From a virus (taxonomy: Duplodnaviria; Caudoviricetes): a DNA stretch of 64,000 bases. Below, in pieces: positions 1 to 64,000 of the stretch. The notes under the pieces were generated by a model. It had not been told where the DNA came from. It saw nothing but the letters and a program-made list of their open reading frames with translations, and did not search any database. Within the stretch, counting starts at the first letter, position 1; each line of letters starts with the position of its first letter. The DNA is taken from the IMG/VR virus record IMGVR_UViG_3300050034_000334; one strand, given 5' to 3'. The translations under genes were made by a program, and so were the position numbers.

Positions 1-7710: not shown

Positions 7711-7739
7711 CTCTACGGAACTCATGCGAGAAACGGTTA
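7711..7739 (-). promoter_or_regulatory. Phage promoter TAACCG-N17-GTAGAG
   Basis: Exact motif. Confidence 0.8.
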
Positions 7740-8624
7740 GGATGGATTGAACTTCAAATTCCTTCCCGCTTCGAAGTATTCCCAAGGATCCTTGAACTCG
7801 TCATTCAGGAATCTAACTTTGTATCCTTCTCGCTGAAGACGCTGGGAGTATTTCAGTCCGGTCTCATCAGAGTCGAGGAGGAAGATGATGTCAAGTCCTT
7901 CCATGAACTTGAAGTGAGCCTCCGAAGCGAAGGCAGATCCCAATCCTACGCTCTGTCCTTCCTCCATGAGATCACAGGCGATGTGATCGTATAGACCTTC
8001 GACGACATAGACCGGCTTGGAGGGGTCAACCTTCTGAAGTCCAAAGGTGGCTTGTCTCCCATGAGAGAAAAGCCACTTACACATGAGACTGCTGATGTGA
8101 TCGTCCACGAAGCGGAAGACCAGGCAGTTCAGATTTCCCTGTCGATCGTAGCTGGGGCAGGTCATGAACTCTTCTTGAGTGAGGTCGACAACGAATCCCA
8201 GGTTGGCCAGGATAGCACTTGAGATAAGCATCGCATCCCGGTTGAATGGAAAGTAGTTCTTCCATGACGTATACTGATGGGGTTCCCATTTCCAGCTGGA
8301 GATTCCGTAGTTCGGAGCGACCTCGAGTGGAAACTTCCGGTCGGTCAGAAATTTGGTCACCCGTTCACTGATGGGTCGACTCAGGAAGGCCATAGTCTCT
8401 TCAAGCGAGATTGGTGGGTAGTGGGGAGTGTAAGGAATCTTCATGCGTTGGGCGATGTGGGCAGCATACTCAGGGAAGACAGTATGGACATCCAGCATCT
8501 CCTGAATCCCATCGGTTCCCACTATGGCCTTGATGATGTCGTCATCGTCTTCATTGACGAAGTACTCAAGAAGTGGGCAAGGATCAATGAACAGTTTTTT
8601 GACAAAGGATTTAGTCTTTCCCAT
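7737..8624 (-). CDS. Toprim-domain (DnaG primase-like) protein
   Basis: VYVVEGLYD and FLLDSDETG Toprim motifs. Confidence 0.75.
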   Translation of the reverse strand: MGKTKSFVKKLFIDPCPLLEYFVNEDDDDIIKAIVGTDGIQEMLDVHTVFPEYAAHIAQRMKIPYTPHYPPISLEETMAFLSRPISERVTKFLTDRKFPLEVAPNYGISSWKWEPHQYTSWKNYFPFNRDAMLISSAILANLGFVVDLTQEEFMTCPSYDRQGNLNCLVFRFVDDHISSLMCKWLFSHGRQATFGLQKVDPSKPVYVVEGLYDHIACDLMEEGQSVGLGSAFASEAHFKFMEGLDIIFLLDSDETGLKYSQRLQREGYKVRFLNDEFKDPWEYFEAGRNLKFNPS

Positions 8625-8629
8625 GCATT

Positions 8630-9205
8630 ATGGGTACTCACTTTCTTATGCCCTGCGCCATTTCGCCTCGTGAATTTCCGAAAGTCGTCAACGACCTTGA
8701 GAGGTTACACTTCTCATCGAATGTCCAGTCTGTCTTCAAGAAAGAGTCGAATACCAATCCGGCTCTCATTGTGAAGATGATGGAAGCTGTTCCACGTAAC
8801 CAGCGTGTGAGGAACGGAACGCAAGAGGAAACTCTCATCAGAGGAGGAGATCCACTTGCTTTGCTCAAGTACATGGATCTCGTGGGTATCGGAGAGTGGC
8901 CTGCTGCTGAAGATACTCTCGCAACCTCAGTGAAGAGTGCGATCGGATATGTCGAGCAGATAGGCAACAAACCATTCCCCAAGGGAGAGCCTCAAATCGC
9001 GACCCAGGCCAACCTGGCCTTCTGGTATGCCACTGAGGTTCTGAAGACAAGATTTCCTGCCGGCGAGCCAGCTATCAAGACAAGACCCAAGATCTGGGCT
9101 GCCTACGTCGAGGAGCTAGAAGAAATGGGTCAAGATTTGCCTGAACAGGATTGGGAAGAACTGCCTGGGATCACAGTTGAGCCACCCAAGAAGAGGAGAC
9201 CATAA
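8630..9205 (+). CDS. Hypothetical protein
   Basis: ORF track; coupled to next ORF. Confidence 0.6.
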   Translation: MGTHFLMPCAISPREFPKVVNDLERLHFSSNVQSVFKKESNTNPALIVKMMEAVPRNQRVRNGTQEETLIRGGDPLALLKYMDLVGIGEWPAAEDTLATSVKSAIGYVEQIGNKPFPKGEPQIATQANLAFWYATEVLKTRFPAGEPAIKTRPKIWAAYVEELEEMGQDLPEQDWEELPGITVEPPKKRRP

Positions 9206-10431
9206 TGCCTAGATTCATGTCAAGTCTCCTGAAGGACGCTGCCTCCAATGCTGTCATCAAAGAGGCACAGGCTCGGTTCGGCGGCAATCCTGATTTTCCG
9301 AAGGATGAGATCGGCGTCTCGCGCCTGTTTAGTCGTCTAGACAACCTGGTGCCCAAAGAAGTTCAGGCCTCTGGAATCGGCAAGCAGATCTACTTCTTCC
9401 TGCTCAAGTTGCTCTTCAAAGAAACTCCTCCCGGATTCGTTCTGGGAGAGGATGACTACAAAGTCAAGCCTCTGATCAAATCCTATTGCAACGCTCTAGA
9501 CAAACAGCAGCTGGCTGCTCAAGATCGTAGTCTCGACAGATACCGCAACCTTGAGGAGCTAGAGACCACGCTGGAGGCTATCGAGGAGAAGAAGGTTCCC
9601 AAGCTGGAGGAAGGCAAGAAGTCCGTCTACACTCCACAAGAGGAAGCAATCATCAAGAAGGGATCGAAGATCATCTACGACAGCGGCGGCTGGACAGTTT
9701 ACAAGTGCCCACAGTCCTCTGCTCCGGATGTCCTGGCTGCTGTTAAGCTCCTTTGCGATAACCCTCGGCATCATGTTTCTTGGTGCGTGGGAAGAGGAGC
9801 GACTCAGTATCAAGGAGTTGGCGACTTCTTTGTCTTTCAGCAGAATGGCATCTCCCGATATGCTGTATCCTCTAATCAGGGGAAGGACTTCACGATCTGG
9901 AATGCCAACGACACTCCTATCTTCAGCGCCAATCAGTGGGGAGAAGAGGCTAAGAATCGGTCGCAAGAGAAACCCATCGCTCAGATGATGCGAGCAGTGG
10001 CCAAGAAGAACGGCATACCATTCGACCTGAATACCCTGAGTGTCTTGCCTCAGGACCTCCTCGTACCACTGAAGGCAGTTTACAAGAAGGAACCAGCACT
10101 CGCTTTCATGCCGGAAGCCGCACTCAATCCAGACCGAAAGCTGTCGGAGAATGTGCACAAGATCCTTCACCTGATGTCTGCCAGGGATCTAGTTGGCGAT
10201 CTGAATCCTATGTTCGACAGTTACTCTGCGGCTCTCGTTGGTATGAATGTTCTGGCGGCGGCTGTGGGCAAGAAGGTCAACATGGACTTTGACGAAGCGG
10301 CATTCAAGATGATGAACAGTCGGTGTCTCGAGGGATATCTAGAAGCAGCAGCCGGGCAGGGTGTTCTGAAGATCCCCAAGCCTCTGGATGACATGCTCCT
10401 GCAACTGATGTACGACTGGGCTCACGAATAG
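9205..10431 (+). CDS. Hypothetical protein (408 aa) with SxLLKxA N-terminal motif
   Basis: Long ORF with coherent codon usage. Confidence 0.75.
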   Translation: MPRFMSSLLKDAASNAVIKEAQARFGGNPDFPKDEIGVSRLFSRLDNLVPKEVQASGIGKQIYFFLLKLLFKETPPGFVLGEDDYKVKPLIKSYCNALDKQQLAAQDRSLDRYRNLEELETTLEAIEEKKVPKLEEGKKSVYTPQEEAIIKKGSKIIYDSGGWTVYKCPQSSAPDVLAAVKLLCDNPRHHVSWCVGRGATQYQGVGDFFVFQQNGISRYAVSSNQGKDFTIWNANDTPIFSANQWGEEAKNRSQEKPIAQMMRAVAKKNGIPFDLNTLSVLPQDLLVPLKAVYKKEPALAFMPEAALNPDRKLSENVHKILHLMSARDLVGDLNPMFDSYSAALVGMNVLAAAVGKKVNMDFDEAAFKMMNSRCLEGYLEAAAGQGVLKIPKPLDDMLLQLMYDWAHE

Positions 10432-10438
10432 GAGATCT

Positions 10439-11206
10439 ATGAAAAGTGCATTGCTGAAACTCGCAGTTGGTAGCGACATCGCTCTTCGTGAACCCGGTGG
10501 AGAAATTGAAGAGTTCATCGAGAACTACGACAGGGGAAGATTCCTCGAGTTCGTGAAGAGAAATGCTGATGAGTACAATTCAGTGAGCATCCTTGAGCAC
10601 TACATCACTGACAAGGCCTCGGCTCTCATGTATAAGAAGCTCGTCACTCGCTGCGCCGAAGAGCTTGTCAGCATGAACCCTGGGTCCACCGGAATGGACC
10701 TTCCCTACCCAGTGGGTCGGTATGCCTTCAGTGCAATCGGGATGAAGTTCCCCAATGCATTCTTGGAGCACTTCTCCGGTGAGCAAGCCATGGATGCCTA
10801 TTTCGGAGCATGCTACAATTCGGATCGCTACACCAGTGAGTACGAACCTGGTGCCGAAGAGATTCTGAAGAAGATCACTCTGGCTAATGTTCCCTGGATC
10901 AAGGTCGCCAACCAGGTGCTCGCTGGTCAGGACTACTATGCCTCTATGCTCTCAGTGGTAGGAGTAGAGGACATCATCGCGCTTTGGGGTGAACAGGTTC
11001 TCGGTGATTGGTGGAGGAGACTTTCCTATAACAAGGCCAAAAAGTTCTGCTCCAACATTGGTGACATGACTGGCATGGAAGACGAGTACTGGAATGCCTT
11101 TGCTGGAAAGTTTGGTGACAAACCTGAGCCAGGAGCAAAGCAGCAACTCAAAGACTGGCGTCAGGAAGGTATCGGTGCTCCACCTCGTCGAAGAGAGTTA
11201 GAGTAG
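10439..11206 (+). CDS. Hypothetical protein (255 aa) with SxLLKxA N-terminal motif
   Basis: Long ORF, AGGAG RBS. Confidence 0.75.
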   Translation: MKSALLKLAVGSDIALREPGGEIEEFIENYDRGRFLEFVKRNADEYNSVSILEHYITDKASALMYKKLVTRCAEELVSMNPGSTGMDLPYPVGRYAFSAIGMKFPNAFLEHFSGEQAMDAYFGACYNSDRYTSEYEPGAEEILKKITLANVPWIKVANQVLAGQDYYASMLSVVGVEDIIALWGEQVLGDWWRRLSYNKAKKFCSNIGDMTGMEDEYWNAFAGKFGDKPEPGAKQQLKDWRQEGIGAPPRRRELE

Positions 11207-11214
11207 GGAGAATC

Positions 11215-11590
11215 ATGAGAGCCAAGAGTGCATTGACAGAAAGTCTCCAACGTGAGCGGTCTCGTCGAAATCCTTGAGGAGTACGATCGCGAGGGATTCA
11301 TGGATTTCGTCCGTCGTGAAGCGCATAATAGTCGGATCTCTGGTGAGTTGGAGATGATGAACCTAGACAGGGCCAGCGCCGTACTTAGAGCATCAACGTG
11401 TTGCCCAGACTGGGAAAAGAAGGACTCCCGAAGAATGCAAAAGATACACGGATCTAAGAACGGAGTACTGGTCAGATATCAGCAAACGTACAGCCATGTC
11501 TGATAAATTGAAGAATCGTGAAAAGAGTCCTGAGCATAGACAAAAGCTGAGGGAAGCCGCGCTACGAAGAGCCGCAAGAGAACGTGATGG
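11215..11590 (+). pseudogene. Frameshifted, truncated paralog of ORF 10439 fused to a NUMOD3-like endonuclease remnant
   Basis: MRAKSAL//VSGLVEILEEYDREGFMDFVRREA versus MKSALL...IEEFIENYDRGRFLEFVKRNA; downstream frame has TGKRRTPEECKR and REKSPEHRQKLREAA. Confidence 0.55.
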
Positions 11591-12721
11591 TCATATCGTC
11601 CAGTGCCTTTCCTTCCAGGTGGGACCATACCCCATGATGGAAACCGGAACACCCAGCTTGTCCTTGAAGTAGACGTCAGTCGCAACAACGTCGTTGTGGC
11701 TGAGAGCAATCTCATCGAGACCACCGATGATGCCTATGGCCTTCTTGGCGACGTCGAAATCGAACTTGCCCACGCGCCAGGGGCCTTGCCAGGATCCGTT
11801 CGTGTTGTGAAGTTCTCCTCGTTGCAACATCATCCTAACGAGATCCTGATCCTCAACAACATCGTTCGTTTGATATTCAGTCGGAAATGGACCAGCGCCG
11901 TGCCGCGTGAAGTATGTCCGGAAGCATCCAATTCTCTTGATCGTTCCTTCGAACTCAGCTTTTGTCAGGAGTTTGTATGCATTGCCGAAGGTGCAGTCAG
12001 TCCAGGTGTAGAAAGGAGGATCGCCATGAAGTTCATCCAAGAGCACTCCCTGCGCGCCTTCGAAGATCATCACGTTCTCAGTCGGCATCTCATTCACGAC
12101 TTGACCGGGCCAATTGTAGTACAACTGAGCGAACTCCAGATTGCTCTGCTTGATACCGGCATCCTTACGAGCGAGGAAATCCTTGTACATCCCGATGTAG
12201 TGATGGACCTGCATCTCCAAGATGTCAGCCACTCTTCGTCTGTCGAATAGATCGCCGGCATAGAGCGTGATGTCAGGGTTCTCCAGGGACATCCTACGAG
12301 CTTCCCCAATTCCTTGGCCGCAGCTGCCATGACGACCTTCGCCGCGCTCCTCTTCGAGCATCCGATTCACAATCACATGGAGTGGAGTAACGATCACACA
12401 CTTCCGGTGTACGGTCAATCGATCCCAGATGTTCTTGATTCCAAGCTCGATCAGATGATCGGCTTCGTTCATCTGTGCGATGGGATTCACCATCATGTAC
12501 TTGGACAGATGAGTCCTCACCTTGGGAGAAAATGAGCCAGAACCAAACTGAGCAAACGTGTGATGTTTCTTATCAGGGAGAACTACATTGTGTGCGGCCT
12601 GAGGACCACCGTTGAATCTGACATTGAGGGTGGCTCCGAGTTCACGAGAAAGAAAGTCGACAGTCGCTCCCTTTCCTTCATCACCCCACACCATTCCTTG
12701 CACTAACACAGCAGTACTCAT
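11591..12721 (-). CDS. purA: Divergent adenylosuccinate synthetase-like protein
   Basis: WGDEGKG, RFNGGPQAAH and EGAQG motifs; the Asp-binding TTGR loop is absent. Confidence 0.8.
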   Translation of the reverse strand: MSTAVLVQGMVWGDEGKGATVDFLSRELGATLNVRFNGGPQAAHNVVLPDKKHHTFAQFGSGSFSPKVRTHLSKYMMVNPIAQMNEADHLIELGIKNIWDRLTVHRKCVIVTPLHVIVNRMLEEERGEGRHGSCGQGIGEARRMSLENPDITLYAGDLFDRRRVADILEMQVHHYIGMYKDFLARKDAGIKQSNLEFAQLYYNWPGQVVNEMPTENVMIFEGAQGVLLDELHGDPPFYTWTDCTFGNAYKLLTKAEFEGTIKRIGCFRTYFTRHGAGPFPTEYQTNDVVEDQDLVRMMLQRGELHNTNGSWQGPWRVGKFDFDVAKKAIGIIGGLDEIALSHNDVVATDVYFKDKLGVPVSIMGYGPTWKERHWTI

Positions 12722-12727
12722 GCCATC

Positions 12728-12756
12728 CTCTACGGAAACTAGGGTTGGATCGGTTA
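12728..12756 (-). promoter_or_regulatory. Phage promoter TAACCG-N17-GTAGAG; leaderless purA-like mRNA
   Basis: Exact motif, ATG 6 nt downstream. Confidence 0.8.
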
Positions 12757-13263
12757 CAATTCGTCTTGTTCTTGTTCTAGAAAGAGTCTCTTGGTTTTAA
12801 GCTGAGCCTGTGGAGTGACTCTGTGAGCACGGCCTTCTCCGATCAGGTACTCGCCTGTCCGTCGTGCTTCCTGGCGCAGCCGGAGCCTCTCAGCCCGGTC
12901 ACGTTCGGCTCCATGCTCCTGGTCCTCGCGATCAATCACCTGGAAGCGAGTTTCAAGTCCACGATCGCGACGAAGGGTCTCTTCCTGAACACGAAGATTG
13001 TCAGCTTGATTGGTAGAGAACTGAGCAAACTCTCTCACTTCCTGCTCATTGAGAGTCACTGGATAGGCTTTCTCTCCAATGAGGACCGCCAGAATTACAC
13101 GAGGTGGAATGACAGCGTTGTTCTTGGGATTGGGGAGCAGAATCAGGCCAGTGGGAATAAGCATGTGATCACGAGGATTTGCTGGGTCCTCGATCTTGAG
13201 TCCTTCTCGTACCAACTGCAGGTAGAAGTTCTCAGGGGTTGGCAGTTCGGTTAGGATCTTCAT
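12754..13263 (-). CDS. Hypothetical protein
   Basis: ORF track. Confidence 0.6.
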   Translation of the reverse strand: MKILTELPTPENFYLQLVREGLKIEDPANPRDHMLIPTGLILLPNPKNNAVIPPRVILAVLIGEKAYPVTLNEQEVREFAQFSTNQADNLRVQEETLRRDRGLETRFQVIDREDQEHGAERDRAERLRLRQEARRTGEYLIGEGRAHRVTPQAQLKTKRLFLEQEQDEL

Positions 13264-13516
13264 GATGTTCCTCGACTGGTTTCAAACTGGCAAAAAACTC
13301 ATCGGTTTCCTTGCGCAATGCTTGGATTTCACGTTCTGTAAAGTATCGGACGCCGCTGTCTGGACAGATGAGATGTTCGGTGAACGACTTCACATGATCT
13401 TCAATGACCTTGCCGATGTATCGTATCTTGTCTTCCATGGGAAGAATCATGTCCCATTCCCGGTCGGAAGTCAGGGTCAGAATTTCGGCGGCGATTTGTG
13501 TGTGACGCTTAGGCAT
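13232..13516 (-). CDS. Hypothetical protein
   Basis: ORF track; start moved to MPKRH. Confidence 0.55.
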   Translation of the reverse strand: MPKRHTQIAAEILTLTSDREWDMILPMEDKIRYIGKVIEDHVKSFTEHLICPDSGVRYFTEREIQALRKETDEFFASLKPVEEHHEDPNRTANP

Positions 13517-13883
13517 GATCAGATGCCTTCTTGAACTCAATCTTGTTGGCGTCTTCCAACTTGACCCAGAATCGAATTGCACGAGTCTTCTTCGACTTGG
13601 ATCCTGGCTTTGGTGGAAGTCCCTTCCAGTAGAAGGTGATCGAGTCGTAGTCAGAAACTCCCTTGCGAATGTAGATCCGATCTATCTTGAGAAGAGATCC
13701 CTTTGGAATGACACAGGGTCTTGATTTCATACTCTTGTTAGAGTAGAAATAGTCCCAGTACTCCTTGGTGACATCCCCTAGAAACACAAGAAAATCGTAA
13801 TTTCGTCTCTCATTCCAAAGTCCAAACTCCCAGTTGGAAGTAAGAACGATCTCATCGCCTATGGAGGGAATGTACATCTTCAT
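13509..13883 (-). CDS. Hypothetical phage protein
   Basis: ORF track; AGGTGA RBS before MKMYIP. Confidence 0.65.
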   Translation of the reverse strand: MKMYIPSIGDEIVLTSNWEFGLWNERRNYDFLVFLGDVTKEYWDYFYSNKSMKSRPCVIPKGSLLKIDRIYIRKGVSDYDSITFYWKGLPPKPGSKSKKTRAIRFWVKLEDANKIEFKKASDHA

Positions 13884-13931
13884 CGGGATCACCTGAAATG
13901 CGGGCCTTTCGACCCGCACTCCGATTGTGCA

Positions 13932-14144
13932 CTAGATCTTTTCAGCGTTGATTGTTCTTCCACTGTAAGTGTAACCCGCACTATCACGGGACAACACCAC
14001 AGTCTCATGTCCGTTTCCGACGAAACTTGCTACTTCGCCAGTAATGCGGTCACCTTTTGTGGCAATTCCATCACTCACGATAGTCACCCTATCGCCCACT
14101 TGAATGGTTCCGGTTCTACCCTCACCCTGTTGTAATGCTCTCAT
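13932..14144 (-). CDS. Small hypothetical protein
   Basis: GGAG RBS. Confidence 0.5.
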   Translation of the reverse strand: MRALQQGEGRTGTIQVGDRVTIVSDGIATKGDRITGEVASFVGNGHETVVLSRDSAGYTYSGRTINAEKI

Positions 14145-14165
14145 TTCTCTCCTTCTGCAATTGGC

Positions 14166-14837
14166 TTACAGAGAAGCCAGCAGTGCGTCGGCCTTCTCAT
14201 CCTTGAGAGGATCAGGAGGAGTGGACATGTCGGCGATGGTGCGGTTGAACTCTTCCTTGGCCACATTCGACTTGGCATCGATACGGTCAGAGATGTTGTC
14301 GACGCTCTCACCATTCAGGGCGTCTGTAGCGAACGACTGGATCTGCTGGAGGTTCTTGGTTGCCTGACCCAGAGCAGCAGCACCGGCATCCTTGGACTTG
14401 AGCAGCTGCAAACGGGAGTAGATCTCCTGATGCTTCGCTACCAGTTTGTCCTTGGCTCCGTCAAGCGCGATAGAGTTGGCCTGAGCCGCGTCAAGCTGTG
14501 ACTGAATGGCCGCCAGTTCATTCTGGTGGAGGAGGATCTGATCGACCTCATTCTTGGCATAACCCAATGAAGTCGGGTCGCCCTTTGACTTCCAGGCCTT
14601 GGCGCGAGCGGTGCTCTCGTTGATCTGTGCCTGCTTGGCATCGTGCTGGCTTTGGAGGGTCGTGACGTTGGCCGCCGCGACCGCCGCCAGGTGCTTGGTG
14701 GTATCGATGTTCTGTTCGAACTCCCGAACCTTCTGTGTGAGGACAGGAATGGAGTCCATATCGATGGCGGCATCGGCTGCTTCATGAGCATGCGCCATCA
14801 CGAGGGTACGCATTTTGGAAAATAGGCTTTCAGCCAT
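14166..14837 (-). CDS. PspA/IM30 family protein
   Basis: LFSKMRTLVMAHAHEAADAAID N-terminus, long coiled coil, ADALLASL end. Confidence 0.7.
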   Translation of the reverse strand: MAESLFSKMRTLVMAHAHEAADAAIDMDSIPVLTQKVREFEQNIDTTKHLAAVAAANVTTLQSQHDAKQAQINESTARAKAWKSKGDPTSLGYAKNEVDQILLHQNELAAIQSQLDAAQANSIALDGAKDKLVAKHQEIYSRLQLLKSKDAGAAALGQATKNLQQIQSFATDALNGESVDNISDRIDAKSNVAKEEFNRTIADMSTPPDPLKDEKADALLASL

Positions 14838-14866
14838 GGTGGTTCAGTTCCTTTCAGTGCACGAGG

Positions 14867-15283
14867 TTAGGCAATGGGTGAAGGTGGTGTCTTCAGAGCA
14901 TCGACAAGGGTGTGAAGTTCGGAGACAACTGTTTCCAAACGATCGTAGACACTGGGCTCTTCTTCCTCGTCCACAAAATGAGGCTTGATGAAGAAAATCT
15001 CATTCCAGGTCGGTCCGTCGGGTTCGTAGCTGCGCTCGAACATACGATTCAGATCCGGGTTGCCATTGGGCTGAACAATACCCAAGGCAAGCAGTTCGGC
15101 CCATCCGGGCCACAGGCCGCTCCAGCGAGCGAACAGAGGATCATGGTTGACACAAGTATCTGGGTCACATTGAAGTCTCTGTCCGCCGCAGACGGAGCAA
15201 CGCTCGGTGTCACAGTTCTGGTTGTGAGGCTGACCAGGCAGTGCACCACAGTCATGACAGGTTGTCAATTGTCTTTGAGGCAT
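14867..15283 (-). CDS. Cys-rich hypothetical protein
   Basis: CHDCGALPGQPH...C...CSVCGGQRLQC. Confidence 0.65.
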   Translation of the reverse strand: MPQRQLTTCHDCGALPGQPHNQNCDTERCSVCGGQRLQCDPDTCVNHDPLFARWSGLWPGWAELLALGIVQPNGNPDLNRMFERSYEPDGPTWNEIFFIKPHFVDEEEEPSVYDRLETVVSELHTLVDALKTPPSPIA

Positions 15284-15297
15284 CGTATTCTTCTTTC

Positions 15298-16596
15298 CTA
15301 GAAGCCGGAGTCGTCCCCACTGGAAGTGCCACCGCCGCTGTCTCCACTACCCCAACTGGAGTCACTGCCGCTGGATGATGAAGAATCATCGTCATCGCTC
15401 TTGCTGGATCCCCAGGAAGAGTCATTTCCGGATGATACCCTTTCTTCTGGCTCGGGATCCGGCTCACGCACAGGCTCACGATATACAGGATCGCGATACA
15501 CTGGGCGATCGTCGTAGCGAGGACGGTCAGCCAGGATCTCGCCGGCAATCAGGCCGCTGGTGAAGTCTCCACTGTTATCGTGCTCATGGATAACCACGGT
15601 GCTCTGAACAGGAGGAGCAGCCTGAGGACTATACGGTGGAGGAGTGGGAGCACTGCTCCTTGGAGCATAGGACGGAGATGGAGTTGGACGAGGATACTGA
15701 CGAGAAGACCTGCCGCCAGTCGAAGGATGCAGGACGTCCTGTAGATCATTTTCGAACTTCTGCCAACTGCTGGCGATGTCGTTGTAGGCTTCCATTGACA
15801 GTCCATCCGTGGTGGGGTCATACTTGACCGCTCCGGAGAGGTTCGCATACTTGGCCGCGAAGGTAGAGTAGAGGGTGCTGGTCTTGTCCATGGCAGAGAA
15901 TGCATCGGTCGCGTTGTTGCAAGCACGGATGGCAGTCTGCTGAGCAGCATCAGTTGCCGACTTGGTAAGTTGGCGCCGATTGTAGAGAGCCCAGATGATC
16001 CAAACGACGATACCCAGAGCAGATAGGAACAGGAGCCACTTGAAGAATGTCCAGAGTCCGCTGTAATCGGTCGCTTGGTTGATCGTGGTCTTCTGCACAG
16101 GATGCTTGGCCTGATCATGGAAGGCAACCAGCTTCAAATTCAGAGCCTGGATGGTCGCATTGGCTCCGTCTGCCCATTGCTGCTTCTTGTATAGAGGATT
16201 GGCCGCCGTGGAGTAGAGTGAGTCCACTTCCTCCTTGGAACCGAAGACGTGAACGTATGAATCACCCAGGAAGATGTTCTTCTTCCGCTCTGCAGGAGCG
16301 ACAGCAATCACGATGAGATTGCCCTTGGCGGTGCCGTTAGGTGCTTGCCAGGACTTGCAGTTCTTGACATATGCGTTGTATGCGTTCTGTAGATTGCCGC
16401 CGTACTTCGCCATCGAAACCGCGATCACATGGACATCGGCTCCCTGATCGACCAAGGGGTCCGGATTGATAGTGCCTTGAAGTACACCCGTCTCATCGCT
16501 GACTGTGGAGCAAGACTGAGCGTACACAGCGACCGGCCATAGAAGAATGGTGGCCAAGAGTGTAACGAACATTGTTGGAATCAGATACCTTTTCAT
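15298..16596 (-). CDS. TPM-domain membrane protein with low-complexity Gly/Ser/Asp tail
   Basis: Signal peptide, VSDETGVL...NLIVIAVAPAERK...WADG TPM-like region, TM helix, SSWGS-type tail. Confidence 0.7.
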   Translation of the reverse strand: MKRYLIPTMFVTLLATILLWPVAVYAQSCSTVSDETGVLQGTINPDPLVDQGADVHVIAVSMAKYGGNLQNAYNAYVKNCKSWQAPNGTAKGNLIVIAVAPAERKKNIFLGDSYVHVFGSKEEVDSLYSTAANPLYKKQQWADGANATIQALNLKLVAFHDQAKHPVQKTTINQATDYSGLWTFFKWLLFLSALGIVVWIIWALYNRRQLTKSATDAAQQTAIRACNNATDAFSAMDKTSTLYSTFAAKYANLSGAVKYDPTTDGLSMEAYNDIASSWQKFENDLQDVLHPSTGGRSSRQYPRPTPSPSYAPRSSAPTPPPYSPQAAPPVQSTVVIHEHDNSGDFTSGLIAGEILADRPRYDDRPVYRDPVYREPVREPDPEPEERVSSGNDSSWGSSKSDDDDSSSSSGSDSSWGSGDSGGGTSSGDDSGF

Positions 16597-16620
16597 GGGT
16601 GTAGCTTCCTCGTTTCTGTT

Positions 16621-16652
16621 TCCAGGGTCCTGACCGAAGCCAGAACCCTAGA
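16621..16652 (-). other. 14-bp hairpin with cUUCGg tetraloop between the vWA and TPM genes
   Basis: TCTAGGGTTCTGGC-TTCG-GTCAGGACCCTGGA; no U-tract. Confidence 0.6.
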
Positions 16653-16665
16653 ATTTGCCGGCTGC

Positions 16666-17628
16666 TTACAGACGGGCTGCGCTTCCTGCTCCGCTCTTCA
16701 CCAGTTCCCCGGTGGCCTTCGCGGACTTCGGAATCTTCGCCAGTGCTGCAGTGACCAGTTCCTTCGCGTCCTTCTTGCTGGTGCCCGAAGCGACCAAGTC
16801 ATGGATTGCCGTGTCTTCGTCCAGGTTCTGCTCGTTCAGACCGACCGTGGTCCCGATGAGCTCGCAGATCATGTTCGGGTGCTGGAGTTCCAGAACGAAC
16901 TCGTCGCCGAACAGCTGCTTGTACTGCTTGAGTGCATGGTCGTATCCCTGACGCGGCCAGATGATGTAGACCGTGTACAGCTTGCGCAGGTCTTCGATGA
17001 CCTCGGCAATGGGGATGTTCTTCTGGATTGTGTCGCCGAAGATGTCCTTGACTTCATGCTTGTCGACAAAGTCGAAGATCGGCTCGTCGCAGTACATGAA
17101 CAAGTAACCCTTCTTGCCGCGCTTCTCGAAGCAGTCCAGGACCGTCTTGTAGGCATAGGCATACATGATGAGATCGTAAGACTCTCCGTCATTGCCGCCG
17201 CCGTCGCCCACCAGCCAGATGTTGCGCAGGTGCTCGTCGATGCGAATATCGGATTCAAAGTCGGACATCTGGACTGACTTCCGGCCCTCGACCTTGTAAT
17301 CGTCGTTGGCAGCGAAAGAGACCTGAGGATCCTTGATGTACTTGGTGAGCAAGCCCATCAGCTTGTCGAGGACCTTCTGGGCTTCGCGTGCCCGGGAGAT
17401 GTTGGAGCCGGTCACGTCGAAACTGACCGCGATGGCGTTGGACTCGGGGTGCTCGGCGGAGTCGCGGCTCTCGAGCTTTCCGAACGGTTTGGTGTTGATG
17501 CGACGAGGATCCAGGTTGTCGTGAATTGAACTCGCGGATGCAGAGTAGGCAAAATCATCGACCTTGGCTGCAACCCTGGCTGTGCTCGTGGAACGATATA
17601 CGGTGCTATCCCAGCTGCCACCACCCAT
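16666..17628 (-). CDS. vWA-domain protein
   Basis: MGGGSW N-terminus, FDVTGSN MIDAS-like motif, GGGNDGESY. Confidence 0.75.
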   Translation of the reverse strand: MGGGSWDSTVYRSTSTARVAAKVDDFAYSASASSIHDNLDPRRINTKPFGKLESRDSAEHPESNAIAVSFDVTGSNISRAREAQKVLDKLMGLLTKYIKDPQVSFAANDDYKVEGRKSVQMSDFESDIRIDEHLRNIWLVGDGGGNDGESYDLIMYAYAYKTVLDCFEKRGKKGYLFMYCDEPIFDFVDKHEVKDIFGDTIQKNIPIAEVIEDLRKLYTVYIIWPRQGYDHALKQYKQLFGDEFVLELQHPNMICELIGTTVGLNEQNLDEDTAIHDLVASGTSKKDAKELVTAALAKIPKSAKATGELVKSGAGSAARL

Positions 17629-17644
17629 TGCGTGGTCTCCTTCT

Positions 17645-18793
17645 TTACTTCTGTTTGGCCGGTCCTCCCGGCACATTGAAGTCATGCCACTGCGGTGCTC
17701 CGTAGATGGCCTTCTGAATTCCCAAAAATTCCTGGAAATACTGCATTGTTTGAGCCGGTCTTTGCTTTGGATTCTTCTCTACCCACCGGCGAATAGAATC
17801 GGTTATTTCCTTGGGCACGGTCTTGTCGCACATTTCGAGCATTGTCATTGCGCCCATGTACAAATCCGTAGAATGATCCAACGGTTTCTTGGCCACAATC
17901 TCCGGAGCATACAGTCTTTGGTAAGCAGGAACCCAGGCCGACAAACGGGTGCGAGTCTTGTGTTCGATAGAGTAGCACCAATCCACTAGACGTATCGAGT
18001 GCTTGCGGATGTCGCGGGTCGTGCTTCCATCATTGTCCGGATAGAACATGATGTGACACGGAAGAACCGCTCCATGAATGACTCCCGATCGATACGTCCA
18101 GTCCAGTAGTACAACCATACGCTTCCACATCCAGACGATTGTTCGACCGTCAAGTCCCTGAGGCATCAGGTTGTGAACTTCATTCAGGTTCAGGTATCCA
18201 AGAAAGGCGTCCTGAATGTTGATGCGTCTCTTCAGAGTTCCTTCGGTCAGCAGGAAGCTGTCGAACACTTTGGGGATGCACTGTTGCCAGATCTTCCCAT
18301 CGTGAGTTTCCATCTTCTTGCGAACGATGTCAGTGTTGGTCCGTTCTGCCTTGAGGAAGTCATTGTCAGCGGAGTGGCGGCATGCCTTGATGAGAATCGG
18401 AGTCATGAAACCCTTCTCATAACCCCAATGGATGTCTGCCATGTCGCCGGCACACAAGGTTCTCTGCCGAACGTACTCTGCATATCCATTCTCAGTTTTG
18501 CCGACTATGGTAATCTGCTCTCGTCCGTGGATGGCAACCTTATGTCCCCACTTGCCTTCCTTGATGAGTTCCAAGGCTCGAGTGTACCAGGTGCCAATCA
18601 GGCTGAAGACCTCATCAGCGAGGGCCTTCTCAGTGGGATGCGTATCCGGATAGACGGCCTTGGCCAACATTTTGTAGTTGGTCTTGACGTGCCGAAGCAT
18701 GTCCTCTTCAGACCCTGTGAAGTTTCCAAAGATGTCCTCGTATGTAAGCGCAGAGTCGAGTGTAGACTTGATTATTTCTATTTCCGTGAGCAT
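17645..18793 (-). CDS. J-domain-like plus protein-kinase-fold (probable pseudokinase) protein
   Basis: YKMLAKAVYPD degenerate HPD; ILIK, HGAVLPCH catalytic loop and LVDWCY. Confidence 0.7.
   Translation of the reverse strand: MLTEIEIIKSTLDSALTYEDIFGNFTGSEEDMLRHVKTNYKMLAKAVYPDTHPTEKALADEVFSLIGTWYTRALELIKEGKWGHKVAIHGREQITIVGKTENGYAEYVRQRTLCAGDMADIHWGYEKGFMTPILIKACRHSADNDFLKAERTNTDIVRKKMETHDGKIWQQCIPKVFDSFLLTEGTLKRRINIQDAFLGYLNLNEVHNLMPQGLDGRTIVWMWKRMVVLLDWTYRSGVIHGAVLPCHIMFYPDNDGSTTRDIRKHSIRLVDWCYSIEHKTRTRLSAWVPAYQRLYAPEIVAKKPLDHSTDLYMGAMTMLEMCDKTVPKEITDSIRRWVEKNPKQRPAQTMQYFQEFLGIQKAIYGAPQWHDFNVPGGPAKQK
17777..17805 (-). promoter_or_regulatory. Internal phage promoter TAACCG-N17-GTAGAG upstream of the vWA gene
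   Basis: Exact motif inside the kinase CDS. Confidence 0.7.
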
Positions 18794-19050
18794 CCGGTCC
18801 TTTCAGAGAGTTGTCTGATACGGGCAACGAGAGAAAGCTGCTCGGTCGTGAGTTGTCTGATCTCTCTTTTTGGTAGAAGTGTGCTGAGTCTAGCAATACC
18901 AGGAATAGGAAGATCGTACCGGGCGAGAAGATCATTACGAGACGAGTTCACGTCATGAGTTTCAATCCAGTTCGCCCACATGGACAATGCTTGAGAGATC
19001 AACTCGTCGTCAGTCATGCTGTGGGGATCCAAAACTCCTCCGGATTGCAT
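18778..19050 (-). CDS. Hypothetical protein
   Basis: ORF track; start uncertain. Confidence 0.5.
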   Translation of the reverse strand: MQSGGVLDPHSMTDDELISQALSMWANWIETHDVNSSRNDLLARYDLPIPGIARLSTLLPKREIRQLTTEQLSLVARIRQLSERTGCSRK

Positions 19051-19240
19051 CCTTGTGATCGTTGAACCACTTCATTCTCTTCTTGTGATTGTTGAGAAGA
19101 CCTGATGAGGCTCCACATTTGCAGTAGGCTTTGCCATAGTAGACGCCACCATGGATCCCAGCCGGGTCAGCAAGAGTAGAAAATGCATGACCGGGTATCG
19201 CTGGATTCTTGATGACTCGAGGCTTCTTCCTACTTGCCAA
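19010..19240 (-). CDS. Small basic hypothetical protein
   Basis: ORF track; CKCG...WFNDH. Confidence 0.55.
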   Translation of the reverse strand: MASRKKPRVIKNPAIPGHAFSTLADPAGIHGGVYYGKAYCKCGASSGLLNNHKKRMKWFNDHKDAIRRSFGSPQHD

Positions 19241-19826
19241 GTTCTTTTCTCAACCTCTCAAACTCTGCTTCTTTGCGCTTGCGTTCACGTACCTGTTCAG
19301 CAAGGAGTGAGGCGTTCCTGTTGGCCTCAGTTTGCTCCTTCAACTTAGTGAAGAACTGCTTGCGCAGATCGTAGTCGCATGCCGTAGCAAGGGGGAGGGA
19401 GATGGAAACACCCTCTGCTCGATCTCCGTCATAGCTGTCCTTCTCACTTCCACGAAGATTCATGGATGAGGCCGGGTCACCAGCCAAGTCCCAGGAAAAC
19501 TCGTCAATGTACCGATGTCTGGCGGAGACTGCTTGTTGCCAGTCCTTCCGGATGTCGTCAAAGAAGCTGGTACTTTCGAGCCTTTCCTTGATGAAGCTGA
19601 GGATCCGAACCTGGTCAGTGATGTCAGGAATGAAATTCTCAAAGATTCCATCCAGGGTGTCGTAGCTCAGATCACCGGGAGGCAGGACGATTACTCGAGG
19701 AGGAATTGCTGCTCCCTCGGGCATCGGCACTGCAGGAGAATCCACTCCGAGGATAGTCTTGCCACCAACCGGACCATCTCCGGTCAGAGGATCCCATCCT
19801 TCATACACTCGCAGCATCTGACTCAT
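19230..19826 (-). CDS. Hypothetical protein
   Basis: ORF track, ATGA overlap. Confidence 0.6.
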   Translation of the reverse strand: MSQMLRVYEGWDPLTGDGPVGGKTILGVDSPAVPMPEGAAIPPRVIVLPPGDLSYDTLDGIFENFIPDITDQVRILSFIKERLESTSFFDDIRKDWQQAVSARHRYIDEFSWDLAGDPASSMNLRGSEKDSYDGDRAEGVSISLPLATACDYDLRKQFFTKLKEQTEANRNASLLAEQVRERKRKEAEFERLRKELGK

Positions 19827-20017
19827 GAAGCCACCAATTCAATTTCCTCGTACTCGACCGGGATGGTCCGTTCTCCATCCACCACGTGGTCCAACATCAC
19901 TACAGCTTCGTGCTCTGTCTGGTTGGAGTAGATCACAATTCCCAGGGCGTCCTTGAACGGGCAGTCTGCTATGATCTTGACTCGGCTGCCCTTGGTGAAG
20001 CTGGTGAAGCTGTACAT
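19823..20017 (-). CDS. Small KOW/SH3-like hypothetical protein
   Basis: FTKGSRVKIIADCPFKDALGIV pattern. Confidence 0.55.
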   Translation of the reverse strand: MYSFTSFTKGSRVKIIADCPFKDALGIVIYSNQTEHEAVVMLDHVVDGERTIPVEYEEIELVAS

Positions 20018-20030
20018 TTTGGCTCTCCGC

Positions 20031-20420
20031 TTAGTGCTTTGAGTCTACTTCTTCACTGACAGTAGCCACGTTAAACGTCACTTTGCGCGGCTTACCTTTT
20101 GGCCCTTTTCTGTCCATGCCGCAAATGAGGATGACCACCTGTGGATTGGACTTCATAACTTCGTAGTCCTTCCCAATTACCCAGTTGCCGTCGCATCCTC
20201 CTGCCCATCCTGTAAGGTCGCTCAGGGTATAACGCAGGTTGCCTATCGTGCCTTCGATAAACTGCATTCCAAAAGCTGTGTGGTAAGTCTTCTCGGCATC
20301 GGTGGCTTTGTGGATAGAACTGACATGCAATATCGCAGGAGCAGTTTCAGGCTGTTGAGCTGATGTGACCAAGGAGGTCAAAACGAGTGAGATAGCACCA
20401 AACAGAAATCGAATTTTCAT
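20031..20420 (-). CDS. Secreted hypothetical protein
   Basis: N-terminal signal peptide. Confidence 0.6.
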   Translation of the reverse strand: MKIRFLFGAISLVLTSLVTSAQQPETAPAILHVSSIHKATDAEKTYHTAFGMQFIEGTIGNLRYTLSDLTGWAGGCDGNWVIGKDYEVMKSNPQVVILICGMDRKGPKGKPRKVTFNVATVSEEVDSKH

Positions 20421-20457
20421 TTCCTGACTTCCTGTATCAGAGGTAGAGGCACGTCCT

Positions 20458-21249
20458 GTGATACAACTTTGTGAATATGGATGCGGTCAGATTGCCAAAT
20501 TCGTTACCAAGAACGGTCGACATCTCTGTGCGAATCCAAACGCTTGTCCTGCGAAGAAAACCAAGGTTGACAGAACCAATCTTCAGAGGTACGGGGTTCG
20601 ATTCCCCAACCAGTCCTCTACGGTGCTTGAAAGAGGAAAGGTTACTTCTCTTCTCAAGTATGGAGTTGAACATCCATTCCAGTCCGAACAGGTGCAACAA
20701 ACAGCAGCCAATACCAACATGAAGAAATACGGAGTTGCTAACGTCTTCGCTTCCAAGTCAGTCCAGGATAAGATCAAAACAACTAACCTAGAGAGACGTG
20801 GAGTTGCAAATCCAAGCCAGGATCCGTTCGTAGAAAAGAAGAGGACAGACACCATGTTCAGAAAGTATGGTGTCAAATACATCATGCAGCATCCCATGTA
20901 CTACCGCATAAGTCGAAAGAATGCATTGAAAGTTCAGCCTATCGAGGTAGATGGTAAACTCTTCACTGTTCACTCCAAAGAAGAGGGTAAGGTGCTGGTG
21001 GAACTCGTTGCCTCAGGATTCCGAGCCAGCGAACTTGAGACCGATCCTTCTAGGATGCCTCCCATTCTCTATACCAATCCAGAGACAGATAAGACATCCA
21101 GATATTTCCCTGACATTTTCGTGCCTCGCCTCAACTGGCTGATCGAAGTGAAGTGTAACTACACATTCACCAACAACAAAGAACTAAACTTGGCGAAGCG
21201 CAAGGCTTGCAAAGACCTGGGATTTCAGTACAACTTCATCATTCGTTAG
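20458..21249 (+). CDS. Putative free-standing homing endonuclease (xxKYGV repeats plus PD-(D/E)xK domain)
   Basis: Repeated TNxxKYGV units; YFPDIF...LIEVK; inserted antisense in a minus-strand operon. Confidence 0.7.
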   Translation: MIQLCEYGCGQIAKFVTKNGRHLCANPNACPAKKTKVDRTNLQRYGVRFPNQSSTVLERGKVTSLLKYGVEHPFQSEQVQQTAANTNMKKYGVANVFASKSVQDKIKTTNLERRGVANPSQDPFVEKKRTDTMFRKYGVKYIMQHPMYYRISRKNALKVQPIEVDGKLFTVHSKEEGKVLVELVASGFRASELETDPSRMPPILYTNPETDKTSRYFPDIFVPRLNWLIEVKCNYTFTNNKELNLAKRKACKDLGFQYNFIIR

Positions 21250-21282
21250 TCGACAACGTCCTCTAGTCGACAACGTCCTCTA
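21247..21282. repeat. Tandem 17-bp duplication TAGTCGACAACGTCCTC x2
   Basis: Duplicates the last codons (EDVVD-stop) of the ligase C-half at the endonuclease 3' end. Confidence 0.85.
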
Positions 21283-22300
21283 CTTCAAACACCGGAGTCG
21301 TCGCTTCATAAGAGATGTTGTGCTTCAAGAAAGTGGCACGAACCCAATCCTCGCCAACAGTCCTGACACCGTGCTTCGCAGCATCCTTTTGCTTGTTTGC
21401 GCCGGGAGCATTTCCAATAATGAGGACGTTGGTTTTCTTGCTGACACCGCTCTTCTTTGTAGCTCCAAGACTTTCCAGCTTCTTCTCAACCATTTCACGA
21501 GGCTGAGCTAGATCGCCGGTGATGCAGAAGGTCATCCCGTCCAGCGGCATTCCTGTCGTGTCGCGAACCATCTGGCTCTTGGGGCGGACACCCGCGTCGA
21601 ACAGATTCTTCACCAGATCCTTGTTGCCCTGATCGGAAGCCCAGGTGGTCAATGATGCCATCTTGCGTGGTCCAAACCCCTCAGTCCCCGCTGGAAGAGC
21701 AAGGAACTTGTCGCAAAGGGTTTCCATTGCATCGGCGTCAAGTTTCAGGACGTTCGCGAGAGTCTTGCCTAACGAGTGCCCGATCATCGGGATGCCCAGG
21801 GCGGCGATCCAACGATTCCAACCAGCGTTCTTTGCGGTCTGTACTGACTTGGCCATCTTCACCACGGCCACACCGGAAGTGAACCCGATCTTGTTGTGGA
21901 GGTTGGCAGCAACCTTGTCATCGCCATGCTTCTGGATGCTAGCGAAAACGTCATCCGCGAAGCAGACCAGGTCGGACATGTTGCGAACGTATCCTCTGGA
22001 CACCAGCTGGTCGGCCAACTCCGGTCCCAGTGCGTCGATTTCAAGAGTCTCGCGATCCGCGACCGCATACAGGTGATGGGCCAGGGTGCCGGGGCAAGAG
22101 GAGTTGCCGCATTCATGGGTTACGACCTTGGCATCGCTCTCGCTTTCGATTACCGCATGACCGCAGTCAGGGCAAACTGTAGGAGGCAGGATCTCGATTA
22201 ACTGAGACCTCTTGGCGGCATCGCGATGACCATCAATCGGACAATCTGAGCTAAAGTTGTCTTCTTTTCCAAATCCTCGATCGCAAGTGCACTCAATCAT
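21263..22300 (-). CDS. ligA: NAD-dependent DNA ligase, C-terminal piece (Zn finger, HhH, BRCT)
   Basis: CPDCG...CGNSSC, EIDALGP, ALGIPMIG, FCITGDL...SGVSKKTNVLIIG. Confidence 0.9.
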   Translation of the reverse strand: MIECTCDRGFGKEDNFSSDCPIDGHRDAAKRSQLIEILPPTVCPDCGHAVIESESDAKVVTHECGNSSCPGTLAHHLYAVADRETLEIDALGPELADQLVSRGYVRNMSDLVCFADDVFASIQKHGDDKVAANLHNKIGFTSGVAVVKMAKSVQTAKNAGWNRWIAALGIPMIGHSLGKTLANVLKLDADAMETLCDKFLALPAGTEGFGPRKMASLTTWASDQGNKDLVKNLFDAGVRPKSQMVRDTTGMPLDGMTFCITGDLAQPREMVEKKLESLGATKKSGVSKKTNVLIIGNAPGANKQKDAAKHGVRTVGEDWVRATFLKHNISYEATTPVFEVEDVVD

Positions 22301-22318
22301 TTTTCCCTTTCTTATTCT

Positions 22319-22347
22319 CTCTACGTCTAAATTTGCTAATTCGGTTA
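22319..22347 (-). promoter_or_regulatory. Phage promoter TAACCG-N17-GTAGAG for the ligase C-terminal piece
   Basis: Exact motif followed by AGAAAGGG RBS and ATG 22300. Confidence 0.8.
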
Positions 22348-22387
22348 AGATTTGACTTCCTATTCCTATGGTGAGGAGACGATTGGG

Positions 22388-23332
22388 ATGGGAAAGACCT
22401 GGAAGTGGAGCAAGCCAGAGGAGTACGTGGGAAATGACTTGTGTAACTATGGATGTGAACAGCTAGCTCATTGGAAGATGAAGAACGGAAGATTGTGTTG
22501 TAGTTCTCACAATTCTCAGTGTCCGATTGTTCGACATAACCGGCCTCAATCTCAGATGATGAAGAGTACTGAGGGGCAAAAGAAGCTACAAGATCAGAGG
22601 ATGATGAAAACAGGATTTGCAACTCCCTTTGAAGACCCTGCTTTTCTGAGTAGGTGTAATAGGATTGCTCATGACCGATATGGGGTTGAGAACGTGTTTC
22701 AAGCTGATGCAGTGAAGGCAAAAAGTAGAAGTACACTCGTACAACGCTATGGGAAATCAAACATCTCTCAAGTGTCTGGTATTCAAGAGAAGAAAAATGC
22801 TTCTTGCTTGAAGAACTACGGGGTCTTAAATCCTCAGCAGTCTCCAGAAGTAAAGCAAAAGGTACAGGCCACCTGTCTAAAAAGGTATGGGGTTCCTCAT
22901 CCGTTGCAAAACCTGGACATAGCTCGAAAGGTTCTAAACCATGGTTTCCAGAGAACGACCTACTACTTGCCGTCTGGGAAGTCAGTCGTTTTGTCAGGAT
23001 ACGAGCCATTTGTCCTAGATGAACTTCTGCTTCAAGGTTTCTCTGAAAGAGATTTCGATTTTGAACTCAATCTACCTGAAATTCGTTACTTGGCTTCTGA
23101 TGGCAAGATGAGAAGATACTATCCTGACTTTTACATTCCACGTCTCAACTGGATCATTGAAGTGAAGAGTATCTACACGTATTTCAAGGAAAGAAGGGAT
23201 GTCCTGGCAAAGATGAAGGCATGCAAAGATTTGGGATATGCCTACAACCTGCTCATTCGGGTAATCCATCCAAAACTCGTGTTACAACAGGTATTACGTC
23301 ACCCGAACGGATCACTTCGATCCGGCTGTTGA
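22388..23332 (+). CDS. Putative homing endonuclease (paralog of 20458-21249) splitting ligA
   Basis: xxxYGV repeats; YYPDFYIPRLNWIIEVK; antisense within ligA. Confidence 0.75.
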   Translation: MGKTWKWSKPEEYVGNDLCNYGCEQLAHWKMKNGRLCCSSHNSQCPIVRHNRPQSQMMKSTEGQKKLQDQRMMKTGFATPFEDPAFLSRCNRIAHDRYGVENVFQADAVKAKSRSTLVQRYGKSNISQVSGIQEKKNASCLKNYGVLNPQQSPEVKQKVQATCLKRYGVPHPLQNLDIARKVLNHGFQRTTYYLPSGKSVVLSGYEPFVLDELLLQGFSERDFDFELNLPEIRYLASDGKMRRYYPDFYIPRLNWIIEVKSIYTYFKERRDVLAKMKACKDLGYAYNLLIRVIHPKLVLQQVLRHPNGSLRSGC

Positions 23333-24872
23333 TCTTTAAGCCCAGATTTCGGATCCAGGTGATGTTGTTCAAGTTGACCCTTGTTATTGTAGCTCCAGCC
23401 AGTACAATGGGGTCTACAATTCCTACGGGAGTCAGCTTTCCGGTTCTTCCATTTGACCAAATCACTTCTCTCAAGTGAGTGATTCCTTTGGCGTTCTGCG
23501 GCTTGAAGCAGACCTGATAGTTGGTGGTGTTCGAACTCACACCCAGGCTGGAGCGAAGCTGGTGGCTATCCACCTTGATGACCACGCCGTCGGCGATGAT
23601 GTCGCTCTTCTCGTTTGCGGCCAGGATTTCGTCAACCTTTGGGATCACAAACGATTCACTGAAGACAACCTGACCCTCATACTTTGCAAATCCATAATTG
23701 AAGAGCATGAGCATCCGGCGATAGGAGGAATCGGGGAGTGATACATCCTGCTCGGGAGAGTAGGCATCCCAGGGGATGAACTGAATGTCGCGGCTGGCCA
23801 CAACGCTCAGGTCCTTCTGCTTCATGGTGCCGGCAGTAAGGTTGCGTGTGGACATGTAAGGCTTGCCACCCTTGGCAATCACTTCCGCATTGATGCGGTC
23901 GAGTTCGGTCTTGGACATGACCAGTTCGCCACGGACGTGAAGGTTGTCCACTTCCGGCTGGTTCATGTACGCTTCGATAACCTTGAGAGTAGATGGGACA
24001 TTCTTCAGTGCGCGGACCTGAGCGGTCATATCTTCGCCAGAGTCGCCATCGCCACGAGTCAGGGCCATCGTGAGTTCCAAAGGCTGACCGGGTGCGCTCA
24101 TGTGATAGCGAAGTTCGCAGCTGATGCCGTCGCGCTTGGGCTCGATAAGAGCCGTGAATCCGCCGGTGCACTTGTCGATGAAGAACTTGCGGATCTCATC
24201 CTTGGTGTAGAAGTTCTCGATGCTGAGCATCGGACGAACGTGAGCAACGCGACCGCTTGTGCTCTTCGTATCACCCACAACCTTGAGGATGGGAGCGTTT
24301 GGATCGAGTGCCTTGAGTTCGGCTTCTTTGGAATCGTACTCGGCATCCGTCATGGTGGGATTGCCAGTGTAATAAGCATCCCGTGCTTTGACGAGTAGAT
24401 CGTTAAGGTCTTGTGCTAAGCTCATAGTATTCTCTACCTCAAAAGTTGGAGGATCGGTTACTCCGGCGGTAATAACTGCTTCGACGGAAACTACTGGAGT
24501 GCCATCAGGATACTGATGTGGTTGTCTTCTTGTCCAAACATAATCCGAAGTGAAGAAGTAATCTTCATCCTCTAATTTGTCTAGCTCGCCGGCAATTTTC
24601 TCACCAAGAGCAGAAGGCTTTTCAGGAGGCAAGTGGTGACCTGACATTGGGCCAAGAGTTTCTGTCTCAACAGGACTGTAAGAGACTTCCCCAGCACACA
24701 CATTCACCAGCTGGGCATTCGTCTCCGATGTGGTGATTGCGGCTTCCACTTCCGCGAATGGGACCATCACGATCACTTCTGGGTTCTGGAGAACTTTCTC
24801 AGCATGTTGAGTTACGATCTGCTCGTTGGTTTCAGCAGAAGAGGTATTGGGGACAAACTTGACTTTGGTCAT
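23253..24872 (-). CDS. ligA: NAD-dependent DNA ligase, N-terminal piece (adenylation plus OB); likely true start 24425 (MSLAQ)
   Basis: DAYY...TDAEYD, EPKRDG, RGDG..GED, VRGE, DGVVIK, GDVIP; leaderless promoter at 24432-24460. Confidence 0.9.
   Translation of the reverse strand: MTKVKFVPNTSSAETNEQIVTQHAEKVLQNPEVIVMVPFAEVEAAITTSETNAQLVNVCAGEVSYSPVETETLGPMSGHHLPPEKPSALGEKIAGELDKLEDEDYFFTSDYVWTRRQPHQYPDGTPVVSVEAVITAGVTDPPTFEVENTMSLAQDLNDLLVKARDAYYTGNPTMTDAEYDSKEAELKALDPNAPILKVVGDTKSTSGRVAHVRPMLSIENFYTKDEIRKFFIDKCTGGFTALIEPKRDGISCELRYHMSAPGQPLELTMALTRGDGDSGEDMTAQVRALKNVPSTLKVIEAYMNQPEVDNLHVRGELVMSKTELDRINAEVIAKGGKPYMSTRNLTAGTMKQKDLSVVASRDIQFIPWDAYSPEQDVSLPDSSYRRMLMLFNYGFAKYEGQVVFSESFVIPKVDEILAANEKSDIIADGVVIKVDSHQLRSSLGVSSNTTNYQVCFKPQNAKGITHLREVIWSNGRTGKLTPVGIVDPIVLAGATITRVNLNNITWIRNLGLKINSRIEVIRSGDVIPVVTRVLDGLPE
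24432..24460 (-). promoter_or_regulatory. Phage promoter TAACCG-N17-GTAGAG; leaderless ligA N-piece
   Basis: Exact motif, ATG 6 nt downstream at 24425. Confidence 0.8.
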
Positions 24873-25153
24873 CGTCTCCCTCTCGTGATCGAGTCTCTTC
24901 GATACTGCCCTTCTGGCACCGCACCATTCTCGATTCCGACTGACATTATCTCCTCATCGCTGAGAAGTTTCAGGATGATTCCCAACTTGTCATCGAACTT
25001 GATGGCGATGTTGTTTCCTGCCATCTGTTCAATCTCTTTGGGCGATATTGTGATGTCCTTGACGCCCATCTTCATCATCAGCAGAGCGCAGACCTTGTGC
25101 CAGTGATCATGCACTCCCTTGGTGGTGGGATGTTCAGGATTCATTTCCAACAT
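24869..25153 (-). CDS. Hypothetical protein
   Basis: ORF track, GGAG RBS. Confidence 0.6.
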   Translation of the reverse strand: MLEMNPEHPTTKGVHDHWHKVCALLMMKMGVKDITISPKEIEQMAGNNIAIKFDDKLGIILKLLSDEEIMSVGIENGAVPEGQYRRDSITRGRR

Positions 25154-25162
25154 GGTCTACTC

Positions 25163-25402
25163 CTACTTGGGATTCTTCCACCCAGGTTGACTTCTGATCT
25201 CGAGGATTTCTTCGATGGTGAGCGTGTTGGCCTCCAACCTTTCAATCCAGCCCTTTTGGGCACAATAGGCACGGTTGAAAGCATCCCTCTTCTTAAAGAA
25301 CTCCAGCATCTCAGGATCACCAAATACCTGAAATCCGGTTGAAAGGACAACATTGGTACGCTCGAAGCTGGTAGAACCAGGTTCAGCGTCGTGAATATCC
25401 AC
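25163..25402 (-). CDS. Hypothetical protein
   Basis: ORF track. Confidence 0.55.
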   Translation of the reverse strand: MDIHDAEPGSTSFERTNVVLSTGFQVFGDPEMLEFFKKRDAFNRAYCAQKGWIERLEANTLTIEEILEIRSQPGWKNPK

Positions 25403-25572
25403 TATTTCGTCCTCGCTTTCGTGCAGTTGGGCTCATGCTCTTGACGGCAGTCATGTCGGTTGCAAACAAAGACTGTCGTACCCTTGTCGATGGTGCAGTC
25501 TGAACAAGCCCAGCAAGTTTGAGCTCGACAGACGACGCAAGGTCCATACTTGTATTCTTCTTCAGCGATCAC
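25402..25572 (-). CDS. Cys-rich 56-aa protein (below track cutoff)
   Basis: MIAEEEYKYGPCVVCRAQTCWACSDC...VCNRHDCRQEHEPNC; fills the gap exactly. Confidence 0.55.
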   Translation of the reverse strand: MIAEEEYKYGPCVVCRAQTCWACSDCTIDKGTTVFVCNRHDCRQEHEPNCTKARTK

Positions 25573-25574
25573 AC

Positions 25575-25931
25575 TCACTTAATACTCCTCTTTTCTCCAA
25601 GATTGCTGGTGTAGATGGCACCCTTCTCGGCTCCTGAATTGCTCTTGCTAGACTCACGACCTGACTCGTCTTCACGAGCCTCGATGATCGAACTGAGCGG
25701 TCCTGCACCCTGTCTACGCTGGGCACGGTTGAAGGCCATAGCTCCCCGGCGATCGGAAGTGATCTCGATCTCAACAAGGGAGGAGTTCTTGGAGGGATAA
25801 GCGACCTTGGCCATGAGCAGCGGAACATCTTCGCCGGCACAGTGAATGCAGTCGTTGATGTTGCCCGGCTTGGTGGGAGAAAGGATGAATTCCTCACCAC
25901 AGGTGCGGCATACTCGTTTGGGCTGTTTCAT
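25575..25931 (-). CDS. Zinc-ribbon hypothetical protein
   Basis: CRTCGEEF...CIHC. Confidence 0.6.
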   Translation of the reverse strand: MKQPKRVCRTCGEEFILSPTKPGNINDCIHCAGEDVPLLMAKVAYPSKNSSLVEIEITSDRRGAMAFNRAQRRQGAGPLSSIIEAREDESGRESSKSNSGAEKGAIYTSNLGEKRSIK

Positions 25932-26149
25932 TTCTTGTACTCAAGGACTTCTTCAAAAGACTTGGTGCTTCCACGAACCATCTCGCCGTTGATCTTGAGA
26001 GTGTAGAACTTGAAAGTGGCCTTGTGCTCAAGGATCTGTGGAGCGAGTTTCTCATTGACCGTTATGCATTTGCCAGGGTCTTGTTCCGTGACAACTGCTG
26101 TGGGGCCATACTTCGCTTTGGCAATGGCGTTGGCTTCTGTAATGTTCAT
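25928..26149 (-). CDS. Hypothetical protein
   Basis: GGAGGG RBS. Confidence 0.55.
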   Translation of the reverse strand: MNITEANAIAKAKYGPTAVVTEQDPGKCITVNEKLAPQILEHKATFKFYTLKINGEMVRGSTKSFEEVLEYKK

Positions 26150-26180
26150 GCTTCCCTCCGATCCTCTCTACTGAATTTTT

Positions 26181-26885
26181 CTAGGGTTTGGCTATTATAG
26201 GGACACACTCTGAACACATTGTCACTCCCCAGTCGTCATCCTTGGGTACCAGAAGGCCTCGAGGCATGAAATCATAGTTACCACAGATACAGCGTACAGC
26301 CCATAGAGGACTGTTTCTTTCCCAGTACAGAGAAAGACCAACGACCGTCAGGTTTCCAAATATCTTGCCAGTGAGATCAGTTTTAACACTCACCGGAAGA
26401 TTCTTCAAATCGCGCAAGGCAGGACGTTCGGTGCTCAGCTTCATCGGTCTCTGAATCATCATAATGCGTCGAGGTTCTTCCTCGATCTTCTTTGATTCAG
26501 CCTTGAATACAACCCAGTTCTTATTCTTGTCCTGTTCCATCTTCTTCTGACATTCGAGCTCTCTGGGAGTCAGAGGTTGATGCTGGCTCACCTTGTATCG
26601 AACGATGTCGCTTCGTATCTCGAAGGGTGTCTTCCGATAGCTGGGTCTAGCCTCCTTACCCTCTTCGATGTATATGTCCGGGAGGGTAGCATATCTCTCA
26701 GGATGATGGTAGTCTAGGACCTCTCCTGATGAATTGTAGCAGGGTTCAATCGAGGCAGCGCCGCATACTGGACAAGAGAACAGTCGACTCTCATAATCGT
26801 CTAGGATTTCATCCGGATCAGGCCAGCATCCCACATTGAGATGAAAGTATCGAAATCCTTTGCCCATACGCTCATGCTCAATCAC
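26181..26885 (-). CDS. Hypothetical protein with C-terminal DLTGKxFGxLTV domain typical of HNH-endonuclease N-termini
   Basis: DLTGKIFGNLTVVG...WAVRCICGN. Confidence 0.55.
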   Translation of the reverse strand: MIEHERMGKGFRYFHLNVGCWPDPDEILDDYESRLFSCPVCGAASIEPCYNSSGEVLDYHHPERYATLPDIYIEEGKEARPSYRKTPFEIRSDIVRYKVSQHQPLTPRELECQKKMEQDKNKNWVVFKAESKKIEEEPRRIMMIQRPMKLSTERPALRDLKNLPVSVKTDLTGKIFGNLTVVGLSLYWERNSPLWAVRCICGNYDFMPRGLLVPKDDDWGVTMCSECVPIIAKP

Positions 26886-27567
26886 GATGTCTGAACGACT
26901 TTTTCAAGTCGAACCCTGCTTTCAAGATTTTCTGAGTATTGCTGACAGTCACAGGAGGGTCGGCATCAGGCACCGGCTTCAAGGTGTTGCCCACGAAATA
27001 GGCCAGTTCTTGATACATCTGCGTGGCTGGAACCAAAGCTGGCATCCCAATGATCTTGAGGATGGGGCATTGACCATTGATACGAATCTTGGTCTTGAAC
27101 TTGCCCCAGCGATGACTGACATCACTGATTACATATACCGGATGACCAATCTTGCGAGACAACTCGATCAGGAACTGGTTCTCCTTGGCAATCTCCACTC
27201 CGTATCCCTTGCGCCAGAAGTGACGCTTCTTGTCTTCTTCCTCGATGAGCTCAAGAGGAATCACACGATAGGAGTTGACGTCTTCCTCGAAGAATCCGGC
27301 CTTCTTCTGGATGATGTAGGCTTTGCCGGCGATGATCAGGTACTTCTGGCGGAGTTCCTGGTTGCGCATGTTGAAGTAATCCGGAGCCGTTAGTGGGCAG
27401 TCTCCGTCGATCTCGACAGTCAAATGAGTTTCGTGGACGCCTCCGAAGTTGGGGTCTCTGTCGAGAGGAGAGATTCTACCGCGAACATATACGATGGTGG
27501 GGTCACCCCCACCATACTGGTTCGCCACGAAATCATAGTAGTCCTTGAAAGGCGACTTGATGACCAT
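26878..27567 (-). CDS. Hypothetical phage protein
   Basis: MVIKSPFKDYYD...GFDLKKSFRHR. Confidence 0.7.
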   Translation of the reverse strand: MVIKSPFKDYYDFVANQYGGGDPTIVYVRGRISPLDRDPNFGGVHETHLTVEIDGDCPLTAPDYFNMRNQELRQKYLIIAGKAYIIQKKAGFFEEDVNSYRVIPLELIEEEDKKRHFWRKGYGVEIAKENQFLIELSRKIGHPVYVISDVSHRWGKFKTKIRINGQCPILKIIGMPALVPATQMYQELAYFVGNTLKPVPDADPPVTVSNTQKILKAGFDLKKSFRHRD

Positions 27568-27569
27568 GT

Positions 27570-27725
27570 TTACTCCGCGACGTTGTGTCCGGGCACCTTG
27601 TTGGACCCTGGGCATTTCTCGTCGATCACTTCACCATGATACCGGCTGGCATGCTCCACTACCTTGCCGTCAGACATTCTGACCTGAGCACCGCAATGCG
27701 AGCATTCACCCTTTTCAATTCTCAT
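27570..27725 (-). CDS. 51-aa zinc-ribbon protein, leaderless (below track cutoff)
   Basis: MRIEKGECSHCG...H...CPGS; ATG 6 nt after promoter. Confidence 0.6.
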   Translation of the reverse strand: MRIEKGECSHCGAQVRMSDGKVVEHASRYHGEVIDEKCPGSNKVPGHNVAE

Positions 27726-27731
27726 GATTCT

Positions 27732-27760
27732 CTCTACCAGAATCTAATCAAGATCGGTTA
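27732..27760 (-). promoter_or_regulatory. Phage promoter TAACCG-N17-GTAGAG
   Basis: Exact motif. Confidence 0.8.
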
Positions 27761-27773
27761 GGATTCGTTCAGT

Positions 27774-27950
27774 TCACCCTCTGCGAGAAATCACAAATTC
27801 AGGGCCAGATTCGATGCCAATCACCGGGCCGAAAACTCTACGGAATGCATCGTGATCGCCGGTGGATATGTCGACTGATACCGAAATCTCCAGATCCCCT
27901 TCTGCGTCAATCAAAGCAGATATCTTGGATACAAATTCAGATGCTTTCAT
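27774..27950 (-). CDS. 58-aa hypothetical protein (below track cutoff)
   Basis: MKASEFVSKISALIDAEGDLEISV...; coupled to upstream stop. Confidence 0.5.
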   Translation of the reverse strand: MKASEFVSKISALIDAEGDLEISVSVDISTGDHDAFRRVFGPVIGIESGPEFVISRRG

Positions 27951-28195
27951 CATTTCCTCTTGACATTCCGCATCCTCCGAAATATGGACTCTCGTGGATG
28001 TTCCTCTTTTGGCTCTTTTGGTTCTGCCACATGAGGCATCTTGATGCGCCGCTCCTTGTTGCAGTCCGAATGATCAACAATTTCGGCTGGTTTGCCGAGA
28101 AAGTCTGGCATGAGAGGATCTTTCTTTCCCCACTTGATGACAACGTACAGATCAATTCCCGGACGTACAGGTTTTCCACACCAGTCACAAATCAT
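27950..28195 (-). CDS. Zinc-binding hypothetical protein
   Basis: CDWCGK...HSDC. Confidence 0.55.
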   Translation of the reverse strand: MICDWCGKPVRPGIDLYVVIKWGKKDPLMPDFLGKPAEIVDHSDCNKERRIKMPHVAEPKEPKEEHPRESIFRRMRNVKRK

Positions 28196-28203
28196 GATTT
28201 CTC

Positions 28204-28701
28204 CTATGCCACCATCTTAACACATTCGGGACCAAACCCGTCGGCGATCGACTTGGGAACGGATAGCTTGCGACCGCAGCGTCCACAAACGCTCTCGTGC
28301 CAGACTTCGAGTTTCGCCGGCATTGTTGCTTCTGGATTCTGTACTGCCTGAACTGCTTTGATGAACCAAGAAAATGCTTTGAACGAATCAGCATTTTGGC
28401 TGACCTGGCTGGCGCCAGTGTGAATCAGTCCATGAGTCTTGCGGATGATGCCGATGTAGCAGTAGTTCTTCTCGTTGTCAGGGCCATTCAGCAGCTTGAC
28501 AAAGTAGACTGGCTCGACGACGTCCTTGAGACGTCCTTCGGCAACCGCCAGCTTGTTGGCTTCAATCTCTTGTTTGGAAACGCAGATCTTGTAAGTGAAC
28601 CGAACCTGGGAGACCTTGAACAGCAAGGTGATGGTTGCGTGTCCGGCGTAGATGTAGTCCTCAACTGCTTGCTTGGTCGGGAGTATTCCACGGAAGTCCA
28701 T
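28204..28701 (-). CDS. DUF6011-like C-terminal zinc motif protein, leaderless start
   Basis: CGRCGRKLSVPKSIADGFGPEC. Confidence 0.7.
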   Translation of the reverse strand: MDFRGILPTKQAVEDYIYAGHATITLLFKVSQVRFTYKICVSKQEIEANKLAVAEGRLKDVVEPVYFVKLLNGPDNEKNYCYIGIIRKTHGLIHTGASQVSQNADSFKAFSWFIKAVQAVQNPEATMPAKLEVWHESVCGRCGRKLSVPKSIADGFGPECVKMVA

Positions 28702-28707
28702 ACTCTC

Positions 28708-28736
28708 TTCTACTGGTCTGGAACTCGGATCGGTTA
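28708..28736 (-). promoter_or_regulatory. Phage promoter TAACCG-N17-GTAGAA
   Basis: Motif match, ATG 6 nt downstream. Confidence 0.75.
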
Positions 28737-29000
28737 GTTTACCCAGCCGCTTCCTGGAGGATGTTTTTGATTTCTTTCCCATATCGCAAGTGCAGCTTCT
28801 GCAGCCTCTCGCCGCGTCATGTCAGGCGGATCACCTTCATCTGATCCAGGAACAAAGCAGGCACATCTCTGTTCCTGATGTGCAACTGAACCGATGATAC
28901 CACGCATGCCACAGGCGCGATGCATGACCAGATCTCCATTATTGAAGGCCATAATCGCATCGCCTGGAATTACTTTCTCGTTACAATGAGGACAGTCCAT
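28734..29000 (-). CDS. Cys-rich hypothetical protein
   Basis: MDCPHC...HRAC...IIGSVAHQEQRCAC. Confidence 0.6.
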   Translation of the reverse strand: MDCPHCNEKVIPGDAIMAFNNGDLVMHRACGMRGIIGSVAHQEQRCACFVPGSDEGDPPDMTRREAAEAALAIWERNQKHPPGSGWVN

Positions 29001-29392
29001 CACACACCTTTCACTGCTTCTGTCAGAGCATGATACTTCGCCACGAAACGACGATACTCCTCTCGAGAGATGTACCTCATGCTCGTGAAGCAAGGATATC
29101 CATTGATCGAGCGACTGAGAGCATCCGCCATCGGAGCGTAGATCATGCCAACATCCTTCCTCATCTCGTCCAGCTGCTTCTGTTCCATGAATCCCAAAGG
29201 CAGGAAGATGATTGTCATCAGGTTGGCATCGTGCTTATGGACGTGATCACTGGTGAAGATCTCGCCGCGAAAGGCCTGCAGCGCGAGGGCCTTAATCTCC
29301 TCGTCTGTCATCACTTTCTTCTTCGGCTTCCTCGTCGGCTTCAAGGGGAGATTCCCCTTCAAGTTCGTCGTCGAACTCGCTTCTGTAGTCAT
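29000..29392 (-). CDS. Hypothetical protein
   Basis: ORF track. Confidence 0.6.
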   Translation of the reverse strand: MTTEASSTTNLKGNLPLKPTRKPKKKVMTDEEIKALALQAFRGEIFTSDHVHKHDANLMTIIFLPLGFMEQKQLDEMRKDVGMIYAPMADALSRSINGYPCFTSMRYISREEYRRFVAKYHALTEAVKGV

Positions 29393-29757
29393 CAGGCTGT
29401 TCCATCCTTCACCCCTACAATTTCGGCTGTGCGGAGAACTGCCCTCGCGGACAGAGGACCGTCGTACATTCCAATTTGGGACCAGACTACGAGCATCCGC
29501 TCATAGACATATTCGATCTGCACGGTCGCATAGCGATATTCCCAGTATTCTGCAGGAGTCGTTCCTGGGCGCTGGAGATCGAGTTCATGGTCATGACGCT
29601 GATCGAGAGTGTGCCGGAAATCCTTCATCGTTTCCAGTTCACGACAGATCTCAAATCCGTCTTTCCCACCGCGAATTCGTTCAGGCCGCGTCTCGTTCTT
29701 TTCGACTGACGCGAGGCCTTCAACTATGAGTTGTTCCTTGAACTCCTGAATGTTCAT
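29392..29757 (-). CDS. Hypothetical protein
   Basis: ORF track; start moved to MNIQEF. Confidence 0.6.
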   Translation of the reverse strand: MNIQEFKEQLIVEGLASVEKNETRPERIRGGKDGFEICRELETMKDFRHTLDQRHDHELDLQRPGTTPAEYWEYRYATVQIEYVYERMLVVWSQIGMYDGPLSARAVLRTAEIVGVKDGTA

Positions 29758-30133
29758 TGATTTCCTTCTCCCAGGCCTCTTGGCATTTTGCACAAACCTT
29801 GGCCAGAGGGTGTTTGGTGACCAGAGTTCTCACATCCCAGGACATCTCCCGACCACAGAGTGACGGAGTGTCTGCGCCGCCGCTCAGTTTCTTGCCTTTG
29901 GAGGTCAACCGGCGGATGTGCCAGGGACTCAGAGAACCGGCGGACCAGGCTTCACAGTAGCTGTGAGTCTCGAGATCTTCTGGCTTGAGGTACTCCTGAT
30001 TTTCTGGAGGTAGCTCAAAATTCCACCACAGCCATCCGAAGACATATGGGTTTTCGATGGCGATTTGAACTGGCTTCCAGTACTTCATGGCTTGTGAGAA
30101 TCCACGCTTGACTGTGATGTTGGGCAGGATCAT
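29720..30133 (-). CDS. Hypothetical protein
   Basis: ORF track. Confidence 0.5.
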   Translation of the reverse strand: MILPNITVKRGFSQAMKYWKPVQIAIENPYVFGWLWWNFELPPENQEYLKPEDLETHSYCEAWSAGSLSPWHIRRLTSKGKKLSGGADTPSLCGREMSWDVRTLVTKHPLAKVCAKCQEAWEKEINEHSGVQGTTHS

Positions 30134-30728
30134 AAATCTCCTTCAATGTCCGATGCGAACTTTCGTCTTTTGGAAAACGAGTAAACAACACCAGTAGTGA
30201 GCGAGAAACTTGAAATCGATCGGAAAGGAGTATAGGTGTCTGTAAATGTTGCCTCGTACACCTTCCACTTCCACCTTCCAAAGTCAATGGCAGTGCTTTG
30301 GCTTGCTTGCCAGCATGGCGACCACGCAGACGGAGTCGGCACATAGTACCCTGACGATGGTAGAATGGGATGAGGTCCGATATCGTGGCCCTTGGACATG
30401 CCTCCACCAAAGTAACCAGCTACGAGATACCTTTGCCATACACGCTTCTCCGCGCGATAGCCACCAGTGATGGGCGACTGCGAAAAATGCTCGTAGAAAG
30501 GAAATGTTGCAACACGCACTTCGGCACCAAGCAGCGGCGAGTGCTGTACATACATCCACCCAGGGATTTATAGGTTAAGTCGACGACGTGGGTTTTCTGG
30601 CCGCCGAATGAGACAAAGACGTTAAGGCCAGAGCCAGACGTTGCCGCTGGAACAACCTGTCCTGAGGCGGCCAAGGAACCACCGAATGCAAGCACGAAGA
30701 AGACAGACTTCTTCAGAATGGACAGCAT
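30130..30728 (-). pseudogene. Frameshifted secreted beta-barrel (OMP-like) gene; frameshift near 30556
   Basis: Signal peptide ORF 30728 continues as ORF 30555-30130, which has alternating beta strands and a C-terminal GVVYSF. Confidence 0.5.
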
Positions 30729-31159
30729 TATTGGTACTCCGCTTCTGAGGAATACTGATCCTCTGCTCCAGTGTCGTTGCCGATGGGATTGGTGAATCCG
30801 TACTTCACAGCCGTGGCCTTGAAGAGTGGCAGTCCATACTGAGGATAGTCGTCGAAGTCTTCAAGACCTTCTTCGAGGATCCAGTTCCACATGGACACGA
30901 CGCTGTACATCAGCGAAGCTGAGATGCCGCGCCTGTTCAGGGCCTTCTCAAAACCGAAGTCGACATCCTTCTCAAGCTGAGCCAAGACGTTCTCGCGAGT
31001 GTAGTCAACAGGAACGTGCTTGCCGACAAACTCGTCCTTGAGTGTGACCCCAATGTCCTTGAGCTTATCCTCGGGGACGAACTGTGACAAACGAGACAGA
31101 TCTCGACCATCGAGCGTCTCGGATTTGTAGCCTGTAATAACTTCTTCCAGTGACTTCAT
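30728..31159 (-). CDS. Hypothetical protein
   Basis: ORF track, GGAG RBS. Confidence 0.7.
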   Translation of the reverse strand: MKSLEEVITGYKSETLDGRDLSRLSQFVPEDKLKDIGVTLKDEFVGKHVPVDYTRENVLAQLEKDVDFGFEKALNRRGISASLMYSVVSMWNWILEEGLEDFDDYPQYGLPLFKATAVKYGFTNPIGNDTGAEDQYSSEAEYQ

Positions 31160-31201
31160 TCTGCGTTCTCCTGGTTCGCTTCTTCTCGAACTCTGAAGAA
31201 C

Positions 31202-31230
31202 TTCTACGAGCTCATTCCGGGAAACGGTTA
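31202..31230 (-). promoter_or_regulatory. Phage promoter TAACCG-N17-GTAGAA
   Basis: Motif match. Confidence 0.75.
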
Positions 31231-31475
31231 AATATCACTCTCTTGGCAGTCTTTCCCACTCTAACAACAAAGACTGGATCCTCGTTCTTCCGCACTATTT
31301 CACTTGTGTATCTGGATTCAGCAAATCCATCCACTCTGAGGGCACCGGCCTCAATCAACCGATGGGCAGCAGATCTCGAGGGTGCTAATCCAGCTTTGAC
31401 CAGGACAGGAACCCAATCCACTACGAATGCTTCGAGTTCGACTTCTTCCTCAACTGGAGGATCTTCTTCGTTCAT
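31212..31475 (-). CDS. Stand-alone S4 RNA-binding domain resembling the TyrRS C-terminal domain
   Basis: VLVKAGLAPSRSAAHRLIEAGALRVDG...VVRVGK. Confidence 0.75.
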   Translation of the reverse strand: MNEEDPPVEEEVELEAFVVDWVPVLVKAGLAPSRSAAHRLIEAGALRVDGFAESRYTSEIVRKNEDPVFVVRVGKTAKRVIFNRFPE

Positions 31476-31693
31476 CTCTTCACTTCCTGCATTCCGGTTG
31501 CATACCACTTGCCCTCCTTGAGTTCGAAGAGGGACTTGCCACGCTTGCAATTGAGAGCCTTGCGAAGATCATCACCACTGGGAATTTCAGCGGGAACGAA
31601 CTGTGCCTCGAGCTCCTTGAATGTGAATCCGTGCTCAGCATTCCAACCATGATTGATCCGGCCACTGATGTAGTCGAAGATCGTGGTGACCAC
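31472..31693 (-). CDS. Hypothetical protein
   Basis: ATGA coupling to the S4 gene. Confidence 0.55.
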   Translation of the reverse strand: MVTTIFDYISGRINHGWNAEHGFTFKELEAQFVPAEIPSGDDLRKALNCKRGKSLFELKEGKWYATGMQEVKR

Positions 31694-32045
31694 TCATTGA
31701 CTTCGTTGAATGTAGCTGGGAGGACGTCAGGATGCTTCTCACGAGCAACCTGCTTACGAATCTTGCCCAGTGCACCCTGATAGTGATGAGCCGGGTTCAC
31801 GCACTTGTCATTGCCACACTCGTTGTAGATGTTGGAGTCATTCGGATCCATCACCTGCCCAGTGAGATACCAGGCCAGCCGGGTAGCAGGCAGTCCCTTT
31901 CCCAGCCAGGGGATATGGGCGACCTTCTTGATCGTACCCTTCTTGCTGCGAGTGACTTCGAAGCGAACTTCCCAGCAGCCGTTGCCGGCCTCCTTGTTGA
32001 TCTGCTCCCAGAACTCTTCAGCGATGATCTGTTTTCCGTCCGTGA
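31690..32045 (-). pseudogene. 5'-truncated HNH-like endonuclease remnant
   Basis: EEFWEQINK...GCWE...RLAWYLTG...CGNDKCVNPAHHYQG; no in-frame ATG upstream. Confidence 0.55.
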
Positions 32046-32337
32046 TGGAAAAGCATTCGTCAAAGTGAGTCGATGGTTTCCGTCAAGTAAGGTTTGTTCT
32101 GAGTGTGGGTATCAAATGGGTAAAATGTCCTTGGATATTCGTTCATGGGTTTGTCCGTCTTGTTTGACACATCACGACCGCGATATAAACGCGGCAAGGA
32201 ATATCCGGGACGAAGGTCTACGGATACTGGCGTCAGGGATTGGCGCTACTGCCAGTGGAGGCAACGTAAGACGGAAGTTGGGATGCAAATCCTCAGCTAA
32301 CGCAGATGCCGTTGAAGCTGGAAGCTCATTGTTATGA
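32042..32337 (+). mobile_element. tnpB: IS200/IS605 tnpB 3' remnant
   Basis: KVSRWFPSSKVCSECG...WVCPSC..HHDRDINAARNI; N-terminal part missing. Confidence 0.85.
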
Positions 32338-32342
32338 GTAAT

Positions 32343-32645
32343 TCACAGAGGAAATTTATATGCCAGTGACCATAGATCTTCATCAACTATCTTGAAATCC
32401 TTGAGAATCGCGCTCTCGTCGAGAAACTTGTGTTCCTTCAACCGATTGAACATCGGGAGGAATGCTTCGAGCAGGGGGAAGGCTTCTCTCTGAGGGATCA
32501 GCACGAAGATTTCCTCGAAGAACGGTCCTTCGAGTCCAAACTGGGAGGATAGAGTAACCGAACGGATATGCACAGGGTTCGTAGTTGTGTATCTAAGCCG
32601 AACTTTGACGAACCCTTTGCAGTCGGTCTCTAGTGAGTAAACCAA
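32343..32645 (-). CDS. Hypothetical protein
   Basis: ORF track. Confidence 0.5.
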   Translation of the reverse strand: MVYSLETDCKGFVKVRLRYTTTNPVHIRSVTLSSQFGLEGPFFEEIFVLIPQREAFPLLEAFLPMFNRLKEHKFLDESAILKDFKIVDEDLWSLAYKFPL

Positions 32646-33250
32646 TCTTCCAACCCCTCGTAATGCAGTGACGACGCCTTGGGCGCTGCCGGTGGAGCAG
32701 CAGGAGGATGAATGTCCTCTGGTTCTGGTACTGCATTCAGGGTCGCTTCTGAATCTCTCTCAACTTCTTCATGAGGAGCCTCTGGAAGTCCATGTTCTCC
32801 GCCGCTTCTGTGCTTCTGGAGGAAGTCGCCAAGCCAGACGTCGCCATCTGCTACAGCCAGGTGCTGGAAATCGTCCATGGAGATGCGATCGTGCTGCTTG
32901 GCGCCGAACTCATCAGTGCGGTCACCCTTTCCTTCTCCCTCGAAGTATGCAAAGGTCAGGCCATGGATCTTCAAGCCACTGCCGGTCAGGTAGTACAAGA
33001 AATCAGAGGACATGGGAACTGCAACAGCGATCACGCTCAACTTGGTCTTGGTCTCTTCGTGATCTTCGTCTTCGTCATCCCAGTAGAACACCGTCTCTTC
33101 GGCATCCTCGAGGAGTTCGGGCTTGGTGCAGATCCCATAGATGGTGTAGTTGGCCATCTCGCTGGAAGAGGCATGGTTTACTCTTTCCAGCAAGCTGAGA
33201 GCCGGTCGCAGGTTCTGCAATTCTTCAGGTGACACTTCCACAAAGCGCAT
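32630..33250 (-). CDS. Acidic hypothetical protein
   Basis: ORF track, GGAG RBS. Confidence 0.65.
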   Translation of the reverse strand: MRFVEVSPEELQNLRPALSLLERVNHASSSEMANYTIYGICTKPELLEDAEETVFYWDDEDEDHEETKTKLSVIAVAVPMSSDFLYYLTGSGLKIHGLTFAYFEGEGKGDRTDEFGAKQHDRISMDDFQHLAVADGDVWLGDFLQKHRSGGEHGLPEAPHEEVERDSEATLNAVPEPEDIHPPAAPPAAPKASSLHYEGLEDWFTH

Positions 33251-33285
33251 GGCGTTACTCCCCTGTAGAGATCATTGTAGTCTGT

Positions 33286-33609
33286 TTAAGCAACAGGGTG
33301 TTCATTTGTTTTGGGTGGCTGAGGTGGACCGGGCAGCGGATCCTTCACTGGAGAAGCAAAGATGTGATCCACCGTCTTCCAGAATCGAGTGTTGAGATCC
33401 TTGAGCACTCGGTTGGCGGTGTACTCATCCTTGACAGTTTCCTTGGGAATCTCAGAAGTAGGAGCAGCAGTGGCAGCAGTTCTGATGACATCAGTACTGG
33501 CGACGAGATAGATCTCGGTTGCTCCCGGAGGTAAGTTGATAGTGATCGTCTTCCCACTGAAGAGTCGGAGCAGTTGTATCTGGCTCAAGGTAGCACGGAC
33601 TTTGGACAT
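33286..33609 (-). CDS. Hypothetical protein
   Basis: ORF track. Confidence 0.55.
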   Translation of the reverse strand: MSKVRATLSQIQLLRLFSGKTITINLPPGATEIYLVASTDVIRTAATAAPTSEIPKETVKDEYTANRVLKDLNTRFWKTVDHIFASPVKDPLPGPPQPPKTNEHPVA

Positions 33610-33742
33610 GAGTGTTCACCTTCCTTCGCCCTCTCCACCAGGCGATGTGTGCGGCTAGAATGCACCCGAAGATGAACAGACCTCCCAGAACGAATAGCCC
33701 GACTCCGATACAGGTGAGCATGTTGATGGTGCTGTTATTCAT
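33491..33742 (-). CDS. Small membrane protein, leaderless
   Basis: TM helix; ATG 6 nt after promoter. Confidence 0.55.
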   Translation of the reverse strand: MNNSTINMLTCIGVGLFVLGGLFIFGCILAAHIAWWRGRRKVNTHVQSPCYLEPDTTAPTLQWEDDHYQLTSGSNRDLSRRQY

Positions 33743-33748
33743 ACCATT

Positions 33749-33777
33749 CTCTACGCTCATTGCAGTGAAGACGGTTA
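33749..33777 (-). promoter_or_regulatory. Phage promoter TAACCG-N17-GTAGAG
   Basis: Exact motif. Confidence 0.8.
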
Positions 33778-34001
33778 GGAAGGTATCTTCCAAGGAGCAA
33801 GTAACCGGGCTGCATTTTCAGCGATCTTTCGGATACCTTCGTTTGTACCCTCAGTGACCGCCGTCAGGATGTCCTGTGGAATTGCATCCACCTGATAGTT
33901 CTCTAGCGTAATCTCTCCCAGGCAGAACCGGATTGCACTGGCTGGGCAAGATTGTTGCTCTGCTGATTGATGAGGTTCCATATGCTCTTTCAGTACAGTG
34001 A

Positions 34002-34487
34002 TTATGTTCCTGTGGAGCCGAATCCTCCAGTGCCTCTACTTGTATCCGAAAGTTCATCTACAGCGATCGCAGTACCCATATACATGGGAACATACGCGAT
34101 TTGGACGAGCCGGTCACCCTGCTCCCACCAGAAATCGGATTCGCTGAGATTTTCCAGTCCAATCATGATTTCGCCGCGATAGTCTGCGTCGATCAGGCAA
34201 GGAGAGAAATAGAGGCGGATACCTCGAGTGGCAAGGCCAGATCGAGGAATGAGGAGTCCATGCAAGGTGAATGGAATCTGGGTTGATCCCATTCCATCCG
34301 TGACAATGTTGAAGTCTTGGCAGACTTCATGAGCTATGCCAGTGGGGACTTTCTTCCTCTCATGAGGAGACAGGCAACCGTCCTCTGGTGCGTAGATGTC
34401 GAATGCGCCGGAGTGCTCCGTGCCTCTCTGGGGAAGCCTGGATCCTGGACGCAGCAATTTGAACTTGACTGCAGGAAAATCATTCAT
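34002..34487 (-). CDS. dut: dUTPase (trimeric type)
   Basis: SGAFDI, PRSGLA, IDADYRGEI, GDRLVQ and RGTGGFGSTG motifs. Confidence 0.95.
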   Translation of the reverse strand: MNDFPAVKFKLLRPGSRLPQRGTEHSGAFDIYAPEDGCLSPHERKKVPTGIAHEVCQDFNIVTDGMGSTQIPFTLHGLLIPRSGLATRGIRLYFSPCLIDADYRGEIMIGLENLSESDFWWEQGDRLVQIAYVPMYMGTAIAVDELSDTSRGTGGFGSTGT

Positions 34488-34512
34488 GGTGGCTCCAATA
34501 CTTGTACAGTTC

Positions 34513-35298
34513 TCAGTTGGAAGTTATCAACCACTTAGAGAAGTCAAAGTCAGTGGTTGGATAGGTCCCTGTTGTCAGAGCCACCACTTCCAATGGTCCG
34601 GCTATGCGGGGGATTTCGATTTCCGTAAACTCGACATCCGGACTCACTAGCTTCTCGAGCAGTTCAAAGTGCCGCTCGTAGATATGGGCTGAATCGGACA
34701 CGTGATGATAGGTTCCCAGCTGTAACTCTGGATAGGCTACAAGCAGGGCATTGTGTACCATCTCATGGATGAAGCTGAAAGCTGGAGCATCGTTGCCCAT
34801 GCCGTACACCATGTCTTGCGACCGCATGCGGACTGACATATTCAGCTTGTTGTCACGAATGCGGAAGCCAATGCACATCGTGCAAGGCACGTCCTTCGCC
34901 TCGGCGATAAGATGCGTGTGGTCAAGGATGGTAATGTAGGCACGGCGGGAATCCTTATCCCGGCCAAGTTCTTCCACCACCCAGTTGAACCCCTTCATGC
35001 GGAAGGCATACAGTCCATAGTTGGAATTCAACCGTCCCTTGTGAACGATGTTCTTCCATATCGACGCCTTGTCGCAGATGGATAGGTCATAGGGATCTCC
35101 GTTCAGGTACCAACGGAACTCATCCTTGATGTATCCTAACTTGAGGTTGCGGGGAACGAAGCTGGGGAATCTAACATAGGGAGGGAGTTCATAGGCGAAG
35201 TTCTCAACCTCCAAAACTGTGAGACCCCTGGGTTTGACTAACTTCCCATTTCTGTGGATTGTTTGGTAGATATCCTGCCAGATATCCTTCTGAGTCAT
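34513..35298 (-). CDS. thyA: Thymidylate synthase-family protein (dUMP-type, Asn specificity residue)
   Basis: DSRRA, DVPCT, MRSQD..YG..ND and SAHIYERH motifs. Confidence 0.8.
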   Translation of the reverse strand: MTQKDIWQDIYQTIHRNGKLVKPRGLTVLEVENFAYELPPYVRFPSFVPRNLKLGYIKDEFRWYLNGDPYDLSICDKASIWKNIVHKGRLNSNYGLYAFRMKGFNWVVEELGRDKDSRRAYITILDHTHLIAEAKDVPCTMCIGFRIRDNKLNMSVRMRSQDMVYGMGNDAPAFSFIHEMVHNALLVAYPELQLGTYHHVSDSAHIYERHFELLEKLVSPDVEFTEIEIPRIAGPLEVVALTTGTYPTTDFDFSKWLITSN

Positions 35299-35317
35299 GG
35301 TTCACACCTCGTTTGAG

Positions 35318-35647
35318 TTACGCGGCGGAACCCTCCTCCCTTGTATCTAGGAAACGAGCTTTCTGTCGCTTTCCTTTAGATACTGTAGAGGTTCTCACAG
35401 ACGTGCGTTTCTTACTTCTACTTGGTCTCTTCTTTTTAGAAGGCACGATGGTCAGCTTGGGTCTTGCAGCACGTTCGGCCTTGTAGTCTTCCCACGAAAG
35501 GTCCGCCAAGAGATGATACCTTGAGGGACAGATGTAGGCATCAAATAATTCGGTTTCAGGCCGCAGGTTTGGGTTCTCACGAGAGCCTCCGCAAGCTGGG
35601 CATTGGGCTGGTCGAGGAGCCGCCTGTTTGACGATAGACTTTGCCAT
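35318..35647 (-). CDS. Basic zinc-ribbon hypothetical protein
   Basis: CPACGG...CPSRYH. Confidence 0.55.
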   Translation of the reverse strand: MAKSIVKQAAPRPAQCPACGGSRENPNLRPETELFDAYICPSRYHLLADLSWEDYKAERAARPKLTIVPSKKKRPSRSKKRTSVRTSTVSKGKRQKARFLDTREEGSAA

Positions 35648-35707
35648 CTTACCTCCAAAGAAAAGAGGTCATCACGAGGACGACCTCCCTGCAAGTATAC
35701 TACGGAT

Positions 35708-36916
35708 TCATTCACTTTTGTGGCTGTATAGGCCTCTCTCTAGTCGTTCAAAATTCACCTTGCCACCTTTGAGAGCAGTGTGTAGAGCATTGTGCATATT
35801 GTTGAGAGGATGCTTGCCAGCTGGAGCTATCCCCTTCTCATCCTTGAGATGATCAAGTATCTGAGAAATGGATAGAGCCACCGGAGATCGTTCAGCCAGG
35901 TACTTGTCAGCCTCTGCTATGATTTGCGACGGAGGGAGCAATCGAATCGCCCTGACTGTGGCCGGTGCTGCGTGTATCACAGGAGGAGGCGTCGGTGGAG
36001 CAACAGCGAGGACTGGCTCTGCTGGCGTCTCCACCTTGGGTGTCATGGGAGTTTCCACATAAGACAGAGCGATGAGAGCCATCGAAAGTTGTTCAATGAC
36101 GAGTGAGATGGATTTGAACTCCTTCCGTTCGGTTTCATTCAGTTCCTGCAAACTGCGAATGGTCCGGTCTCTATCCAGGATGTGAATCTTCAATTCATCA
36201 GCACGGTCTACATACCTGTTGTGCTCCTGGCCGATAACCTGGTTGCGGGAATCGATTGCCACCCGATCTGGGACCTTCATGTCCTCCCAAGGTGTACCGT
36301 TGGCGGTGGTGAGAGGTTTCGGAGCAACTGGTGGAGCCGGTAGCACGACTGGCTTCGGAACGATAGGAGGCGCTGCTTGAACTTTTGGAGGTTCCACGAT
36401 ATCCTCAATTGTTTGAAGGTGAGAAGGGACATGATCAGCATGTGCAGCCCTTTCAATGCTGGATCGGTCCACATGTGTAGATGCTGGCGAGAATTCCGAG
36501 AACAGATCCTTCCGGTCTTGCTTTGGAATTACTGAGACTGGAATCAAAGCTGCGCCACTGAACTTGTTGGCCGATTCAACAATAGCCAGTATGTCGCTCT
36601 CAGTTTTGGGCTCTGGAACAGCGACTACATCAGTTTGCTTCTTGGCTAGCAGTGGATTCGTCCATCCCATGGCGTCGTCTAGGACACCGGGCTTCAACAT
36701 CTTGTTGAGATAGCTTATGAAGTTCGCTCCCGATCGAATGTCATTGCCGGAAGTGTGAGCATTTGGTGCAATAATCTGTCGCCTTACAGGAGCAAGGGCA
36801 TAGTTGGGATGGATAACATACTTTTGGTGATCGCCCTTTTTCTGGGATTTCGGCTTGATTATCTTGCTGCGCAGAAGGGCCTTGATTATCTCCTGGCAGT
36901 CGTTAGATTTGTTCAT
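35708..36916 (-). CDS. Hypothetical protein with possible C-terminal winged helix
   Basis: 402-aa ORF; LSISQILDHL...FERLERGLYS tail. Confidence 0.65.
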   Translation of the reverse strand: MNKSNDCQEIIKALLRSKIIKPKSQKKGDHQKYVIHPNYALAPVRRQIIAPNAHTSGNDIRSGANFISYLNKMLKPGVLDDAMGWTNPLLAKKQTDVVAVPEPKTESDILAIVESANKFSGAALIPVSVIPKQDRKDLFSEFSPASTHVDRSSIERAAHADHVPSHLQTIEDIVEPPKVQAAPPIVPKPVVLPAPPVAPKPLTTANGTPWEDMKVPDRVAIDSRNQVIGQEHNRYVDRADELKIHILDRDRTIRSLQELNETERKEFKSISLVIEQLSMALIALSYVETPMTPKVETPAEPVLAVAPPTPPPVIHAAPATVRAIRLLPPSQIIAEADKYLAERSPVALSISQILDHLKDEKGIAPAGKHPLNNMHNALHTALKGGKVNFERLERGLYSHKSE

Positions 36917-37155
36917 CTGAAATCTCTGGCATGAGGACAGGTGTTGAGGAAGGTGGTGTCAGGAGTCTTCATATCTCCGATGTGAAGGTTGTTCTTGGTA
37001 CATTCTGGACAGGCACCAATGTCGTGATCAAGGCTGGCAAAGGTGACGTCTCCCTTACTCAGTCTGGTGATGGCTTCGTCGTAGTTCCTGGCCCACTCGG
37101 CTCCAATGAAGCCAAATTTCCAGGGTTCACGAAGATCATCTAGCCACAGCCTCAT
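36913..37155 (-). CDS. Cyclic-phosphate-processing receiver-like domain, probably C-truncated
   Basis: MRLWLDDLR.P...WARNYDEAI...ASLDHDIG. Confidence 0.6.
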   Translation of the reverse strand: MRLWLDDLREPWKFGFIGAEWARNYDEAITRLSKGDVTFASLDHDIGACPECTKNNLHIGDMKTPDTTFLNTCPHARDFR

Positions 37156-37629
37156 TCAACTCCTCATTGCTCTCAATCTCAGCAGTACATCGGTGTCTTG
37201 GCTGCTGATTCCGTCACAGATCAGATCAGTAGTGATCGAAGCCAGGTACGGTCGATTGCCCCTGCGAATGCTATCTGCACTCATCTTGGTAATTATACCT
37301 CTTGCCACCCCAGACCCAAGGTCGTCTACCGTGGTCCTCCAGTTATTGCGAGTGTTGTGGCGAGTGTTCAGGGCATTCTTGATGAGATCCACGACGCTTC
37401 CGTCCAGCTTCATGCTCTTGCCTGTGACGGTGGCAGCCCTTTCCATACCACTGAGGTCAGGCACTATCAGAACGAAGAAACGCTTCGGATGGCGTGAGAG
37501 AGCAGCGACCTCGGGAGATGTTCCTTCCCATCTAACTTCGACCGGGCCTTGAATATCGTCCAGCACAGGCTCTAACTCCAAGACTGTGGGACCAACGAAG
37601 TCAGTGCGTATTTGTAGGTCACAATTCAT
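37156..37629 (-). CDS. Hypothetical protein
   Basis: ORF track. Confidence 0.6.
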   Translation of the reverse strand: MNCDLQIRTDFVGPTVLELEPVLDDIQGPVEVRWEGTSPEVAALSRHPKRFFVLIVPDLSGMERAATVTGKSMKLDGSVVDLIKNALNTRHNTRNNWRTTVDDLGSGVARGIITKMSADSIRRGNRPYLASITTDLICDGISSQDTDVLLRLRAMRS

Positions 37630-37736
37630 GTTTCACTTATCCAGTGAATTAGGCAAGAACGCTGTATCGGATGGAACAGCATCGACTATGCTGCGTGTTT
37701 TCTTATGTGATTTCTAATACCGTTTTCGGCGTGAAA

Positions 37737-37955
37737 TCAGAAGTTGTCCGGAATGCTGTGAATCCTGCGAGTGTACTTGTTATGATCTGCCAACTGAGCA
37801 GCAATCTCTGTCAACAGATCGATAGCAACAGCGATACCAATCACAGTCGACAAGGTGCGCTTGACCTCTTCCTCACCCGCATTGTGAGGTTCGGGGATAG
37901 CATTCAAGGATGCTTCCAAGATTTTGGGGATGTTACGAATTTCCTCCGATGTCAT
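37737..37955 (-). CDS. Hypothetical protein
   Basis: ORF track. Confidence 0.5.
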   Translation of the reverse strand: MTSEEIRNIPKILEASLNAIPEPHNAGEEEVKRTLSTVIGIAVAIDLLTEIAAQLADHNKYTRRIHSIPDNF

Positions 37956-38065
37956 ATCTCCCTTTCAGATAACTCATCCCCGGCCTGAGCCAGAGTTTCT
38001 CACGGACGATCATCTCGATCATGCGACGTTCAGACGCTTCCACTTCTTGTTCTCGAGCGTAGAGG

Positions 38066-38371
38066 TTAGCCATAGGGCACCAGTTCTGTAACTTTGTAGA
38101 CAGTGATAGGTTTCCCACTGTAGTCGTGGGCAACTGTCTCAGTCAACAAGTCAACCACATGTTCAGCCTTGGCTTCATCAGTGAAGTAGGCTCCATCCTC
38201 CCAAAGATTGAGGCAACTGACCTGATCAATCTGGTTGTAGTATGTGATGATGAACACACGCAAAGGAGGCGGTGGAGGCTCACGATACTTGTTGTGTGCG
38301 GCCTCGGGGCATGACTCCAGATGAGTTCCTCCAGAGTACATGCAGCCAGGGCAGCTTTGAAGTCCGATCAT
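38066..38371 (-). CDS. Hypothetical protein
   Basis: ORF track. Confidence 0.5.
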   Translation of the reverse strand: MIGLQSCPGCMYSGGTHLESCPEAAHNKYREPPPPPLRVFIITYYNQIDQVSCLNLWEDGAYFTDEAKAEHVVDLLTETVAHDYSGKPITVYKVTELVPYG

Positions 38372-39939
38372 AGCAACTCGTCGTCGAAGTCCAGAATCAG
38401 TTTGCGCCGGGGTGCACCAGGAGTGGTCGTTGGAGTGATTTCTGGTGTAGGAACGGCTGCTGGAGTTGGCTCCAATTGCTTCTTGAGGTCGTCAAGCGAA
38501 AGAATTCTGTCCTCTGGCTTGAGTTCCGGCTTCTCGTCAACAACTCTCGGTGGCAACGCTGGGCTGTCAAGCAAGACTTCGGCAACTTCTCCATACTGAG
38601 GATCATCCTGTGGTAACGGGTCTGGGTCTGGACCCTTCTGTATCTCTTTGTCCAACTCAGTCACATCCGGAAGAGGCTCGGCATCTCCAGCTTCCATAGC
38701 CAGGATCATCTCCATCCGATCACGGGCTGTCTTGTCCACGTTCACGACAACTGGGTCTGGACCCTGTTCTCCCTGTTGATCTACGCTGTCTACGAAGTTG
38801 TCAACCTGCTTCTGGAAGGATCCGTCTTCAGCCTCGTATTCGTCATCAGGGAGGAACGGTGTCGTCCCTCTCACAACATCCTTGGGCTCATTCAGGATCT
38901 CAACAGGCTGAGGGGAGCCGAACTTGACGAAGGTGCCCTTGAGTTCAGGATTCACATCATCCGGAAGGGTGAAGACGATGGTGTTCACCGGAGGAGTGAA
39001 TATGCTCGGATGAGTTGATGTCACCGTGGTTGTGTCGGCAACGAATGATCTCGATTCGACCGTCGAGGAGACAATCGTCCCAGATTGATCCGTCACGGCT
39101 GTTCCATGCTTCTCAGTTTGGACAGTTCCGTGATTCTCAGTCTGAACAATGAACGGTTTCTCTGGTGGAGTGTAGGGAGGGATCGCCGGTGGTTGAGGCG
39201 GAGGATTCAGTATGGGCCTCTGGCTAACGAAATTGGGCGGACCATCTTCCTTGTCCTCTTCCTGATGATGCATGCCCTTTCTAACCAGGGCCTGGGCTGC
39301 AGGATCAGAGGTCACACCATATTCAGGAAGCCTTCCAACCCAACTGGCATTGGCCTGATCCTGACCCATCTTGTACTTTTCCTGCTGAGACTTCTTGTGT
39401 TCCTTGATCTGCTCCATCTGTACATTGAGAGCGGTAACCAGGGACTCCACTTCCATGTTCAAACCGCTGAACAGACGCGAGAACTCGCTATCCGCCAGGG
39501 CCTTGACCGCTGATGTGGGCAACTTGGCCTTGGTCTCCTCGAGAACCTCGTTGGCCGCCAGCGTGTACCAGGCGACGAAGGAGGCTGACAGAGTCTTGCT
39601 CTTGACCAGAGCGTTGTTCAGCAGAGCTCTGAAGTGGAGGATGTGCTGGGTCAACTTGGAACAGTCGGTGTTCACCCGCTCCATGGCGACGCTCAGCTGG
39701 ATCTGATACTGAGACTCGGTCCCTGGCACCACGTCGTTCCTGAGTTCGATACGAGACACTTCGTCAAGTTCCTTTTCGAGACGATTGTAGTAATCGTCGT
39801 ACGAAATGGATCCACCCTCGGTGTTGTACTTCAGTGAATCACTCAGCAACTGAATTTGCGTCAGCACATAAGAGCCGGACAGTAGATTCTCGGCCATCAG
39901 GCTGTTTAGCAAAGAGGAAGTTGAACCAGCATTACTCAT
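38368..39939 (-). CDS. Helical/coiled-coil N-domain plus Pro/Thr/acidic low-complexity C-domain protein
   Basis: 523-aa ORF. Confidence 0.75.
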   Translation of the reverse strand: MSNAGSTSSLLNSLMAENLLSGSYVLTQIQLLSDSLKYNTEGGSISYDDYYNRLEKELDEVSRIELRNDVVPGTESQYQIQLSVAMERVNTDCSKLTQHILHFRALLNNALVKSKTLSASFVAWYTLAANEVLEETKAKLPTSAVKALADSEFSRLFSGLNMEVESLVTALNVQMEQIKEHKKSQQEKYKMGQDQANASWVGRLPEYGVTSDPAAQALVRKGMHHQEEDKEDGPPNFVSQRPILNPPPQPPAIPPYTPPEKPFIVQTENHGTVQTEKHGTAVTDQSGTIVSSTVESRSFVADTTTVTSTHPSIFTPPVNTIVFTLPDDVNPELKGTFVKFGSPQPVEILNEPKDVVRGTTPFLPDDEYEAEDGSFQKQVDNFVDSVDQQGEQGPDPVVVNVDKTARDRMEMILAMEAGDAEPLPDVTELDKEIQKGPDPDPLPQDDPQYGEVAEVLLDSPALPPRVVDEKPELKPEDRILSLDDLKKQLEPTPAAVPTPEITPTTTPGAPRRKLILDFDDELL

Positions 39940-40142
39940 CAGGCTTTCTCCACAGGTACAAATCTGAATTCGACACCTTGTTGAATGAATGGTGCAGCTG
40001 CTACGGCATAGAAGAATTCGGCTTCTTCACGAGACTTGGGAGGTTCCAATCTCCTCCACTCAGTCTCACCCGGTCCCTTTCCCTCGAGGTATACCAGTTC
40101 CTTCGGGTCAAGGTCGTCGACGATGCCGTTAAGATGCTGCAT
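39939..40142 (-). CDS. Hypothetical protein
   Basis: Fills the gap; start MQHLNG. Confidence 0.5.
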   Translation of the reverse strand: MQHLNGIVDDLDPKELVYLEGKGPGETEWRRLEPPKSREEAEFFYAVAAAPFIQQGVEFRFVPVEKA

Positions 40143-40464
40143 CAGGAGCTTTCTCCTCAGGAACGGACTGAGCCACCAGGAACTTGTGCATCTTGGCAAA
40201 GCGAGTCTCAGACATCTCCCACAGTTCCTTGAATTCCCTGGCGCCAAGGTTGCCGGTGGCAAATCGACTGGTGAGGATCGTCTGGAAGGTGGTGAGGAAC
40301 ATCTTCAGCCCTTCATCAACCACCTGTTCAATTTTCTCAAGAGGGATTGGATCAGCGTCAGGTGCTTTTGAAGTGAGATTGCAGAAATAGTCACTGCCTT
40401 TTCCGTAGTCTTTGTCAGACACGGAGATGGAAACTGTCATGGATGTGATACCAAGTTGAGCCAT
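40129..40464 (-). CDS. Hypothetical protein
   Basis: GAGGA RBS. Confidence 0.6.
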   Translation of the reverse strand: MAQLGITSMTVSISVSDKDYGKGSDYFCNLTSKAPDADPIPLEKIEQVVDEGLKMFLTTFQTILTSRFATGNLGAREFKELWEMSETRFAKMHKFLVAQSVPEEKAPDAAS

Positions 40465-40492
40465 TGCTTTCCTCTATGAACCGATACTGGTG

Positions 40493-40780
40493 TTATGGAG
40501 AGACAGTGAAATTGACACTCACATACTTCAAGGGGAGAATTGGAATGAGGATAACTTGATCTGCTGGCAACCTATCGTCGTAGATGACTGCCTTGTAGTC
40601 TTCACGCCTAATGCCAGGGAACATCAGAGCCACCTCTTCATGAGGTAGGATCCGCTGATGCTCGCTGTCAAATTCGATGTAGTCTGGCTCACCATCGTCT
40701 GTGGCAAATCCACATCCTTGATGACAGCGCAAGTGAGGCACCGGGCATTGGTTGGCAGCTACTCCGATGCAGTGCTTCAC
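40493..40780 (-). CDS. Hypothetical protein
   Basis: ORF track. Confidence 0.5.
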   Translation of the reverse strand: MKHCIGVAANQCPVPHLRCHQGCGFATDDGEPDYIEFDSEHQRILPHEEVALMFPGIRREDYKAVIYDDRLPADQVILIPILPLKYVSVNFTVSP

Positions 40781-40853
40781 TGATGGCCCCTACTTTCATG
40801 GATCCTTCTGGCTGCATCTTCCCACGCGGCCTCATACGTGGGACCCTCACCAA

Positions 40854-41060
40854 TCACTTTGGCATCAAGTTCATCACTTTCGTAGATTTCTGACCAGGCC
40901 TTCTTTCCTGATCCTCCACCAAAGTGGGTGGCAAGAGGGTAGACTTCCCAGACGGGTTCTCAACTCTCTCCACACCAGGAGTGGGACCGTAGCAGGCACC
41001 ACCCGGCTCATAGAGTGCAGCCGCTGGACCATTAGGCTTTAGACGATGAACTTTCTTCAT
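40854..41060 (-). CDS. Hypothetical protein
   Basis: ORF track. Confidence 0.4.
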   Translation of the reverse strand: MKKVHRLKPNGPAAALYEPGGACYGPTPGVERVENPSGKSTLLPPTLVEDQERRPGQKSTKVMNLMPK

Positions 41061-41289
41061 GAGAGAGTCCTTTCAAGAACTTGTCGACATCCGTAACTCC
41101 AAAATGAGCCAGGGCCTTCTTCAGCTTGTCGGCGAGCTCATTGCGAACCACGTAACTCGTTCCGCAGGGGCAGCTGTCACATCCTTCTTTGCCACAGCCA
41201 GAACAAACTTCGATCTCTCGTACGCCAGCTTTCTCGGCATACTTCTTGAAATTCTCAAGCATTTCTATTTGGTGGGTTACGCTGCTCAT
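41032..41289 (-). CDS. Cys-cluster hypothetical protein
   Basis: CSGCGKEGCDSCPCG. Confidence 0.55.
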   Translation of the reverse strand: MSSVTHQIEMLENFKKYAEKAGVREIEVCSGCGKEGCDSCPCGTSYVVRNELADKLKKALAHFGVTDVDKFLKGLSHEESSSSKA

Positions 41290-41671
41290 CTGGTTTCTCT
41301 TTTCTTTCAGGAATTTGAAACTTCTCACGAGCATCAATGGCGATTTTAATCAGAGTGCTGATGCGTCGTTTGTCAAAACCACAGTGCTTGTTTTGATCAA
41401 CAGCGTTGACCAGAGCAAATCCAATAACACCCAAAACACTCTCAGGAGGGAATTCTTGACTGTAGTGGAGAGGCAATTTCACGTCAATGACACAGTTAGT
41501 CGTAGCCATTTTCTTGCACGTGTTTTCTCCCACACAAAAGTTGTAAGAGCCTGTCGTGATATTGTCTGCAGATCCTATCCCGATAGCCAAGTTACAATTG
41601 CCGGAGATGGCAGTATGTCCTAGATGGGATGGCATCGACGCCAACAGGACCGCAAATACAAATGCTCTCAT
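41255..41671 (-). CDS. Secreted hypothetical protein
   Basis: Signal-like N-terminus; TTGSYN glycine repeats. Confidence 0.5.
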   Translation of the reverse strand: MRAFVFAVLLASMPSHLGHTAISGNCNLAIGIGSADNITTGSYNFCVGENTCKKMATTNCVIDVKLPLHYSQEFPPESVLGVIGFALVNAVDQNKHCGFDKRRISTLIKIAIDAREKFQIPERKEKPDEQRNPPNRNA

Positions 41672-41967
41672 TCCTCCTCCTCGTGATCAAAGATGGAGTT
41701 GAGAGCAGAATCAGCCATCTGGCCATTGTAGGCTGCAATAATTGCTTTTTGCTCAGAATCCTCTCCACAGCACAGAACTTCAATGATGCACTCTGGGTCA
41801 TCCTCACCAAAAGGACATCCAGCATCGATCATGAGTTGAATTCCTGCAACGAGGTTGGACATCTGATGAGACGAAGCGAAGAATTCGCCGCCATTGTCAG
41901 ACTCCAGACTCTCAATGCATTTGTTTGCAATCTCCGATGCTGTCATTCTGCCTCCGGAAAATCCCAC
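41668..41967 (-). CDS. Hypothetical protein
   Basis: ORF track. Confidence 0.5.
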   Translation of the reverse strand: MGFSGGRMTASEIANKCIESLESDNGGEFFASSHQMSNLVAGIQLMIDAGCPFGEDDPECIIEVLCCGEDSEQKAIIAAYNGQMADSALNSIFDHEEEE

Positions 41968-44900
41968 TTGCCTTGGTACTTGTCTTGCATTTGAGCGAAC
42001 TTCCCGCCGCCGCGCCTGGGCTTCTTGCCACCCTCTTCAAAGATCATCTTGTAGTCGCTATCGGTGCTCGCCCTGAACAAGAGCTTCCCATCCGTGAAGC
42101 TCTTCATGCTCACACTCTTCACGTGGGCTGTGAGCATCCTTCTGAACTCTTCATCGGTACCAGCCTGATCCATTCCGGAGTCCAGGTTGATCTCGAGGTT
42201 ATTGTCCAGAATACCGGCAGAATGAGACTCTCCCAGAATTGTCTCGAAGATTCCCTTCTTTCCTTTGAGAACCTCGATGGTGTACTCATCCATGGTTCCT
42301 TTGGCAGCCATGATGTGGAGTGTGCAGGCAGAGTGTGGCGATGCCATACGGACCATCCGGCCCACCAGCTGGATGAGATCTCCCCAGGACCAGGGACAAT
42401 CTAGCAAGATCATGTGAGCCGCAGACTGGAGATTGATTCCCTCCATCCCAGCATTGTTGATGACGATGAGATCATGCTCGGCAGTGGACTGGAACAACCG
42501 CTTGTTGATATCTCTAGTCTTCTCGCTCTCAGCTCCAGTGATGCGCAGGAACTTCCGCCTGGTGAACTGGCCAGCGTTGGTGAGGGCGTCGAGACGATCG
42601 ATCCAGGTTCGGTACTTTGTGTTATGTGTAACAATGTAATCATCAGTGATATACAAAGATCGTTTGGAGGATACTCGGATGCACTGGCACTCTTTTTCTC
42701 CCACGTACTCAATTGATTTTATGGGATTGAGAACCGATTTTGCAGGGTGCCAAAGTTCTGTTTTCCTTTCAAGATGGAAGGGATTGAATGAAACCTGAAT
42801 GGTTAGACTCCAGCCAGTTGCTCCTTCTTTCCTAACTCCGTTATGAGTGTAAAATGTCCTTTCAGGTCCGCTAAAATATGCAAGTCCTCCCAAGGAACGA
42901 ACTAATTCAGCAGCGTCCAAGATCAGTTGTTTTGAAGCTGATCCTACAGTGACTTGTCCTTCGCCACAGCAGCCATCGGTGTCTAAATATCCACGGAGTA
43001 ACTCAATTCTGTCTTCAATGGAGGAATGAAGGTACTTTTCCGGAATGAATTTTGTATAAGAATCACAGCATAGGTTCATTTCCTTAATAGAGTTGAGATA
43101 CCTGTTGTTACCTCCAATGTTGTATCCTTGTTCGTCCTTTTCAGTAGGAGTAGTACTCACCAATGAGTACCCTGGATGAATATTTCCACTGGGATGTTTG
43201 TAGTACAGCTTACGATCGTGAACAGTCATCCCAATAGGACATTCTTGTTTCACTCTCTCAGCGATTTCAGAGTCGTCAACGCTAAACTCAATTCCTTTTC
43301 CGCTTGAAATATCTCCATCGCCTAATAGTACTCCCAAGGTGTAAGGAGGGATAGGGAGATCTCCATTTTGTGAGAATCGGGTTTCTTTAGCTATAGGAAG
43401 AAAGGCTTTGTTATATCGATTGACATTGCTTTCTCTGGGATCTTTCCTTTGTAATCCTCTGTCTATGATCTGTCTGGTATTTCTAACCCTCCAGGTTTTC
43501 TTGTGACTTTGTACCAACCAAAGATGATCTTCTGTAGCTTCAGTTACTGCTCCACTCTTTGTGGTTACTCGATAGATTGGTTTCACTCCTTGAGGGTAAA
43601 CTCCTATAACCTCCGCTTTCTCACCAGTGTCAGGATCCACCACTTCTGTTCCAATGTTCATTTCTCCCATTGTCTTCCAGCCAGAGGGAGTGAGGATTTT
43701 TGAATCCAAAGGTTGAGCATAGCAGATAACCTTCTCGCCAACGAGATCTCCTCCGTCTAGCAAATAGAGTAGTTCCTCCTCTTTGGGAGAGAGCTTGGGC
43801 GTGAGGAACTTTTCCTTGTCGGATGGATCCAGCAAAGCCGGGTGGTTGGCCACCAGCTGGTAGACCGACATCATGGTCATCAGGTTGTCAGGGTTGCGAT
43901 CCTTGATGATGATCTCGCCGGCAACCTTTGTCACAGAGGGAGGCAGCTGATAGGTTCCTTCGGGAATGTCATGCAGAAGGAGCTTGACCTGCTCAGCACT
44001 GAGGTCGATAGGAATGTAGCTGGTGCTCAGCTTGGGAAGAGGTTCCTTGACCTGAGCCTGGGATCGTCCAAGGAAGAACGGACGCATTCCCTCTCGAAAG
44101 TCCTTGAGGTTGTGATATCCACGCAGGACATCCTCAAAGATTCCGTTACCTCGATGCTGCTTCTCGAAGATGCAGAACTTCTCATTGAAGTCGTCGAGGT
44201 ATCCAAAGGGACGGATGTTGAGGGCGGAAGAGATCGAGTAGAACTCTGCGAGGTCATTCTTCACGACGGTGGCGGTCAGAGCCCAGACATGGTCGGTTCT
44301 GTTGCAAAGGTTGGCGATCAGTTGACGAATGGCATTGCCCACTCCCTTGAACTTTTGGCATTCATCGAGGATGATCCAAAGGTCTTCACGATTGGCCATA
44401 CAAATTCGGCAGAACTCCTTGATCTCCTCTGAGATGACCTCGGTGCCATTGTTGGTCGGGTTGCCATCAACATCGAACTGCCCCACTCCCTTCTTCCGCT
44501 TTCCAATGACAGACGTGTACTTACAGACCATCACGTCCTTCTTGGCTCCAGCAAGGAAATCGCGAAGCTGTTGCAACCGGGCCTTGTAAGAAGATTGTCC
44601 CTTGTACTCGTCCACCATCACGAACGGTCGCAGATCAGAGAACTTGGAGAATTCTGATCCCCACTGCCAGGTGGTGGACTTGGTCGTCAGAACCAGAAAC
44701 TTGGCATTGGGATGACGTTCCTTGACCCAGCAGGCAGAGGCGATGACATCAATGGTGTTGTGAGTAACAATGTGATCATCAGTGATATAGAGGTTTCGTT
44801 TAGTTGATACACGTATACACTGAGCTTCTTTTTCTCCAACAGGCTCAATGCTAACGATAGCTCTAGCAAAAAGAGGCAGTTTCCATCGTTCTGCTTTTCT

Positions 44901-46073
44901 CTTGAGATGAAACGGATTGAAATGAGTCTTGATGGTTAGATTGTATCCTGGTAAACCTTGTCTTCTCTCTCCTTTGTATTCATAGAATTTTCCTTTGTTT
45001 GGTCCTCGAAGTGTCGCCATTCCTCCGAGAGATCTAACTAGAAAAGCAGTATCCTCAGCCAACGACTTTGACGAAGTTCCAAGATAGACCAAACCATTTT
45101 TTGAACACTCTCCATCGGTATCTAATAGTCCTCTCAAAAGTTCTTTACGGACTGCTGCTGAGGCAGTTAGATACTGCTTAGGAATGTGCTTATCTGGAGA
45201 TTTCTTACCCCATAGTCCCAGTTTCACTAATGCTCTTATGTAAGGATTTGGTTTCTTCAATCCGGTTGTTATGGAATAGTCACAACCGTCAGGAATAATT
45301 CTCCGTAAGAATAACTCAAGAGGAAGTTCCGCTCTAACTCTGGAGAGTATTTCCTCGTCAACATTGGAAATTGAAACTCCAGGTTCTCTGAATCCTCCAT
45401 CACCAAGTAAAGCTCCCATAGAGTATGGTTTAATGAGAAGCAATCCTTCACTTCTAAGTCCTTTGCTGACAGCAGCTATAGGGAGGAAAAAATTGCTAGT
45501 TTTCCTACGATCTTGCAATCCGATGTCTAGGAGTTGTTTGGTAGATAGAGTGCGAAACTTCTTGTTTTCACGATCGTGACTTGTCTGTACAGTCCACAAA
45601 TGTTCTTCACAACATTCAGTGGATCCCCCATCATTAGTGATAAACTTGAAAATGGACTTGATGCCCTGAGGGAAAATTGCCTCAACTTTACCTGTTCCAC
45701 CATCTGGATCGGTAATAGCATCTCCAACTTTCAGATCTCCCATTGACTTCCATCCGTAAGGAGTTAGAACTTTGGCAGTAAGAGGTTGAGCCTTCCCCAG
45801 GCCGACGCCGTCTCCATTAATATGTCTAGGCAACCTCGTATGGTGGAAAATCTGCTGTTTTTGATACTCCCTCAGTACAAGAGGATGAAGCTCCCCATCC
45901 TGAATGAACTCTTTCTTGAGGAGAGTGGGCCAGCGGAAGGGAATCGGATTGACTCGACCTTCTTTGACCCCATCTATGTCCCAGGTACGAATTTCCCAGA
46001 GTTTCTCTAGCAGGGATGGAGGTATTCCGAGAGTATCAGTGTAGGTCGTGACGATGGGACATAGATCACCCAT
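41943..46073 (-). CDS. SNF2-like SF2 helicase interrupted by two inteins
   Basis: LREYQ, GDGVGLGK/T, ILDECQ, ALTAT, GMEGINLQ and QLVGRMVR motifs. Confidence 0.9.
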   Translation of the reverse strand: MGDLCPIVTTYTDTLGIPPSLLEKLWEIRTWDIDGVKEGRVNPIPFRWPTLLKKEFIQDGELHPLVLREYQKQQIFHHTRLPRHINGDGVGLGKAQPLTAKVLTPYGWKSMGDLKVGDAITDPDGGTGKVEAIFPQGIKSIFKFITNDGGSTECCEEHLWTVQTSHDRENKKFRTLSTKQLLDIGLQDRRKTSNFFLPIAAVSKGLRSEGLLLIKPYSMGALLGDGGFREPGVSISNVDEEILSRVRAELPLELFLRRIIPDGCDYSITTGLKKPNPYIRALVKLGLWGKKSPDKHIPKQYLTASAAVRKELLRGLLDTDGECSKNGLVYLGTSSKSLAEDTAFLVRSLGGMATLRGPNKGKFYEYKGERRQGLPGYNLTIKTHFNPFHLKRKAERWKLPLFARAIVSIEPVGEKEAQCIRVSTKRNLYITDDHIVTHNTIDVIASACWVKERHPNAKFLVLTTKSTTWQWGSEFSKFSDLRPFVMVDEYKGQSSYKARLQQLRDFLAGAKKDVMVCKYTSVIGKRKKGVGQFDVDGNPTNNGTEVISEEIKEFCRICMANREDLWIILDECQKFKGVGNAIRQLIANLCNRTDHVWALTATVVKNDLAEFYSISSALNIRPFGYLDDFNEKFCIFEKQHRGNGIFEDVLRGYHNLKDFREGMRPFFLGRSQAQVKEPLPKLSTSYIPIDLSAEQVKLLLHDIPEGTYQLPPSVTKVAGEIIIKDRNPDNLMTMMSVYQLVANHPALLDPSDKEKFLTPKLSPKEEELLYLLDGGDLVGEKVICYAQPLDSKILTPSGWKTMGEMNIGTEVVDPDTGEKAEVIGVYPQGVKPIYRVTTKSGAVTEATEDHLWLVQSHKKTWRVRNTRQIIDRGLQRKDPRESNVNRYNKAFLPIAKETRFSQNGDLPIPPYTLGVLLGDGDISSGKGIEFSVDDSEIAERVKQECPIGMTVHDRKLYYKHPSGNIHPGYSLVSTTPTEKDEQGYNIGGNNRYLNSIKEMNLCCDSYTKFIPEKYLHSSIEDRIELLRGYLDTDGCCGEGQVTVGSASKQLILDAAELVRSLGGLAYFSGPERTFYTHNGVRKEGATGWSLTIQVSFNPFHLERKTELWHPAKSVLNPIKSIEYVGEKECQCIRVSSKRSLYITDDYIVTHNTKYRTWIDRLDALTNAGQFTRRKFLRITGAESEKTRDINKRLFQSTAEHDLIVINNAGMEGINLQSAAHMILLDCPWSWGDLIQLVGRMVRMASPHSACTLHIMAAKGTMDEYTIEVLKGKKGIFETILGESHSAGILDNNLEINLDSGMDQAGTDEEFRRMLTAHVKSVSMKSFTDGKLLFRASTDSDYKMIFEEGGKKPRRGGGKFAQMQDKYQGKWDFPEAE
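42621..43718 (-). mobile_element. Intein 2 (366 aa, Ala1, class-3 WCT signature, LAGLIDADG endonuclease)
   Basis: AQPLD...EDHLW...LGDG...YLDTDG...QCIRV...IVTHN/T. Confidence 0.9.
44757..45791 (-). mobile_element. Intein 1 in Walker A (345 aa, Ala1, class-3 WCT signature, LAGLIDADG endonuclease)
   Basis: GLGK/AQPLT...EEHLW...LGDG...LLDTDG...QCIRV...IVTHN/T. Confidence 0.9.
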
Positions 46074-47208
46074 AGTACACTTCTTCGTAATAGTTATCAG
46101 GTCTGATTTTTTGGGTCTCAGAGACTATAGGCTTCTGAGCTGAACTTAACCAGTAAAACCCAGTCAAGTTCAGTTGGCCTCTAGATACACTAGAAAGACC
46201 AAGTCCGATATTGACGGCAGCATTTAAGTCGGCATCTGTGATGAAATCACATTTGCTACACCTAAATACCTCTCCGTTTCTATTGGACTTCTTTACCCAG
46301 CCACATACTGAGCATCTTTGGCTTGTATAAGCGGAAGGTACTGTAGTCACACGGACACCGTGCTCCGTACAGTATCTGTCCAGCTTTACAAAGATATCAG
46401 CATACGTCCAGTGGCTCAACTTTCTTGAGGATGATTTTCCTTTCCTCAATTTAGATATATCTTCTCGACAAATTTGTTTAACACCTTGTAGTTCTAGCTG
46501 GTTTACTGACCAGTTGATAAAATTCTTTCGATGAGTTTGAGCTTTTCTAAACCCTTGAGAACCCCTATTTCGTCTAGAAAGTTTTTCAGCAATCTTTGGA
46601 AAAGTCCAACCATGATGATCAGGGCAAGTTTGAAATCCATTGGAAACGGAAATAGTCTTACTCAGACCCACGTCTACTCCCAAAGTTACTCCAACTTTAA
46701 CCAGCCTAGTATCTGGTATCTCAAAACTAAATGTGATGGTACTAGCGGATAGTCTAATAGAGTTCAAAATCTTCCCATTGTGAAACATTTTAGCTAAATG
46801 CTTGTGTGATTTGAAGGGTAGTACCAGCCTCAACTTGTTTCCCAGAGAAGTTATCCTCACCCATCCATCAAAACTGGTTGAGTTTCTGAAGTCTAAGTCG
46901 ATAAATCTTTGATCTAAACAAGGTTGCAAGTGTTTCGTACTAGGTTTACTCGCCTTGGCTTGTTTCTTTTTAGTTCCTCTAACCATACCTGACGCTTGTT
47001 TGCTAGCTGCCTGTTTAGCTCTGGCTGAGAGCCAGGTGGTGACTTGAGAAGTTGTGTATTTATCTGGTAGAGTTTGAACTTCGTTCATTTCCCACATGAT
47101 GTTCACAAATTCAGAAACTACACGAGTGTACTCAGAAATAAACTCTCCAAGTGCTTTTCGCTTTCCTGAATTGGCAAACTTCAATGCTACCGATGAACTT
47201 CTAACCAT
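46066..47208 (-). mobile_element. tnpB: Solo TnpB RNA-guided nuclease (IS200/IS605 family), no TnpA
   Basis: GVDVG, REDI, TSQRCSVCG...FRCSKC...DADLNAAVNI; AT-rich. Confidence 0.9.
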
Positions 47209-47223
47209 GGTATTATAATACTG

Positions 47224-47445
47224 TTATTCTTCCTCATCTTCGAGTTTCTCCTCTTCAACAAATAGAGGTTCCTCCTCGTAATACCCTTCCCCGTCAGCAT
47301 CCTCGTCAAACTCGTCTTCCTCCTCCGGGTCAAGGACATCGTTGTCTTTAAAGTCTTCGTCAGCATCGTTGATTGTTATAATGCCTTCTGTTGTTACCAC
47401 TTTTCTTGGCACGGAAACCCTCCGGAGGCATAATACCGCACTCAT
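47224..47445 (-). CDS. Highly acidic small protein
   Basis: Asp/Glu-rich C-terminal half. Confidence 0.55.
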   Translation of the reverse strand: MSAVLCLRRVSVPRKVVTTEGIITINDADEDFKDNDVLDPEEEDEFDEDADGEGYYEEEPLFVEEEKLEDEEE

Positions 47446-47461
47446 AGAGGGTTTCTGTATA

Positions 47462-47788
47462 CTATTTTGATCTCGATTTCACCTTTGCGAGTTGACGGGC
47501 GTCAAATCCGGTGAGCATCGCAATGGCGTCTTCAACTGAAATCTGGCGCCAACCTGCCTTGATCAACCAACTCTTGTCCTCCAATGAAAGCGACTTTGAC
47601 CGATATTCAAGTATGAAACTAGGATATCCTTCCACCGGGTTATCGTCTACAGTGATTTCTCCCAACATCGGATCTACAACCACCAACGACTCTTTCTGCG
47701 TCGGCCATCCTTCCTTGAGTTGATTCCGGCGGATGATCAGCGAAGAGACGGGAACACCGTTTAGTCTGAAATTCCAATCGCAGGTCAT
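47462..47788 (-). CDS. Hypothetical protein
   Basis: ORF track. Confidence 0.55.
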   Translation of the reverse strand: MTCDWNFRLNGVPVSSLIIRRNQLKEGWPTQKESLVVVDPMLGEITVDDNPVEGYPSFILEYRSKSLSLEDKSWLIKAGWRQISVEDAIAMLTGFDARQLAKVKSRSK

Positions 47789-48015
47789 GGTGACTGTACC
47801 TCCTTGTTTTGGGGAACCACGATGAGAGAACTATCCCTCAACTTATACACCCGACATTTCCAATCGAGCGCGACGGCCTCGCGAAGTGTGCTTGCTACTT
47901 TGGACTGAGGTCCCATGACAAAGGCAGACTTTTCGAGTATCTCTCGTGAGAACTCAGCTACAATGTCTCGTGCTATAGAAGTCGGCACTTCGTTTGGTAT
48001 TCCGAATGGTCCCAT
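47785..48015 (-). CDS. Hypothetical protein
   Basis: ORF track. Confidence 0.5.
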   Translation of the reverse strand: MGPFGIPNEVPTSIARDIVAEFSREILEKSAFVMGPQSKVASTLREAVALDWKCRVYKLRDSSLIVVPQNKEVQSP

Positions 48016-48058
48016 CAGTTACCTGCTCTCTATAAGAGACTGTTGTAGTTCTCAATAC

Positions 48059-48445
48059 TCAGTATGACACTCGTTTCGGGTCGCCCATGTTGTGAGTCCA
48101 AGTAGCATCCTTGCTCATAGGAAGCGGACTTTGAATGAATCCCGAACCCATGCAGTCTTCACAGGTAGGAGATGGTCTTCCTAACCTTTTCACACAAAAT
48201 GGGCAGGGTTTCTGTTCTCCACGAGGAAAGCTGTACTGATTGAGTGTGAGTGCGCGGACAATAGCATCGCGCTGGTTGTTTGTCAAAGTGATAGTCTCAA
48301 CAAAAGGACTTTCGAGCTTTGTGGTGAAGAAATTGGCGCGTAGCTGGAAGGTGAACCCATGGAGTCTCCACCCCAGAGGTCCTTCAAGCACGCGCCAGTA
48401 GTCTTCATCAGCCTTCATCTGAGCAATTTGAGCTTTATTTGCCAA
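48059..48445 (-). CDS. Hypothetical protein with zinc ribbon
   Basis: CPFC...CEDCMGSG. Confidence 0.55.
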   Translation of the reverse strand: MANKAQIAQMKADEDYWRVLEGPLGWRLHGFTFQLRANFFTTKLESPFVETITLTNNQRDAIVRALTLNQYSFPRGEQKPCPFCVKRLGRPSPTCEDCMGSGFIQSPLPMSKDATWTHNMGDPKRVSY

Positions 48446-48447
48446 CC

Positions 48448-49788
48448 TTACAGGCCTCCTTCAACCTGGCATTCCTTCATCGTTTCCAAGGTGTCAACAA
48501 CGAAAGCCAACGCCTCTTCCTTGGTCGTTACTTCCCCGGCCAACTGAGCATTGCCGACTTCGAACAGCAAAGTCTTGAACAGCGGTCCCGGCTTCATGCC
48601 CATCTCTATCAGGTCGCGGCCTGTCACCAGGAGAACCGGATGGAGCTTCTCTTCCGGTGTTTCAGCCAGCAGCTTCTCTACGAACTCAGCATGAACCAGG
48701 TTCACCCGACCGGCTGTGGCATCCAGCTTATGCAATGCCAACAGTTCGGCGAAGTTCGGCTGGGCCAAGAAGCGCATGACCTTGGCCTTGCGCATTTCCT
48801 GAACCAAACGGAAGTCCATGTGCTGAGCCACGTGGCTGACCACTGTGTCTACGACGTCAGTGGAGAACCGCAGCCGATTCAGTATGTCGCGAGTCATCTT
48901 GGCTCCGACTTCTTCATGACCGTAGAAAGTCGGCTGGCCATTCTTCTCGCCCTTCGTGACCGGCTTCGCCACATCGTGCAGCAAAGCAGCCAAGGCCAGG
49001 GTCACACTGCAACCCTTTTCCAGCTGAGCCAGCAGCAGCTTTGTGTGAACCCAGACATCACCCTCGGGATGATGCAAGTCGTTCTGCTCCACCCCAACCA
49101 TTGCCTGAACTTCTGGCAGTACGAATCCCAACAGGCGAGTCTGGAGCAACAGTTCCATACCCACGTCGGCACGACCAGAGGTCAGTATGTCAACCAGTTC
49201 CTGTGCGACGCGCTCGGCGCTGACGAAAACTATCCGATGAGCGTTTTCCTGCATCCCCTTGAGGGTGTTTGGCTCTATCGTGAATCCCAGCTTGCAAGCG
49301 AAGCGGACTGCGCGGAGCAACCGCAGTGCGTCCTGTTCAAACCGATCAGCAGGAACTCCAACTGCGCGCAGAACCTTGTTCTTCAAGTCTTCCAGACCGC
49401 CGTTGCCCAAGTCATGGACGTTTCCATTGAGGTCCATCACCATCGCGTTGACGGTCAGGTCACGACGCTGCATGTCTTCGTAGACGTCAGTGGTGAACGA
49501 AACGGCAACCGGGTGGCGACCATCTACATAGACGCCATCCTTCCGGAATGTGGCGACTTCAACTGCTTCGCCTTCGAACATCACCAGAGCCACACCGAAG
49601 TGTGCTCCAACGACTTCCGTTCCCGGGAAGACCTCAGCAACCTGCTCCGGTGTAGCAGCGGTTGCGATATCTACATCTTTTGCATCAACACCCAGGACAT
49701 AGTCGCGAACTGCTCCACCGACAAAGTAAGATTCATATCCGGCTTCGGTCAGCTTGGTGAGGATTGGCTTGTAATGATCAAATCTCAT
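48448..49788 (-). CDS. cca: CCA-adding tRNA nucleotidyltransferase with HD domain; leaderless start
   Basis: VGGAVRD...DVDIAT, RRDLTVNAM, DALRLLRAVRF, HHPEGDVWVHT, LLHDVAKP. Confidence 0.9.
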   Translation of the reverse strand: MRFDHYKPILTKLTEAGYESYFVGGAVRDYVLGVDAKDVDIATAATPEQVAEVFPGTEVVGAHFGVALVMFEGEAVEVATFRKDGVYVDGRHPVAVSFTTDVYEDMQRRDLTVNAMVMDLNGNVHDLGNGGLEDLKNKVLRAVGVPADRFEQDALRLLRAVRFACKLGFTIEPNTLKGMQENAHRIVFVSAERVAQELVDILTSGRADVGMELLLQTRLLGFVLPEVQAMVGVEQNDLHHPEGDVWVHTKLLLAQLEKGCSVTLALAALLHDVAKPVTKGEKNGQPTFYGHEEVGAKMTRDILNRLRFSTDVVDTVVSHVAQHMDFRLVQEMRKAKVMRFLAQPNFAELLALHKLDATAGRVNLVHAEFVEKLLAETPEEKLHPVLLVTGRDLIEMGMKPGPLFKTLLFEVGNAQLAGEVTTKEEALAFVVDTLETMKECQVEGGL

Positions 49789-49794
49789 ACTTCT

Positions 49795-49823
49795 CTCTAC
49801 GTGAGAACTCACAGGAAAGGTTA
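49795..49823 (-). promoter_or_regulatory. Phage promoter TAACCT-N17-GTAGAG
   Basis: One -35 variant base; ATG 6 nt downstream. Confidence 0.75.
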
Positions 49824-49853
49824 CGATTTCCACACTCTAACTAGAGGGTTCAA

Positions 49854-50456
49854 ATGATCAAGTGCTTCTTGGTAACACCTACTGGAGATGGGGCGATGTA
49901 TCTTCGTCGCTACTCGGCTGGTCCGGAAGTAATTTGCACTGGACCTATGCGTTATCACGATGCAATGAACTTGGCCTTCGAAGTACCCATCACCACTGAC
50001 AAGGATGGATATTGGTCACACCTACAAGATTATAAGATCTCACATGAGGATCCTCGCTGGCCTCAATCCTGCACCTGCGGGTATGTCTTCAAAGAAACTG
50101 ACACCTGGCAGTACTTCCATGATCGCATCGAAACTGACGGAATCACTCGCTGGCCTCATCGTCAACTTCCAGTAGGAGCCATGTGGTGGGCTTCCTGGAT
50201 GCCTAAGAACATGTACTGGGACAACAAGGAAGATGATAACTTGATGGTGATCACTCCGGGAGGAGAATGGTGCATTGACTCCCGCGCCTCTAACTGCACT
50301 ATGAAGGAAGATCGTCTACATCGTTGCTGGGTCAGACATGGAACTCCTCCCGATATTCATGTCGACAAAGATGGTCAAACGTGTGCTGCCGGAGCAGGGT
50401 CAATTCAGTGTGGGGATTATCACGGATTTCTGCACCATGGTAGTCTTACTACCTAG
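49854..50456 (+). CDS. Hypothetical protein with DUF6527-like C-terminus
   Basis: CWVRHGTPP...GSI...YHGFLHHG. Confidence 0.55.
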   Translation: MIKCFLVTPTGDGAMYLRRYSAGPEVICTGPMRYHDAMNLAFEVPITTDKDGYWSHLQDYKISHEDPRWPQSCTCGYVFKETDTWQYFHDRIETDGITRWPHRQLPVGAMWWASWMPKNMYWDNKEDDNLMVITPGGEWCIDSRASNCTMKEDRLHRCWVRHGTPPDIHVDKDGQTCAAGAGSIQCGDYHGFLHHGSLTT

Positions 50457-51511
50457 ACCCACACCTTCCACAATTCCTCGAGTGCCTGCTGGTTGTTCTG
50501 GTAGAGGATGAAGATTCCACCCTTCTCTTCCCAGGCAGTCTTGTACTTGATGTAATCATCGATGATGACATCACCAGGCTCCATGTAATGCGACTTGTCA
50601 CGAGAAGGACAGATGATGATTGGCGTCCCGGGGAATTTACGTTCCACCCACTCAGCTTTCTGAGCATAGGCACCCACTCCGGCCTTTTCCTCATTGCAGC
50701 CAGTGAGGATTGTGGGACCCAGATGCTTGACAGCATCGAATAGTTCCCGGGCATCGGGCATCAGGTCAAGGTCATGGTAGAAGAACCCGTACTCCCGAAT
50801 CTCGGTCCAGAACTTCCCTGATCCTTCTCGATCTTCGAATTGTCGCGCTGGCTCTCCCAGAATTGCAAATGCCAGCCGGTCGAAGTCAGCCAAGACTCCA
50901 TCCAAATCCAGAAACAGCTTTCTCATGCTAGAGCCTCCACCATCTGTCATCTGTATGCTTCCGAATTGGCCGCGCTCACGCTCTCCAGCGGCAGTCCTTA
51001 TAGCCTTGGCTAGATTCTGACCATCCTTGGCTTCATCCAAATCCCTGCCAATGCCGAAGCTGAAATCGGCACCCTTGTAGACGTGAGTTCGTCCGGTCAG
51101 CTTGTCCTTCACTTCGATCCGGGTGCCGCGCAGTACCTCTCTCGCGCTCTCCAGCTTTTCATACAATTCGTCAGGACTATCTGCTCGGTAAACGAACTCG
51201 TCTCCCTTGTCGTGATAGGCTTCCAAACCAACTGCTTGCAGAGCGTCAGCTTTGGCTCTCAGAAGAGTGTCACCAGCTGCATATCCGTATCTGTCATTGA
51301 ATGCCTTCAAACCGTCGACATCGCTCATGCCGATGGCTGGCGCTGGACTTCCTCCCAAGGCAGGATCATTGTGCTCCTCGAAGTCCTGGATGTTCGGAAG
51401 TCCGGTCTTGCGACTTACAAGCAGAGCAATGTTCTTCTCCCCATCGGTCATCTGATCGATACGTTTGCGGAGGTTGGCTGTTTCTGGCTTGCGCTGCTCT
51501 TGGTAGCTCAT
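50453..51511 (-). CDS. GGDEF-like domain fused in frame to a HAD 5'(3')-deoxyribonucleotidase-like domain (internal RBS and ATG at 50926)
   Basis: SDVDGLKAFNDRYGYAAGD...KGDEF; FLDLDGVLADF...VIIDDY. Confidence 0.75.
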   Translation of the reverse strand: MSYQEQRKPETANLRKRIDQMTDGEKNIALLVSRKTGLPNIQDFEEHNDPALGGSPAPAIGMSDVDGLKAFNDRYGYAAGDTLLRAKADALQAVGLEAYHDKGDEFVYRADSPDELYEKLESAREVLRGTRIEVKDKLTGRTHVYKGADFSFGIGRDLDEAKDGQNLAKAIRTAAGERERGQFGSIQMTDGGGSSMRKLFLDLDGVLADFDRLAFAILGEPARQFEDREGSGKFWTEIREYGFFYHDLDLMPDARELFDAVKHLGPTILTGCNEEKAGVGAYAQKAEWVERKFPGTPIIICPSRDKSHYMEPGDVIIDDYIKYKTAWEEKGGIFILYQNNQQALEELWKVWV

Positions 51512-52074
51512 GGCTCGATCACGACCGTCCTGTGTTCATTACTGCAGTACTCGGGGCCTCGATCGCTGACGCCGTACCAGCAAAGAAGCCATCCGGCATC
51601 CTTCTCTGTCATGAAGCGTCTCTTCCACATCTTTCCTGGATACACTCCAGTCGGATAGGAACTCGAGTACTCCTTCAACTTGTTGAGGGTCTCCTGCTTC
51701 ATGTAGGCAGTGTCGCCATCGATGCGGATGTCTTCCCTTGAAGGTTGATCGCACACATCGGCATGTTCGTAGGGGACAGCGGGGATCAGGTGGATGTCCA
51801 GGATTGTACTCGTCTTACGAACTGACTCGATTTCTTCCGTATCGACGACGCTGATGGCTCCCCAACTGGTGAGCACTGATTTCAGCCGGGGAGGTAACTT
51901 GACCGAATGAATCTCCACCGTGTGATCTGCTGTGTCCAGATACAGGGCCACAATTCCGTTCTTCTCCATCCATTGAGTGAGTTCCTGGCGAATGCGTTCT
52001 CCCTCAGGTTCAAACTCTACGTTCTTTCTGATAGCATCCTCGGGAGGAGCTACATGACAATCGACTCTGCTCAT
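51508..52074 (-). CDS. Hypothetical protein
   Basis: ORF track. Confidence 0.6.
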   Translation of the reverse strand: MSRVDCHVAPPEDAIRKNVEFEPEGERIRQELTQWMEKNGIVALYLDTADHTVEIHSVKLPPRLKSVLTSWGAISVVDTEEIESVRKTSTILDIHLIPAVPYEHADVCDQPSREDIRIDGDTAYMKQETLNKLKEYSSSYPTGVYPGKMWKRRFMTEKDAGWLLCWYGVSDRGPEYCSNEHRTVVIEP

Positions 52075-52217
52075 CTGTTCCTTTCAGTATGGTTGCAATG
52101 TGAAGAAAAGCCAGATCTTCATCCACCACTTCGGTCTAGCAGCGCATGGACCGTGATGCCCTCTTGTACGACTGCATTTCCAGCCAAAGGGAGGCAAGAT
52201 GCATTTGGCAAATTGGC

Positions 52218-52619
52218 TCATCCGATCGCCAAGCAACACACCTGCTTGAACTCATCAGGAGATTCAATCTGTTCCACGGCTGGATCGACGAGAGTGTTTT
52301 CTGGGATGATCTCGGGATAGGTGGCCTTGTACCACCAGGTCATTTCTTCAACCGCAAGGACACCTTCGGGGAATGCTGAAATCACAGCGAGGTTGTAATA
52401 CCCCATCTCAAAGATGTCAGTGTGATTTTCGAGCACGGCCTTCTCGGCATCCTTGAATTTCAGATACCATCCCCAGGTCCGCTTGCGCTTCTGCTTGTCG
52501 TGGAGTACTGTTACGAAGAAAATAATTGGGCCGGGAGAGGGCGAACCAATGTTGATGTTCGCCCCATCTTCAGCCTCCGCCGTTTTGCGAAGCCATTCCT
52601 CGCTTGCGTTGAATTCCAT
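52218..52619 (-). CDS. Hypothetical phage protein
   Basis: RTWGWY...AVLENHTDIFEMGYY; GGAGAGG RBS. Confidence 0.65.
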   Translation of the reverse strand: MEFNASEEWLRKTAEAEDGANINIGSPSPGPIIFFVTVLHDKQKRKRTWGWYLKFKDAEKAVLENHTDIFEMGYYNLAVISAFPEGVLAVEEMTWWYKATYPEIIPENTLVDPAVEQIESPDEFKQVCCLAIG

Positions 52620-52649
52620 AGTCCTCTCCTAGCAGAACTCTTACGATAG

Positions 52650-52678
52650 TTCTACCAAGCAGGACTAGAAATCGGTTA
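52650..52678 (-). promoter_or_regulatory. Phage promoter TAACCG-N17-GTAGAA
   Basis: Motif match. Confidence 0.75.
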
Positions 52679-53431
52679 AGAGGATACGATTCGCAAATCG
52701 GCTTCCAGTTGTGCCAGGTTCAACCCGCTTGGAGAACCCTTGCTGGTCAGCCAGTCAGCACTGAGCAAGCAGTGAGCTTCGTCCACGTATGTCTTCCAGA
52801 AGTCCCACGTCATCTTCAGTGTAGCACCCCAGGTGATGCAAGTCAAACCTTCTTCGTCGTATGCAGCGACGAAGACGCAGTGACCACCCCATGAACCAGG
52901 AACTGTGCTGCCGGTGCCATTGTCAGGGACCACAGTCCAGATCGGTTGATTCTGTGCAGACAAGGGGAGTTGAACACCGATGTACACGCCACCAAACAGC
53001 TGGATGGCCCTTTTGATTTCTGTGAAGTTCAACACGTTCGGGTCGACATACGACTTCAGCGCGACTCCGCCAGCGCCATACTTCTTCCAGAGATTCAGAA
53101 CACGTAGTTCTTCGCCACCCTGATCGGTGGAAGGATCTGCTGGGTTGTACCCATCCCACTTTTCGTAGAGGAAGAGGACTCTGGCGTCCGTGATGGTTCT
53201 TTCGATGCCAGTGTTGAGACTCCAGACCTGGATGGCATGAGCAACGCCAGCGATCGTACAGTCTCCAAGGGTGTCATTGAGCATCATGCCAAAGGAGGTC
53301 TTCCCCTTGAACCAATCGACAGAGACTGGCGGAGCAGGCAGGTTAGGAGCCAGATACTTCCCCAAGCGAAGAGTCCGACTGTCAATTTTTGCTGGGTGCT
53401 TTCCGAGTTTCATCTTGGCAGTGTATGGCAT
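52676..53431 (-). CDS. Papain-like cysteine peptidase; paralog of 3294-4070
   Basis: NDTLGDCTIAG, WGGHCV, ITWG. Confidence 0.7.
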   Translation of the reverse strand: MPYTAKMKLGKHPAKIDSRTLRLGKYLAPNLPAPPVSVDWFKGKTSFGMMLNDTLGDCTIAGVAHAIQVWSLNTGIERTITDARVLFLYEKWDGYNPADPSTDQGGEELRVLNLWKKYGAGGVALKSYVDPNVLNFTEIKRAIQLFGGVYIGVQLPLSAQNQPIWTVVPDNGTGSTVPGSWGGHCVFVAAYDEEGLTCITWGATLKMTWDFWKTYVDEAHCLLSADWLTSKGSPSGLNLAQLEADLRIVSS

Positions 53432-53470
53432 GAGATTCTCCCTCTAACCTAGGAATCCCATAGCCGATTT

Positions 53471-54394
53471 TTACGAAGACACGTCAGTTGCCGGCGGAAT
53501 GTGTTTCCTCTGGGGAGATGGAATGTTGTCTTTGAATTCGTTGATCAGTTGTCTCATCCTATCAGGATGACCATTGCTCCAGTAGTATCTGCCAGACAGA
53601 GAGTCATTGGTTTCTCCTGAAATCTGATTGGCCCAAAGCCGCTTCTTCTGCTTGGTGTCATCAGCAACCTTGGGGATGAAAACTGGATGCCATAGATGAA
53701 ACACCGGGCCTGGAAGAGTCTTGTGTGGACCGAAGAGGGTATCTGTAGCGACCATAGCGGCATGGTCCTCGCCACCCCATCCTCTGAATCTCGGATCCCA
53801 TCCTCCCACCTCTTCAAACCCCTTTCGAGGAATGATTTGAATCATTGCCCCATACCAGTGTCCGATGGCTGATATTGGTTCTCCTTCATACTTGTCTTTG
53901 TTGGTGTAATCGTTCTCATCTGGAACAGGAGACAAGACCAATTGCTTCGGATCAGTATTGATGATCTTCCTTGAAGCCTCCTCTGTGAGTCTGAACAGCT
54001 TGCGATAAGGAACAAACCAGAGACGCCAGCCATTCTTGGAGGAGTGACGAATCTCTTCGGCACATAGAAGAATTGCTTCTGCTGAGATGCAAGTATCAGC
54101 GTCTACAATCGCAAAGATGTCTCCATGAGCTTTGCTCACCGCGTCGTTTACTGCCACTGATTTTGAGAACGGAGCATGATTTTGTACTGCTTCGATGTCT
54201 TCTCCAAGGATGATCTCTGAGCCGGGTAGTGCCTTCCTCCAGTAGCTGTTCAACCAATGCCAACTATCTGCTCTGTGACCAGTTGGCTCCGATAGGTGCA
54301 GAGGGACAAGGATGCTGATCCCATACCCCTTCACCCTCAGTATCCTGAAAAGGAAGAAGACGAAGATTCTCCACAGATTCTTAAGTTTTTCCAT
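53471..54394 (-). CDS. GT-A glycosyltransferase (GT2/GT7-like)
   Basis: FSKSVAVN, IVDADT and GGWDPRFRGWGGED motifs. Confidence 0.8.
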   Translation of the reverse strand: MEKLKNLWRIFVFFLFRILRVKGYGISILVPLHLSEPTGHRADSWHWLNSYWRKALPGSEIILGEDIEAVQNHAPFSKSVAVNDAVSKAHGDIFAIVDADTCISAEAILLCAEEIRHSSKNGWRLWFVPYRKLFRLTEEASRKIINTDPKQLVLSPVPDENDYTNKDKYEGEPISAIGHWYGAMIQIIPRKGFEEVGGWDPRFRGWGGEDHAAMVATDTLFGPHKTLPGPVFHLWHPVFIPKVADDTKQKKRLWANQISGETNDSLSGRYYWSNGHPDRMRQLINEFKDNIPSPQRKHIPPATDVSS

Positions 54395-55136
54395 ATACTC
54401 TGCTCAGTTCTCGGAATGCATCGAAGACCTCGAACTTTGCATCGTCTACGCGATTCCGCTTTGGCTCGATCATTTTCCCAATCTCGAAAGGCGTCTTGAT
54501 TGAGGCACTATAATCCTGATACTTAAAAAGACCGCCATCTTTTGCCAAGGCATCACAGGATTCCACACGCCTGGGGATTCCCCCGATGGCGTCAGCAACA
54601 ACCATTCCGTGCAGTGAAGAAGTCACTATTCTTCTGCAGGCAGAGATTTCTCGTATGACGGTTAGTGGATCGTCAAGAGGACTAATGACCTTGCGTGTGA
54701 ACTGAGAGGGTACGAGTTTTTGGAATCGATCAGCAAGAGTTGAGTCCTGCCAGTGAGGTAAAATTCCCAAGTCCCAGGTCTTCTTTTGAGGCTCCACGAG
54801 CTCATTCGCCAAGAGGGCAGGATCACCCAAAGCAAACTGGCCAGTGAAAGCTCGAGCCGTCAGAGGACCTCTGAGAGCTAGGACGTGAGCATCTCGTGGA
54901 TTGAATTTCAGTTTGGATGTTTCTCTCAGAAGACCAGAACCGACGATGAATCCCCTCCACCCAGGAGGGATGTGTTCTAGGATAGATCCAACTGAGACTA
55001 TGTCGGCCTCAGCAATAGGTTTCCATACAATTTTGTTGAGGTCGGAGAATCTCGCAAGAAGAAGAGGGGATAATACGTCTCCGAAATTCTCTACCCGTCG
55101 CCACCAGTAAACACTTTGCACCTTCCCGAACATCAT
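54381..55136 (-). CDS. Polysaccharide pyruvyl transferase family protein
   Basis: NFGD, GSIL, LRGPLT, GDPALL, GILPHW and SSLHGMVVADA motifs. Confidence 0.8.
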   Translation of the reverse strand: MMFGKVQSVYWWRRVENFGDVLSPLLLARFSDLNKIVWKPIAEADIVSVGSILEHIPPGWRGFIVGSGLLRETSKLKFNPRDAHVLALRGPLTARAFTGQFALGDPALLANELVEPQKKTWDLGILPHWQDSTLADRFQKLVPSQFTRKVISPLDDPLTVIREISACRRIVTSSLHGMVVADAIGGIPRRVESCDALAKDGGLFKYQDYSASIKTPFEIGKMIEPKRNRVDDAKFEVFDAFRELSRVYGKT

Positions 55137-55167
55137 TTTTGTGGTCCTTTGATAGAGGAAGAGAGAG

Positions 55168-55560
55168 TCAGTTCATTGGTCCTTTAATACTCTCTACGAT
55201 CATTTTTCTGAACTGACCCTCTGTAATGGACCATCTGTTCTCGGTGCTGTCTTTAACAATATCTAGATTTGCCTTCGCCAAGGCATAAACCTGCGACGCA
55301 GAGTCGTTTGTGCATCCGACATTAGCAACATGAGTGTAGAAACTACCTTCGATTTCATGTCCTATGAGGGAAATGAGGGCACCCCGAGAAATGTCAACTT
55401 CTTCTCCATCGTCTCCAATTCTCGGAATGTCGGTGAGATCCATCTTCACCGAGAACGGTTGCTTCTCTCCTCGCGCAACTTCGTGCAAATTTGAGAAAAG
55501 GACCTCATTCCCGTCACTTTCTGCAACGATGTAGATGCCGTCAAAGTTCCATTTGCTCAT
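55168..55560 (-). CDS. Hypothetical protein
   Basis: ORF track. Confidence 0.55.
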   Translation of the reverse strand: MSKWNFDGIYIVAESDGNEVLFSNLHEVARGEKQPFSVKMDLTDIPRIGDDGEEVDISRGALISLIGHEIEGSFYTHVANVGCTNDSASQVYALAKANLDIVKDSTENRWSITEGQFRKMIVESIKGPMN

Positions 55561-55907
55561 TTGAGTTTTCCTTCGTACACGTGGACAGACTCTGGCTGAG
55601 TCTCAAAATCGATTGATGGAATTGCCTCTTCAGTCCGGACAGAAGGAGGAGTTCCCGCACTTGCCTTCTCTACGACGGCACTTGTGGTCTTCTCCATTTC
55701 AAGAGTTCCGGAGGCCATCCAGCGAGCGTGAAACTTGCCATTGCAACCGGCGCTGCACGCATGTTTGACACCAGGATTGTGCATGTTCTCTTCACTCAAG
55801 CGAGCAGAATGAAATATACCATCCTCGGTGACCCAGGTCGTCCACCAGTGATTCTGTAGCTTTTTGTCTTCGTTACATACATCGCAAGACGGAATTGTCT
55901 TTATCAT
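55557..55907 (-). CDS. Zinc-binding hypothetical protein
   Basis: CDVC...HACSAGC. Confidence 0.55.
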   Translation of the reverse strand: MIKTIPSCDVCNEDKKLQNHWWTTWVTEDGIFHSARLSEENMHNPGVKHACSAGCNGKFHARWMASGTLEMEKTTSAVVEKASAGTPPSVRTEEAIPSIDFETQPESVHVYEGKLK

Positions 55908-56545
55908 CTTGTCCTCATTTCGTTTTTGATCACCATCTGGGCCATCCAGTGATGTCCTGTACCAACATGTTCAGCACGAACATACTTGGCAACTGACTTC
56001 CTGAATGCGCCATAGGGAAATGAGTCAGCAAGACGAACCACATAGCCTTCTTGTCTCTTCATATCGAGCCGTCCTGCGATTCCCAGGACAAGTTCTTCAT
56101 CCCAGATCCCATCGTACAGGACAGGAACCGTCTCGATGTCTAAGATTCCGGCATATTCAATCGTTTCATCCCAGTTCAGACAGGTATTCGAGTCATTCCA
56201 GATACCAAACAACATGAAGTAGGAAGGCAACTCCCAGTACTTCAAAGTGTGCTTGGCATACAAGTTCTCACCACAGAATCGCCACCCTTGAGGAATGTTA
56301 TAGGCGAACTGAGCGTGATAGTTCTTGACCCACTGCCGACTTTCGTGACCACCACTGTCTATGCTTCGAGCGTGAATGTAGTCAGAGTACATGGTGGTGT
56401 TTTCACCATCCATCTTCTCGGTTACAATCACCCTTCGTCCCTTGAATACAGATGTGTCTTTCATCACTCGGTCATCAGCCGAAATACCGGGACTCCACGG
56501 CAGGTGGGGAGTCCTTGGATATTTGACACGTCGAGTGATGACCAT
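55904..56545 (-). CDS. ATP-dependent RNA ligase family protein
   Basis: KYPRTPHLPWS, TEKMDGEN, CGENL, EGYVVR and AKYVR nucleotidyltransferase motifs. Confidence 0.85.
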   Translation of the reverse strand: MVITRRVKYPRTPHLPWSPGISADDRVMKDTSVFKGRRVIVTEKMDGENTTMYSDYIHARSIDSGGHESRQWVKNYHAQFAYNIPQGWRFCGENLYAKHTLKYWELPSYFMLFGIWNDSNTCLNWDETIEYAGILDIETVPVLYDGIWDEELVLGIAGRLDMKRQEGYVVRLADSFPYGAFRKSVAKYVRAEHVGTGHHWMAQMVIKNEMRTR

Positions 56546-56577
56546 GCTTCGTTCTACGTTCGGTTCCGTCAAAGGAG

Positions 56578-56916
56578 CTAATGCTTGGGACGGCCTATCC
56601 TCGGTTTGGACAGCGGATGAGATTGTTCTTCTCCTTCGTATGTCACATAGTACCACGTTCCGAGTTGCTTACCGATGGCTCGCTTGAATCTTCTAGCATT
56701 TTTGACGTTACCCACACTCATAGTCTTGTTAAGCAAATGTGAGAAATGCTCAGCCACTTCACGCGCATTTTTGAACTGAGCAACCACCTGACGATTCTCG
56801 TCCAGGATTAGCCAAGAATGAATGCTCTGTACCTCGGATATTCTAGCTCGAAAACCGGCTGACGATCGTTTACCCGGCTGGCCGTAGTTTTGTCCTCGAA
56901 TCCGATCCCCTGTCAT
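56578..56916 (-). CDS. Hypothetical protein; last phage-like ORF
   Basis: ORF track. Confidence 0.4.
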   Translation of the reverse strand: MTGDRIRGQNYGQPGKRSSAGFRARISEVQSIHSWLILDENRQVVAQFKNAREVAEHFSHLLNKTMSVGNVKNARRFKRAIGKQLGTWYYVTYEGEEQSHPLSKPRIGRPKH

Positions 56917-56987
56917 TCGCCGCTTCGATCTCTGGCGAATTCATGAGTTTCCACTTCCCATAATACCTCTACTGAGAACTCCAAATA

Positions 56988-57031
56988 AATGCGCCCGGCT
57001 CTGAGGTTTTCACCCAAGGGCCGAACGCATT
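56988..57031. terminator. Host hairpin downstream of the lipoprotein gene
   Basis: AATGCG-CCCGGC...GGGCCG-AACGCATT imperfect stem. Confidence 0.5.
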
Positions 57032-57052
57032 CAAAGCCTGTTGTAAACTCAG

Positions 57053-58570
57053 CTACTCTGCCACTCCGTCGTTGATTTGCGCACAATCCATGCGCAGCGT
57101 CCCGTTGTCGTTGAAGACCAGGCCGTTGAAGCGCAGAATACTGCCCACAGAAATGGACTCCGTATTGAGCAACTGCGTATTGCTGTCCGCGTAAACCACG
57201 ACGTTGCCGGGATTGGTCAGCAGTGTGGTTTGACCCGGCAGTACGGCCAGATTCGGGAACAGGTCATAAGCCGCAAGCGCAACGGTATAGGTCGTAAAGC
57301 CGCCGCTGCTGGAGATCGCGTTCACCGTTCCGTTGATGGTTTGCGGCAAGAGCGTCATCGTGGTGATCGGCACGTAGATGGGATTTCTGGATTCGGATGC
57401 CGCATGAGTCGTGATGAAAACATTCTGGCCGTTTACCATGTTGGCTGCATTGAAACTGGCGGTGAAGGGAAGGCTTTTCAGGTTGGTGAGCTGGCCGGAG
57501 GTTTGGAATACGGCATTGCCGAAGCTGAAAGGGTTAGACATGCTCAAACCATATAAAATTGAACCCTGATATTCAACGATGGCGGCATTCAGGACCGATT
57601 CCGAGTTGGTCTCCTCATCCAGGAGCCCGCCTGCTATGGTCAAAGTGGATGCGTTCGTGTCATAGACCGCAACCCTCGTGGCCAGCAGTGAACCGTCCTG
57701 CTGAATCGCCACGTCCATATCCACGGGCAGACCGGCGGCAAGCTGTGAAGCGCCCGTAATTCCCTGGAATGCGGTGCTGCTGCTGGTGCTGACCTGCCAC
57801 GTGATACTGCCGGGAATGACCTGCCCCGTTGGACCAAACGCCGACGTTACGCTGAAGCTGCTTCCGCTTGCAGCGCCAGAGCTGATCAAGCCATGAAGGC
57901 CTGTCGCCATGCCGTTGGCGCTGTTGGTGGGCTGGGCCGCGATGGTCACAGGGAGCAGATTGAAGACTGGCGTGATGGTGGCTGAAGGATTTGCAACGCA
58001 ACTGAAAGAAGAGATGGACTCGGAAACCTGCAAATCCAGCGCGAGTCCCATACTGGTTCCCGTCACCGTGATTGGGGCAGGCAGTTTCACGGTTGCGCCA
58101 GACCCGGAAGAATAGCCTCCAAGAGCTCCGTTGATTAGAAGCCCGCCGTCTGATTTCAAACCAACACAAACAGGGAACCCTCCCTCGACGGTTGCCGTGG
58201 CGGAGGTGTAGATGTCTTGTGGGATCGTCGCGGTAGTGAGCGGTTCCACGGTTCCGTTCAGGTGCATATACTCGGTGCTCTGCGGAGTGGAAACGACCGT
58301 AACCGTCTTGCCCGACTGGCTGGTCAGCGTCAGGCTCTGCAATGTCAGAGGGAATTGCGTCAATTGATTGTTTGCGGCGCTGGTTGCCAGAACCATCACC
58401 GTAGTGTTCCCGGTCAAGGTTGAGCCCGAAGTCGAAGATGAACTCCCGCCGCAACCTGTCGTGAAGGCCGCGGCTAGCCCCATGGTAAGAACCAACAGCA
58501 AACGAAAGCGACTGGAAATTAGCGAACAATCGATGAGAGGAGAGGGAGAACGCATGGGACATCCTTTCAA
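57053..58570 (-). CDS. Host secreted lipoprotein (DUF4382-like, Ser/Thr-rich)
   Basis: Lipobox-like FTTGC, Ser/Thr-rich beta composition. Confidence 0.65.
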   Translation of the reverse strand: MKGCPMRSPSPLIDCSLISSRFRLLLVLTMGLAAAFTTGCGGSSSSTSGSTLTGNTTVMVLATSAANNQLTQFPLTLQSLTLTSQSGKTVTVVSTPQSTEYMHLNGTVEPLTTATIPQDIYTSATATVEGGFPVCVGLKSDGGLLINGALGGYSSGSGATVKLPAPITVTGTSMGLALDLQVSESISSFSCVANPSATITPVFNLLPVTIAAQPTNSANGMATGLHGLISSGAASGSSFSVTSAFGPTGQVIPGSITWQVSTSSSTAFQGITGASQLAAGLPVDMDVAIQQDGSLLATRVAVYDTNASTLTIAGGLLDEETNSESVLNAAIVEYQGSILYGLSMSNPFSFGNAVFQTSGQLTNLKSLPFTASFNAANMVNGQNVFITTHAASESRNPIYVPITTMTLLPQTINGTVNAISSSGGFTTYTVALAAYDLFPNLAVLPGQTTLLTNPGNVVVYADSNTQLLNTESISVGSILRFNGLVFNDNGTLRMDCAQINDGVAE

Positions 58571-58784
58571 AACTACGGTTGAGAACCTGGCAGTCGAAGG
58601 GTAGCAAGCCGCTTGATCGCGAACTTCAACCCGAAAGAATCATACGCGTATTCGTTGATCAAAAATGGATTGCTAAAGACAAGCTGGCTGCGATTCTGCA
58701 TCCTGCATCGGCGCAGTGTCGGATCACGAGTCGCCTGAAACAATGAACACAGACTTTGGAAATAAGTTTCTATAAGATAGAAAA

Positions 58785-60038
58785 TTAATTACAACTTAGC
58801 ATATCTTCCGGAAACTCCGTCGCCGCAGCGTCTTCGGGCGCAGCATCCGGCTCCACGCCATTCACGAGCTGGGCCGTGAAGAATGCATCCACCTGTGCCA
58901 GCACCTCAGCTCCGCTCCGCGACTGATAGATGGCTCCCCGCAGCTTGGCCCCGCCCGCCACACCGTGGGTGAACCAGGTGGCGAACTGCTTCATCTTGCC
59001 GGCGGTCTCGCCCAGTCGCGCGGCCTTGGGAAGATCCTTGGCGGCTTCGGCCTCATCCAATAACATTTGAAAATAGGCGCGGATCATGCGATAGCGATCT
59101 TCCGCCGTGGGCCTCTCATAGCTGCCGGTAGCCGTGTACTGCGCAATCTGCCTAAAAATCCAAGGGTTCGCCGGCGCGGCGCGGCCGATCATCACCGCGT
59201 CGCATCCGGTCTCGGCCACCATCGCCGCCGCGTCTTCGGGAGTTCTAATATCTCCGTTGCCGATGACCGGAATCCCCACCACCTGCTTGACCCGCGCAAT
59301 CCACTCCCAGCGCGCCTGGCCGCTATAGCCCTGCTCGCGAGTGCGGGCATGCAGCGCCAACCCATTCAGCCCCTCGGCCTCGGCCATCCGCGCCAGCTCC
59401 AGGCAAACAATGTCGGCGTCATTCCAGCCAAGGCGAAACTTCACTGTGAAGGGAATCGTCACCGCCTTGCGCACGGCGCGGAAGATCTCGCCGATGCGCG
59501 ACAGGTCGCGCAACAGCCCCGAGCCGCCATTCGAGCCAACCACTCGCTTGGCCGGACAGCCCAGGTTCAGGTCCACCAGATCAAAGCCGGTCTCTTCGAC
59601 AATTCGCGCCGCCTCGGCAAGCGTCTCGGGGTTGGCCCCGAAGAGTTGCGCGCCGATGGGGTGTTCGTCGTCGTAGAAGGTCAGATATCGCTGACGCTTG
59701 CTCTCGCGCATCCGGGCCAGCCCATCGGCCGAAGTGAATTCGGTCATCAGCAGCCCGCAGCCGGATTGCGCATTGGTCACTACTGAATCGATGCAAACCT
59801 GATCTCTGATCTCTGATCTCTGATCTCTTCTGAACAAACTGGCGTGGCGGATAAACCGCCGGAAGACCGTGTCCGTGACTCCGGCCATCGGCGCCAGCAC
59901 CGTCGCCGGAGCCACCACCACCGGCCCCAGGCGCATCTCGGCGGGCACACACGCCTCCGCGGGCATCGCGTGCTCCCTGGGCTCGTCCCAGCCTTTTTTT
60001 ACGGTAAAGCCCTTGCCCGCCATGGGTACCTCATCCAC
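58785..60038 (-). CDS. dusB: tRNA-dihydrouridine synthase
   Basis: LAPMAGVTD, DLNLGCPAK, GGSGLL, HARTR and AVMIGRAA motifs. Confidence 0.92.
   Translation of the reverse strand: MDEVPMAGKGFTVKKGWDEPREHAMPAEACVPAEMRLGPVVVAPATVLAPMAGVTDTVFRRFIRHASLFRRDQRSEIRDQVCIDSVVTNAQSGCGLLMTEFTSADGLARMRESKRQRYLTFYDDEHPIGAQLFGANPETLAEAARIVEETGFDLVDLNLGCPAKRVVGSNGGSGLLRDLSRIGEIFRAVRKAVTIPFTVKFRLGWNDADIVCLELARMAEAEGLNGLALHARTREQGYSGQARWEWIARVKQVVGIPVIGNGDIRTPEDAAAMVAETGCDAVMIGRAAPANPWIFRQIAQYTATGSYERPTAEDRYRMIRAYFQMLLDEAEAAKDLPKAARLGETAGKMKQFATWFTHGVAGGAKLRGAIYQSRSGAEVLAQVDAFFTAQLVNGVEPDAAPEDAAATEFPEDMLSCN
59799..59827. repeat. Heptamer tandem repeat (CTGATCT)x4 inside dusB
   Basis: Encodes the RDQRSEIRDQ insertion. 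Confidence 0.85.
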
Positions 60039-60055
60039 CGAAATACGAGACTGAA

Positions 60056-60469
60056 TCAGCCGGGCAGCTCATCCGCTTCATAAACAAACGGCTTGCCCCG
60101 CGAACCCGGATCCCATCCTGCTTCCATCGCCCGGCGGATGTGCGCTTCCACCTTCGCGGGAGAGATATTCTGCTTGACGAAATCAGTTCTCGTACAGCCG
60201 ACCTTCTGCGTTTTCACCGGCGGATACTCCAAATAAAGCTCACGGCGCACACCCTCCGCAACCTTTACGTGGATGGCCACGCCCCTCCAGCCTTCGGCGG
60301 TCGTCAATTGCTGCTCGCGGTGCAGATTCCAAATCAGGCGAAAATCGTCGATAGTCGTCGCAACCTGAATCGAACGCTTTGCGTGCGGCATTTCAAATCT
60401 CCCAATCAAAACCAAACAGCTCGCATGAAATCGTTCAAGTGCACAGCAACACAGCAAGGCCCCCGCCAT
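60056..60469 (-). CDS. Host hypothetical protein
   Basis: ORF track; start uncertain. Confidence 0.55.
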   Translation of the reverse strand: MAGALLCCCALERFHASCLVLIGRFEMPHAKRSIQVATTIDDFRLIWNLHREQQLTTAEGWRGVAIHVKVAEGVRRELYLEYPPVKTQKVGCTRTDFVKQNISPAKVEAHIRRAMEAGWDPGSRGKPFVYEADELPG

Positions 60470-60509
60470 GGCGGAGGCCCAATCGTGCGTGCCGTTTGCC
60501 GGGGCGCGG

Positions 60510-60752
60510 TTACTTGGCCGCTGCTGCTGCCGCTGCCACAGCCTCGTCGGACTTGGCGTACTTGCGGCGGAAGCGCTCTACGCGGCCCGCTGTGTCCACC
60601 AGGCGCTGTTTGCCGGTGTAGAACGGGTGGCATACCGAGCAGATTTCCACGTGGATGTCGCCCTTGTGAGTCGAACGGGTCACAAAATTGCTTCCGCAGG
60701 CGCACTTCACCTGCACCGCGGCGTAGTTGGGATGAATCTTTTCCTTGGGCAT
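60510..60752 (-). CDS. rpmE: 50S ribosomal protein L31 (zinc type)
   Basis: IHPNY...CACG...[27 protein letters not shown]. Confidence 0.97.
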
Positions 60753-60829
60753 CTCGCTAGACAGACCTTTCCTGCAATACTTCTCTTCTATTGTAGGGGG
60801 AATCAGCGGGAATGGCAATTGCCGTGAAG

Positions 60830-60972
60830 TAGGGAATAGGGAATAGGGAAAAGGAAAGAATACTCAGCGCTTTTTCACTCACGCGACTTTTTTGTGTACT
60901 CAGTCTGGGTTTTGACGAGGGATGATGTCTTGCCGCTACACTGTTCCCTGTTCCCTATTCCCTATTCCCTGC
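60830..60972. repeat. Inverted pair of heptamer arrays (AGGGAAT)n and (TTCCCTG/A)n
   Basis: Arrays at about 60830-60850 and 60943-60972 are reverse complements. Confidence 0.7.
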
Positions 60973-61768
60973 TTTTTAGCGCCTTCTCAATCCCCGCCTC
61001 CACCAGCGGCGCCATCACCGCGTAGCCGGCGGGAAGCGGATGCACGCCATCCTGGCTCAGAGCGGCGGGCAGGCCGTCGCGGCTGTCCTTCATCGCCGCG
61101 TGGTAGTCCACATACACATGGCCCTTTTCCGCCGCATAGGCCTTGATCCACGCATTCAAAGCCAGCACCTTAGGCGCGGGAACCATTCCCGGCCTCCAGG
61201 GAAAATCGAAGGCTGGCAGCACTGAACAGAGCACCACGCGGATGTGGTGGGCCACGGCCAACTCGGCCATCGAGGCCAGATTGTCTTCGGTCTGCTCCAG
61301 CGTCATCGGCCCGGTGTTGCCGGCGATGTCGTTGATGCCCGCCAGAATTACCACCACCTTGGGTTGGAGCGCGATCACGTCCTGGCGGAAGCGCACCAGC
61401 ATCTGCGGCGTGGTCTGCCCGCTGATGCCGCGATTGATGTACGGCTTGCCGGGAAAGTACCCGGCCGTACCCTCGATCTTCCAGTTATCGGTGATCGAGT
61501 CGCCCATGAAGACCACGCGGTTATCGCCCGCGGCGGGCGGCGCCAGCTTCAAATCAGCCTCCTTGAACTTCGCCAGCCAGGGAAAATCCGTGAGCAGGCG
61601 CGCGTTGTACTCCCTCCGCCACTCGGAAACGGGCGCAGTCTGCGGCGCTGCGCCGGGAGTCTTGACCTCCGGTGCAGCGGCTGCGGTCTGCGCCAGCAGA
61701 TTCGAAGGGATCAACAGGGCAGAAGCGGCTAACAGGACAAAAGCGGCGCGCAAAGCCATTCGATTCAT
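60962..61768 (-). CDS. SGNH/GDSL hydrolase, secreted
   Basis: FMGDSITD, RGISGQTT, GIND and DGVHP motifs. Confidence 0.92.
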   Translation of the reverse strand: MNRMALRAAFVLLAASALLIPSNLLAQTAAAAPEVKTPGAAPQTAPVSEWRREYNARLLTDFPWLAKFKEADLKLAPPAAGDNRVVFMGDSITDNWKIEGTAGYFPGKPYINRGISGQTTPQMLVRFRQDVIALQPKVVVILAGINDIAGNTGPMTLEQTEDNLASMAELAVAHHIRVVLCSVLPAFDFPWRPGMVPAPKVLALNAWIKAYAAEKGHVYVDYHAAMKDSRDGLPAALSQDGVHPLPAGYAVMAPLVEAGIEKALKSRE

Positions 61769-61830
61769 TCGGTTTTCTCCCTGATTGATCAGTCCAGCGA
61801 GGTCATTGACCATGATTGACTGACGACTTA

Positions 61831-61856
61831 TCACTGTCCACTGTCCACTGTCCACC
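61831..61856. repeat. Heptamer tandem repeat (CACTGTC)n
   Basis: tcactgtccactgtccactgtccac. Confidence 0.75.
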
Positions 61857-61959
61857 GATTGTAGACAATCGCGCCAAACCATGGCCAAGGCCTTTTTCCA
61901 CATTAGGGGACTGCCGATGCACCGCCGCCATGACCAGCCGGTGCGCTACGCTTGGAGAG

Positions 61960-62727
61960 ATGAGTGTGTGCGCGATCTGCGATGGAGTGGGGCTGGTACG
62001 GGTGGTCAATCCTGCCGGCAAGTGGATTTCACGCGCCTGCGATTGCCAGGAGATGGAGCGCGAGCAGCGCCGCCTGGCCGCCGCCCACATCCCCGAGCGC
62101 TACCGGGGTTGCACGTTGGACACCTTCGATCCCGCGTTCAAGGGTGCTGATCCTTCGCTGGGCATGGCGCTGCTGACCGCCCGCAAATTTGTCGAGGCTT
62201 ATCCGGTCGATACCGCCGGCAAGGGATTGCTCTTCACTGGCACGCTCGGCGTGGGCAAAACCCATCTGGCCGTAGGCGTCCTCCGCCGTCTTGTCCGGGA
62301 ACGCGGTGTCCGAGGCCTCTTCTGCGACTACCGCGAGCTGCTCAAGAGCATTCAGAACAGCTACAACTTTCAAGTGCAGACCACCGAGCTGGAACTACTG
62401 AAGCCGGTCTTCGCCGCCGAGGTGCTGGTGCTGGACGACCTGGGCGCGCAAAAACCCAACGAGTGGGTCTGGGACACGGTCGCGCTGATTCTGAATACTC
62501 GCTATAACGACAAGCAGACCACCATCATCACCACCAACTACCCCGACCTACAGGCAGGCGCAGGCTTCAAAATCGACGAGAAAGGGAAACAGCCCGCCAA
62601 GAGCGAAGACACCCTGGGCGACCGCATCGGCGACCGTATGAGATCCCGGCTGGCCGAGATGTGCATTCCCGTCGAGATGACCGGCGAAGACCTCCGCCGG
62701 AGTATCGAGCGCGCCAAATTCAGGTGA
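61960..62727 (+). CDS. DnaC/IstB-like AAA+ ATPase (helicase-loader-like)
   Basis: CAIC..C.C zinc region, GTLGVGKTHLA, LVLDDLG, TIITTN. Confidence 0.85.
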   Translation: MSVCAICDGVGLVRVVNPAGKWISRACDCQEMEREQRRLAAAHIPERYRGCTLDTFDPAFKGADPSLGMALLTARKFVEAYPVDTAGKGLLFTGTLGVGKTHLAVGVLRRLVRERGVRGLFCDYRELLKSIQNSYNFQVQTTELELLKPVFAAEVLVLDDLGAQKPNEWVWDTVALILNTRYNDKQTTIITTNYPDLQAGAGFKIDEKGKQPAKSEDTLGDRIGDRMRSRLAEMCIPVEMTGEDLRRSIERAKFR

Positions 62728-63806
62728 GAGCGGCCTGCTGTTCAGGGCAATCGCATTTGGATTTCTTAGGCACAGATCACAGGTCGTGAAGTCGATTTTG
62801 GCAGCATAGGCCAAATTGGCGATGCCGAAAACCGCTGTTTTAGGGTCCAAGTGCGGTCAAATTCACACCGGAAGAAGCCGAGAGCAGAAAGAATAGGGCG
62901 TTTTCGGCAATCTGGATGTCAAGAAAAATCCAAATGCAATTCCCCTGGCCTGCTGTTGCCTTACCGTACACAATTTACTTGAGGTTTGTTAGTCTATTTC
63001 AGGTTATGTTTTCCATGCTGTCGAAAGTACATCGTTCCGATACAGCTTAGAGCAAAACCACAATTTACCTGCCCATAACAGCCTCATCAAAGGTGTTGAT
63101 TTCTTAAGGAAATCAACACTTTAGAGTCGTAGCCTTGGGTACACCTATTGTGGTTTTTTATAAACCCGGAAAGCCCCTCGCGTGCGTGAGCCTGGAAGCG
63201 ATCAAATCAGGAACCTATGCGGCAGGCGGTTCAAGTCCTCAAAACACCCAAAGGCTTCCCAGCAACAGCAGGATGGCGGCAACTGTAACAGCCTGGTAGA
63301 CCCTGTCCTCTGTCTGCCCGAAGCGCGCTTGCTCAATAGGGGGCGCTGGCATGGAGATGGATGCGGTTTGGGAGGAGGGTTGCATCGCGAACCTGCCTTT
63401 CTCTGCCTTCCGGCAAGGGTTACGGATTCCGGGGCTGGCCGGTTCTCACCATTGAATGATTTGACGCATGATTCCCTGTAGAAGAACCAAAGAAATCTGG
63501 GGAATCGCACAAGATCGTGACGCTGATTTGCCTATCGGTCAAGCGCGAAAAAGCATTACCAGTTTCGCAATGAGCGATGTTACGGTTGGTACTCCCGGAT
63601 GGGCGAGGCTGGTCCGCGCCGAAGCCCTCCGCCGGGGCTTCAATTCCGTTCCAATTCGGACCCGACAAGGCTAGGATGCACGATTCCGCCGAAATGATCT
63701 GCAATTCTCAGAGAATTTCAGCGATTTTGGCCTCCGGCTGGACCGGAGACCCAATTTTTCCCGTATCATTAAAGGTGCCCATAGGCAGGTTTGGAGGTGG
63801 ATTTTT

Positions 63807-64000
63807 TTGGCAGAGGTTCGAGTGCAAGAAGGCGAGCCGCTGGAAAATGCGCTGCGCCGGTTCAAGCGGAAGGTACAGCAGGAGGACATCATCAAGGAAG
63901 TCAAGCGTCACTCCTACTACCTGAAGCCCGGTGAAAAGAAACGCGTAAAGGCGGCTTTGGCGCGCAAGCGGAATCGCAAGAAGGCTCGTAAAGAGGCTGA
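63807..64000 (+). CDS. rpsU: 30S ribosomal protein S21 (TTG start, runs off the window)
   Basis: MAEVRVQEGEPLENALRRFKRKVQQEDIIKEVKRHSYYLKPGEKKR. Confidence 0.95.
   Translation, partial: MAEVRVQEGEPLENALRRFKRKVQQEDIIKEVKRHSYYLKPGEKKRVKAALARKRNRKKARKEA

Follow-up and report, generated by a model that had tools for sequence, protein, structure and literature searches.

A phage NAD-dependent DNA ligase gene probably split by a mobile antisense endonuclease cassette and functioning as two chains

Can a DNA ligase gene that is interrupted by an endonuclease gene on the opposite strand still give rise to a working enzyme, and was it the endonuclease that divided it? This question is raised by a locus in the virus record IMGVR_UViG_3300050034_000334 (Caudoviricetes), of which a stretch of 64,000 nucleotides was analysed (the window) that comes from a peat-soil jumbo phage, kin of the Tunturiibacter phage Tunturi 5. 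NAD-dependent DNA ligase (LigA) is encoded here in two pieces on the same strand, and an antisense DUF7487 nuclease gene lies between them (Table 1). The three ORFs, their orientations and the quoted ends (..VVTRVLDGLPE before the stop codon of the N-half and MIECTC..DGHRDAAKRSQLIEILPPTVCPDCG in the C-half) agree with a preliminary description of the locus, in which a functional two-chain LigA was proposed. As far as the sequence goes, this proposal is upheld by an uninterrupted junction in the near-identical phage L010 and by a split that recurs under purifying selection, which suggest that the enzyme is probably a two-chain one. The reading favored here, and considered probable, is that ligA was split by a mobile antisense endonuclease cassette and that its halves function as two chains.

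Table 1. Features of the interrupted ligA locus (window coordinates)
Feature	Coordinates	Strand	Details	Basis
ligA N-half proper	23253..24425	-	390 aa from M150; domain Ia, adenylation domain and OB fold; C terminus ..RSGDVIPVVTRVLDGLPE, then stop	
Upstream 138-aa gene joined in frame to ligase ORF	24426..24872	-		alignment with L006
DUF7487 nuclease gene, antisense, free-standing	22388..23332	+	314 aa; intact ORF	
Convergent overlap of nuclease gene and N-half	23253..23332		80 nt	ORF coordinates
Insert as bounded by relatives without nuclease cassette	22196..23266		~1.07 kb	homology end points in L017 and L010
C-half leader	22205..22300	-	insert-derived ATG and 32 codons (MIECTC..AAKRS)	comparison with other C-halves
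Native ligA C-half	21263..22204	-	linker end QLIEILPP, four-Cys Zn finger, HhH, BRCT	Pfam, alignment A4, L010 identity
Tract mismatch-free against L006	22179..23615		1,437 bp	window/L006 alignment
Second DUF7487 nuclease gene	20458..21249	+	263 aa; convergent with C-half end	
Second-insert site of relatives, uninterrupted in the window	24077..24196	-		comparison with L006-L010 and L017

By its domains and motifs, the split LigA is an NAD-dependent DNA ligase, for which nick sealing is predicted. The canonical order Ia, NTase, OB, Zn, HhH and BRCT is kept across both halves, and the identity to whole phage homologues is 46-73%. Pfam detects the adenylation domain (PF01653, 5e-43) and the OB fold (PF03120, 1e-18) in the N-half, where the lysine of the adenylation motif KxDG is found at EPKRDG and the residues of motifs I, III, IV and V (K97, D99, G100, G166, E167, D279, G280, K284 and K308) are invariant in alignment A3. 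Domain Ia comprises ORF residues 150-207; the residues Y18, Y19, D27 and D31 of its YY..D..YD motif are invariant in the same alignment, and relatives match the domain Ia family PF22745. The C-half contains a BRCT domain (PF00533, 4e-12) and the Zn-finger cysteines C43, C46, C64 and C69, which are invariant in the alignment of C-halves (A4). The Pfam HhH search gave no passing match in the window copy; the HhH region nevertheless aligns with whole homologues. The earlier statement that both halves keep their catalytic or structural motifs is thus supported by the Pfam domains and by the invariance of the catalytic and Zn-finger residues across split homologues.

The ligase of the window is not a single polypeptide. 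A stop codon follows ..VLDGLPE; the protein is broken 11 residues past ..VIP, within a linker of 18-19 residues, and the C-half (complete ORF 21263..22300 on the minus strand, 345 aa, Zn-HhH-BRCT) lies about 1 kb downstream in another frame. The longest N-half ORF (23253..24872, minus strand) encodes 539 aa and consists of the upstream 138-aa gene and the ligase, fused via a 2-nt deletion near 24461/24460, where the alignment has GAG-TAA in the window and GAGAG-TAA in L006. This difference may be a true variant or an assembly slip. The start Met of the ligase is M150 at position 24425, and L015 and L006 begin at the same Met. The stop codon of the N-half sits within the last conserved codons of the nuclease, while the nuclease stop falls within the OB codons of the ligase, the final 23 nuclease codons being antisense to OB coding sequence. 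Besides the nuclease gene, the insert holds the leader of the C-half and, between the two, a divergent spacer of 87 nt. The tail of the N-half measures only about four residues.

Homology to relatives without this nuclease cassette ends at 23267 on the left and restarts on the right at 22195 in L017, 22192 in L010 and 22186 in L015, and the similarity of the C-half protein restarts at Q33, position 22204. The insert therefore measures ~1.06-1.07 kb, and the AAKRS sequence at the end of the leader is part of it. It had been proposed that the insert is bordered by a duplicated GATG, found at 23270-23267 and 22222-22219. Both copies are present and a join at them is in frame, and the left border (23267) is correct, whereas the right border is placed by homology at ~22204-22195 instead of 22219. 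The proposed joint would also leave 22 residues from ..VIP to the first Zn-finger Cys, as against 18 or 19 in 84 of 85 intact homologues. A duplication is not supported either, because the repeat is at chance level: 85% of shuffles have at least one common in-frame 4-mer. The same two stretches have four in-frame 4-mers and two 5-mers in common, and GATGG also occurs at 22234-22230. Target-site duplication is not expected from homing by double-strand-break repair.

As delimited by the three relatives without the nuclease cassette, the insert contains the ATG of the C-half as well as a Shine-Dalgarno-like run, the purine-rich AAGAAAGGGAAAA at 22301-22313, which precedes the ATG and resembles the Shine-Dalgarno runs of neighbour genes. 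C-halves elsewhere start 10-15 residues ahead of CPxC, and that of P0122 (86% identical) begins MTTTT, then QLIEILPP. To this extent the insert would supply the C-half with expression signals of its own, as had been suggested. The sigma-70 consensus promoter that was part of the suggestion is not found: no sigma-70-like site with at least 9/12 matches precedes 22300 on the minus strand, and the best candidate by eye, TTAGCA-17-AATAAG, has 8/12 matches and a -10 hexamer without a T at position 6. The absence of a recognisable promoter counts against the two-chain reading, as does a weak terminator-like hairpin that the insert carries on the ligase strand at 22876-22864.

Outside ligA, the window is 99.4-99.6% identical to the peat contigs L006-L010. 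The same cassette is contained in L006-L009, within a 1,437-bp stretch free of mismatches to the window, and L010 reads across the OB-to-Zn junction uninterrupted (..VIPIITAAVTKTDQPILPPTVCPDCG). Comparison with uninterrupted alleles in related phages, proposed in the preliminary description as a check, thus yields a whole junction in a phage ~99.5% identical outside ligA. The C-half has 98.5% DNA identity with the L010 allele from 22192 onwards. The OB flank of L010 is of a different sequence type, and for this reason a cassette-free site exactly matching the window flanks was not found. Between the window and L006, the mismatch-free tract comprises the cassette and 349 nt of OB-coding flank, where ~6 mismatches would be expected from a background divergence of ~0.4-0.5% between the genomes. 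The tract is flanked by ~28% divergence on the left (NTase region) and ~1.5% on the right, and mosaic breakpoints lie within the OB region. A mismatch-free tract of this length around the cassette is a signature of homing or gene conversion, and the cassette appears to be mobile with co-conversion of its flanks. A second ligase split is present in L006-L010 (218-aa ORF) and L017 (63-aa ORF) at the site that is uninterrupted in the window; the second insert of these relatives holds an antisense GIY-YIG endonuclease gene.

The nuclease matches PF24308 (DUF7487) at 1e-51, with 176 bits versus a curated cut-off of 27, and falls into PHROG families that bear the label 'homing endonuclease'. Its tandem helical YGV-type repeats are followed by a C-terminal PD-(D/E)XK domain, in which E206, D247, E258 and K260 (E...PD...ExK) are invariant in 31 sequences; the conserved part stops at 23260 (..NLLIR). 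The AF2 model has a pLDDT of 88.6 with a disordered tail (residues 295-314). Residues 186-305 gave structural matches of moderate Z to TnsA (Z 8.5, rmsd 2.8 across 103 residues), Vsr (Z 7.4) and I-Bth0305I (Z 6.5), and Foldseek gave no match at E <=0.001. The protein is likely a PD-(D/E)XK (DUF7487) homing endonuclease with a predicted activity and target. Its three nearest relatives (43-52% identity) are all located at this ligA site, and the subfamily was seen at this site only, in six out of six lineages examined.

The split recurs among relatives. N-half-only ligases, ending 7-13 residues past ..VIP, account for 27 of 113 close homologues, and the split state requires 13 changes on the tree of the 113 homologues, 11 of them forced by well-supported branches. 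A C-half gene is found downstream on the same strand in 11/11 informative lineages. In six lineages an antisense DUF7487 gene overlaps the N-half end (the window, the P0006 contig, L018, L020, L021 and L023), the convergent overlap being 62-98 nt in the five other than the window. Six lineages are split with other inserts or none between the halves; in these forms, the halves are separated by a 219-aa ORF, small ORFs, a 130-nt spacer or 3.2 kb of genes, or overlap by 14 nt. Purifying selection is strong on both halves, with dN/dS of 0.10 for the N-half and 0.09 for the C-half between the window and L015 (dS ~0.87), and 0.14 and 0.10, respectively, between L015 and L017. Relaxed selection on the halves, named beforehand as a sign against the two-chain LigA, is not seen at these values of ~0.1.

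The following course of events is proposed. A flexible linker between OB fold and Zn finger would have been interrupted by a ~1.07-kb mobile cassette with a free-standing PD-(D/E)XK (DUF7487) endonuclease gene in antisense orientation. From the cassette the N-half would obtain its stop codon, inside the last conserved codons of the nuclease, and the C-half its ATG, Shine-Dalgarno-like run and 32-residue leader. The cassette may spread among co-infecting phages via double-strand-break repair or recombination, dragging flanking ligase sequence along and thereby turning whole alleles into split ones. The products Ia-NTase-OB (390 aa) and Zn-HhH-BRCT (345 aa) would be translated separately, and the two chains most likely join, probably on nicked DNA, as a two-chain ligase. 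A complex prediction for N-half and C-half scored 0.59 versus 0.05 for the best control, a value that may be a memory of the single-chain enzyme, since whole LigA structures have been solved. Of 80 solved complexes, 58 passed the mark used, as did 2 of 110 mismatched pairs; just 7 of the 80 solved complexes passed at <=0.60, but both passing mismatches did. At least 63% of contacts agree between runs and the partner pLDDT is at least 79, and the prediction gives weak support overall.

It is conceivable, though rather unlikely, that the split is older than the nuclease and that the DUF7487 endonuclease reached an already existing spacer by homing, as a passenger, which would leave the two-chain ligase unchanged. 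The nearest N-half relatives of the window, L015 and L017, have a split ligase but not this nuclease (the halves overlap by 14 nt in L017 and are separated by a same-strand 219-aa ORF in L015); therefore the present nuclease need not be the original splitter in this lineage. C-halves with and without the nuclease also have a common short MTT..EI.PP-type start, and the halves of Tunturi 5 are separated by eight unrelated genes. Against a passenger speak the N-half stop in the conserved last codons of the nuclease, the C-half ATG in the insert and the confinement of the nuclease subfamily to this site in the lineages examined. Moreover, L010 and L006 represent a whole junction made split by the cassette in otherwise near-identical genomes, and the nuclease-free forms may descend from nuclease-bearing ones by loss.

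Inactivation of the ligase by the insertion, with the halves decaying or one half alone functional, is very unlikely. Selfish insertions are able to kill genes, and a second whole ligase, which may exist outside the window, would make the split one dispensable. However, dN/dS is ~0.1 in both halves at a dS of ~0.9 between split alleles, the catalytic and Zn-finger residues are all retained, the halves are together in every informative lineage, and a cultured plaque-forming phage, Tunturi 5, has the split. Slightly more improbable still is a rejoining of the halves to a single-chain LigA by a group I/II intron, a split intein or ribosomal bypassing, although jumbo phages commonly use such solutions (PMC12880540; PMC2677866) and the C-half leader is Cys-rich. 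This 32-residue leader lacks a terminal His-Asn with a nucleophile after it, Pfam detected neither a Hint nor an intein domain, Rfam gave no match at E <=1 on either strand of 20200-25200, the N-half tail has four residues, and in many relatives the halves lie kilobases apart, with unrelated genes in between. RNA-library contigs of four studies cover both halves, such libraries possibly holding DNA and being without strand or transcript ends. These contigs cross both insert borders unspliced (X15 at 21656-22393 and 22438-23615, X16 at 23176-23379) and include no insert-skipping joint. An assembly chimera as the source of the split has a vanishingly small probability and is refuted by independent assemblies with the same junctions: the 2-nt difference fusing the upstream gene could be a slip, but the same cassette and junctions are found in several samples or sources (L006-L009, P0001 and P0121), and at least half of the sampled words of the stretch occur in each of fifteen runs from many studies.

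The probable two-chain LigA resembles the 'genes in pieces' arrangement nrdA-a / mobE / nrdA-b of Aeromonas phage Aeh1, reportedly described by Friedrich et al. in 2007. Both concern an essential DNA-metabolism gene in two ORFs with a free-standing endonuclease cassette and without intron or intein; in both, the gene is whole in relatives, the insert forms new ends of both polypeptides and the halves are thought to be separate chains. Unlike in Aeh1, the gene is ligA, the nuclease is of the PD-(D/E)XK (DUF7487) and not the HNH type, it overlaps the N-half convergently by 80 nt, and the cut is in an inter-domain linker instead of the active-site region; the ligA split is also found in many lineages, often kept without a nuclease, and its activity is predicted from sequence. 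Tail-mediated assembly of the halves was demonstrated for Aeh1 NrdA (Crona et al. 2011, PMC3045599). With an N-half tail of ~4 residues, this mode is without an obvious counterpart in LigA, and assembly by insert-derived tails is not evident. Relative to single-chain LigA (E. coli type; L005, L010, P0003), no domain or catalytic residue is missing and the order is canonical, but the domains are spread over two polypeptides, the C-half having a non-ligase leader.

Fractured split-intein genes (Dassa et al. 2009, PMC2677866) likewise consist of same-strand half-genes with a homing endonuclease between them in environmental phage DNA; ligA differs in having no intein halves, and protein trans-splicing is therefore unavailable. 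The free-standing endonucleases of T4-type phages (SegA-G, MobA-E; PMC2988022; PMC10448857) also reside in or beside conserved genes, move together with co-converted flanking markers and are present in some near-identical phages but absent from others, whereas the present nuclease is a DUF7487 protein with a TnsA/Vsr-like restriction-endonuclease fold and tandem helical repeats, and is intragenic instead of intergenic. The closest cultured relative is Tunturi 5 (PP885688; PMC11924767), the identity being 45% for the N-halves and 40% for the C-halves. Its ligase is split at the same linker into gp116, which stops one residue past ..VLDG, and gp108, which begins 7 residues ahead of PTLCPDCG, the Zn-finger opening. 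Unlike in the window, these halves are 3.2 kb apart, with the other genes between them including thymidylate kinase and no nuclease. The published description of Tunturi 5 (PMC11924767) does not mention the split, and no paper reporting a genes-in-pieces layout for LigA was found. The split ligA is a new, widespread case of the known "genes-in-pieces" kind. The second DUF7487 nuclease of the window is 33% identical to the first, and its gene is at the matching position in L006-L010 and in the distant L021.

The features of the split NAD-dependent DNA ligase gene (ligA), which falls into an adenylation-OB part (N-half) and a Zn finger-HhH-BRCT part (C-half), are collected in the table.

Positions of the ligA halves, the associated DUF7487 genes and a second ligA insertion (window coordinates unless a relative's contig, L006-L017, is named)
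Feature	Position	Strand	Content
N-half ORF	23253..24872	minus	NAD-ligase adenylation and OB domains; ends ..RSGDVIPVVTRVLDGLPE-stop
C-half ORF	21263..22300	minus	Zn finger, HhH region, BRCT; begins MIECTC..., ligase sequence reached at ..QLIEILPPTVCPDCG
Antisense nuclease ORF between the halves	ATG at 22388	plus	326 aa, 314 aa from ATG; Pfam DUF7487 match
Second DUF7487 paralogue	20458..21249	plus	33% identical to the first; adjoins C-half 3' end, convergent
Second ligA insertion	L006:4400-6191, L007:693-2484, L010:4744-6535, L017:928-2199		carries antisense GIY-YIG endonuclease gene
Uninterrupted counterpart of the second insertion site	24196-24077		

The half-end sequences and GATG positions quoted in a preliminary description of this DNA were correct on rereading of the window. 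The insert is AT-richer than the ligase, with a G+C content of 42-46% compared with 52-59% in the halves. L006-L010 and the distant contig L021 have the second DUF7487 gene in the same position, so that ligA is both flanked and split by paralogous selfish genes. At 24458-24462 the window has a 2-nt deletion relative to L006 (GAG-TAA vs GAGAG-TAA), which removes the stop codon of a 138-aa gene lying upstream, so that this gene and the N-half form a single 539-aa ORF. Neither the ligase start M150 (24425) nor its GAGG run is affected by the fusion. The difference may be a true variant or else an error of assembly in the GA run.

A search of a large protein collection yielded N-half relatives at 97%, 80%, 73%, and 62% identity. 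Outside ligA, the contigs L006-L010 are 99.4-99.6% identical to the window. L006-L009 contain the N-half, the antisense nuclease, and the C-half as in the window, whereas the junction of L010 is uninterrupted (..RSGDVIPIITAAVTKTDQPILPPTVCPDCG..) within a single 623-aa ORF; the intact allele that had been proposed for comparison is thus present in a related phage. Between the window and L006, divergence is ~28% from 24077 to 23616, drops to zero mismatches from 23615 to 22179, and amounts to ~1.5% deeper in the C-half. In this 1,437-bp tract ~6 mismatches would be expected from the genomic background. An RNA-library contig (X15 record 3) has the same mosaic. The cassette thus appears to have passed recently, along with 349 nt of the adjoining OB-coding sequence, between phages that differ in ligase sequence type. 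Judged by its sequence, the pattern is that of homing with co-conversion, or of recombination at a nuclease-made break. Nuclease calls of 258 aa and 314 aa in L006 and L007 and a "missing" GIY-YIG gene in L006 were rejected as signs of decay of the selfish genes; since the DNA is identical, these are gene-caller differences only. A nucleotide search of the phage collection gave a sole match of 117 bp, in Tunturiibacter phage Tunturi 5, and a C-half scan of viral contigs found nothing.

Through the second insertion, the KxDG motif is cut off from domain Ia and the segment PMLSIENFYTK. The insert comprises a 218-aa ORF of no known family and the antisense GIY-YIG endonuclease gene in L006-L010, and a 63-aa ORF and a GIY-YIG gene in L017. 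Linker cassette and second insert together leave the ligase of L006-L009 in three pieces, and the population contains all four combinations of the two inserts. Downstream of the second insert, the ligase sequence is ~27% divergent from the window, apparently another co-conversion tract.

Three relatives without this nuclease cassette served as references for the insert borders: L017 and L015, which are both split, and L010, which is whole. Homology to L017 stops at 23267, inside GAT G, in agreement with the left joint of the preliminary description. Its right joint at 22219 did not hold, as homology picks up only at 22195 (L017), 22192 (L010), and 22186 (L015). The C-half protein of P0122/L015 (86% identical) starts with MTTTT followed by QLIEILPP. 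Based on these resumption points and this protein start, the native C-half begins around Q33 (22204) and not at A28 (22219), which makes the insert ~1.07 kb instead of 1,048 bp. In 85 whole homologues the linker from ..VIP to the first Zn-finger Cys measures 18 residues in 68, 19 in 16, and 23 in one; the joint at 22219 would leave 22 residues, against 18 or 19 in 84 of the 85. The proposed GATG duplication is at chance level: the compared stretches have two 5-mers and four in-frame 4-mers in common, and at least one shared in-frame 4-mer turns up in 85% of shuffles. A target duplication is not expected from homing by break repair. The idea that GLPE in the N-half tail and QLIE in the C-half stem from a duplicated linker segment was dropped, as only 6 of 15 bases agree.

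The N-half stop codon falls within the last conserved codons of the nuclease (..LLIR). Lacking a stop at this point, the nuclease ORF continues for 23 further codons antisense into the ligase RSGDVIP region, giving a convergent overlap of 80 nt in the window; the AlphaFold model predicts disorder for the nuclease tail over these ligase codons. The start signals of the C-half do lie within the insert, as the earlier reading had it, and consist of an ATG and a purine-rich run like the Shine-Dalgarno runs of neighbouring genes. The consensus promoter ascribed to the C-half was not recovered, as no sigma-70-like site with at least 9 of 12 matches occurs upstream of it on its strand. On the ligase strand, at 22876-22864 within the nuclease gene, a scan whose count was at chance level placed a weak hairpin that resembles a terminator and has a T-rich tail; should it be genuine, a separate promoter would be required for the C-half.

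In the library searched, the DUF7487 family (PF24308) has 15,524 cluster representatives at E <=0.001. Invariant in 31 members are E206, D247 of a P-D pair, and E258-x-K260. The AlphaFold model of the nuclease (pLDDT 88.6) consists of a small Cys-rich N-terminal part, five or six tandem helical repeats (YGV..P.Q), and an alpha/beta domain. The alpha/beta domain superposes on the TnsA nuclease (Z 8.5, rmsd 2.8 over 103 residues), on Vsr (Z 7.4), and on I-Bth0305I, a homing endonuclease (Z 6.5). In Foldseek, no PDB entry matched the model at E <=0.001, the weak rows being mostly PD-(D/E)XK nucleases, and a profile search of PDB sequences gave a marginal match only, to a phage exonuclease (E 0.06). 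The matched PHROG families are labelled homing endonuclease. We infer that the protein has nuclease activity and that its target lies in ligA. Its three closest relatives (43-52% identity) are all located at this ligA site, and the sequences point to a nuclease subfamily specialised on the ligA linker.

Two ways in which the halves might be rejoined, split-intein fractured genes (PMC2677866) and intron-split genes as in jumbo phages (PMC12880540), were ruled out by Rfam, intein, and RNA-contig tests. Rfam gave no family match on either strand, and the Pfam domain search gave no intein domain. Intein end motifs are absent from the N-half tail and the C-half leader, both of which are too short. 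No joint in the RNA-library contigs skips the insert, and contigs of four studies cover the halves and cross both borders unspliced. The RNA-contig evidence is supporting only, because the contigs may include DNA; several parts of the stretch are without such a contig in some runs, and these gaps are uninformative.

The split recurs across lineages. Among the best 120 N-half homologues, about one quarter are N-half-only and end 7-13 residues past ..VIP, most often 11, which is also the window's value. On a 113-sequence tree at least 13 changes are required for the split state, 11 of them forced by well-supported branches, and a C-half gene lies downstream on the same strand in 11 of the 11 lineages with a contig long enough. 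An antisense DUF7487 gene overlaps the N-half end by 62-98 nt in six lineages (the window group, the P0006 contig, L018, L020, L021, and L023), and L021 has a second nuclease gene after the C-half. Without the nuclease, the halves are separated by a 219-aa ORF of unassigned function (L011, L015), two small ORFs (L022), or a 130-nt spacer (L013). The 219-aa protein (phrog_4652), encoded on the ligase strand at L011:8307-8966 and L015:1371-2030, is conserved between ligases that are only ~55% identical and could be a further mobile element or an accessory protein of the ligase; it has no Pfam family either and is unrelated to the 218-aa ORF of L006. L017 shares 94% DNA identity with the window across most of the N-half. 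Its two ligase ORFs have no insert between them and overlap by 14 nt (3163-3176; ..VHNERN-stop vs MSETK..), as though a split had healed over and left the ORFs translationally coupled.

Comparison of split alleles gave dN/dS values of 0.10 (N-half) and 0.09 (C-half) at dS ~0.87, pointing to purifying selection on both. Catalytic, Ia, and Zn-finger residues do not vary in the homologue alignments, and both halves keep their motifs. Prediction of an N-half and C-half complex scored 0.59 versus 0.05 for the best control, with contacts agreeing at >=63% between runs and a partner pLDDT of >=79. This is weak support: among 80 solved complexes 58 attained the passing mark, as did 2 of 110 mismatched pairs, yet scores of <=0.60 comprise only 7 of the 80 solved complexes and both passing mismatches, and the pass may reflect single-chain memory because whole LigA structures have been solved. 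The linker split of ligA is real and well supported, and its products probably function as a two-chain enzyme.

The most likely mechanism is that a free-standing PD-(D/E)XK homing endonuclease cassette sits in the OB-to-Zn linker, where it would end the N-half and start the C-half, and spreads via break repair with co-conversion of the flanks. The ligase would survive because the break lies in a flexible inter-domain linker, so that the two chains could still assemble on DNA. In the window's own lineage the nuclease might have entered an older split rather than making the first cut. The nearest N-half relatives of the window, L015 and L017, are split without this nuclease, but the comparison of L010 with L006 has the cassette turning a whole junction into a split one, and an older split is considered rather doubtful.

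Tentatively, and with more against it than for it in our estimate, a two-gene heterodimeric LigA might be a stable, repeatedly evolved form in soil and freshwater jumbo phages. DUF7487 would then be a long-term specialist of this linker, anchored by its 3' overlap with the invariant RSGDVIP codons, and donor of the C-half start, while the nuclease-less splits (overlapping ORFs, 130-nt spacer, unrelated genes) would be post-invasion states that never heal. Given the overlap, imprecise loss of the nuclease would destroy an essential gene. If this were true, the separate Zn-HhH-BRCT chain could serve as an independently regulated subunit that binds DNA.

The usual view of LigA is of one chain that clamps around nicked DNA, and the genes-in-pieces phenomenon in general has been known since 2007. 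A natural and widespread two-chain LigA, if true, would make the covalent OB-to-Zn link dispensable. The closest described system is Aeh1 nrdA-a/mobE/nrdA-b, in which the halves function as separate chains and the insert-derived tails are essential (PMC3045599). The ligA split differs from it in host gene, nuclease family, inter-domain position, convergent overlap, and breadth of recurrence and, unlike Aeh1 NrdA, has no evident tail pair. Literature searches found no paper on split LigA or on DUF7487. The ligA split gives this very large uncharacterised family a first biological context, with a probable target gene and target site. The peat phages offer a clean natural picture of homing, with whole, singly split, and doubly split alleles in genomes ~99.5% identical elsewhere, and with one conversion tract whose ends are resolved to the base pair they form an unusually complete "before and after" series.

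Public runs holding the stretch are peat, wetland, and permafrost metagenomes, and within the phage collection the window is matched best by Tunturi 5, a jumbo phage of Acidobacteria with a 309-kb genome (PMC11924767). This cultured phage has the same ligase split in gp116/gp108 (L004:5622-6692, 1461-2414), which the Tunturi 5 paper does not mention, but its halves are 3.2 kb apart, with eight genes, thymidylate kinase among them, in the gap. A tblastn match reaches upstream of the annotated gp116 start, so that its domain Ia may be cut off by annotation. With the split in a cultured phage and E. coli ligA(ts) complementation as a standard assay, the two-chain idea is directly testable. NAD-ligase is also annotated as consecutive same-strand CDSs at other positions, three in Serratia phage 2050HW (L002) and two in Pseudomonas phage Phabio (L003), which may be frameshifts or further splits.
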